The notes beneath the pieces are model-generated. The model did not search any database, had not been told where the DNA came from, and saw only the letters and a list, made by a program, of their open reading frames with translations. From contig OZ024747.1 in the NCBI GenBank assembly GCA_964016885.1, forward strand, positions 75,020,001 through 75,084,000: DNA of 64,000 nt. Reading direction: 5' to 3'. This stretch comes from Eledone cirrhosa. Taxonomy: Eukaryota. Of the stretch, positions 1 to 64,000 are shown piece after piece (position 1 is the stretch's first letter; the number at the start of each line of letters is the position of its first letter). A program made the translations under genes and the position numbers.

Positions 1-280
1 GTGAGTTTGAATCCCAGACTGGGTAGTGCATTGTGTTCTTGAGCAAAACACTTTATTTCACATTGGTCTAGTTTACTCACCTGTAGAAATTAGTTTTGAC
101 ATCATTGGTCCCAAGCTCTATTGGCCATTGCCTTTCCCTTGGACAACATCGGTGGTGTGGAGAGGGGAGACAGGTTTATATGGGTGGCTGCTGGCTTTCC
201 ACAGACACACACCTTGCCCAGGCTTGTGCCTCGGAGGGGAGCTTTCCAGGTGCAAAACCATGGTCATTAGTGACTGAATG
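1..280 (+). mobile_element. 5'-clipped tRNA-derived SINE with the same head/body as the 7520 element but a different tail
   Basis: Begins in a B-box-like GTGAGTTTGAATCCC, followed by TGTGTTCTTGAGCAAAACACTTTATTTCACATTG..CAGTTTACTCA, matching about 7565-7650. Downstream sequence differs; 3' end approximate. Confidence 0.6.
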
Positions 281-2338
281 GTGTCAACAATATATATTTA
301 AAATAAATGACTGATAAGTTTCAGAAACCCGATACGATGCAGTAGAAGTATATAAAGGCAAAGGATGAGAAATAAAACAAAACAAAGGAATGTTTTACCC
401 AGAATATTTCAACATGATATTTCGGGGTTATTACCTTCTTTTTAAATGTGAAACAAAAACAGTTCAAAACGAAAACAAATACTTGATGTGTTCTTCCCAT
501 ACATATGTATATTTCATATGTGAAGCTAAATTTCTCTTCACTTACACTTCTGATACCCCTTGGGAAAGACGTGCACATCACAACATTCCGTTTTCTTCCC
601 TCTGTAAGTGTGAAGCCTTGTGTCTGTTTAAAAGGAAATCAAAATTCAAATTGCTCACGTGTGTGTATGTGGAGGAAGGATTTTACCCTTAAACAGTTTC
701 AGAAACTTTATTGGAAGTTTTTTTGGTTTTGAGAGTTCTTAGCAGTATGACATTCCTTTAAATTGAGTTAATTTTCTGTTTATCATTTTAAACTGATAAA
801 TAAGGAAATATATTGTACATGTGACTCTGCACTTATATTGTGACAATATTTCATTTGTTGAGAAATCCATGTTGAGCCTCTATTCACAAATATTACACTG
901 CTGAAACTAATGCTATCATCAGCAGATTAATCTAACAATCTTTGATTATCTATCACCATAGAAACCTTACATACTCTAAAATTGTGTGCGTACAACTTTT
1001 CTATTTGAGGCACAACAATTCTACTACTTTGTTCAAATATTCTCCATACTGTAGTGGTTCCAAACTATTCCACTACTACTAAGGACCTCTTTTATTTAAA
1101 TGAGTTTAGTCCCCTGCTCCTTCCCATGATTATACACCCACCTCCAAGATTGTTATACAGAGAATAACAGTTGCACAAGAGAAATATTTATGATTAAAGA
1201 AGATTGGATATCCAAAAACATAAGCATATGTTTTTGACAAAATATTAAGTTGGACAGAAAGTTCTTGCCATTTTTCAAATTTTTTTTTATTGACTTGAGC
1301 ATTTCTTTACATTAGCAATATTTTACAAGTCAAAATAATTGCTACATTTGTGATAACTGTCTTCCATTGTTTAGGAAGGCACATGGTTCCATTACCTTTG
1401 TGAACCCCAGGATGGGAATTGCTGATATAGATCTGTCCACACATCTTAGCTATTATTGCATTCAATCCAGGATACCTGACAGCAGTATTATTAATTATTA
1501 ATGCTGTCACATGACCAAAGATGAAGTCTTTGGAATCACTCATGTGAGATTTCTCATTTCCTCTCGTTGCAATCAGGAATTGTAAGAGTGGGAGTAGAAC
1601 ACCCCCCTCCCCTACCTTCCCTCCCTGTCCATAACCCCAATTATTAATATGAACAAATTCTAGTTAAACATTTATTGAAGGAAATTTAACTAACTGACTT
1701 GAATGCTTCTGGCAATCATCAAATTCTCAGTGATCCCTTATTTCCATTCACTGCACAATTAACACAACATGTTGCTACATTCATCCCTCTCCACATTTTT
1801 TTTGTATCATCCATGACTTTATTGTGGAACCTTCCTTCCTCATCTCCTTACTCCAAAGAGAAAGCCTGGGATTCTTTATTATTTATTATATACTGAAAAA
1901 ACAAATGGGGGAAATAAAAGAATGGTCCCCGTTATAGCATGCGTCATCTTCTTACTCCAAAGAGAAAGCCTATTTATTATATGCAGAAAAAAGGGGTGGT
2001 GCGGTGGGGGATAATAAAAGAAAGACCCTGTTATAGCAGAAAGCCAGTCATTAAATCAATGAGATCAAACTAACAAATCATATATTACATCACGTTTCTA
2101 ATACTTTGTCATATGTATTACACATTCAGGTTCTAACTTCACCCACCTCCGGTATATCAACTTTATAACACGTAAGTATGCATGGTCAGCATTAGAGAAG
2201 CAACTGCAATAAAATATATATCAAGCTATAGAGATAATGATAATAATATATTTACCATCTACTCAATTTATTTACATAAGCTAATGATTTTTATCTAATA
2301 TATCAATACGATCCAATTTTCATTATATTTATATATAA

Positions 2339-2450
2339 TTACAGAAATGACTTCTACAGAACTAGAACTGTTTCATTCATAATAAATTATTATTCCTGAT
2401 GATTTCTTATGAATGGAGCAGTTCTAGTTCTGTAGAAGTTATTTCTATAA
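2339..2450 (+). repeat. Imperfect inverted repeat / long hairpin
   Basis: AGAAATGACTTCTACAGAACTAGAACTGTTTCATTCATAA pairs with TTATGAATGGAGCAGTTCTAGTTCTGTAGAAGTTATTTCT. The three differences in this 40-bp core are G.U pairs on the + strand. Confidence 0.85.
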
Positions 2451-2725
2451 TAAAACATAAATATATAAAAGCATGTATCCATATGTAAAGCATGAAAAAT
2501 ACAATTAACTCAGGTTAATTAAAGCATTAATTATTTATTAGTGAAATAAATTGTTAATTGTTTTTTATGGAGAGTGAGATTTAGTGATTTCCAACTGATT
2601 TATACAATATAATATAATTTCATTGAAGATAATGTAAAATAGATTTGGTTCGAAATAGTTCTAAAGATTTGTTATCTCACTCTCTTCAGTTTGGTTTAGA
2701 TTGTTACACTACATGCACATTAATT

Positions 2726-3350
2726 ATATATATATATTATATATATATATATATATTATATATATATATTTTATATATATTATATATATATATTTTATAT
2801 ATATTATATATATATATTTTATATATATTATATATATATATATTATATATATTATATATATATATATTATATATTATATATATATTATATATATATATAT
2901 ATTATATTTTATATATATTATATATATTATATATATATTATATTTTATATATATTATATATATTATATATATATTATATTTTATATATATTATATATATT
3001 ATATATATATATATATTATATTATATATATATTATATATATATATATATATTATATTTTATATATATTATATATATATATTATATATATTATATTTTATA
3101 TATATTATATATATATTATATATATTATATATATTATATATTATATATATATATTATATATATATTATATATATATATTATATATTATATATATATTATA
3201 TATTATATATATATATTATATATTATATATATATTATATATATATATTATATATATATATATATATTATATATATATATTATATATATATATATATATTA
3301 TATATATATATATATATATTATATATTATATATATATTATATATATATAT

Positions 3351-3381
<31 letters not shown>

Positions 3382-3402
3382 ATATATATATTATATATTA
3401 TA

Positions 3403-3442
<40 letters not shown>

Positions 3443-3453
3443 TATATATATAT
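2726..3453. repeat. Interrupted (TA)n microsatellite
   Basis: Almost pure A/T alternation with TT/TTTT interruptions. Confidence 0.97.
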
Positions 3454-4247
3454 AATGTGCAACTCTTTTAGGGAAAAGCTATGGTTGCAATTTATAATGC
3501 TGCCCATTGTAAGGAACTTGTTTAATGTACTAGATGTTTTGATATTAGACAACTAAGTTGGATATAGGTGATTGTGATAATGTTTTTTTCTTCTCAAGCT
3601 CTTCTCATCATGAAATTTACTAACCAAAATGAAATATTAACTAACATTTTTGTACCACCATTTCTCCAGCCCTTCTCAGTATGAAATTTACTAACCTGAA
3701 TGAAATATTAACTAACATTTTGATGCCGTCTTTCTTTTTTGTCCTTTTGAAATGTATTTGAGAATTTAGGTATTTTGTGGGGAAATAATTTTGTTATTGA
3801 AGTGAATTCATTTTGCAATTTTAGACACCCAACTTATTTGTCTAATATTGTATGTGTTTTATTATTATTAGTACTTTTTTTCATTTCAGTTAAATAATAA
3901 ATAGCTGGTTTTGTTGCCACAAATTCAGTGATTAAAATTTTTGTTGTATCTTAAAAAAATAGCATGAAATAACTGCATATGGAAAGATCAACATTGTCAT
4001 TAGTTTTTAGTAGTAAATTCTTTCAATGTTTTTGACAAGACTTTTATTCTGGACAATGGTAACTAAAGATCTTACTCCAATAAAATCACAGTTACTTCAT
4101 GATATCATTTGAGATTTAACAAAAATTTTAGTTGGTGTATTTGTGTGCTTCAGTTGACTTTTATTTAAGTGTTTTAATATTTTTTAATTATTTATTTTCT
4201 GGGATTCGTGAATTAGAAATATTAAGAATATCATTTGTTTCTTTCAG

Positions 4248-4541
4248 ATTCGCCAAGAATCACACTTGCTCCAAAAGACCAAAAAGTGGCTGAAGAAAAA
4301 ATAGTAAGCTTTTTCTGTAAAGCTTCTGGAAACCCTGGCCCTTCCTTTTCATGGAGAAAAGGAAATCGACGCATTAGTGCAAATAGAAACCGTTTGGTTA
4401 TAAAGGAAATGCCACATGGGTCTGTATTAAGAATTGAGCCAGTTAAAAAAAAAGATGCCGGTAGCTATGTCTGTGTTGCTGAAAATAATATTGGAAATAA
4501 AGCTAGGGCAAATGCCTCTTTGCTTGTCTATGCAAAAACAG
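4248..4541 (+). CDS. Lar: Internal exon encoding an I-set Ig domain, probably Ig1 of a LAR-family (type IIa) receptor protein tyrosine phosphatase
   Basis: Acceptor TTTGTTTCTTTCAG ends at 4247 and donor GTGAGT is at 4542-4547; 294 bp, phase 1-1. The peptide SPRITLAPKDQKV..VSFFCKASGNPGPSFSWRK..SVLRIEPV..DAGSYVCVAENNIG has the Ig C, W and DxGxYxC motifs plus the SFxCxAxGxP/WRK/LRIEPV/CVAEN pattern of LAR Ig1. The Ig call is firm; the LAR assignment is from recalled similarity and needs BLAST. Confidence 0.8.
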
Positions 4542-6183
4542 GTGAGTGACAGATTTTTGATCTTTTCTATTTTTTTTTTTCAAATAAATTTACACATTTT
4601 TCTCATTGAAAAGATTGTGATTTTCATGTTTATTTTTTGGGAATTATTTTATATATATATTTTTTTCTTTTTTCTATGCCATTCTTTATAATTTGACTCT
4701 CTGAAAGTAATTCATATTTATAAATTTATTTACTAAGCATAGAAAATAAACCTGTCTCCATTTATAAGATAAAAGAAAGAAATCTAATGAAATCAATAAT
4801 AAGTATAATTAATAGTAATAACAAAAACAACTATATATATATATATATACATAGGAGTTTCTAGTATCTGGCAATGTTTTAGAATCCTGGAAACAGGCAA
4901 CATTTTTTTTAGATATCTTAGGTTTATAGTTTTAAAGGCAATGAATACTATATGGTGTCTGCATGAGTTATTATTTCTCACAGTCATTGTGCAGCTCCTT
5001 GTATGCTTATTACTATAGTCTACTAGTTAACAATGCCTTGTGAGAAAACGTGCATAAACCAGTTTTTGAAGAATTATACCGTAGCCCTTACATGTCGTAA
5101 CAAAAGTATATCTAGTTATCTGGTTTCTACAGCCTCACGGCAATGGGCCACATATGTATATATATATATATATATATGAGAATAATTCAAAGTGACTATA
5201 TTCACTTGTCTTTTATGAAGGTAGGTTAAAGTTACTAAATTTATTTCCCCGGTTGATATTGTAACTCTCTTAATCGAAAATGCTTGCCGGCATAAATAAT
5301 TTTAACTGAGTAAAGCCTTTGGTTATTTCCTCTGAAATGTGTATATATATATAGCTGGTTCACCATATCCCTGTATGTTGCGTTGGTATTGGGATAAGCC
5401 TCTGACCTTAAGATATTGTTCCAAAAGATCTCGTCCAATACTTACCAGCATGGAAAAGTGAATGCAAAAATGATAACTCACCACTGATATATATATTTGA
5501 GTGTATATATACATACACACATAGGTGTATATATATTTGTATATTTCTCTATATATATATATGTATGTACGTACATGTATGCATTTACAATAATATATAT
5601 ACTTGAATATTTTAAGTGGAACACCTCCACCTCAAAAAACCTAGAAAAGTTTACTTTTAATATTTTGACAATTCAATAATGTTTATGATAGCAATTATGT
5701 GAGCTAAAGTACATTTCCTCTAAAAACTACATACTTTATTGTCAGTTTATTAATTACATAATATAATAAATCACGAAATGTATTAGCTATATGTGTGAAA
5801 AAATTATGTCATTTAAATTAAGTTTTCTATCATTTTTGAGAGTCAAATATCAAAAAAAGAAAAGAAAAATGAAATTAAAAAATGCACTAAATAAAATAGT
5901 GCTTTTTTTTTGTTGTAATTATATTTTACTATTTTCAGGAATATTAAATGGATTTTTTTTTTACAGAATAACTTTTTTATTTTGTCATTTTGGTTTATTT
6001 ATGAATTTTTGTTTAAATTGTTGAAAAATAAGAAAGAAAAGAATTAGTTTTGTCTTATGTCAAAACCAATGATGTTCTCAGGAGTGGGAATGGTTTTATT
6101 TCCTTTTATTTTGTTAACTATTCTTGATGCACTGCCATTTTCTCAACTGTTCACTAAGTGAAACATTGGTAATTATATGTATA

Positions 6184-6226
<43 letters not shown>

Positions 6227-6236
6227 ATATGTATAT

Positions 6237-6271
<35 letters not shown>

Positions 6272-6769
6272 CGTAAAATGATGATGATGATGTGTATATA
6301 TATGTATATATATATATATACATATATATATATGTATATATATGTATGGATATATATGTATATGTACGTATATATGTATATATATATATATGCATTTATT
6401 CTTTGTTATTACCATAATATGGATTTTGTATTTTAGTACAATTTTCAGACATTTTTTTTCCTTCTGATATTTGGAAATCAACTAATTGAAATAACTGCTG
6501 AAATTTATTGAATAACAAAGATTAGACAATAGAGAATGTATTTCTAATTTCTTATTAAATTGCTTTCTGTGTTACCAACACCAGAAACAAGCAAAATATT
6601 TGTTAATTCTATCAATTTCTCTCACTCTTTTTTTCTTTTTCAGAATCTAGATTTATAGGAATTAACTTTTATTGAGTAAAGAATATAGAATTTGTCATTC
6701 ATAAACATTTATTTATGTTTTATCGTAGAGCCTCTTGTTATTAGATGGCTCCAGGTTTGCCCTGATTAA

Positions 6770-6989
6770 CCCTTTAGCATTCACATTATTCTATAAATAC
6801 TATTATATTTTCATGGTAAAGGCTTTACTTCACATAATTATCTCGCATAATATCGAATCTATGAGGTTTTGAAAGTATTTATTTTGAGAACAATACCTTA
6901 ACATCAGTTTAAGTGACCAGTTACAGCCAGTTTCAACAGAAAAAGGTAGAGAATTCTGGCCGGTTTTGGCTGGTTTGAACATTAAAGAG
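6770..6989. mobile_element. piggyBac-like MITE (TTAA-flanked)
   Basis: TTAA|CCCTTTAG...TTAAAGAG|TTAA. Copies at 16705-16922 and, inverted, 37397-37606. It interrupts another dispersed repeat (CCCTGA|TTAA|GCAAACATATGATCAAAGGC). Confidence 0.75.
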
Positions 6990-7266
6990 TTAAGCAAACA
7001 TATGATCAAAGGCATTCCAGCTGTGACCATCCAGTCTTCTTTTTTCAGACTATCTGGGACAACATTATCCATTATAATGGCTTATTATTGTGATGTAAGG
7101 TCTTGTTGTTTAACCCCAGGTTAACCTTCATTGAGCAGACCATAGATGATCCAGTTGTAACCATTCTTTTCCATTTTCAAACAGTCTGTGCGTGTGTGTG
7201 TATATATACATGTGTGTGTGTGTATGTATATATATATATGTGTGTGTGTGTGTGTATATGTATATA

Positions 7267-7311
<45 letters not shown>

Positions 7312-7519
7312 ATATACATGTGTGTGTGTGTCTGTATTATATATATATTTACATATAATGAGGAGGAATGAATTATCAATATAACATCATTATGTTTATT
7401 CACATTTGACTTGTTTTGTGATTGATCAGCTCAAGGTACATTCAGTATTGTGTCCAACACTGGAATCAATAGCTCATCAGACTTGTGGATTATCTAATGA
7501 ATATATATATATATATATA

Positions 7520-7837
7520 GGCACATGGCTTAGTGGTTAGAGCATTGGCCTTGCAATCGAAAGGTTGTGAGTTCAATTCTCAGACCGGGTGATGTGTTGT
7601 TTCCTTGAGCAAGACACTTTATTTCACATTGCTCCAGTTTACTCAGCTGTAGAAATGAGATGCATTCCACTACAAAGTGGTCGTGGAGGTGCCACGGCAA
7701 AAAAGCACCCAGCACTCACTGTAAATGAGGTTGGTGTTAGGAAGGGCATCCAGCTGTAGAAATCAACCCAGCATCAGTTCCCGTCCCACCCTTGCAAGCA
7801 GGGAAAAAGCGGACGTAAAATGAAATGATGATGATGA

Positions 7838-7841
<4 letters not shown>
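7520..7841 (+). mobile_element. Full-length tRNA-derived SINE with an RTE-family-A 3' tail
   Basis: A box TGGCTTAGTGG, B-box-like GAGTTCAATTCT and body CCTTGAGCAAGACACTTT. About 7675-7780 matches the family A LINE 3' UTR; then a terminal hairpin and (GAT)n tail. Flanked by (TA)n on both sides. Confidence 0.88.
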
Positions 7842-7875
<34 letters not shown>

Positions 7876-8129
7876 AATGAGTTATTTGGTTTGTTGATTA
7901 TTCAACAAAGTTAATTTTACAACAGATTAGAAGCACTCAACAAATTTTATCTGGAGTATCATTAATATTAATAATATTAATAAATGGAAAATATCTTTAT
8001 AAAACCATATTAATTTTATTATACATATTTCAAGTACGTTTTGTCGCATAAAATATAATAATTGGTGTTAAGATAGTGACATATCTTCATGTGAACTTAA
8101 TGGTATAAGTCCAATGAAGAAATATATAT

Positions 8130-8274
8130 ATATCACAGAAAAAAAAGAGAATCAGTGTTGCGACAAATGGAATTTATTGGACATATTACAATTGTTTCTC
8201 TCCAGAGAAACGATTGTAATATGTCCAATAAATTTCATTCGTCGCAACACTGATTCTCTTTTCTTCTGTGATAT
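8130..8274. repeat. Near-perfect palindrome (about 70-bp arms, 2-nt spacer), possible Penelope-like remnant
   Basis: 8130-8201 is the reverse complement of 8204-8274 with few mismatches. The right arm reads GAAACGATTGTA..AATAAA. Confidence 0.8.
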
Positions 8275-8366
8275 CATACTCTGCTCTATGAGAGCATCGA
8301 GTGCTCAAATGGCCTACCGCATATGGATGCTTTAAGCATCCAACACCAATTATAATATATATATAT

Positions 8367-9278
8367 ACAGCAACCAGCAAACAGCCACAGGAAACAAGTA
8401 CCACCAATCTCTGGGAGGGCTCTGTAGAAACAGTAGACAGCTTCTGCTACCTAGGTGACCGAATTAGCAGCGGAGTTGGGTGTTCAGAAAGTACAATAAC
8501 TAGGGTAAGAACGGGATGGAAGAAGTTTAGGGAACTACTACCACTGCTCGCTGCAAAAGGCTTCTCCCTCAGAATGAAAGGCAGACTGTATGATGCGTGT
8601 ATCCGAACAGCAATGTTGCATGGTAGTGAGACCTGGGCGCTGAAGGTGGAAGACTTACGTAGATTAGAGAGAAACGAAGCCTGCATGCTCCGATGGATGT
8701 ATAACAGTAATATACGTGAACGACAAAGCATAAATGAATTGAGAGAGAGACTGAGCATAAGAGGAATCAAATGCTGTGTGCAGGAGAGGCGGTTGCGCTG
8801 GTATGGACATGTGATGCGTATGAAGGATGATAGCTGCATAAAAAGGTGCAGAGCACTAGAAGTCGATGGAAACCGCGGAGTGGGGAGACCCAAGATGACC
8901 TGGGATGAGGTGATAAAAGCCGACCTCTGGCGTCGCGCAGTAATACAGAGTACCCGACCTCCCATGGGTACAAGCTGAAGCATATAGACAATATGCCCCC
9001 ACACCCTCCCACCGCAAGGTGGTCGTGGAGGTGCCACGGCAAAAAAAGCACCCAGCCCACACTGTAAAGTGGACGTGTAGGCGCCACGAAAAAGCACCCA
9101 GCACTCACTGTAAATGAGGTTGGTGTTAGGAAGGGCATCCAGCTGTAGAAATCAAGCCAAATCAGTTCCTGTATGAGCAAGGCATGGTCAGCCGACCAGA
9201 CACTGCCCACAACGGACAACCTGTCTAACCCATGCTAGCGTGGAAGAACGGACGTAAAACGGTGGTGATGATGATGAT
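8367..9278 (+). mobile_element. 5'-truncated RTE-type LINE, family A
   Basis: C-terminal ORF part (FCYLG..MLHGSETW..RRLRWYGHVMR..GRPKMTW), 3' UTR and (GAT)n tail. Near-identical to about 59745-60711 apart from an in-frame deletion near 8925. (TA)n on both flanks. Confidence 0.93.
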
Positions 9279-9465
9279 ATATATATATATGAAAAATGTA
9301 TAATTTCCACAACAATAACTAAACACTTAACACATGTACAGAGTTCTTCTCATGATGTTCTCGTGTTTCTAAGTACCTTTTAAAGAACTGGCCTCCTTAG
9401 TATTAATTTATGTGTTTCCCCAAACCTGGTATGGCACTGTTGTAGTAATTGGCCTTAGTAACTAC

Positions 9466-9555
9466 ATATATTGGGTTGTAACATAAATTCCCGCTGTTCT
9501 TTTTATTAAGAAGTTTTATAACAACGACAGGAATTTATGTTACGACCCAATATAT
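9466..9555. mobile_element. Small palindromic MITE, Tc1/mariner-like
   Basis: 26-bp inverted repeats ATATATTGGGTTGTAACATAAATTCC / GGAATTTATGTTACGACCCAATATAT with TA-rich ends. Superfamily is inferred. Confidence 0.6.
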
Positions 9556-10097
9556 TAAGACTACTGTATCTACTGTTTTTAAAGAGACACAGGGTGTTAT
9601 CTGAAGGAAATTTGGCAGCTATTTTTCATATGTTGAGCAACCATATGGATGTTTTCTCTCGTTACCTCCTTACTGTAGATGTTGATATTAAGATATTAAT
9701 AGTTTGATGGTGTTTGTCTTGTCATTAATATCAAATTTCAAATGAATTGACCATAATTCTTTATAATATTTCTTCAGTGAAGTGAGGTTAAATATATTTC
9801 TAACATATGACCTTTTACCACTTCACTTAACTATGTGAAGTGATCATTTCATTTTTACTTAAAACCTGCAGCTAGAAATCCTCTAAACGGTACTTCTGAC
9901 ATCTTTAAGTGGAATATAATTCAATCGGTGTAATTTCTACAGTGGAAAAATAAAAATGATCTAATCAATGTTATTGACAAATTTCTGTCTCCTTCAGTGT
10001 TAAATCATTTTAAAAGATATTTAGAGAATGTTAAGTAATTCTTGAAAAAAATTAAGATATATATTTTTTATTACTATTTATTATTATTATTATATAT

Positions 10098-10885
10098 TCC
10101 ATGCTTTGCAGCATAGAGTTACGGCCCTTTATAGTCTGAGTTCAAATCCCGCCAAGGTTAACTTTGCCTTTCATCCTTACTGGTAAAATAAAGTACCAGT
10201 CATGCACTGGGGTCGATTTAATCGACTTTCCCCTCCCCCAAAATTGCTGGTCTTGTGCCTATATAAGAAATCATTATTATTATTATTATTGGCAGTAGAT
10301 TGACCGCTTTGGTGTTGAACAACATGCTTTGTGTTCTGATTTCAAATCCTGATGAGGTTAGCTTTAACTTTCATCCTCACGGGAGCAATAAAAAAAAAAG
10401 TACCAGTAACTCACTGGGGTCAATTTAACATTCCCATCTGACATTCCCCTCTGCCAAAAATTTTGACCTCGTGCCTGATACAGAAACCATTATTATTATG
10501 TGGATTGGCAGTATCGGTAGAGGGTCGGACGCCGTGCTTTGATGCATAGAGTTACGGCCCTTGCCATTCTGAGTTCAAATCCCATCGAGGTTAACTTTGC
10601 CTTTCATCCTTACGGGGTCAATAAAATAAAGTACCAGTAATGTACTGGGTAATTGCTGGCCTTGTGCCGAAAGTAGAAACCATTATTATTATTGGCAGTA
10701 TCAGTAGAACATCGGACAACCGGCTTCGCGACATAGGGTTACAGCTCTTTATGTTCTGATTTCAAATCCTGCTGAGGTTAGCTTTGCCTTTCATCCTTAC
10801 AGTATCGATAAAATAAAAAAAGTACTAGTGACACACTGGGCTCAATTTAATTGATCTTCCTCTCCTCCAAAATCATTGACCTTCT
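10098..10885 (+). mobile_element. Four head-to-tail copies of a second SINE family
   Basis: Repeated unit of about 190 bp: B-box-like GAGTTCAAATCCC, core GGTTAACTTTGCCTTTCATCCTTACGGGGTC..AAAATAAAGTACCAGT, end AGAAACC(ATT)n. Confidence 0.85.
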
Positions 10886-10968
10886 GCCTTAGAAACCATT
10901 ATTTTTTTATTTTTGTTTATTGCTTAAATTTCAAAAGTTAAAATTTAATGTCTGTCCTGAACCTAGAG

Positions 10969-11258
10969 CTGCATCTTTCAACTGGTGTACCCAGCACCCT
11001 AGGGGTTCCATGAGAAATTTCAACTGGTGTTCCCAGCACCCTAGGGGTTCCATGAGAAATTTCAACTGGTGTTCCCAGCACCCTAGGGGTTCCATGAGAA
11101 ACAATGATAAATAAACTAATGCATTTAGATATTAATAAATATTTTTAATTAATATATTATTAATTAATGATATGAAATAATTTTTTATACAGGGGTTCCT
11201 TGAGACACAAAAACTATTTCAAGGGTTCCACAAGGGCAAAAAGGTTTAAGAAATGCTG
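10969..11258. mobile_element. hAT-like MITE with an internal 3x42-bp tandem repeat
   Basis: Imperfect TIRs CTGCATCTTTCAA / TTAAGAAATGCTG, imperfect 8-bp flanks ACCTAGAG / GCTTAGAG, and unit TTTCAACTGGTGTTCCCAGCACCCTAGGGGTTCCATGAGAAA x3 at about 10977-11100. Confidence 0.6.
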
Positions 11259-11820
11259 GCTTAGAGACTCATCAAACCAGAGTTTAAGTCAGTTTCTTGT
11301 GGCATTAAATGACTATGAGTGCCAAACTTCTTCACTGGATAGGATGCCAGTCTGTTGCAAAGTTAACTTCGAGCTGTTGGTATTCATTTTCTTTTTTCAG
11401 CTGAGTGAAGACCAAAGCAACACAGTGGACACAACATGCCACCCTGCTTGGAAATTGAATTAATGACTTTCTAATCATGAGTCCACCCTTACCACTAGGC
11501 CAGCCACTCACCTTCATTTCAATTTTATGTATATATAATTTTCCCCTAAACCTCATGCAGATATTTTATTGAGAATAGTTTCCTGTTGGTGGGAGGAAAA
11601 TGGTCATAAAACTTTCACAATAAAACAGGAAATTAGAATTATTGCTTGATTAAAAGGATTATTATTATTTTTTTTTTTTTGCCTGAGGAAATTGTACGTA
11701 CAGTATCTACTCGAGTACAAGCTGCCCTCCTATTTTATCTCTGAGAAATGGACAAAAGTTCAAACTCCATTATATAAACTGACGCAGCTCATCAACCCAT
11801 TATGTTGTATATATCATGAG

Positions 11821-11878
<58 letters not shown>

Positions 11879-11880
<2 letters not shown>

Positions 11881-13502
11881 TCATCATCATCATCGTTTAA
11901 CGTCCATTTTCCACGCTAGCATGGGTCTGGACGGGAATTGTCCCACTTGAGGCAAGATTGGTTGTCTTGCTCAGGACTCTCTGGCGGGTTTTCTACGGCT
12001 GGTTGCCCTTCCTAACACCAACCAGATTTACAGTGTGGACTGGGAGGTTTTTACCGTGTTACCTACATGGCCACATTACAGCGTGGACTGTGTGTTTTTT
12101 TTGTCGTGACACCTACACGACCTCGTTTATTTAGGACTGGATGTTGTGGTACCAACATAGCTTTACATCGAAAGGGGTGGTGTAGATGGTGGTAGGGTTA
12201 GTGCCTACTGACTGTAGGTTTCGCTTTGTACTTAGGCAAGGTGGGTCTTCTGTATTACTACGTAGCGCCAAAGATCTCGGTCCAGTGACATTGTCTTGGA
12301 GAGGTGTAAGTGTGTGAGGTCTGAATTTATCAGCTCGTCCCAGGTTTTTCTGGGTCTGCCTACTCCGTAGCTACCGTCTATTTTGATCGCCCTGCACTTT
12401 TTTATACAGCTGTCATCTTTTATGCGCATCACGTAACCAAACCAATGTAGTCTTCTCTCGAGTAAACAGCATCTGATCCCTCTTATTCCTAATTTCTCAC
12501 TTAGTTCATTTATGCTCTGCCGTTTGCGTATATTACTATTACACATCCAATGGAGCATGCAAGCTTCGTTCCTCTCCAGTCTGCGTATATCCTCTGCACA
12601 CAATGCCCAGGTCTCACTGCCATGTAACATCGCTGTTCGTATGCAGGCATCATACAGCCTGCCTTTTATTTTTAGAGAGAAACCTTTAGTGGCCAATAGT
12701 GGTATAAGCTCTCTGAACTTTTTCCGTCCTGTTCAGACTCTAGCTACAGTACTTTCGGAGCACCCTCCACCACTGCTGATTTTGTCACCCAGGTAACGGA
12801 AGGTGTCCACTATTTCTATAGAACCATCTGGGCAATGGAATGAGCTTGTATTCTGTGGGCATTTGCTGCTACTTATTGCACCAGAGCACCGGCCACATAT
12901 AAAATCTATATTCTTAGTTACCTTACCTGTGATCCCACTACATCTTTTATGCACCCATACTTTGCATTTGGGACATAAAATGGAGTTTCTACCTACTCCT
13001 TTCCTACACACTGAGCATGGCCATTTCCCAGATGGGACCAGTGCCCTATTCTCCTTCCTACATATTAGAACTTTAGACAAGTTAATTTTAAGGCCTTTTG
13101 ATTCTAGGCCATGCTTCTATGTTTGGAATTTCTTCTCTAGTTCAGCCATTGATTCGGCTATGAGCATTAGATCATCTGCGTATAGAAGTTCCCATGGGCA
13201 GCTGGTCTTGAGCTCCTCCGTTATAGCTTGGAGGGCGATAATAAATAGGAGGGGGCTAAGGACGGAGCCCCGATGAACACCAACTTTTGCACTAAACTCT
13301 TCACTATATTCGTTGTTAATTCTAACCTTGCTGACTGTTTCATTATATATGGCTTGTATAGCTCTCACAAGCCATTAATCTACACCTAATTTTCTAAGAG
13401 CCCACCAGATAATGGAGTGGGGGACTCTGTCAAAGGCTTTCTCCAGGTCTACAAAAGCTAAGTAGAGGGGTTTACTTTTAGCTAGGTACTTCTCCTGTAG
13501 TT
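11879..13502 (-). mobile_element. 5'-truncated, decayed RTE-type LINE, family B (older variant)
   Basis: RT fragments (GVHRGSVLSPLLF, YADD, PHD finger, RRLHWFGYV) broken by stops. (CAT)n tail at 11879 and (TA)n on both flanks. Confidence 0.93.
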
Positions 13503-16132
13503 ATATATATATGTATATATATATAAATATACACACATGTGAATTTTGTATATCTAAAGATACTCAGTATGTTTAATAAATAAACGTTTTCAAAGCCCAG
13601 CTACAAATAGAAGGCTGATGATCAGTGCCATCTAGCATATTCCAGGAGAAGCTGCAAAGGATAATTGTCTATGCATTTTGAACTCTGGTTTTCATCAGGT
13701 CACTGCTTCCTCTTGCTTGCTGCTAGAATTTGAGACACACACACACACGATGAGCTTCTTCAATGCTTCTGTTTATCAAAATCACTCACATGCCATTGGT
13801 CAGTCTTTGGCTGTAGTAGAAGTAATTTGCCATAATTTGTCACACTGTGAAATTGAACCTGAAACCACTTGGTTGTGAAGTAAACTTTTTAACCATGCAG
13901 CTATGCTTGTTTTTCCATCTTATGAATATATTTTGTTTGAAATTCCTAAATTTGTATCAATGTATACTGAGGGTAAAATTTCTATAGGAGTAACGAAAGT
14001 ACTTAATCAATTTGTTAATTATTGTCTGTTAATGAGGTTTTATTGCTGGAAAAGAAGACATTTAGGAAAATGCAATAGTGTATTTATTTGTAATATATTA
14101 ACTCAGCCATCTAAACTTGATACATTCTAAGACATACTGTTTTATATGTGTATAAATTCTATGCTTGAAATAATAGCAGTTGATTAAGAATAAAGACAAT
14201 TAAAATAAGCTGTGTGAGATCAAAGTGAATATTTCCAATAATGGGTTAGTTGTATTGAACACTTCTGATGAAGAACTAATTTGAATATCGATTGATGAGG
14301 GTTTTTTAAATTTTATTTTGTTTTGTTTCTTAAAGAGAAAAAGATGACAAAAACATGGGAATTATTGGTTTATTGTTTTGCCTTCTTTAGGAAATTCTTT
14401 AAATGTTCTTATATGACATAAATTATTCATATCTTTCAAATGTAACACTTCACTTCCACATATGATTAATTATCATAAGCAGGTATTATTTTCAGTTAAC
14501 GATTATAAAATTGAATACTTCCTGTTTTAACCCTAACCTTTTCCTTATTTCCAATGAAAAACACTGCTTATGATTGTCAAATGATTTTGAAAGCGATCAA
14601 GAATTTGGAGGGATTTAATAATAAGACAGGAGTCATATTCTATAAGCAAGAAGTTGTGACTAGTAGATAGTATCAGCAATGAAAAGACCAACAGAAAGAT
14701 TGTTTCCTTGGTCTGATTTATCGAATTCCACCCCACAGGGTATGTAAATGAGGTCTGGTGATGATTTCTAAAGGACACTGAAACCTTTAAGAACAGTCTT
14801 TGATTTTGCAAGACAAATCTTTATGTCCTTTTCTGTGGATTTGATGATATGTCCTCAGTATATGAGGGAGTTCGTATACATAAGAGAAATAATCATTGTA
14901 GGAGGTATCAAAAGGCATATTGTTACCATCATCACCATTACTATCACTATTTAATGTCTATTTTCCATGCTAGCATGGGTTAGATAAGTTGTCATATTAT
15001 GAGGCTAGACAGGTCATGTGACTACATCTTGCTCATATAATTGGTTTTTTTTTGGCATAGTTATGTATGGCTGGATGCCCTTCTTAAAGCCAACTTTTAT
15101 ATTTTTCTGTATTTTCAAACTAGAGCTCATCTATTTCTATGCTATCACCATGTTCCTGTGTGTTTACATTGCAGGTAAATTTGTTGCAATAAATCTTCAT
15201 CTTACTAAAGTGATAACAGATTATCTGACATATTAAATACTGAAGGCCCAGTGTGGTTTCATTGGACAAACACATAACAAATATAAACAGTGTCAGATTT
15301 GCCATGTGTAATGATATGTTTTACTTGTATTAAATTTATAGTTTATGCCTGCTTACCTTTTCTAATATACAGTAATAATATATATATTAAAAAATATGCT
15401 GGAATCTCTGTAGATAATGATTTCTCTATAAAGCTGTATCTGACTTATAAAGGAGCTCTGCTGTATATTAACTTCCAATAACACCATCTTTAAATGATGC
15501 TGTATATTTCTGAATAAAATGTTTTATAGAAGATGAATATAAGTTGCGTGAGTGAAGATAATCTGAGAATTAATCTTAAGGTATGGTTGAAAGTGGAAGC
15601 ACCACCACCACCACTACAACCACCACCCATGTCACCCTCACTGTCAATACCACCAGAGTCACCCTCACTGCCGCCACCACCATCCCCACCAATGTCACCC
15701 TCACTGCCACCACCACCACCCCCACCAATGTCACCCTCACTGCCACCACCACCACCATCACCACCAATAAATGCTCACTATTTTCATTATAACCCTTGCA
15801 AGCAGGGAAAAGCGGACGTAAAATGATGATGATGATGAATAACAGTTATATCAGTTAACTCTTTCATGACCCAAATGTCTGAAATACATTGTCTAGAGTT
15901 TCTTGGACATATCTGTACATCTCAGTGATTATAATTCATCAACTACATAAGCCCAACAACTGGCCCCTTTCAAGGTCAAAGTCATAATCTCCCACATACT
16001 TATCTCCTTAATTCAACATTTATTTCATTTCCTTCAGTGACATTAAATAATGTTTACATAGACTGAGTTAATAGGAGACATAGCTCTGTTGTATAGAACA
16101 ATGATCACTTCACTTAATGAACCTGGTAGTTG

Positions 16133-16197
<65 letters not shown>

Positions 16198-16198
<1 letters not shown>

Positions 16199-16330
16199 CA
16201 TCATCGTCATCATCATTTAACGGCTATCTTCTACGCTAGCATGGGTTAGACGGGAATTGTCCCACTTGAGGCAAGATTGGTCGGGTGACTGTGTCTCGCT
16301 TGTATAGGACTATCTGGCAGATTTTCTGTA
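16198..16330 (-). mobile_element. Short 3'-end fragment of a family B-like LINE
   Basis: (CAT)n followed by ACGCTAGCATGGGTTAGACGGGAATTGTCCCACTTGAGGCAAGA, embedded in (TA)n/(TG)n. Confidence 0.8.
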
Positions 16331-16360
16331 TATATATATGTGTGTGTGTGTGTGTGTGGT

Positions 16361-16425
<65 letters not shown>

Positions 16426-16704
16426 ATATAGTGTATATATATGGAAGTCTTTTCTTCCAAGACTATGTTTCTATTTGAAGGGAGTGTTAGAACACTGGAT
16501 CAAATGTCTTGTGGTATTTGTTTTGGCCTTCTGCTCTCTGAGTTCAAATCCCGCTGAGGTCAATAAAAAAAGTACCCATCTAGTACTGGGGTCGATTCTT
16601 CTTCTATATCTCTTTCTCAATTCGTCTCTCTCACTTTCTATCCTTCTCTGGAAGAAATCTGCTCTAATCAGGTCTGGAGAAGAGATGGGCTCTGCCAGGT
16701 GTAA

Positions 16705-16922
16705 CCCTTTAGCATTTACATTACTTTATATATAGTAATGTATTTTTGTGGTAAAGGCTTTGTCTTACATAATATCGTACATAATATTGAATCTATGAGA
16801 TTTTGATATTCTTTATTTTGAGAACAATATCTTAACATCAGTATGAGTGGCCAGTTATGGCTGGTTTGAACAGAAAGGAGTGAGAATTCTGGCCGGATAT
16901 GGCCGGTTTAAATGCTAACAGG
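16705..16922. mobile_element. piggyBac-like MITE, diverged copy of the 6770 element
   Basis: CCCTTTAGCATTTAC...AATGCTAACAGG, with internal sequence collinear with 6770-6989. Confidence 0.7.
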
Positions 16923-17239
16923 TTTTTAAATAATATGCTCTAAAAATGATGTAAGTCACTACGGCATCCCTATGATTCCATTAGATGTTAAGGACCATAC
17001 CATTTGATGTTGCTGTTCTCTGAGATAGGTTACCATTTCTGTAACCCTGCAGTTCTCCACAGATCCTCTTGTTTATCTCATTATATTAAAAGTAAGTTAA
17101 TCAATAGAAATTATTTAGAAAATAAGATATATATTTTTTAAATAAAATTACTCAAATAAGAAAATCTGTAAATTAGAATGTTATTAAATGTTAAATTTAT
17201 TAAATATAGTTATTAATAAAGACTTGTTTTTATAAAACT

Positions 17240-17790
17240 AGTCACCATCATCACTATCATCAGTTACACTAGTCACCATCACCATCATCAGTTACACTAG
17301 TCACCACCATCACCATCTTCTTCACTATCATCAGTTACACCATCGCCACAATTACCAACATCATCATAACCATCATCATTTACACTACCACCACCACCAC
17401 CATCATCACCCCTCACCATCACCACCACTACCAACAGCACCATCACCACTACTACCACCACTACCATGACCACCATGACCACCATCATCACCACTACCAC
17501 CATCATCACCACCATCATCACCACTATCACCACCATTACCACCATCACTACCCCCTATCACCACCACTACCACCACCAACACCAACACTACCATCACCAC
17601 TACCACCACAACAACCACCACCACCATCATCACCACTACCTCCACCACAATCACCACCACCATCACCACTACCATCACCCCCACCAACATCACCACCATC
17701 ATCACCACTTCCACAGCCACCATCACCACTATCACCACCACTACCATCACCCCCCACCAACACCACCATCACCTCTACCACCACCACTAT
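17240..17790. repeat. Degenerate (CAC/CAT/TAC)n trinucleotide repeat
   Basis: Low-complexity triplet tract. Confidence 0.9.
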
Positions 17791-18204
17791 CAATGTCCTC
17801 TTGTCTTGTTTGTTATTGCTGTCATTGCCATCAGGTTTAAATTAAATAGTTCAATAATACTAATTTGAAGCCATTAACCAAAACCAATTTCAAGTTTGTC
17901 AACACTATAGATTATTGATATCTGTTCAAATAGAAACTTGTATCACTTATGAATATTAAATTTTAGATTATCCTCCTCCTCCTTTGTCTTGTCTAAAATC
18001 AGTATAATAATAATAATAATAATAATAATAATTAAATATATATATATATATATATATATAGACAATTTAATCCAGTTTGTGTGCGTGTCATATATAATAC
18101 ACATTGTGTTTATCATATCCACTACACACTGTGCTTATATATATATATGTGTGATAACTGTTTATATATATATATATATATGTGCGTGTGTGTGTGATAA
18201 CTGT

Positions 18205-18263
<59 letters not shown>

Positions 18264-18269
18264 ATAACT

Positions 18270-18316
<47 letters not shown>

Positions 18317-18325
18317 ATAACTGTT

Positions 18326-20100
18326 TCATCATCATCATCATCATCATCAACGTTTAACGTCCGTGTTCCACGCTTGCATGGGTTTGGACGGGGGTAGTCC
18401 CACTTGAGGCAAGAGTGATTGTCTTGCTCGCATAGGACTGTCTGGCAGATTTTCTACAGTTGGATGCCCTTCCTAACACCAACCACATTTACAGTGTGGG
18501 TCTGGGAGGTTTTTACCGTGTTGCCTACACGGCCACATTACAGCGTGGACTGTGTGTTTTTTTGTCGTGACACCTACACGATCTCGTTTGTTTCGGCCTG
18601 GATGGCGCGGCACCAACATAACTTTACATGGAACGGGGTGGTGTGGATGGGGTGGGGGTGGTGGCGGGACGGGGTGTAGTTTGTTAGAGATGCCTACTGG
18701 CAAGGCGGGTCTTCTCTGTTACTGAGTACCGCCAAAGGTCACGGTCCAGTGACATTGTCTTGGAGAGGTGTAAGTGTATGAGGTCGGAGTTTATCAGCTC
18801 ATCCCATGTTTTTCTAGGTCTGCCTATTCCGTGGCTACCGTCTATCTTTATTGCCCTGCACTTTGTAATACAGCTATCGACTTTCATGCGCATCACGTGT
18901 CCATACCAACGCAGCCTTCTCTCGAGTAAACAACATCTGATCCCTCTTATCTCTAATTTTTTCCTTAGTTCGTTTATGCTTTGCCGTTCACGTATATTAC
19001 TGTTACACATCCAGCGGAGCATGCAAGCTTCGTTCCTCTCTAGTCTGCGTATATCCTCTGCACACAATGCCCAGGTCTCACTACCATGCAACATTGCTGT
19101 TCGTATGCAGGCATCGTACAACCTGCCTTTCATTTTTAGGGAGAACCCTTTAGCAGCTAACAGTGGTATAAGCTCTCTGAACTTTTTCCAACCAGTTCTG
19201 ACTCTAGCTACAGTACTTTCAGAGCACCCTCCCCCACTGCTGATTTTATCGCCCAGGTAACGGAAGCTGTCCACTATTTCTATAGAACCCTCTGCGCAAT
19301 TGAAAGAGCTAGTATTTTGTGGGCACTTGCTGCTACTTATTGCACCAGAACATCGGCCACATGTAAAGTCTATGTTCTTAGTTAGCTTACCTGTGATCCC
19401 ACTACATCTTTTATGCACCCATACTTTGCATTTAGGACATAAGATGGAGTTTCTACCTACGCCTTTCCTACATACCGAGCACGACCATTTCCCAGAAGGG
19501 ACCGCCGCCTTGTTTTCTTTCCTACAAACTAGAACTTTGGTCTTAGCCAGGTTAATTTTAAGTCCTTTTGACTCTAGGCCGTGCTTCCATGTTTGGAATT
19601 TCTTCTCTAGCTCGGCCATTGATTCCGCTATGAGTGTCAGGTCGTCTGCGTATAGGAGTTCCCATGGGCAGCCTGTCTTGAACTCCTCTGTTATAGCCTG
19701 AAGGGCAATAATAAATAGTAGGGGGCTGAGAACAGAGCCCTGATGGACGCCAACTTTTACGCTAAACTCTTCACTATATTCGTTGTTAATTCTAACCTTG
19801 CTGACTGTTTCTTTATACATGGCTTGTATAGCCCTCACAAGCCATTCGTCAACGCCTAGTTTTCTAAGAGCCCACCAGATAATGGAGCGGGGGACTCTGT
19901 CGAAGGCTTTCTCCGGGTCGACAAAAGCTAAGTAGAGGGGTTTACCTTTAGCTAGGTACTTCTCCTGTAGTTGTCGTACTATGAAAAGAGCGTCTGTGGT
20001 GCTTTTGCCTGACACAAACCCGAACTGCATTTCATCTAGATCAATTCTCTCTCTGATTAGTTGCGCTATTACTTTTTCCGTGACCTTCATGACCTGGTCG

Positions 20101-20104
<4 letters not shown>
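18326..20104 (-). mobile_element. 5'-truncated RTE-type LINE, family B
   Basis: Open 468-aa RT/PHD/C-terminal frame at 18684-20090, 3' UTR and (CAT)n tail. Inserted in a compound (TA)n(TG)n-ATAACTGTTT repeat. Confidence 0.95.
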
Positions 20105-20153
<49 letters not shown>

Positions 20154-20397
20154 GTGTGATAACTGTTTATGTGTGTATTTAATACGTAATAAAATGCTGA
20201 AAAATTAATTGTAATTTGAATATTACAATATTTGGCCCTAAAAGTAAAAAAAAAAAAGCACATATAAAAATTAACCCCTCAGTAGGGTGTGGGTAGCAAG
20301 CTTTCTTGGGTTTAGATGGTATTCAAAACCCCAAAATAAGAATCTCACAGATACTTGTAGATCCTATAAAGTATTTGGGGTTATTGTTTAACTCCAT

Positions 20398-22352
20398 GTA
20401 TATTGTAATTGAGCAATCCTAGGATCAAAACCATTCTAACCTCTGTCATCCTGTCTTGGATTGTATATTGTAATTGTGCAATCCTAGGATCAAAACTGTT
20501 CTAACCTCTGTCATCCTGTCTTGGACTGTATATTGTAATTGTGCAATCCTAGGATCAAGACCATTCTAACCTCTGTCATCCTGTCTTGGACTGTATATTG
20601 TAATTGAGCAATCCTAGGATCAAAACTGTTCTAACCTCTGTCATCCTGTCTTGGACTGTATATTGTAATTGTGCAATCCTAGGATCAAAACTGTTCTAAC
20701 CTCTGTCATCCTGTCTTGGACTGTATATTGTAATTGTGCAATCCTTGGATCAAAACTATTCTAACCTCTGTCATCCTGTCTTGGATTGTATATTGTAATT
20801 GTGCAATCCTTGGATCAAAACTATTCTAACCTCTGTCATCCTGTCTTGGACTGTATATTGTAATTGAGCAATCCTAGGATCAAAACTGTTCTAACCTCTG
20901 TCATCCTGTCTTGGATTGTATATTGTAATTGAGCAATCCTAGGATCAAAACTGTTCTAACCTCTGTCATCCTGTCTTGGATTGTATATTGTAATTGAGCA
21001 ATCCTAGGATCAAAACTGTTCTAACCTCTGTCATCCTGTCTTGGATTGTATATTGTAATTGAGCAATCCTAGGATCAAAACTATTCTAACCTCTGTCATC
21101 CTGTCTTGGATTGTATATTGTAATTGAGCAATCCTAGGATCAAAACTGTTCTAACCTCTGTCATCCTGTCTTGGACTGTATATTGTAATTGTGCAATCCT
21201 TGGATCAAAACCATTCTAACCTCTGTCATCCTGTCTTGGATTGTATATTGTAATTGAGCAATCCTAGGATCAAAACCATTCTAACCTCTGTCATCCTGTC
21301 TTGGACTGTATATTGTAATTGTGCAATCCTTGGATCAAAACCATTCTAACCTCTGTCATCCTGTCTTGGACTGTATATTGTAATTGTGCAATCCTTGGAT
21401 CAAAACTATTCTAACCTCTGTCATCCTGTCTTGGACTGTATATTGTAATTGTGCAATCCTAGGATCAAAACCATTCTAACCTCTGTCATCCTGTCTTGGA
21501 CTGTATATTGTAATTGTGCAATCCTAGGATCAAAACCATTCTAACCTCTGTCATCCTGTCTTGGACTGTATATTGTAATTGAGCAATCCTAGGATCAAAA
21601 CCATTCTAACCTCTGTCATCCTGTCTTGGACTGTATATTGTAATTGAGCAATCCTAGGATCAAAACCATTCTAACCTCTGTCATCCTGTCTTGGACTGTA
21701 TATTGTAATTGTGCAATCCTAGGATCAAAACCATTCTAACCTCTGTCATCCTGTCTTGGACTGTATATTGTAATTGTGCAATCCTAGGATCAAAACCATT
21801 CTAACCTCTGTCATCCTGTCTTGGACTGTATATTGTAATTGTGCAATCCTAGGATCAAAACCATTCTAACCTCTGTCATCCTGTCTTGGACTGTATATTG
21901 TAATTGTGCAATCCTTGGATCAAAACTATTCTAACCTCTGTCATCATGTCTTGGACTGTATATTGTAATTGTGCAATCCTTGGATCAAAACTATTCTAAC
22001 CTCTGTCATCATGTCTTGGACTGTATATTGTAATTGTGCAATCCTAGGATCAAAACCATTCTAACCTCTGTCATCCTGTCTTGGACTGTATATTGTAATT
22101 GTGCAATCCTTGGATCAAAACTATTCTAACCTCTGTCATCATGTCTTGGACTGTATATTGTAATTGTGCAATCCTTGGATCAAAACCATTCTAACCTCTG
22201 TCATCATGTCTTGGACTGTATATTGTAATTGTGCAATCCTTGGATCAAAACTATTCTAACCTCTGAAATCATGTCTTGGACTGTATATTTTAATTGTGCA
22301 ATCCTTGGATCAAAACTGTTCTAACCTCTGTCATCCTGTCTTGGACTGTATA
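20398..22352. repeat. 65-bp minisatellite, about 30 copies
   Basis: Unit GTATATTGTAATTGWGCAATCCTWGGATCAAAACYRTTCTAACCTCTGTCATCCTGTCTTGGAYT; period 65 (AGGATC at 20421 and 20486). Confidence 0.97.
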
Positions 22353-22819
22353 TAATATATCCTTCCTGTTTTTGAGAAAGTGCTATGATATATGATTGGA
22401 GGTATATGTAGCTGCTATTTCTAGCATGTTGAGTAACCTCATACAGGCTTCATCTAATTAATCAACTTTGGTCATTGTTTCATACACTTCCACAGAATAC
22501 ATATAGAATGTATAGAGATGAGAAAGAGAATGACTTCGAATACCCAGGGAAATATAGTATTGATGAAAGATTGTACTTACAAAGAACAAAGTACTCAATA
22601 TATTTTATTAAAAGTCGGAGATTCTTGAATCATTATTCTGAGTTTTATGTTGATGATTATTGAAATAAATTATACATGTTTAGTACCTCTTGTTACTTCC
22701 ATGTCGTGATCTCATAATACTGTTCAAAAGGATGGACACGTCAATCTCCAGCTGACTTTTACAGCAATTGTAGAAGCTTCCACAAACGACTTGGTATTTT
22801 AAAATGATATATCTTGAGC

Positions 22820-23375
22820 ATTGAGGCTCATCAGGCCGGAACTTATTCTGGTCTGTGGTGTGAAGTGACTGAGGGTACAAGATTCTCCCCTGGACAGGAT
22901 GCCAGTCCATCACAAGACATTATGATTGTGAGTCCAACACCCTTACCACTAGGTCACATCTCTCCCCACACTACAGCTATTACTACTACACTAAAGTCTA
23001 TCTCGAGTCTGGAAGCTCATCACGCCAGTACTTATCCCAGTTTCTGTGGCATGAAGCATCTGAGAGTACAAAAGTGACCCTGGACAGGACACCAATCTAT
23101 CACAGAGTTAACCCCTCCAGCTATTACTGGTACTCATTCTTAGCTTAGTATACTGGAGCAACGTGAAATGAAGTGTTTTGCTCAAGAATGTAACACAACC
23201 CAGTCTAGGAATCAAACCTGCTACATTATCATCATAAGTCTAACACCCTTACCCCTGGGGTGAGGTAAAATGAAGTGTTTTGCTCAAGAATGCAACACAC
23301 AACCCAGTCTAGGAATCAAACCTGCTACATTATCATCACACGTCTAACACCCTTACCACTAGGCTACACATCTCC
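22820..23375 (-). mobile_element. Cluster of tRNA-derived SINE pieces (7520-type head, alternative tail) with internal duplications
   Basis: Reverse complement of the head (ACCACTAGGC, GGAATCAAACC, TGAAGTGTTTTGCTCAAGAA) plus tail CCCCTGGACAGGATGCCAGTCCATC. Related copies at about 11280-11510 (-), 28975-29220 (+) and 62385-62510 (-). Confidence 0.7.
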
Positions 23376-25566
23376 ACAATGATATATCTCCTTCAATATA
23401 TAATCATATTGTTTAAACAATGTAATATCCTATCTCTTTATTCTGTCAATAGCCTCAATTGTTAAGTGTGTTTAGTAAACACATTTTTGAAAGCTTAAAA
23501 CAATGGTATGCTTCTAGAAAGTTAGTAATTCTATAAATGGAATTCATTACACTGTTTTTCTGTTTAAAGGGTCATTTATTCTATGAAGCCAAAATATGAG
23601 CTTGGTAAAAATTATCTAATGACACTCATATAATATTGTCAGTAAATAGAATATCTTAGTTGCTCAGAAACTTGAAAATGATAAGCCTTTTAGCTTAAAG
23701 AGTTCCAAGGAAAGTTGTTTTTTTCTTTGTTTTATATCAAAAGATATATCTAATCCAGAATGTGTGAGATTCAGAAGCTCAGTATTCTGAATTCTTTAGT
23801 TGCAATGGAAATATATATAAATACTCACATTTTTTTTCTCTGTCTCATGTTTATTGGCTTATCTTCTCTAATATACTGCTTCCAATGAATCACATATCAA
23901 TGTTATTTCGGTTATTTTTTTGCTATGTGGTTTCTTTAAAAGTATATATTTCCAAAGCACATATAATTATACCCACTTTCAAACAAACTATAACATTTTA
24001 AATGCTATGAGGAAATTTGAATGTAAACCATTTCATTACTGTATTTTTAATGAAAGACACAACCTATGATTTTCAAACAATTTTAAAAATCAAGAATTTA
24101 GATGAATTTAATAATATAACTACCATATACTCAAATATAAGTTGAATGGTAAAATGGGAAGTTAGCTTACATACACCATCTAAACGTTGATTAGCTGCCT
24201 CGGTTTATAAACAGGGTTTGGATTTTCACCTATTTCTCAGACATAAAATAGTTAGTATTAGTAATTAGAAAAACCAATGGAAACATTGTTTCCTTTGTCC
24301 AACCTGAAGAGTTCCACCTCACTCAGTAAGTGTAATAACGAGAAAGTTAGTTATATTACAAAATCCGTTCCCAATTGTTGATTATTTTAAAGATGATTGT
24401 GGGCAATGTTTTTCATTAGAAATATGATAATAGGTAATGCCTTTCATTAGAAATATGATAATGAAAGGGTTAAAGATAGAAGGGTTAAAGAAGTGTTATC
24501 TGTCATCTAATATTATGGAAGATATACTATATAAGATTTCAGATTAATAGATAAAGAATACTGGATTGGTGGTATCAAATATATAATGTGGCAGTGTGAG
24601 ATATGATACAAAGGTTTGTTAGCAGAACAGATAGCCATCATCATCATCATTATCACCATCACCACAATGATCACCACCTCAATCATATTCAAATGTCTAC
24701 TTTGCCTGTCAGTAAAGGTTTGACTGGTCATTACAGAACAAGTCAATACTCAACCAGAGCCACAGTTATCACATTCCATCCTGTATTCTATGAGGATGCC
24801 ATCATACCTTTGGCACAACTGAACAAATATTAGACAAGAGCCCAGACATCATTCACTTAGCGAGTGAGGTGACACTCATCAGATCGGACCAAGGAAACAA
24901 TGTTTCCATTGGTCTTTCCAATTCTACTACTATCTACTGGTTACAACTCCTGCTAGAAGATAAGTATATGAGATTCTGTTATTGACTTATGTTGGTAATG
25001 TGAGTTCCAGCATTACCCCTCCCCCTCTCTCTCTGTACACACACTCACACTCACTCGTTCTCTCTTTCTCTAAATTAATTTATCTTTCTAGAAACAATTG
25101 ACCCACAAGTAGACTAAATGAGAATCATTTCTTACCATTATTCTCTCTGGAGGTGGTCATTTGATGGAGTTATTAGAGTTTGGGATACAATGTGTCGTGT
25201 CTTTTGTTCAGGCTCTTTGTATTTTGTGTTCCAATCCGAATAAAGTCTGTTTTGCTTTGCTTTCTATCTTTTTTTGGGGTAGATAGAAAAACAGTATCAT
25301 CCCAATCGTGGTGCAGACCTCCTTCTCTCCCTCTGTCACATTCTAGATATTCCACCAGGTCAAGGACAGGAGGGTCAAGAGGATGTTGGTGTTTTGTCAT
25401 AACTACATGGTATTTTGAGAACCATTAGTGAAAGCATGATACATGCAACTAAGTCATCCTAGATTACAAGTTCCAGTTGTAGAAAATAGTATAGTATTCC
25501 CTCTGTAGCTATGTGATAGCATCTATAGTAGTTGACCCACTTTTATCTTGTTGCTTAAGCATATTG

Positions 25567-25730
25567 AGGGTCGGATGCCATGCTTTGCAGCATAGTTACG
25601 TCCCTTTACAGACTGAGTTCAAATCCCGCCGAGGTTAACTTTGTCTTTCATCCTTACGGGGTTGATAAAATAAAGTACCAGTAATACACTGGGATAATTG
25701 CTGGCCTTGTGCTAAAAGTAGAAACAATTA
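25567..25730 (+). mobile_element. SINE, same family as 10098-10885
   Basis: GAGTTCAAATCCCGCCGAGGTTAACTTTGTCTTTCATCCTTACGGGG..AAAGTACCAGT. Confidence 0.8.
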
Positions 25731-25829
25731 TATATGCTACTGTCAACTTTACCCTTCCTCCATTTGAGGTCAATAAAAAAGTACCAGTCTAGTGCTGGGG
25801 TTAATTCCTCCTCTATATTTCCTTCCACT

Positions 25830-26190
25830 GGATCCTGTCTGAAGCAACCATCTCCAATTTATCTGACTGGATCCACAAGTGAGACCAGCCAAGCTCATGT
25901 ATGTGTTATCCAACAATCTTGCTCAGGGTCTATCCCTGGGTCTCCTGCCAGTTGGTTTTGCTCGGGAAATCTGTCCAGTGATTCTTTCCTGAGACATTCT
26001 AACCACATGTTCATAATATCGGAGCCATGATCTCTAAATTCGGAGGAGTAGCAACTTTCTGATCTCCAAGCTAAGTTCTCTATCGAATAACATTACCCAA
26101 AACACCAGTTCGGCTGCTTGTATTTGTGATCACATTCTTCGGTCATTACTTAAGATTCATGACCATAGGTAAGAGATGACATGAATACCA
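25830..26190 (-). pseudogene. Decayed C-terminal fragment of another RTE-type LINE (Rex3/Expander-like)
   Basis: The minus strand reads LTYGHES*VMTE..SQIQAAE with frameshifts, a typical RTE post-RT motif. Confidence 0.6.
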
Positions 26191-26621
26191 AATTGAAGAT
26201 AGCGAGTTCTATCACTGTATTTCAAAATTTATAACACAATTTAGACCAATAGTTGCATCTTATTTTTGAGTATTGATTATTGACAATGAACGAAACATCT
26301 AAGATTCTATTTATTTTTCAATATACTGTCCCAAATTGCCGTTGCTAAGAAACAGGATTTAACTCATTGAATTAAGTGTGGCACAATTTTGATCACTGCC
26401 AGCCCCTAGAAATAATAATCACAGGAGAAATAATTGGTTTAATTATTTTCATAATGTTGTGTCATGGGATGGTGGGGAAAGGAATGGTGAACTCTGCAAA
26501 TTACAGTATAATTAATAGTAATTAAAAAGTCCAAGATTCAATTGTTAATTGGAATAGCTTCACTCAGTGAACTCACAATTATATATATATATCTTTCTAT
26601 ATATTTATATATGTATATATG

Positions 26622-26693
<72 letters not shown>

Positions 26694-27519
26694 TTGGATA
26701 ATGTACAATAATTTTACAAATAAACATTTGAAGGCCTTTAGCTATGAATTTGAAAAGGTGGTGGCAGGGCACCACCTAGTGAGTTCCAACAAAAGCAAAG
26801 AGAAATTATCGACACCTGTTACTAGCTTATTGGCCATTGCTGGAATTCAAAATAGGTGCAAACATATATATAGACACACATAGAGAGAGACTGGTTTTGT
26901 TGGGAAGGTAGATAGAGTTCATAGGTAACTAGTTGATCTATGTATTAGTTAAAAAGAAGAAAGAAAAAAAGCTCACTTTATTAGCTTCTGTATGAAAATC
27001 TAGATTGAAAATGAAAAACACTGAATTTCTTGTGTAAATAATACTTTGACAAAGAAAGAATTGTAGGTGTGGCTATTAAATGCCAGGTAAGGCAAATGAA
27101 AGGTAGCAGTTACATGGCAAATATAGTTTACTTTAAACCTAACAGGTTAATAGTGGTTGAGAGTTGACCTGTTTTTGTTGTGACAATGACCCCCCCCCCT
27201 CCAGATTGTCATGATAAGCTGAAAATAGCTTGCTTATTTGGTTTTCATCTGAAATGTATTCAATTGCCTTCCATCATTATTATTATTATTAAGCTTTGTC
27301 CCTTCACTCTGTTGAGAATAATTTACCTACCAGAAATGAGGAAATGTTTTAAATTAAATGAAACCAGTCTATTCTCACGTAAAGTCTGTTGAATATCTTA
27401 GACTGGGAGTTTTTGTTAACTAGTTGTATGACATTAGCTTGACACTTTGCCATTCCTTGTCTGTCAAATACATACTGGTATTAAAGTTGATATAGAAGGC
27501 TTCACTGTAAACTAATAAT

Positions 27520-27700
27520 TGTTTCTACTTTTGGCACAAGGCCAGCAATTATCCCAGTGTATTACTGGTACTTTATTTTATCGACCCCGTAAGGATAAAA
27601 GGTAAAGTTAACCTTGGCGGGATTTGAACTCAGAATGGCAAGGGCCGTAACTCTATGCGTCAAAGCATGGCATCCGACCCTCTGCTGATACTGCCAATAC
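27520..27700 (-). mobile_element. SINE, same family as 10098-10885
   Basis: Reverse complement of the 10500-10690 unit. Confidence 0.85.
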
Positions 27701-29385
27701 TAATAATAGGTCGTATAAACCCACTGAACAGAACATGTGGGTTCAACTCCCATGTTTGCTGATTCCCATGTTTTTTCCATTCAGTTGGTTTATACACTCT
27801 GTTATTGTTGAATTATTTTATGTTGTCAAAAAGTTAAGGTGAAACCATCTATTTCAATTTCCAAACTCTGCCTGCTGCTTTCTAAATATACTTCCTTTCT
27901 TTACATACTGGTCTGCTTTAATTTAGTTTGGAAAAAAACAAGACCAAAGTAAATAAAGCAAATTTGATTAAAATCTTTCTTGTCATCATCATTCATCATT
28001 TCATTTTATGTCCACTTTTTCCCTGCTTGCAAAAATTTAAGTGTAATTCCAGCGCTGGTACTCTAAGAGTTAATAGTTAAAAGGGTTTGTGTAAGGATGT
28101 TTATCATTTACTAGTTTCTATGATTAGACAGCTGCCATACATACTAGGGAAACACCTTCAAGGGATTTAGGTAATTGTATTTTATATGAAACCCTTACAA
28201 ATTCAGTTCTGTATGAGCAAGACATTGTCATCTGACCTAGCGTGTTTCAAAATGGATGTTAAACATTGATGACGATGATGAACTTTCAAAGGTACTCTGG
28301 AAATGCTTATTGAATCCTTTTGATACCAATCCTCCTGAAACTGCTATTGGTTTTATGATATAAAACTGCCTTTGTGACTAAGTGGTTAGAGAATAGGATT
28401 CGCAATTGTAAGGTTGTGAGTTTGATTCCTGGAGCAGGGGATGCTTTATGAAATTTAAAATTAGGTTGTGAACTTTATTCACCATAAATTTAGTGTTGCT
28501 ATCTTTTAAAGAAATTACAATAAGATCAATGTAAAATGCATGCATTAGGCTGACAATCCATTGTAATTTCTGAATGAACTTGTGTGGGTTGGGAAAGTTT
28601 GCATCCAAAGAGGAAATAATTTCTGTATAGCTTGTAGTGGTTTCATTGATCGGAAAGGTGGAGCAGATAAATGGTAAATGTGATGCTTGAAGTGTGTTTG
28701 TAGTGAGAGGAAAGCAGGGCAGGGAAGAAGATCTCAGAAGGTGGAAGTTCATTGCAAGAAATAACTTTTGTAATGCTTGACTTAGGATTGAAGTAGAGAA
28801 AGAGAAAGATAGGTACAATGAGTAGGTTCTAGAGGAGACTGAGTGCAGATGTAAATTCTTAAGAGCTGAGTTAATTGTAGAAGTTGTGGCTGAATAGATA
28901 ATCAAGGCGACATCTTAAATTGTGGGAAACTACTGTGCTATGAATTGAGATTGAAGGATAATGGACTGTATTATGTGGTACAGTGGTTAGTAATTTGGTC
29001 CCACAATCATCAGGCCATGAGTTTTTCACCCTTGGTCCTGATATACATTATGTCCTTGAGTAAGGTTCTTCATTTTGCTCCAGGTCCTTCAAGTTGCTCC
29101 AGGAGTTCACTCAGTTAAAAAATGAGTATCAGGAGCAGCATATGAAAAATAATTTTCTAGCGGGCTGGTATCCCATTCAAATCTTGTACTTTCAGTTGCT
29201 TAATGCCACATAAAACCAACACTGGACAGTTCCAGAAAGCTTTATATATATATATATTATGAAGAGATGGGATCTGACTCTTTATAATATAACCACATTC
29301 TACTACCCTAAGTATTGTGTACTCTGTTGAGTAATGGTCTAACCAGTTTCAAACTGAATCCATCCTGATTTATAAATATATATAT

Positions 29386-29608
29386 ACCCAGCCCACACTG
29401 TAAAGTGGACATGTAGGTGCCACGGAAAAAAGCACCCAGCACTCACTGTAAATGAGGTTGGTGTTAGGAAGGGCATCCAGCTGTAGAAATCAAGCCAGAA
29501 TCAGTTCCTGTATGAGCAAGACAAGGTCAGCCGACTGGACACTGCCCACAACAGGACAACCCGTCTAACCCATGCTAGCGTGGAAGAACGGACATAAAAC
29601 GATGATGA

Positions 29609-29612
<4 letters not shown>
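29386..29612 (+). mobile_element. 3'-UTR-only copy of the family A LINE
   Basis: Matches about 9050-9278; (GAT)n tail; TA flanks. Confidence 0.9.
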
Positions 29613-29649
<37 letters not shown>

Positions 29650-29667
29650 TATATGTATATACATACA

Positions 29668-29780
29668 CATCATCATCATCACCGTTTTACGTCCGTTCTT
29701 CCACGCTAGCATGGGTTAGACGGGTTGTCCTGTTGTGGGCAGTGTCTGGTCGGCTGACCATGCCTTGCTAATACAGGAAC
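29668..29780 (-). mobile_element. 3'-end-only copy of the family A LINE, tail-to-tail with the previous copy
   Basis: Reverse complement of about 29504-29612. Confidence 0.9.
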
Positions 29781-30394
29781 ACACACATATATATATATAT
29801 ATATACATACACATATATATATATATATATATATGCATAGCCAATAAAAACACATGCACATGTTGGTTTTCACTTCAATTTATTGGTTGGTTCAGTAACC
29901 AGATGGTTTTTTATATATTGTCAAAGCTCTTTTGTCACACATTCTGTGACCTCCTCACTGGCTGGGTTTTTATATATATAATGATCATCACTGTTTAAAT
30001 TGTGAATTGTAGAAATACTTTGTCAGGAATGTTCAACATTCACCACAATGCTAATGATAACAAGTGTCTTTACTGGTAGACAAATTGTTGTAAACATTTG
30101 TATTGTTGGTGTAATAAATTAAAATTTTTAATGTGATGTAAGTTGTCTTGCCAATGTGGTTTAATGAAGTACAGCATGTTAAAAGTTACAGGCAATTTAG
30201 CTATTGTTACAAGCAAGTCATGTAAACCTTGTAGAGAAGATCCTTCATTGGATCCTCTCAAATAGATAAATTTTGGCTGAGGCGTCACTCATTCGATTAG
30301 TCTAGTGGAAGAAAATTGTTGTTATGAATGTTTAGTGAGAAAATATGGTGTCAATAACAGACATAGTAATGGAGTTGTAAAGATAGTGTTACTG

Positions 30395-31220
30395 ATGGTA
30401 GTGGTGGTGGTAGTAGTGGTGGTGCTGATGGTAGAAGTGGTGATGATGGTGGTAGTAGTAGTGGGGGTGGTGGTTTAGTGGTGATATTAGTAGTGGTGGT
30501 GCTGATGGTAGAAGTGGTGATGATGGTGGTAGTAGTAGTAGTGTTGGTAGTGGGGGTGGTGGTTTAGTGGTGATATTAGTAGTGTTGGTTGTAGTGGTGG
30601 TGGTAGTAGTGGTGGTGGTGCTGATGGTAGAAGTGGTAGTGATGGTAGTAGTAGTGTTGGTAGTGGGGGTGGTGGTTTAGTGGTGATATTAGTAGTGTTG
30701 GTGGTGTTGGTTGTAGTGGTGGTAGTAGTAGTGGTGGTGGTGATGGTAGAAGTGGTGGTGATGGTGGTAGTAGTAGTAGTGTTGGTAGTGGGGGTGGTGG
30801 TTTAGTGGTGATATTAGTAGTGTTGGTTGTAGTGGTGGTGGTAGTAGTGGTGGTGGTGCTGATGGTAGAAGTGGTAGTGATGGTAGTAGTAGTGTTGGTA
30901 GTGGGGGTGGTGGTTTAGTGGTGATATTAGTAGTGTTGGTGGTGTTGGTTGTAGTGGTGGTAGTAGTAGTGGTGGTGGTGATGGTAGAAGTGGTGGTGAT
31001 GGTGGTAGTAGTAGTAGTGTTGGTAGTGGGGGTGGTGGTTTAGTGGTGATATTAGTAGTGTTGGTTGTAGTGGTGGTGGTAGTAGTGGTGGTGGTGCTGA
31101 TGGTAGAAGTGGTAGTGGAGGTGGTGGTTTAGTGGTGATATTAGTAGTGTTGGTGGTGATGGTAGTGGTGGTGGTAGCGGTGGTGATGGTAGTAGTAGCA
31201 GCAGCAGTAGTAGTGGTGGT
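30395..31220. repeat. (GGT/AGT)n-derived repeat with a 238-bp higher-order period
   Basis: GCTGATGGTAGAAGTGGTAG recurs at 30620, 30858 and 31096. Confidence 0.85.
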
Positions 31221-31360
31221 AGAGAGTATGATGGAATAATTTCAATGTAATGCTTTAATTAACATGTAGCTTTTTATGTGTTTTATGGGTTTTTTCCCCT
31301 CCAAAATAAATTGTTGTATTCCAAACTGATCAATACAGGAAATAATTGTATTTCGGATTG

Positions 31361-32748
31361 AGGATAGTTGTAGGTGTATATAGATATCATGTGTGTATAT
31401 AGGGATAGTTGTAGGTGTATATATATATCATGTGTATATATAGGGATAGTTGTAGGTGTATATATATATCATGTGTATATATAGGGATAGTTGTAGGTGT
31501 ATATATATATCATGTGTGTATATAGGGATAGTTGTAGGTGTATATATATATCATGTGTATATATAGGGATAGTTGTAGGTGTATATATATATCATGTGTA
31601 TATAGGGATAGTTGTAGGTGTATATATATATCATGTGTGTATATAGGGATAGTTGTAGGTGTATATATATATCATGTGTATATATAGGGATAGTTGTAGG
31701 TGTATATATATATCATGTGTGTATATAGGGATAGTTGTAGGTGTATATATATATCATGTGTGTATATAGGGATAGTTGTAGGTGTATATATATATCATGT
31801 GTATATATAGGGATAGTTGTAGGTGTATATATATATCATGTGTATATATAGGGATAGTTGTAGGTGTATATATATATCATGTGTATATATAGGGATAGTT
31901 GTAGGTGTATATATATATCATGTGTATATATAGGGATAGTTGTAGGTGTATATATATATCATGTGTATATATAGGGATAGTTGTAGGTGTATATATATAT
32001 CATGTGTATATATAGGGATAGTTGTAGGTGTATATATATATCATGTGTATATATAGGGATAGTTGTAGGTGTATATATAGGGATAGTTGTAGGTGTATAT
32101 ATATATCATGTGTGTATATAGGGATAGTTGTAGGTGTATATATATATCATGTGTATATATAGGGATAGTTGTAGGTGTATATATATATCATGTGTGTATA
32201 TAGGGATAGTTGTAGGTGTATATATATATCATGTGTATATATAGGGATAGTTGTAGGTGTATATATATATCATGTGTATATATAGGGATAGTTGTAGGTG
32301 TATATATATATCATGTGTATATATAGGGATAGTTGTAGGTGTATATATATATCATGTGTGTATATAGGGATAGTTGTAGGTGTATATATATATCATGTGT
32401 GTATATAGGGATAGTTGTAGGTGTATATATATATCATGTGTATATATAGGGATAGTTGTAGGTGTATATATATATCATGTGTATATATAGGGATAGTTGT
32501 AGGTGTATATATATATCATGTGTATATATAGGGATAGTTGTAGGTGTATATATATATCATGTGTATATATAGGGATAGTTGTAGGTGTATATATATATCA
32601 TGTGTATATATAGGGATAGTTGTAGGTGTATATATATATCATGTGTATATATAGGGATAGTTGTAGGTGTATATATATATCATGTGTATATATAGGGATA
32701 GTTGTAGGTGTATATATATATCATGTGTATATATAGGGATAGTTGTAG
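31361..32748. repeat. 41-bp minisatellite, about 34 copies
   Basis: Unit AGGGATAGTTGTAGGTGTATATATATATCATGTGTRTATAT; period 41 (31401, 31442). Confidence 0.97.
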
Positions 32749-32864
32749 GAGGTGTGTATATATATATATATTTATACTCACATATATAATATGTATATAA
32801 ATGTGTATATGTTATATATGTATGTTTGTATGTATATATGTATATATATATGTATATATATGTA

Positions 32865-32930
<66 letters not shown>

Positions 32931-33314
32931 GTATATATCATCATCACTATTTCAGCACTGGCATGGGTTTGACATGTTATCCTGTTGTGAGCAATGCTAG
33001 GTCAAATCCCTATTATTTTCAACTTTTCAGTGTATGTATGTATACATAACCCATGTATGTATACATAACCCATGTATGTATACATAAACCATGCTAGCGT
33101 GGAAGATGGCCGTTAAACGAAGATGATGATGATGTGTTAGTATTGGGGCGTAGTCATGTATGTATATGTGTTATTGGGGTGTCTGTCCACATGTCCAGTG
33201 CTACTTTACCTAATTTCCTCTACTATTCTTTATAGTCATCAACTATTATTATGATAATTTGTGTTTGGATGATTCATGTCAAATTTCCCCTCTGCTTCCT
33301 AAGTCAAATGGTTT

Positions 33315-33356
<42 letters not shown>

Positions 33357-33599
33357 ACCTGTTCCAACCATCCAACTGAGGCCTTGCTGGGACATCGCCT
33401 TTGTTGCTTCACTTTCTATAGCCAGCCTATGTTGGCTGGCCATTGATGTAGGCAGGAGTTTATTGCTGCTGGTTACTTTCATTCCCTGCTGTGGGTTCTA
33501 AAAACATCCACGTTCACACCAAACAGTGTATGTATGTATGTATACATACACTGTTTTTTTACCAGCTTCTTAAAGAGTTGGGGTCCTTTGAACCCTAGG

Positions 33600-34335
33600 C
33601 TATTGCAATATCTTCTTCATACTCTAGATGTGAAAGACAGGATATTTGGCACCACACAGTAACATCCTGTTCAGGGGCTGGGCCAGCTCTCAATGCCCAA
33701 GTTTGGTGCTAGTCCTTCCAGGATCTTCAATATGTATATCAGTGCGTACCTCTCCCGTCTTCGTTCCAAGGAGTAGAGGTTCAGTTCTTTTAGCCTCTCC
33801 CAGTAGCTTATCTCCTTCATTGTGGCAATCCTCTTGGTGTAGCTTCATTAGATTGCTTCAAGCTCCATGGTTAGTTTAACACTATGGGGTGACCACAGCT
33901 GGGAGCAATAGTCCAGTTAACTTAGGACAAATGTCCTCCATAGTACCAACATAGTTTCTTGGTCTTTTCTTTTGAAGTCCTCAATATCCAACCAGCGAGT
34001 CGTCTGTACATTGTCATTTTCATGTGTAAATAAAACGATGCATCATCACTCATGTCTATACCCAGGTCTTGTATCGATTTCAACACAGGGATTTCAATCC
34101 CTCCTGGTCTGGTGTAGCTTTGTTGTACTGTCCTTATGTTTGCAGATTGATATTGTAGGGCTTGAAATTTTCCAGCTTTAAATTGCATGTTGTTGTCCTC
34201 AGTCCATTTGTATATGGCATCCAGATCTTGTTGTAAAAGGGCAGCATCAGCCGGGTTCTTCATTGCCTGTGCTACCTTTGTGTCATCAGCATAGGTTGTG
34301 AGGGATGTTGTATGTACTACAGAGGGTATGTGAGA
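33600..34335 (-). pseudogene. Decayed CR1-group LINE RT fragment
   Basis: YADDTKV..LQQDLDAIYKWTEDNNMQF..KFQ..DLGI motif within ORF 33922-34461; frameshifted downstream. Confidence 0.8.
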
Positions 34336-34499
34336 GAACCACCAAAAACATATGAGAGAGAGGGAGAGTCTGTGGCACTGAGACCAAGGAGACCACTCAT
34401 CATGGGCGTATTCAATACATGGGGAGATGCAGAGTGGGTAAAATCCTGACAATGGTGCCAAGTGGTTGGGATTTACCTATTTCTTTCTATATATACACA

Positions 34500-34536
<37 letters not shown>

Positions 34537-34537
<1 letters not shown>

Positions 34538-34700
34538 ATCATTTTATGTCTGTTGTTCCTTACATGCATGGGTTGGATGGGTCCCTCTCAATATAGCATC
34601 TCTCCACTTCTCATGTCATTAAGAGTTTTAGTAATTTGAGATCAGCTCTTGCTACTTCCATCCAGGTCTTCCTTGTCTTCTACTGCAGCTTTCTTCCACA
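34537..34700 (-). mobile_element. 3' end of a third RTE-type LINE family with a short 3' UTR
   Basis: The minus strand encodes RKTWMEVARADL..WRDAILRGTHPTHA, running directly into the CCAACCCATGCATG..TAAAATGATG terminus. (TA)n lies adjacent. Confidence 0.7.
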
Positions 34701-34827
34701 AATAACACACACACACCACACCACACACCACACATATGTGTGTGTGTTATAAAGAGTGAGGGCCCGAAGGCTGAGCTCTTGCTGTTTTACTGAATAATGG
34801 TCTAACTAGTTTAATACTGGTTTAATC

Positions 34828-34863
<36 letters not shown>

Positions 34864-34896
34864 ATATCCATATTTTTCTTATTGACAAGGCTGCAT

Positions 34897-34987
<91 letters not shown>

Positions 34988-35264
34988 CACCACTGTTTAA
35001 CGACCATGTTTCCATGCTGGTATGGAAAAAAAAATATATATATAATCATGTAATGAAAGAGAGAGGGAGAAGTATATATGTGTGCGTATATATATAATGA
35101 TATAATGAGAGAGAGAGGGTGTTATGTGTAGTAGATGTTAGTATAGGATCCATTGAAAGAGGCCATTTAGCATTAATGTATAAACAATCTCCCTGTTAAC
35201 ATTGTTTCATCTACAGAATTCTCTTGATATCTCTCTGAAGAATATATTAAGCCTGTTAGAACCA

Positions 35265-36757
35265 CATAGTAACTACCATGTCACACACACACACACACAC
35301 ACAGTAACTACCATGTGGGTAGACACACACACACATAGTAACTACCATGTCACACACACATACACACAGTAACTACCGTGTGGGTAGACACACACACACA
35401 TAGTAACTACCATGTCACACACAGTAACTACCATGTGGGTAGACACACACACATAGTAACTACCATGTCACACACACACACACACACACACACAGTACCA
35501 TGTGGGTAGACACACACACACACATAGTAACTACCATGTCACACACACATACACACAGTAACTACCATGTGGGTAGACACACACACACATAGTAACTACC
35601 ATGTCACACACACACACACACAGTAACTACCATGTGGGTAGACACACACACACACACATAGTAACTACCATGTCACACACACACACACACATAGTAACTA
35701 CCATGTGGGTAGACACACACACACATAGTAACTACCATGTCACACACACACACAGTAACTACCATGTGGGTAGACACACACACATAGTAACTACCATGCC
35801 ACACACACACACACATAGTAACTACCATGTGGGTAGACACACACACACATAGTAACTACCATGTCACACACACACACAGTAACTACCATGTGGGTAGACA
35901 CACACACACACATAGTAACTACCATGTCACACACACATACACACAGTAACTACCATGTGGGTAGACACACACACACATAGTAACTACCATGTCACACGCA
36001 CACACACACAGTAACTACCATGTGGGTAGACACACACACACACATAGTAACTACCATGTCACACACACACACACACACAGTAACTACCATGTGGGTAGAC
36101 ACACACACACACACACACATAGTAACTACCATGTCACACAGACATACACACAGTAACTACCATGTGGGTAGACACACACACACACACATAGTAACTACCA
36201 TGTCACACACACAGTAACTACCATGTGGGTAGACACACACACACATAGTAACTACCATGTCACACACACACACACACACAGTAACTACCATGTGAGTAGA
36301 CACACACACACACATAGTAACTACCATGTCACACACACACAGTAACTACCATGTGGGTAGACACACACACACATAGTAACTACCATGTCACACACACATA
36401 CACACAGTAACTACCATGTGGGTAGACACACACACACATAGTAACTACCATGTCACACACACACAGTAACTACCATGTGGGTAGACACACACACATAGTA
36501 ACTACCATGTCACACACACAGTAACTACCATGTGGGTAGACACACACACACACACACATAGTAACTACCATGTGGGTAGACACACACACACACACACATA
36601 GTAACTACCATGTCACACACACACACAGTAACTACCATGTCGGTAGACACACACACACACACATAGTAACTACCATGTCACACACACATACACATACACA
36701 TAGTAACTACCATGTCGGTAGACACACACACACACATAGTAACTACCATGCGGTTAG

Positions 36758-36790
<33 letters not shown>

Positions 36791-36858
36791 TACACATACA
36801 TACATAGTAACTACCATGTCAATAGACACACACACTCACACACACAGTAACTACCATG
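35265..36858. repeat. Dimeric compound minisatellite: AGTAACTACCATGT core with variable (CA)n spacers
   Basis: Alternating units TAGTAACTACCATGT(CA)n and CAGTAACTACCATGTGGGTAGA(CA)n. Confidence 0.95.
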
Positions 36859-37396
36859 GTGATGGTTTGGTATTTTGTAGTATGGTTTGGTTTGTTGATG
36901 GTTTGAAATTTCATAGTATGGATTGGTTTGATATGGTTTGGTGATGGTTTGATAATTTATAGTAAGGTTTGGTTATAGTTTGTTATTTCATAGTATGGTT
37001 TGACATCTCATAGTATGGTCTGGTTTGGTTTGATAATATATGGTTTGGTCTATTTTGGTTTGGTGAGTTTTCTGTCTACAATTTCTACCAGGAGCTGTGA
37101 CTGGTAGATAGTATCAGCAATGGAAAGACCAATGGAAACATTGTTTCCTTGGTCCAATCTTAAGAGTTTCACTTGACTCAGTGAGGTCTGGGATGGTGTC
37201 ATTAGATTCAAAATATTTACAATGATCCTATATTACTGTTGTTATCTTGGGTGATATTTAGTAAATGTGGCAGGCATGGAAGGAAGCTGATATGGGGGAT
37301 ATTTCAAATAGGAACATTAGACATTTTATAAGTTGACTTTTTAATTCTTTCTACAGTCTGCATTGCCAAGTTTTCCATTGATTGGACACAGTTTAA

Positions 37397-37606
37397 CCCT
37401 TTAGTGTTCAAACCAGCCAAAACCGGCCAGAATTCTCTACCTCTTTCTGTTGAAACTGGCTGTAACTGGCCACTCAAACTGATGTTAAGGTATTGTTCTC
37501 AAAATAAATACTTTCAAAATCTCATAGATTCGATATTATGTGAGATAATTATGCCTTTACCATGAAAATATAATAGTATTTATAAAATAATGTGAATGCT
37601 AAAGGG
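37397..37606. mobile_element. piggyBac-like MITE, best-preserved copy
   Basis: TTAA|CCCTTTAG...CTAAAGGG|TTAA; reverse complement of 6770-6989. Confidence 0.82.
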
Positions 37607-38219
37607 TTAAAGCTGAAAAATATATCTTGTTTGGTTCACTCTCTCTTACACACTCTGTCTCTCTTGCTCTCTCTCTCTTGCTCACTCTCACCCTCTCTCT
37701 CTTGCTCTTTCTTTATCTCCCTCACCCCCTCCCTCTCTTGCTCTTTCTCTCTCTCTCACTCCCCCCTCTCTCTTGCTCTTTCTCTCTCTCTCACTCCCCC
37801 CTTTCTCTTGCTCTTTCTCTCTCTCACTAACTCTCTCACTCTCCCTCTGTCTCTCACTCACTCTCTCTCTCTCTCATTCTGTCTCTCTCACGTACATTCT
37901 CTCTCTTACTCTCTCTATCTCTTATTCACCTATATATTTATCTATTTATTTGTACGTAAATCCTTTCTCCCCACCACCACCACCACCACCAGTTTGTTAT
38001 GGCCAGTATATATATATATATGTATATATATATACATATATATACACATACATACACATCCAGAAATAGCTGTCATAACGGCTTGAGCTCTGCCTTTGGG
38101 GTTAAACATTTTCCTATTACCCACTCTACTACCCTAAGTATTGAGTACTCTGGTGCGTTATGGTCCATCTGGTCCTTACCACAACTCCTTCGTTATATAT
38201 ATACACACACACACATATA

Positions 38220-38259
<40 letters not shown>

Positions 38260-38624
38260 GTTCAAGAGTAACCAATCTTAAAGAGAGAGATGGAGATAGG
38301 AGAAGAGAGATTGGTGAATTAGTTAGAAGCCAAACTAAAAATATGTTGACAATCTTTTAATAATGTCTTCCTTGTCAAATTTGTGGTCTTGTTTTGGTTA
38401 ACTAATGAATTATATATATATTTATATATATATATATACACACACACATATATATATACACACATATATATATATACATATATATATATATGTGTATATA
38501 TATATATGTGTGTATATATGTGTATATATATATATATATGTGTGTGTATATATATATATATATGTGTGTGTATATATATATATATATATATGTGTGTGTA
38601 TATATATATATATATATATGTGTG

Positions 38625-41600
38625 TCATCATCATCATCATCATCATCAACGTTTAACGTCCGTGTTCCACGCTTGCATGGGTTTGGACGGGGGTAGTCCC
38701 ACTTGAGGCAAGAGTGATTGTCTTGCTCGCATAGGACTGTCTGGCAGGTTTTCTACAGTTGGATGCCCTTCCTAACACCAACCACATTTACAGTGTGGGT
38801 CTGGGAGGTTTTTACCGTGTTGCCTACACGGCCACATTACAGCGTGGACTGTGTGTTTTTTGTCGTGACACCTACACGATCTCATTTGTTTCGGCCTCGA
38901 TGGCGCGGCACCAACATAACTTTACATAGAACGGGGTGGTGTGGATCGGGTGGGGGTGGTGGTGGTGGGACGGGGTGTATTTTGTTAGAGATGCCTACTG
39001 GCTGGAGTAGGTTTTACTATATATTTAGGTAAGGCGGGTCTTCTCTGTTACTGAGTACCGCCAAAGGTCTCGGTCCAGTGACATTGTCTTGGAGAGGTGT
39101 AAGTGTGTGATGTCGGAGTTTATCAGCTCGTCCCAGGTTTTTCTAGGTCTGCCTATTCCGTGACTACCGTCTATCTTTATTGCCCTGCACTTTGTTATAC
39201 AGCTATCGACTTTCATGCGCATCACGTGTCCATACCAACGTAGCCTTCTCTCGAGTAAACAACATCTGATCCCTCTTATCTCTAATTTTTTCCTTAGTTC
39301 GTTTATGCTTTGCCGTTCACGTATATTACTGTTACACATCCAGCGGAGCATGCAAGCTTCGTTCCTCTCTAGTCTGCGTATATCCTCTGCACACAATGCC
39401 CAGGTCTCACTACCATGCAACATTGCTGTTCGTATGCAGGCATCGTACAACCTGCCTTTCATTTTTAGGGAGAACCCTTTAGCAGCTAATAGTGGTATAA
39501 GCTCTCTGAACTTTTTCCAACCAGTTCTGACTCTAGCTACAGTACTTTCAGAGCACCCTCCCCCACTGCTGATTTTATCGCCCAGGTAACGGAAGCTGTC
39601 CACTATTTCTATAGAACCCTCTGCGCAATTGAAAGAGCTAGTAGTTTGTGGGCACTTGCTGCTACTTATTGCACCAGAGCACCGGCCACATGTAAAATCT
39701 ATGTTCTTAGTTAGCTTACCTGTGATCCCACTACATCTTTTATGCACCCATACTTTGCATTTAGGACATAAAATGGAGTTTCTACCTACGCCTTTCCTAC
39801 ACACCGAGCACGACCATTTCCCAGAAGGGACCGCCGCCTTGTTTTCTTTCCTACAAACTAGTACTTTGGTCTTAGCCAGGTTAATTTTAAGTCCTTTTGA
39901 CTCTAGGCCGTGCTTCCATGTTTGGAATTTCTTCTCTAGCTCGGCCATTGATTCCGCCACGAGTGTCAGGTCGTCTGCGTATAGGAGTTCCCATGGGCAG
40001 CCTGTCTTGAACTCCTCTGTTATAGCCTGAAGGGCAATAATAAATAGTAGTGGACTGAGAACAGAGCCCTGATGGACGCCAACTTTTACGCTAAACTCTT
40101 CACTATATTCGTTGTTAATTCTAACCTTGCTGACTGTTTCTTTATACATGGCTTGTATAGCCCTCACAAGCCATTCGTCAACGCCTAGTTTTCTAAGAGC
40201 CCACCAGATAATGGAGCGGGGGACTCTGTCGAAGGCTTTCTCCAAGTCGACAAAAGCTAAGTAGAGGGGTTTACCTTTAGCTAGGTACTTCTCCTGTAGT
40301 TGTCGTACTATGAAAAGAGCGTCTGTGGTACTTTTGCCTGACACAAACCCGAACTGCATTTCATCTAGGTCAATTCTCTCTCTGATTAGTTGCGCTATTA
40401 CTTTTTCCGTGACCTTCATGACCTGGTCGATTAATTTAATGCCTCTATAGTTACTCCTATCTAGGGCGTCTCCTTTACCCTTATAACAGTTAACGATGAT
40501 GCTGCTATGCCAGTCCTTCGGAACAACCCCATTCTGTACGACTTGGTTAACTATGCGGGTGACCATGGTGTGTCCCACCGTGCCAGATGCCTTCAGCATC
40601 TCAGCAACTATTTCCGAAGGCCCAGCCGCCTTACCAGTCTTCATATCCTTGATTGCCTTACTTATTATACTCCCCTCGACTAACACTGCTGGTCCCTCTA
40701 TTGGGTCGATATGGGGGAGACTGCCTTTCTCCCAATTATTCTCCTCATTTAGTAGCCTTTCATAGTGACACTTCCAAGCTACCTTCTTATCAGCGTCGGT
40801 GATGGCAAGTGTGCCATCGTCGTTTAGTACACACTTCTCCCCGACAATATCACGGTTTTCCTTGACGCATTGCCTAGCAATCCTGAACACCTCACGTTTT
40901 TGGTCATCGCGTTGTAGAACATGCTTGAACTTTCTTTCCTCAGCTTCCCTTCTTGCTAAGTACACTTGTCTCCTAGCTTCCCTCCTGGCCACTTGATAGT
41001 CCTCTCTACTTCCCCCATCCCGCCATACTTTCCAAGCCTGCTTTTTGGCCTGAATTGACCCCTCCACCTTACTGTTCCACCACCATGTTACTCTCCTCCT
41101 GCCTACAGGCCTGCTCCAGCCACAGACCTCGTCTGTCGCCAACAGCAGGTTTGCTTTCAGAAATTCCCACTCTCCCTCTATATTGTCCGACTCTAAATGT
41201 TCTTCCTTACTGTCGAAAGCATCAAGTAATATGCTTTGAAATTTATTCCTGGCTGTGGGGTCCTTTAGCTTCCATATTTTCCTCCTGAGGATAGTCCTCT
41301 TCTGTTGTCGAGTACGTCTCGTCCTGACTATGAGGTCGCTAATTATCAGTCTATGTTGGGAGGTGCATTCTTCATGGGGGAGGGATTTAGTGTTAACAAC
41401 AGACACTCTGTCACGTCTTCTGGTAAGGATATAATCTACCTGGCTTGTGTGTTCCCCGGATCTATAGGTGATCAGGTGATTGTCACGTTTTTTGAAGTTA
41501 GTGTTACAGATAGTTAGGTTATTTGCATCACAGAATTCCAGGATTCTGGAGCCTTCCTCATTTCTAGTACCAAACCCATAGCCTCCATGGATTTCGTCGT

Positions 41601-42608
41601 AGCCATCACAATGTTGTCCAACGTGACCATTTAGGTCGCCTGCGATAATTATATAGTCACTGTCGGATATTTGGGAGGTAGTTAGCATCAGTGTCTCATA
41701 GAATCTGTCTTTTATAGTGCCGGGCAGTCCGGATTGGGGTGCGTACGCAGATATTACTGTCACCGTAGTTCTATTGAGGACAAGTCGTATTTTAATTATT
41801 CTGTCGTTCACTCTATTTACGTCTATTATCTTATCTGCCCACTTTTCTGCTACCATGATTCCTACTCCACCCAGCCCATCGTCGTTTCCCACCCAGAAAA
41901 GCTTATAACATCGTTTTTTACCCTCAATGAACCTAGCAGACCCACCCCTCCACCTGGTCTCTTGAATACAACAAACATCGACCTCCTTACGTTCAAGCAT
42001 TTCTACAACCTCGTTAGCGCGACCCTTTAGGGTGCCTACATTTATGGTACCAACTCTGAAGTTTTGGATTGCGTTTGGGGGTTGGGGGCGGTGAGGGGCG
42101 GGGGGCGATGGGGTTATGTTAGCCGTCCGCGGTCGAAACAATGAGGAGTGCTCGCATTCTCGTCCAAGAGGTGAATTTGTCTTTATCTTTGGCATTGTCG
42201 CTGAGCGTCCAGATTTTTCTCTCTCACCTCCACTCTCCAGGATTCCGCAGTCCATCCATCCATCATATATCGTATATCGAAAGGCAACCAGGCAAGCGAT
42301 AGTATAGGCCTCTGGTTTCTGATTGGTCCGCGTAATAATACTGGTGATGCGTGGGGGCTCTGTTTTATGATTGGTCCACGTAATAGCAATGGTGGTGCGT
42401 GGGGGTGGGAGGGAGGGGTGTTGGGTAGCTAGCAAGAAGGTAATGATTGAATGGGGTCCTTGCATTTAACAAGCGATTAACAAAAATACAAAATTTGTTC
42501 TGTTAAATACGTCCAAAAACTTACGTATTTAGCAATTAATAGAAACAGAAAATGTAGTTTGTTTTAGCGATAGATTGGCTATTTGGACTTGATACGAAAT
42601 ATGGTGTG
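38625..42608 (-). mobile_element. Near-full-length RTE-type LINE, family B, intact ORF
   Basis: 5' region with repeated monomers, single APE+RT ORF, about 400-bp 3' UTR and (CAT)n tail. Both flanks are (TA/TG)n. Confidence 0.96.
39025..42465 (-). CDS. LINE polyprotein: AP endonuclease + reverse transcriptase with inserted PHD finger
   Basis: APE motifs GTINVGTL, CIQETRW, SAYAPQ, AGDLNGH, QVDYIL and SQHRL. RT motifs NYRGIKL, QFGF, FVDLEKAFDRV, GVHQGSVLSPLLF, YADD and FRYLG. RTE-type C-terminus RRLRWYGHVMR..GRPRKTW. The real start may be the ATG at 42195 (MPKIK), where similarity to the second copy begins. Confidence 0.95.
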   Translation of the reverse strand: MQGPHSIITFLLATQHPSLPPPRTTIAITWTNHKTEPPRITSIITRTNQKPEAYTIACLVAFRYTIYDGWMDCGILESGGEREKSGRSATMPKIKTNSPLGRECEHSSLFRPRTANITPSPPAPHRPQPPNAIQNFRVGTINVGTLKGRANEVVEMLERKEVDVCCIQETRWRGGSARFIEGKKRCYKLFWVGNDDGLGGVGIMVAEKWADKIIDVNRVNDRIIKIRLVLNRTTVTVISAYAPQSGLPGTIKDRFYETLMLTTSQISDSDYIIIAGDLNGHVGQHCDGYDEIHGGYGFGTRNEEGSRILEFCDANNLTICNTNFKKRDNHLITYRSGEHTSQVDYILTRRRDRVSVVNTKSLPHEECTSQHRLIISDLIVRTRRTRQQKRTILRRKIWKLKDPTARNKFQSILLDAFDSKEEHLESDNIEGEWEFLKANLLLATDEVCGWSRPVGRRRVTWWWNSKVEGSIQAKKQAWKVWRDGGSREDYQVARREARRQVYLARREAEERKFKHVLQRDDQKREVFRIARQCVKENRDIVGEKCVLNDDGTLAITDADKKVAWKCHYERLLNEENNWEKGSLPHIDPIEGPAVLVEGSIISKAIKDMKTGKAAGPSEIVAEMLKASGTVGHTMVTRIVNQVVQNGVVPKDWHSSIIVNCYKGKGDALDRSNYRGIKLIDQVMKVTEKVIAQLIRERIDLDEMQFGFVSGKSTTDALFIVRQLQEKYLAKGKPLYLAFVDLEKAFDRVPRSIIWWALRKLGVDEWLVRAIQAMYKETVSKVRINNEYSEEFSVKVGVHQGSVLSPLLFIIALQAITEEFKTGCPWELLYADDLTLVAESMAELEKKFQTWKHGLESKGLKINLAKTKVLVCRKENKAAVPSGKWSCSVCRKGVGRNSILCPKCKVWVHKRCSGITGKLTKNIDFTCGRCSGAISSSKCPQTTSSFNCAEGSIEIVDSFRYLGDKISSGGGCSESTVARVRTGWKKFRELIPLLAAKGFSLKMKGRLYDACIRTAMLHGSETWALCAEDIRRLERNEACMLRWMCNSNIRERQSINELRKKLEIRGIRCCLLERRLRWYGHVMRMKVDSCITKCRAIKIDGSHGIGRPRKTWDELINSDITHLHLSKTMSLDRDLWRYSVTEKTRLT

Positions 42609-44905
<2,297 letters not shown>

Positions 44906-45017
44906 ACATACAAACATACAGACAGCATGTGTGATGTTGATGATAATGGTGATAATAATATTAAAATGAATGTAGTGAAGACTTGCTATATCATTGTGAA
45001 TGTCATCTTTATTTGAC

Positions 45018-45630
45018 CTCTCTCTCCTTTCTCTCTTCTCTCTCTCTCTCTTCTCTCTCTCTCTCTTCTCTCTCTCCCTCTCTCTCTCTCTCTTCTCTCT
45101 CTCCCTCTCTCTCTCTCCCTCTCTCCCTCTCTCTCTCTCCCTCTCCTTTCTCTCTTCTCTCACTCTCTCTCCTTTCTCTCTTCTCTCACTCTCTCTCCTT
45201 TCTCTCTTCTCTCACTCTCTCTCCTTTCTCTCTTCTCTCACTCTCTCTCCTTTCTCTCTTCTCTCACTCTCTCTCCTTTCTCTCTTCTCTCACTCTCTCT
45301 CCTTTCTCTCTTCTCTCACTCTCTCTCCTTTCTCTCTTCTCTCACTCTCTCTCCTTTCTCTCTTCTCTCACTCTCTCTCCTTTCTCTCTTCTCTCACTCT
45401 CTCTCCTTTCTCTATTCTCTCACTCTCTCTCACTCTCTTCTCTCACTCTCTCTCTCTCCTTTCTCTCTTCTCTCTCTCTCTCTCTCCTTTCTTCTCTCTC
45501 TCTCTCTCTCTCCTTTCTTCTCTCTCTCTCTCTCTCTCTCCCTTCTCTCACTCTCTCTCCCTTCTCTCTTCTCTCACTCTCTCTCCTTTCTCCCCCCTCT
45601 CTCTCCTTCTCCCTCTCTCTCTCTTTCTTT
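45018..45630. repeat. (CT)n-rich polypyrimidine tract with a short internal tandem unit
   Basis: Repeats of CTCTCTTCTCTCACTCTCTCTCCTTT-like units. Confidence 0.93.
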
Positions 45631-45949
45631 ATATCTATACATATGTGTATGTACATAATTACATATATATATATATGTACATAATTACATATATATATAT
45701 GTATATATATATATGTATATATATATACATACATACATACATACATAGTGTGTTTATTTGGAATGGTGGTGGTGGGGTCTTTAGAAGAGTTACACCGCAT
45801 CCCTGTGTGCCATATGAGGCAACTAAAAGGGTTGGTGTGAGGAAGGACATCTGGCTGTAAAACATTGTCCCAAAACATCCCATCCAACCACGCCAGCCTG
45901 GAAAAGTGGACGTAATAATATATAATGTTGATGATGATAATGAAATTCA

Positions 45950-46108
45950 TACATACACACAGTCTGACATACACACACATTCGCACTGACACACACACAC
46001 ACACACTGACATACACACACTGGCACACTCTGACATACACACACACACACACACACTGACACTGACACACACGCAGACACACTCTGACATACACACACAG
46101 ACACTCTG

Positions 46109-46143
<35 letters not shown>

Positions 46144-46332
46144 CTGACATACACACACTGACATACACACACTGACATACACACACTGACACTCTGACAT
46201 ACACACACTGACACACTCTGACATACACACACACGCTGACACACTCTGACATACACACACACACACACACACACTCTGGCATACACACACACTCTGACAT
46301 ACATACACATACACACATACCCACTCACTCTG

Positions 46333-46362
<30 letters not shown>
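45950..46362. repeat. (CA)n / CTGACATACACA compound repeat
   Basis: Direct inspection. Confidence 0.9.
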
Positions 46363-46365
<3 letters not shown>

Positions 46366-46672
46366 ATATTATATATTCTCAGCCAGATATTCTTACTGAT
46401 CTTTCAAGTTCTGTAGTATTTCAAAGGTTTGATCTGATTTTCATATCACCCTCCCCCACACTACACCACGCACCCTACCACACATACATACATACATATA
46501 TACGCACACACACATATATATATATACATATATATAGTTATGCACATACACACTCAGTTATAATAGTCTACTTTTAAGTGTGGGTCTCGGTATTTATAAT
46601 GGATATCATAGTTTGTATGTTTAATGCTTATATTGGTCCATTATTCTCGTCCTCTCTCTCTTCTTTATTATC

Positions 46673-49105
<2,433 letters not shown>

Positions 49106-50959
49106 TATGCATAAAATATCCACATTTTAAAAAAAAATGAATTTAAGGTGAGATGAAAAATTTACATTATTCCATTCAGCTTTATATAATAGTAGTAGCC
49201 ATAGTAGTAGTAATATTAGTAATAATAATAATAATATAAAATCTAATAGTACTAGAAAGGGGAGTTAAGTGCTGTTGTGGGTTTTAACATCCTGTTCCTG
49301 GTAGAAACAATAATGCTTGCAAACATTCAAGATTTATCATATATTATTAATATGACATTTAAGCTGTTTTAGTTTTAGCAATCAATTATATAATGGTCAA
49401 AGAATAGAAATGAATTATTTTCTAATAAAAAAAAAATGTAAAAGTTTTAGCGAGGGTTTTCAAGTTGTGAACCTGGTTAGAGAGTTCTTGCATAAAACCT
49501 ACTACAGAAATTTCAGTTATTGATTTTTCTATGTTGAGTGAAGAAGTTAAGTTACTATGGCGACAATTTAGACTGATAGAGAGAGAGAGAAAGAGAGAGA
49601 TGGATGACTGGATGATTGTGGCTGTATTCAGAATGCATGTGTATGATAGAATATTGAGTGAGTGTATTGGATATGGAGGCAGTGAAGAGAGGAGATGTGG
49701 CAAGGAAGAATAAAAGAATAGCATTACTAATAAAGAGAGCTTCCATAGATAGTAGTTATAATAAAGCTTTTCCAATATTGGTTGTTGCATGTGAGTGTGT
49801 GTGTGTGTGCACCAGATATCGATGCAGTAAGCTCCACATAGTTGGGGGAGGGGGTGGGGGCATTGCTGTTTTTTTCGTCTTCATTGCTTTGCCATTATCA
49901 TCATCATTATCACCATCCTGATCAATCATCATCACCATCACCCTCATTAAGGTATTCATCAGTCATTGTGCTATCATCATCATCATCATTATTATTATTA
50001 TAACCATGATCATCATGATTATTGTATTCACCAACATCATTACCATCATCATCATCATCATTATCACACTATTGTATTCATCATCATCATCACTGCTATC
50101 ATAATGACCATCAACCCTTATCATCATCATTGCTTCATTTATCCCCTATATATATTATATATATCATATCCCCTATACTATATCTATCATATCCCCTATA
50201 TATTATATCTATCATATCCCCTATATATTATATCTATCATATCCCCTATCATCATCGTTTAACGTCTATCTTCCACGCTAGAATGGGTTTATATCTATTA
50301 TATCTATCATATCCCCTATATATATTATATATATCATATCTGCTATATATATCTTATATATATCATATCCCCTATATTATATCTATCATATCCCCTATAT
50401 ATTATATCCCCTATATATATTATATCTATCATATTATCTGCTATATATATCTTATATATATCATATCCCCTATATTTATATCATATCCCTTATATTATAT
50501 ATGTCCCCTATATTATATATATCCCCTATATATTATTGTCTCTATTACACCACCACCTTTCTCTATCCTCCTTTCCACATTACTTTCTTTAAACTATCTT
50601 ATACACCATTTGCTACACTCCGCTCCTTGCAGCAATTTTTTACCTCATTTTTCCTCATTTATTCTTTCTATGATCTCCTTTTTTTTTCCATTCGTTATTC
50701 ATTCTTTCTTTCTATCTTTCTGTCCTTCCATAGTATGAGATATAGGGTGAAGCTTGTACCATCGTGTGATATTTAATTATATTCTGTCATACAGTGATAT
50801 TCTTTTATCATATGGAACTGAAATCAAAGATGGAGACTGGAATAGAGTAGAATTATCTTCTTTTAGAGGGAGGTGCTTTATGTTGATAGTTTGATGATGA
50901 TGATGTTGATGACATATGAAGATTGAATGATAGATAGATAAATAGGTAGGTAGGTGTGT

Positions 50960-51159
50960 NNNNNNNNNNNNNNNNNNNNNNNNNNNNNNNNNNNNNNNNN
51001 NNNNNNNNNNNNNNNNNNNNNNNNNNNNNNNNNNNNNNNNNNNNNNNNNNNNNNNNNNNNNNNNNNNNNNNNNNNNNNNNNNNNNNNNNNNNNNNNNNNN
51101 NNNNNNNNNNNNNNNNNNNNNNNNNNNNNNNNNNNNNNNNNNNNNNNNNNNNNNNNNNN
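50960..51159. other. Assembly gap (200 N)
   Basis: Run of N; contiguity and orientation across it are not guaranteed. Confidence 1.
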
Positions 51160-51190
51160 ATATTATATATATATATATATATATATATAC

Positions 51191-51272
<82 letters not shown>

Positions 51273-51322
51273 GTTTATATATATATATATATACATTTAT
51301 ATATATATATATATTTATATAT

Positions 51323-51575
51323 TTCGTTTCTGAATTTGTTTAGCAAGATTCTTTATCTGAAATCGTGTGTTGAAACCGATATTGTTATACTTTGGGAGGG
51401 TCATGTTGCTAATAAGAAACACACGCACCAGTTGCTTTCACTTCAATTTATTATAAATTTACAAATTTATAAATTCCTGGTTGGTTCCACAACCAGATAG
51501 TTGTTTATATATAGTCATAGTCCTTTCGTCACTGGCATTATTGTGGCAACATGACCCTCCCAAAGTATAACAATA

Positions 51576-51576
<1 letters not shown>
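51323..51576. mobile_element. Short TA-embedded dispersed element with a perfect 31-bp internal inverted repeat
   Basis: 51379-51409 is the exact reverse complement of 51546-51576. Partial copies at 60761-60820, 57761-57775 and 29835-29970. Confidence 0.7.
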
Positions 51577-51638
<62 letters not shown>

Positions 51639-51664
51639 TTATATATAAATATATATATATATAC

Positions 51665-51708
<44 letters not shown>

Positions 51709-51714
51709 ATATAC

Positions 51715-51760
<46 letters not shown>

Positions 51761-51829
51761 TTATATATATATATTTATATATATATATATACATTTATAT
51801 ATATATATTTATATATATATATATACATT

Positions 51830-51865
<36 letters not shown>

Positions 51866-51885
51866 TATATATATATATATACATT

Positions 51886-51952
<67 letters not shown>

Positions 51953-52336
51953 TTATTTATATATATATATATATACATTTATATTTATATTTATATATAT
52001 TTATATATATATATATATACATTTATATTTATATTTATATATATTTATATATATATATATATATACATTTATATTTATATTTATATATATATATATATAT
52101 ATACATTTATATATATATATATATATATACATTTATATATATATATATACATTTATATATATATATATATATACATTTATATATATATATATATACATTT
52201 ATATATTATATATACATTTATATATATATATATACATTTATATATATACATTTATATATATATACATTTATATATATATATATATATATAGACATTTATA
52301 TATATATATATATATATATACATATATATATACATT

Positions 52337-52399
<63 letters not shown>

Positions 52400-52426
52400 T
52401 TATATATATATATATATATTTATATA

Positions 52427-55400
52427 TCATCATCATCATCATCAACGTTTAACGTCCGTGTTCCACGCTTGCATGGGTTTGGACGGGGGTAGTCCCACTT
52501 GAGGCAAGAGTGATTGTCTTGCTCGCATAGGACTGTCTGGCAGGTTTTCTACAGTTGGATGCCCTTCCTAACACCAACCACATTTACAGTGTGGGTCTGG
52601 GAGGTGTTTACCGTGTTGCCTACACGGCCACATTACAGCGTGGACTGTGTGTTTTTTTGTCGTGACACCTACACGATCTCATTTGTTTCGGCCCGGATGG
52701 CGCGGCACCAACATAACTTTACATAGGACGGGGTGGTGTGGATGGGGTGGGGGTGGTGGTGGTGGGACGGGGTGTATTTTGTTAGAGATGCCTACTGGCA
52801 AGGCGGGTCTTCTCTGTTACTGAGTACCGCCAAAGGTCTCGGTCCAGTGACATTGTCTTGGAGAGGTGTAAGTGTGTGAGGTCGGAGTTTATCAGCTCGT
52901 CCCAGGTTTTTCTAGGTCTGCCTATTCCGTGGCTACCGTCTATCTTTATTGCCCTGCACTTTGTTATACAGCTATCGACTTTCATGCGCATCACGTGTCC
53001 ATACCAACGTAGCCTTCTCTCGAGTAAACAACATCTGATCCCTCTTATCTCTAATTTTTTCCTTAGTTCGTTTATGCTTTGCCGTTCACGTATATTACTG
53101 TTACACATCCAGCGGAGCATGCAAGCTTCGTTCCTCTCTAGTCTGCGTATATCCTCTGCACACAATGCCCAGGTCTCACTGCCATGCAACATTGCTGTTC
53201 GTATGCAGGCATCGTACAACCTGCCTTTCATTTTTAGGGAGAACCCTTTAGCAGCTAATAGTGGTATAAGCTCTCTGAACTTTTTCCAACCAGTTCTGAC
53301 TCTAGCTACAGTACTTTCAGAGCACCCTCCCCCACTGCTGATTTTATCGCCCAGGTAACGGAAGCTGTCCACTATTTCTATAGAACCCTCTGCGCAATTG
53401 AAAGAGCTAGTATTTTGTGGGCACTTGCTGCTACTTATTGCACCAGAACACCGGCCACATGTAAAATCTATGTTCTTAGTTAGCTTACCTGTGATCCCAC
53501 TACATCTTTTATGCACCCATACTTTGCATTTAGGACACAAAATGGAGTTTCTACCTACGCCTTTCCTACACACCGAGCACGACCATTTCCCAAAAGGGAC
53601 CGCCGCCTTGTTTTCTTTCCTACAAACTAGAACTTTGGTCTTAGCCAGGTTAATTTTAAGTCCTTTTGACTCTAGGCCGTGCTTCCATGTTTGGAATTTC
53701 TTCTCTAGCTCGGCCATTGATTCCGCTATGAGTGTCAGGTCGTCTGCGTATAGGAGTTCCCATGGGCAGCCTGTCTTGAACTCCTCTGTTATAGCCTGAA
53801 GGGCAATAATAAATAGTAGGGGGCTGAGAACAGAGCCCTGATGGACGCCAACTTTTACGCTAAACTCTTCACTATATTCGTTGTTAATTCTAACCTTGCT
53901 GACTGTTTCTTTATACATGGCTTGTATAGCCCTCACAAGCCATTCGTCAACGCCTAGTTTTCTAAGAGCCCACCAGATAATGGAGCGGGGGACTCTGTCG
54001 AAGGCTTTCTCCAAGTCGACAAAAGCTAAGTAGAGGGGTTTACCTTTAGCTAGGTACTTCTCCTGTAGTTGTCGTACTATGAAAAGAGCGTCTGTGGTAC
54101 TTTTGCCTGACACAAACCCGAACTGCATTTCATCTAGGTCAATTCTCTCTCTGATTAGTTGCGCTATTACTTTTTCTGTGACCTTCATGACCTGGTCGAT
54201 TAATTTAATGCCTCTATAGTTACTCCTATCTAGGGCGTCTCCTTTATCCTTATAACAGTTAACGATGATGCTGCTATGCCAGTCCTTTTGGAACAACCCC
54301 ATTCTGTACGACTTGGTTAACTATGCGGGTGACCATGGTGTGTCCCACCGTGCCAGATGCCTTCAGCATCTCAGCAACTATTTCCGAAGGCCCAGCCGCC
54401 TTACCTGTCTTCATATCCTTGATTGCCTTACTTATTATACTCCCCTCGACTAACACTGCTGGTCCCTCTATTGGGTCGACATGGGGGAGACTGTCTTTCT
54501 CCCATTTATTCTCCTCATTTAGTAGCCTTTCATAGTGACACTTCCAAGCTACCTTCTTATCAGTGTCGGTGATGGCAAGTATGCCATCATCGTTAAGTAC
54601 ACACTTCTCCCCGACAATATCACGGTTTTCCTTGACGCATTGCCTAGCAATCCTGAACACCTCACGTTTTTGGTCATCGCGTTGTAGGACATGCTTGAAC
54701 TTTCTTTCCTCAGCTTCCCTTCTTGCTAAGTACACTTCTCTCCTAGCTTCCCTCCTGGCCACTTGATAGTCTACTCTACTTCCCCCATCCCGCCATACTT
54801 TCCAAGCCTGCTTTTTGGTCTTAATTGACCCCTCCACTTTACTGTTCCACCACCATGTTACTCTCCTCCTGCCTACAGGCCTGCTCCAGCTACAGACTTC
54901 GTCTGTGGCCAACAGCAGGTTTGCTTTCAGAAATTCCCACTGTCCCCCTATATTGTCCGACTCTAAATGTTCTTCCTTACTGTCGAAAGCATCAAGTAAT
55001 ATGTTTTGAAATTTATTTTTGGCTGTGGGGTCCTTTAGCTTCCATATTTTTCTCCTGAGGATAGTCCTCTTCTGCTGTCGAGTACGTCTCGTCCTGACTA
55101 TGAGGTCGCTAATTATCAGTCTATGTTGGGAGGTGCATTCTTCATGGGGGAGGGATTTAGTGTTTACAACAGACACTCTGTCACGTCTTCTGGTAAGGAT
55201 ATAATCTACCTGGCTTGTGTGTTCCCCGGATCTATAGGTGATCAGGTGATTGTCACGTTTTTTGAAGTTAGTGTTACAGATAGTTAGGTTATTTGCATCA
55301 CAGAATTCCAGAATTCTGGAGCCTTCCTCATTTCTAGTACCAAACCCATAGCCTCCATGGATTTCGTCGTAGCCGTCACAATGTTGCCCAACGTGACCAT

Positions 55401-56499
55401 TTAGGTCGCCTGCAATAATTATATAGTCACTGTCAGATATTTGGGAGGTAGTGAGCATCAGTGTCTCATAGAATCTGTCTTTTATAGTGCCGGGCAGTCC
55501 GGATTGGGGTGCGTACGCAGATATTACTGTCACCGTAGTTCTATTGAGGACAAGTCGTATTTTAATTATTCTGTCGTTCACTCTATTTACGTCTATTATC
55601 TTATCCGCCCACTTTTCTGCTACCATGATTCCTACTCCACCCAGCCCATCGTCGTTTCCCACCCAGAAAAGCTTATAACATCGTTTTTTACCCTCAATGA
55701 ATCTAGCAGACCCACCCCTCCACCTGGTCTCTTGAATACAACAAACATCGACCTCCTTACGTTCAAGCATTTCTACAACCTCATTAGCGCGCCCCTTTAG
55801 GGTGCCTACATTTATGGTACCAACTCTGAAGTTTTGGATCGCGTTTGGAGGGTGGGGGTGGTGTGGGGCGGGGGGAGATGGGGTTATGTTAGCCATCCGC
55901 GGGCGAAACAAAGAAGAGTGCTCGCATTCTCGTCCACGAGGTGAATTTGACTTTAGCATTGGCATTTTCGCTCTGAGCGTCCAGATTTTTCTCTCCCTTC
56001 CACTCTCCAGGATTCCGCAGTCCGTCCATCCATCCATCCATCATATATCGAAGGCAACCGTGCAAGCGATAGTATAGGCCTCTGGCTTATGATTGGTCCG
56101 CGTAATAATAATAATGGTGATGCGTGTGGGGGGGGGGGGTCTCTGGCTTATAGTAATAATGGTGATGCGTGTGGGGGGGGGTCTCTGGCTTATGATTGGT
56201 CCACGTATTTAGAATGGTGGTGTGTGGGGGCGGGTGGGAGGGATCTGGGGTAGCTAGCTGGAAGGTTATGAATGTTTAACAGCGAGTAACAAAAAGCAAA
56301 ACTGCAAGATTTGTTCTGTTCAATACGACAAAAACACCGTATTTAAACCTTAATAAATAACAAAAAAAATACAGATTTCGGATTTTGCGGGATTGGATGT
56401 TTGGTCTATGTACGAAATTGTGGTGTGTGGAGTAGATAGGAAAAACGTGAACGTTACGATTACATGGTTACACCGTAGTAGGGGTAGTTGAAGCAGCAA
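52427..56499 (-). mobile_element. Longest (probably full-length) family B RTE-type LINE, with one frameshift
   Basis: ORFs 54274-56037 (APE) and 52782-54302 (RT) join if one base is removed from the T run at 54286-54289 (CTTTTGG versus CTTCGG in the intact copy). It extends about 70 bp further 5' than the 38625 copy and has TA flanks. Confidence 0.96.
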
Positions 56500-56516
56500 T
56501 ATATATATATATATAC

Positions 56517-56554
<38 letters not shown>

Positions 56555-56839
56555 TTATATATATATATATATATATATATACATTTATATATATATATAT
56601 ATATATATACATTTATATATATATATATATATATATACATTTATATATATATATATATATATACATTTATATATATATATATATATATATACATTTATAT
56701 ATATATATATATATATATATACATTTATATATATATATATATATATATATACATTTATATATATATATATATATATATACATTTATATATATATATATAT
56801 ATATATACATTTATATATATATATATATATATATACATT

Positions 56840-56872
<33 letters not shown>

Positions 56873-56898
56873 ATATACATTTATATATATATATATAC

Positions 56899-57031
56899 AG
56901 GAAATGTGATTGGTGTTAGGAAGGGCATCCAGCTGTAGAAAACCCGCCAGACAGTCCTATGCGAGCAAGACAACCACTCTTGCCTCAAGTGCGAAAACTC
57001 CCCTTCAAACCCATGCAAGCATGGAAGATGG

Positions 57032-57035
<4 letters not shown>
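56899..57035 (+). mobile_element. Short 3'-UTR fragment of a family B-like LINE, sense orientation
   Basis: GGTGTTAGGAAGGGCATCCAGCTGTAGAAAACC..CTCTTGCCTCAAGTG..CCCATGCAAGCATGGAAG between TA tracts. Confidence 0.85.
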
Positions 57036-57080
<45 letters not shown>

Positions 57081-57383
57081 TTATATATTTATATAAATTT
57101 ATGTATAAATATATATATATAAATTTATATATTTATATAAATATATATATATATATAAATTTATATATATATAAATATATAGAAAGGATCAAAAGGACGA
57201 TTGATTATTCCTTCATTGCATTTATTGATAGGTGACGCGCGTTTCGCCACTGATCAGCTCAAGGTTCGATCTATATATATAAATTTATATATATATAAAT
57301 TTATATATATATATAAATTTATATATATATATGTATATATATATATAAATTTATATATATATATAAATTTATATATATATATG

Positions 57384-57460
<77 letters not shown>

Positions 57461-57467
57461 TTATATT

Positions 57468-57498
<31 letters not shown>

Positions 57499-57585
57499 AT
57501 TTATATATATATAAATTTATATATATATATATTTATATATATATATAAATTTATATATATATATATTTATATATATATATAAATT

Positions 57586-57620
<35 letters not shown>

Positions 57621-57712
57621 AAATTTATATATATATATATTTATATATATATATACATTTATATTTATATATATATTTATATATATATAAATTTATATAT
57701 ATATATAAATTC

Positions 57713-57748
<36 letters not shown>

Positions 57749-58016
57749 AAATTTATATATTTCGTTTCTGAATTTATATATATATAAATTTATATATATA
57801 TATATATATACATATATATTTATATATACATATATATTTATATATATTTATATATACATATATATTTATATATATATATATTTATATATATATTTATATA
57901 TATATTTATATATATATTTATATATATTTATATATATATATATATAGAGAGAGGTTAGAGCATTGGTCTTGCAATCAAAAGGTTGTGAGTTCAATATATA
58001 TATATAAATGTATATA

Positions 58017-58869
58017 TCATCATCATCATCATCATCAACGTTTAACGTCCGTGTTCCACGCTTGCATGGGTTTGGACGGGGGTAGTCCCACTTGAGGCAA
58101 GAGTGATTGTCTTGCTCGCATAGGACTGTCTGGCAGGTTTTCTACAGTTGGATGCCCTTCCTAACACCAACCACATTTACAGTGTGGGTCTGGGAGGTTT
58201 TTACCGTGTTGCCTACACGGCCACATTACAGCGTGGACTGTGTGTTTTTTTGTCGTGACACCTACACGATCTCATTTGTTTCGGCCTCGATGGCGCGGCA
58301 CCAACATAACTTTACATAGAACGGGGTGGTGTGGATCGGGTGGGGGTGGGGGTGGTGGGACGGGGTGTATTTTGTTAGAGATGCCTACTGGCTGGAGTAG
58401 GTTTTACTATATATTTAGGTAAGGCGGGTCTTCTCTGTTACTGAGTACCGCCAAAGGTCACGGTCCAGTGACATTGTCTTGGAGAGGTGTAAGTGTGTGA
58501 GGTCGGAGTTTATCAGCTCATCCCATATTTTTCTAGGTCTGCCTATTCCGTGGCTACCGTCTATCTTTATTGCCCTGCACTTTGTTATACAGCTATCGAC
58601 TTTCATGCGCATCACGTGTCCATACCAACGTAGCCTTCTCTCGAGTAAACAACATCTGATCCCTCTTATCTCTAATTTATTCCTTAGTTCGTTTATGCTT
58701 TGCCGTTCACGTATATTACTGTTACACATCCAGCGGAGCATGCAAGCTTCGTTCCTCTCTAGTCTGCGTATATCCTCTGCACACAATGCCCAGGTCTCAC
58801 TGCCATGCAGCATTGCTGTTCGTATGCAGGCATCGTACAACCTGCCTTTCATTTTTAGTGAGAACCCTT
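58017..58869 (-). mobile_element. 5'-truncated family B LINE
   Basis: ORF 58415-58852, 3' UTR of the 38625 subtype, (CAT)n tail and TA flanks. Confidence 0.95.
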
Positions 58870-58887
58870 ATATATATATATATATAA

Positions 58888-58921
<34 letters not shown>

Positions 58922-58943
58922 GTGTATATATATATATATATAT

Positions 58944-59325
58944 AACGGAGGAAATGTGGTAAGGAACCAGGTGGACCATAATGCACCAAAGTACTCAATA
59001 CTTAGGGTAGTAGAGTGGGTAATAGGAACGAGTAGGACCCCGACGGCTGAGCTCAAGCCGTTTCGACGGCTAATTCTGGACTAAACGAAAATTTTTATCC
59101 TGGCAGGTTCAGCTACCCCTTCCCTCCACAAATTGCCATGATAGAATTATTAATTCTCAACAACCAACTTTTGACCAATCCTTGTGACAATCACTTTTAC
59201 CATATATGGAATTACCCCTTGAGAAGCTCAGCTATTCACATACCAGGATAAAAATTTTCATTCAGTCCAGAATTAGCCGTCGAAACGGCTTAAGTTCAGC
59301 CGTCGGGGTCCTACTCGTTCCTATA
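58944..59325. mobile_element. Short TA-embedded dispersed element with an 82-bp internal inverted repeat
   Basis: 59022-59103 is a near-exact reverse complement of 59243-59324. Related copies at 38058-38194 (opposite strand) and about 29290-29340. Confidence 0.7.
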
Positions 59326-59376
59326 TATATATATACATTTATATATATATATATATATATACATTTATATATATAT

Positions 59377-60711
59377 ATAGTCCTGCAGGCAATAACGGAG
59401 GAATTTAAGACCGGATGCCCATGGGAACTCCTGTATGCTGATGACCTCGCACTCATAGCTGAATCTATGATAGAACTAGAGAATAAATTCCAAACCTGGA
59501 AGCAGGGACTAGAGAGAAGGGGTCTCAAAGTCAACATGACAAAGACTAAGGTCCTTGTAAGTAGACGAGAAAACAGAACCCAGATCCCCTCAGGGAAATG
59601 GCCTTGCTCAGTATGTAGGAAAGGTGTAGGTAGGAACTCCATTCTCTGCCCCAAATGCAAACAATGGGTACACAAGAGATGTAGCGGGATCTCAGGAAGC
59701 TTAATTAAGAATGTAGGATTCACATGCAGCAGCTGTGCTGAAACAGCAAGCGGCAAACAGCCACAGGAAACAAGTACCACCAATCTCTGGGAGGGCCCTG
59801 TAGAAACAGTAGACAGCTTCTGCTACCTAGGTGACCGAATTAGCAACGGAGATGGGTGTTCAGAAAGTACAATAACTAGGGTAAGAACGGGATGGAAGAA
59901 GTTTAGGGAAATACTACCACTGCTAGCTGCAAAAGGCTTCTCCCTCAGAATGAAAGGCAGACTGTATGATGCGTGTATCCGAACAGCGATGTTGCATGGT
60001 CGTGAGACCTGGGCGCTGAAGGTGGAAGACTTACGTAGATTAGAGAGAAACGAAGCCTGCATGCTCCGATGGATGTGTAACAGTAATATACGTGAACGAC
60101 AAAGCATAAATGAATTGAGAGAGAGACTGAGCATAAGAGGAATCAAATGCTGTGTGCAGGAGAGGCGGTTGCGCTGGTATGGACATGTGATGCGTATGAA
60201 GGATGACAGCTGCATAAAAAGGTGCAGAGCACTAGAAGTTGATGGAAACCGCGGAGTGCGGAGACCCAAGATGACCTGGGATGAGGTGATAAAAGCCGAC
60301 CTTACCCAATTACACCTCTCAAAGACAATGACACACGACCGTGATTTCTGGCGTCACACAGTAATACAGAGTACCCGACCTCCCATGGGTACATGCTGAA
60401 GCATATAAACAATATGCCCCAACACCCCTCACTGCAAGGTGGTCGTGGAGGTGCCACGGCAAAAAAAGCACCCAGCCCACACTGTAAAGTGGACGTGTAG
60501 GCGCCACGAAAAAGCACCCAGCACTCACTGTAAATGAAGTTGGCGTTAGGAAGGGCATCCAGCTGTAGAAATCAAGCCAGATCAGTTCCTGTATGAGCAA
60601 GGCATGGTCAGCCGACCAGACACTGCACACAACAGGACAACCCGTCTAACCCATGCTAGCGTGGAAGAACGGACGTAAAACGGTGATGATGATGATGATG
60701 ATGATGATGAT
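59377..60711 (+). mobile_element. 5'-truncated RTE-type LINE, family A
   Basis: Open frame from IVLQAITEEF through YADD and the PHD finger to the stop at 60399, then 3' UTR and (GAT)n tail; TA flanks. Confidence 0.95.
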
Positions 60712-60719
60712 ATATATAA

Positions 60720-60761
<42 letters not shown>

Positions 60762-60832
60762 CGTTTCTGAATTTGTTTAGCAAGATTCTTTATCTGAAAA
60801 CGTGTGTTGAAACCGATATACACACACACAGG

Positions 60833-60869
<37 letters not shown>

Positions 60870-61410
60870 TACATTTATATATATCTATATATAACTCATT
60901 TTATTGTAAATAAGTGGCTATTACTGAATCTTCTGTGGCAGGGAATTCTAGCTGGTGTGTGTGTGGTGTAGTATAGAGTGATAATACTACTAAAATTTGC
61001 TTTAAGTTCAATTTGAGCAGGGAAGTATTTTGGTTGAAATGTACTCCATGGAAGCAACATGAAAATAAATTAGCTGCGAATACATTATCCAGTGTAGATG
61101 CTGTACGTTGTAGTAGTATCATATATTGATTTTTTTTTTATTAATATATTATCAAGGGATATATTTATATATATTATGTTTTATAAATATTATCTGTCAG
61201 AGGGGAAAAAACAAACATTTTTATGCCTAGTTGTTTGTTTATTTTTCTTTTGCTTTTATTGTTTCACTAAATAGCTTCCTGTAGCACAGAAATGGTAATT
61301 AATGCAGTAGCTAATCACAAAATTACAAAGCTGTTTGTTATAGGCAAATGAGGATTTTGGCAATAATTATGTGTAAATTGTAGATGAAGTAGATGAATGC
61401 CTACTAAGCC

Positions 61411-61441
<31 letters not shown>

Positions 61442-61779
61442 ACCCACACCCACACACCCACACACACGATATCCTCTATTAATCCTTTAGTTACCAACCC
61501 AGCTAAAACCAGCTCTGGTTGTATGAAATAAAACCACCCAGTTTAAAGAGTTCCATTTCAAATTACAATCTTTCAACATAATTTTATATAAGAACCTTAC
61601 ATTAAGTTACTATCTTAGTAATGAATTAATTTATAATTTTAGTAAATAACTCAAAATTCTTCATTCATTAATTAAAATAGAGTATATTTCATGAAATATA
61701 GTCATGAAAGGGTTGAGGTGTACAGGTTTAAATAATGTTCTTCCTCAATTAATTATCCAATAATTAAATAATATTATGG

Positions 61780-61975
61780 TTTCTGATGTAGGCACAAGGC
61801 CAACAATTTTGGGTGGGAAGGGGAAAGTCGATTACTGGTACTTTATTTTATCTACCCCGTAAGGACAAAGGGCAAAGCTAACTTCAAGGGCAGGATTTGA
61901 ACTCAGAATGTAAAGGGCCATAACTACATACTGTAAAGTATATTGTCCACTGCTCTACCGATTCTACCAATTTAC
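61780..61975 (-). mobile_element. SINE, same family as 10098-10885
   Basis: ACTGGTACTTTATTTTATCTACCCCGTAAGGA..GGATTTGAACTCAGAA. Confidence 0.75.
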
Positions 61976-62084
61976 TACCCTTATATAGTCTAAGTTGGAA
62001 CATATAAGTCCCTGGCTACAGATAAAGTGAACAGTGTCACCTGTGGGACTTGCCACATGCTGTGTGCATATGTTGCTATTTCAC

Positions 62085-62343
62085 CTGCATGTGTATATCA
62101 TCATGGACAAGTGTCTTTAATCTTAGTTTTGGAGCAATTCAAGCCTTGTGAGTGAAATTGGGTAAATAGAAACTGTTTGGAAGCCAATTGGATGAACTGG
62201 ACTCTACCTTTCCAATATAGGTAGAGTCCAGTTCATCCAATTGGCTTCCAAACAGTTTCTATTTACCCAATTTCACTCACAAGGCTTGAATTGCTCCAAA
62301 ACTAAGATTAAAGACACTTGTCCATGATGATATACACATGCAG
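62085..62343. repeat. Perfect inverted repeat, 125-bp arms, 9-nt spacer
   Basis: 62085-62209 is the reverse complement of 62219-62343 with no mismatch seen; spacer TTCCAATAT. Confidence 0.97.
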
Positions 62344-63930
62344 AGGGATTGAACCTGAGAACTCATGTTTAAGTCTGTTCTAAGTTGAAGGCTCATCAGG
62401 CCAATGCTTATCCTTGGTTTTCTTGGTGTTAAAACGACTGAAAGTACAAGACTCCCTGTACAAGATGCTGGTCTATTGCAGGGTTAACTCACCATCTACT
62501 GCTGGTATTCACTCTCATATATAGACTCAGTTGAAATATATTATCAACTCCATTCCTTTACTTCTAATATATCTTACCACCATGGTTATATCATATCAAA
62601 GTGTTTTGTTGAGAAACCTTATAATCTTTCTTATATTCATAAGTCTGCTCGTTCTCAAGATAAAACCTGCTGACTTATGATTTTTAACCATTTTTCTTTC
62701 TTTCACCTCTCTATAAATATCACACAAAAGACTATTTATAGAAGTTACTTGGTTGGTATTTTCAAGGTTGCTGTAAAATACTTGTTTACTATTTTAAACT
62801 GATTTGTAAACAACACCGTCTCTCACTATGTGGTTTCCTCTTTGTCACTGTTAGTCATAGACAAGTTTCCACCTGTATAATCACTAACAGTAGTTGTACC
62901 TGGTTTCCACTTGTGTAATCAACAACAGTAGTCATAAGTAAATTGATGTGGATGTTTACTATCATGACGACTGAAATGTTTTTGCATGGATGAAATTAAA
63001 AAACACTTCCTATCTTTTTGTGGAACTCGCCCACTCAGGCCCAAACACTCCTAACTTGGGTGGGAATATATTTTAATGGAATTCTATTTAATTATCTATT
63101 TAGACCTGACCTATCCCTGTTCTCCCCACTCACTGTACTTATTGACTAAAGAGTAAAAGCAAATCAAAATCACTCTGCACGTTGCTGTAAATACTATAGC
63201 ATTGTATCCTTAGGCAAGGTTGCCTTCTATCTAACTAGTTTTACTCAGTTTTTGTTTGGTTCAAATCTTAAAATGTTCACCATTGAGTTAAGGAGTAATA
63301 TGTTGGTTTATGGCAGTGAAGATTTCCAGTGTTCTTAGGCCCCAGACCACATCTCTGCTCACCTTTATTGGAACAGATTGGTCCCCACACCACATCCATG
63401 CTTACTGCTATCAGAGCTGGCTCCCTAACCACATAGATAGTAAATTTGGCTGCTCTCTGATGTGTTTGTGGTTGAACCTGTGGCAGTGGAGACTTCTTGG
63501 CCCCCAGACCATATCCTTGCTCACTTCTATCAGAGTGGAGTTGGCTGTCTGTGGGTGCAAGCCACACAAAGTGGAGTGGCTGTTCCAACACATCTCCCTC
63601 ACCACACTCTGGAGAAATGTCTTCACCATCCTATTGGCTAGGACCATGAAGCAAACTGACCTTTCAGTTTCATTAATGATGGTGGCATCTAGATTAGATT
63701 TATTTCCATAAGGATGGTTAATAAAAGTGAAAACATTTAATAGTAACTCTCTTCTCTACCTAGCTCACTATTTATTGCTTAATTTGAATTGCTAAATAAC
63801 TATATTTCACCTTTTTAGCACTATGACCTTTTGATACACACACACACACATATGTAAAAGTATTTGATAAAGCTTAACTCTACTTGGACCAAATATAGAA
63901 ATAGTTGTTTTGTCTGATTAAAGAAAAAAA

Positions 63931-64000
63931 GAAAATTTTAAATTACACTTCTGTACATTTTTGCATTTATTTTTCTACCTATAATTTTTGATTTGTATAG
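63931..64000 (+). promoter_or_regulatory. Possible 3' splice acceptor at the window end
   Basis: About 68 nt of T-rich sequence with no AG, ending in TTTGTATAG. The exon would lie outside the window, so this cannot be verified here. Confidence 0.3.

Follow-up and report, generated by a model that had tools for sequence, protein, structure and literature searches.

Results

LINE families in the window

The window (the whole stretch of DNA analysed, 64,000 nucleotides of the Eledone cirrhosa contig OZ024747.1) contains copies of two families of RTE-like LINEs, designated A and B, and a CORE-SINE with a tRNA head. Family A is represented at 8292-8978 (forward strand) by the C-terminal part of its open reading frame (ORF), in a 5'-truncated copy with an internal deletion, and family B at 39025-42465 (reverse strand) by a single uninterrupted ORF of 1146 amino acids, which encodes an APE endonuclease (Exo_endo_phos), a reverse transcriptase (RVT_1; RT) and, after the RT, a PHD finger; this family B copy is probably a recent insertion. 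A fragment of a different RT-like frame at 33922-34476 (reverse strand) is possibly part of a CR1-type LINE. The family A element ends in (GAT)n as originally claimed, in the form of a (GGT)2(GAT)n microsatellite inserted in a (TA)n run (9255-9278, forward strand), and its transcripts, judged from the DNA, would carry no poly(A). A short microsatellite 3' end of this kind is a known RTE trait in the accessible text of PMC6007223, and the designation RTE-like rests on this end and the ORF layout; a different octopus RTE is described in the accessible part of PMC9115989.

Layout of the 3' UTR module

The original prediction placed a run of four tandem H-type pseudoknots (PK1 to PK4) in the 3' UTR of family A. 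All four sets of letters are present as described at 9023-9118 (forward strand), where the module begins 45 nt past the ORF stop at 8978, with the corresponding run of family B at 38879-38782 (reverse strand) and one PK1+PK4 pair in the SINE at 7681-7729, which bears out the sharing of the motif between LINE and SINE. Their number has to be read differently, as the run consists of two copies of a 48-nt unit, each composed of one predicted knot of type PK-A and one of type PK-B. In unit 1 (forward strand, as is unit 2), PK-A (PK1, 9023-9052) has stem 1 UCGUG/CACGG, stem 2 GGUGC/GCACC and an A-rich loop 3, and PK-B (PK2, 9053-9072) has CAG/CUG crossing CCAC/GUGG with UAAA as loop 3. In unit 2, stem 2 of PK-A (PK3, 9074-9098) is weakened by a fixed C.A mismatch, and PK-B (PK4, 9099-9118) has CAG/CUG crossing CUCA/UGAG and contains the sole significantly covarying pair. 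Because PK1/PK3 and PK2/PK4 are duplicates, the four knots are not four independent observations.

A further two-unit module of family A lies at 60443-60538 and a 5'-truncated family A tail beginning at PK2 at 29386-29612 (both forward strand); directly behind the latter, inverted and in the same TA run, is a short family A tail at 29660-29785 (reverse strand). The family B module (38782-38879) has two units with a decayed third unit upstream (38880-38925), and further family B modules are found at about 12028-12118, 18489-18579, 52584-52674 and 58177-58267 (all reverse strand).

The knots of family A sit about 135-230 nt from the 3' end of the element and are followed by an anchor hairpin and a 3'-terminal stem-loop. 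The anchor (9119-9158, forward strand) pairs GUUGG/CCAGC, and its loop could pair GGC/GCC with downstream sequence, a crossing stem that would make a possible fifth knot. The hairpin itself (9119-9143) is 92-97% paired per position in 253 copies, with one-sided changes only. The anchor is nearly invariant across animals, and in 11 metagenome loci it stands behind other upstream sequence with no PK unit; by eye, the sequences preceding it in these loci of other animals form knot-free hairpins. Another element in the window (45795-45910) also has a different upstream motif before the same anchor, and a similar motif occurs in most of the metagenome loci (L084-L094). The anchor motif was not found in the paper texts or SINE supplements searched, and no match to a named SINE domain was obtained. 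The terminal stem-loop (9221-9254, forward strand) has CCAUG/CGUGG inside CGUCY/GGACG, and its CCAUG/CGUGG in the LINEs becomes CCUUG/CAGGG in the SINE with pairing kept.

Unit number and abundance

Among 137 anchored elements, counted in tiles that total 1.24 Mb and were chosen independently of any motif pattern, with 5'-truncated copies scored as one unit, 61 have one unit, 74 have two and 2 have three. The SINE and the old families carry one unit, families A and B carry two, and minisatellite runs reach up to 20 (the largest array has 20.1 copies). A 46-mer that bridges PK4 and the hairpin after it gives 35,618 exact matches in the 3.0-Gb genome, against 0 for the control. In the usual SINE form PK1 is joined to PK4, for which the simplest account is that one unit was lost; both units are kept in some SINE copies. 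The old-family unit adjoining the anchor is also present on contigs of two other organisms.

Minisatellite arrays built from the unit also occur, with repeats of 48, 49 and 61 nt and copy numbers of up to 20 or more, and some of these arrays are still joined to a LINE tail (L046:327-1291; L032 at about 6420-6940; G000:C2 near 25,783,500 and 13,316,200). In a subfamily of family B, a 110-nt duplication runs from PK2 to the anchor, the whole block being repeated (L026 at about 9450-9560; L003; L043; L079).

Shuffling and folding energies

Under a strict H-type grammar, unit 1 (PK1+PK2) forms a chain of two abutting knots, and the same chain was seen in 0 of 2000 dinucleotide shuffles; the two-knot chain of the SINE unit was seen in 1 of 2000, and the reverse-complement control gave a chain of one only. 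In the whole modules the longest chain is two and not four, because PK3 fails the strict pairing grammar in both A and B, and a chain of this length was reached in 4 of 1000 shuffles for family A and 27 of 1000 for family B. The C.A mismatch is the master state of PK3 in family A (GGCGC in 34 of 44 copies), while GGTGC and GGCAC account for 4 of 44 each, the equal counts being the pattern predicted by CpG decay. The copy at 29386 does have the GGTGC first noted for it, an apparent repair of PK3, but it also breaks stem 1. In family B the in-register stem 2 of PK3 is broken in 48 of 49 copies and a shifted 3-bp AGG/CCU remains.

In rough energy estimates, every one of the ten knots computed is more stable than its own best hairpin when the knot penalty is 7 kcal/mol and coaxial stacking is added, whereas at a penalty of 9.6 this is true of PK1 of family A alone and the other nine are no more stable. 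A stem 1 of 3 bp would probably not hold as a hairpin by itself. Nested folding of the whole tails, which is a measure blind to knots, is not unusual (z of +0.64 for A and -1.44 for B).

Covariation among LINE families

Compensatory changes across families were part of the original prediction. Pair-keeping changes between families do occur in PK-A stem 2 and PK-B stem 2, but significance is confined to 1 of 19 pairs. For this analysis 372 units were parsed on fixed sequence anchors from 1.43 Mb, with metagenome loci and five overlapping loci set aside, and the 255 distinct rows were evaluated with an R-scape-like statistic against tree-based nulls. The significant pair is the centre of PK-B stem 2, changing from A-U to U-A; it ranks at the top of 1128 column pairs (p=0.0008), with E=0.016 over the 19 pairs and E=0.95 over all pairs, and it marks a single lineage. 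Covariation in both interleaved stems, as originally expected, therefore amounts in these LINE and SINE-tail units to one pair of PK-B stem 2, the other 18 of 19 pairs being not significant; power is low because most of the other proposed pairs barely vary.

Where PK-A stem 2 has GGAG for GGUG, 59 of the 75 matches listed (out of 2,597 genome-wide; hand tally) carry U as the partner base, 14 carry A and 2 carry C, which indicates one compensated family and one uncompensated subfamily (GGAG/CACC, 14 of the 75 matches listed). Pair 5 of the same stem is C-G in family A, U-G in family C and U-A in family B. The junction pair of PK-B stem 2 in 30 loci of old families is T:A in 19, C:G in 4, T:G in 2, C:A in 4 and T:T in 1 (Fisher p=0.033, on the 29 loci bearing G or A), and among the matches listed genome-wide (72 of 1,329; hand tally) it is T:A in 46, T:G in 8, C:G in 8, C:A in 6, T:T in 3 and C:T in 1. 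A compensated PK-B stem-1 subfamily (CGG/CCG), sought genome-wide in family A/C context, yielded 1 match only. Changes in PK-A stem 1 fall on CpG sites and were discounted, since CpG decay can produce them. Taken alone, the letters of the LINE families lend the knots modest support.

A related fold in the CORE domain of SINEs

The SINE at 7521-7842 (forward strand) has an A/B-box-like head followed by a CORE that by eye closely resembles that of BivaCORE-SINE2, which identifies it as a CORE-SINE; then come one PK-A + PK-B unit (7681-7729), the anchor and the terminal stem-loop. A second PK-B-like motif lies in the 3' half of its CORE domain (7635-7659, forward strand). In 56 CORE copies parsed at fixed offsets, all stem 1 pairs are present in 52 and at least 4 of the 5 pairs of stem 2 in 51; older CORE families have stem 1 extended to CCAG/CUGG and a longer A loop. 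In most SINE copies the CORE knot and PK-A are separated by an 11-bp hairpin (L074, L079, L035), which is deleted in the window copy.

The same fold can be read by eye in published consensus sequences. The accessible material of PMC5804259 gives 11 CORE families, 9 of them with this 3' half. For stem 1, five decapods have CUG/CAG, Limulus has CAG/CUG, Patiria CUC/GAG and Aplysia CAC/GUG, and Stylophora (Styp) has a U.U mismatch; stem 2 is ACCCA/UGGGU or ACCUA/UAGGU, with 4 of 5 pairs in Homarus. BivaCORE-SINE2 (accessible part of PMC4824008) has CAG/CUG with ACUCA/UGAGU, and MIR1_AMi and MAR1 (accessible part of PMC5786205) have CAG/CUG with CCCCA/UGGGG and CUCA/UGAG. Stem 1 pairs fully in 11 of these 12 consensus sequences, the first two loops are 3 and 1 nt in all of them with no gaps, and two-sided changes, counted by eye, are found at five pairs, of which two belong to stem 1 and three to stem 2.

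Prokaryote assemblies scanned with the 5' CORE box alone yielded 11 apparently contaminant animal loci, of which 3 have this CORE 3' half and pair in every case, 1 is cut short and 7 have another 3' half. The three copies have CUC/GAG or CUC/GGG with ACCCA/UGGGU; singly they are not beyond shuffles (7-20%), and their weight lies in the shared register. The pairing predicted for the CORE is thus seen in the window SINE, in animal DNA from contaminated assemblies and, across five more phyla, in consensus sequences taken from the literature. Viral contigs searched with the CORE box and with the anchor gave 0 matches each. As a side observation, GTDB bacterial genome records contain animal-type CORE-SINE copies, apparently as host contamination, with 7 loci in one Nitrospirales MAG (L196-L206).

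A PK-B-type knot is accordingly a prediction of the pairing model for the CORE of SINEs from corals to mammals. The CORE domain (MIR, MAR1, BivaCORE-SINE2, OR1-type) resembles the LINE module in a 3' half compatible with the PK-B fold, in many cases again with CAG/CUG and a UAAA-like loop, but differs in its first two loops, which measure 3 and 1 nt where those of the LINE measure 1-2 and 0-1 nt, and in carrying no PK-A. Stem 1 and loop 3 are the same in both and loops 1 and 2 are shorter in the LINE; a motif of 20 nt cannot tell descent from convergence. The CORE knot has CUCA/UGAG as well and might be the source from which family A copied its switch to these letters.

Discussion

The sequence comparisons support a pseudoknotted module in the LINE 3' UTR that is common to the SINE. 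The knot fold appears best supported for PK-B, through the two-sided changes in both stems of its CORE version across phyla, and moderately for PK-A, and we consider it likely that the knots form in RNA, PK-B more surely than PK-A.

We propose that the two tandem 48-base units in the 3' UTR of these RTE-like LINEs would each give rise to two compact H-type pseudoknots whose third loop is rich in A, and that these knots may dock ribosomes or host proteins, which would keep the transcript stable and near newly made reverse transcriptase. One intact unit is likely enough, and spare copies would be free to decay, as in PK3, or to grow into minisatellites. As a whole, this explanation is given a probability of roughly one half. 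Its functional part is put forward more tentatively: by analogy, docking on the translation machinery rather than RT recognition may be the job of the knots, at somewhat below even odds. The occurrence of the fold both in the UTR of a coding element and in non-coding SINEs with different LINE partners suggests that the partner is a host factor and not one particular RT, and its presence in non-coding SINE bodies means that a pure translation role would be insufficient.

Recruitment of the RT by the knots was also suggested originally. In its surviving form, the knots would fold and offer the RT protein encoded by the LINE itself a second point of contact further upstream, comparable to the vertebrate R2 pseudoknot, and this is consistent with the retention of one unit together with the anchor and the tail in the SINE, and with the pseudoknot contained in vertebrate A-clade R2 3' UTRs according to the accessible text of PMC12503042. 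We nevertheless regard it as unlikely, as the element has a separate terminal stem-loop that keeps its pairs from LINE to SINE, belongs to a known kind of LINE recognition structure (accessible text of PMC4176376) and is the better candidate, being by analogy the likely RT recognition element; moreover, CORE-SINEs with unrelated LINE partners still keep the fold (PMC4758252 and PMC11481361, in the parts accessible).

Slightly less probable still is the view that only simple hairpins matter (PK-A stem 1 and PK-B stem 2), the crossing stems being conserved sequence motifs and the tandem run having arisen as a side effect of duplication of the minisatellite kind. The weak formal covariation, the decayed PK3, the arrays of up to 20 units, the marginal knot energies and the knot-free hairpins seen by eye before the anchor in other animals all agree with it. 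It is opposed by the crossing stem of the CORE version, where stem 1 occurs in four variants and changes are two-sided, and by the two-sided changes in PK-A stem 2.

The arrangement of compact knots in tandem in the 3' UTR is similar to that of duplicated viral nuclease barriers, a likeness that would favour a role of the knots as xrRNA-like barriers or as barriers to 3'-5' decay that prolong RNA life. Reverse-strand 5' ends counted in 30-nt windows number 139 in the window upstream of PK1, 196 in that on PK3/PK4 and 128 in that on the anchor; the listed truncation ends are spread out, 28 local ends are likewise free of an edge, and AT microhomology confounds the 1.4-1.5-fold excess over PK3/PK4, which was given no weight. 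The originally suggested exonuclease block thus finds no support in a 5'-3' form, the ends showing no sharp edge at either side of the module, and the barrier role in general is improbable, given that there is no Rfam match and no truncation edge just 5' of the module, the latter being an indirect test, and only of a 5'-3' block whose products retrotranspose.

If the docking of folded units on ribosomes or host proteins is correct, the tandem module in the 3' UTRs of autonomous LINEs could, on a view we hold only tentatively, represent a device by which animal retroposon RNAs in general dock on ribosomes or host factors, and a candidate source of the CORE among LINEs. According to the accessible text of PMC5804259, the conservation of SINE central domains across phyla is "a major enigma", and none of these domains has been found in LINEs. 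A fold of 20-25 nt with two-sided changes in both stems makes this puzzle directly testable and would extend to the MIR-type repeats of mammals. For LINEs with no templated poly(A), the knots are a candidate for keeping the RNA on ribosomes.

Comparison with known systems

Nothing in the window reached the gathering score of an Rfam model, only chance matches were obtained at E<=10 on both tails, and the self-cleaving ribozyme models of Rfam gave no match. No description of a pseudoknot in RTE 3' UTRs or the CORE was found in the literature open to search, and no such knot is mentioned in the accessible portions of PMC5723415, PMC4758252, PMC11481361 and PMC6887750.

The 3' stem-loop of stringent LINEs and their partner SINEs (ZfL2; plant RTE/Au) is of the same kind as the stem-loop at 9221-9254 (PMC4176376 and PMC6007223, accessible text); compared with those tails, the knot module is an extra upstream element. 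Vertebrate A-clade R2 also has a pseudoknot in a non-LTR 3' UTR (PMC12503042, accessible text) but is of a different clade, and the LINE knots are arranged in tandem at a distance from the 3' end, with a separate terminal stem-loop behind them. The upstream pseudoknot domain of tobamoviruses (TMV PK1-3) has small, directly stacked 3' UTR pseudoknots, the arrangement predicted for the LINE module, and no templated poly(A) (PMC4683447; bioRxiv 10.1101/2025.10.12.681957; both as far as accessible). Removal of the TMV run lowers reporter translation about 8-fold and the element binds ribosomes, as stated in the accessible part of the bioRxiv report, and PMC4683447, in its accessible text, cites poly(A) substitution and eEF1A binding as well as one case of failed substitution. 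The LINE module, unlike that of TMV, is a duplicated two-knot unit in a retrotransposon host with no Rfam match and no tRNA-like 3' domain seen, the knots being followed by the hairpin region, the terminal stem-loop and (GAT)n, so the likeness to tobamoviruses is architectural only. The module is real, probably folded and, with two knots per unit, smaller than originally claimed; it would represent a known structural kind in a new setting.
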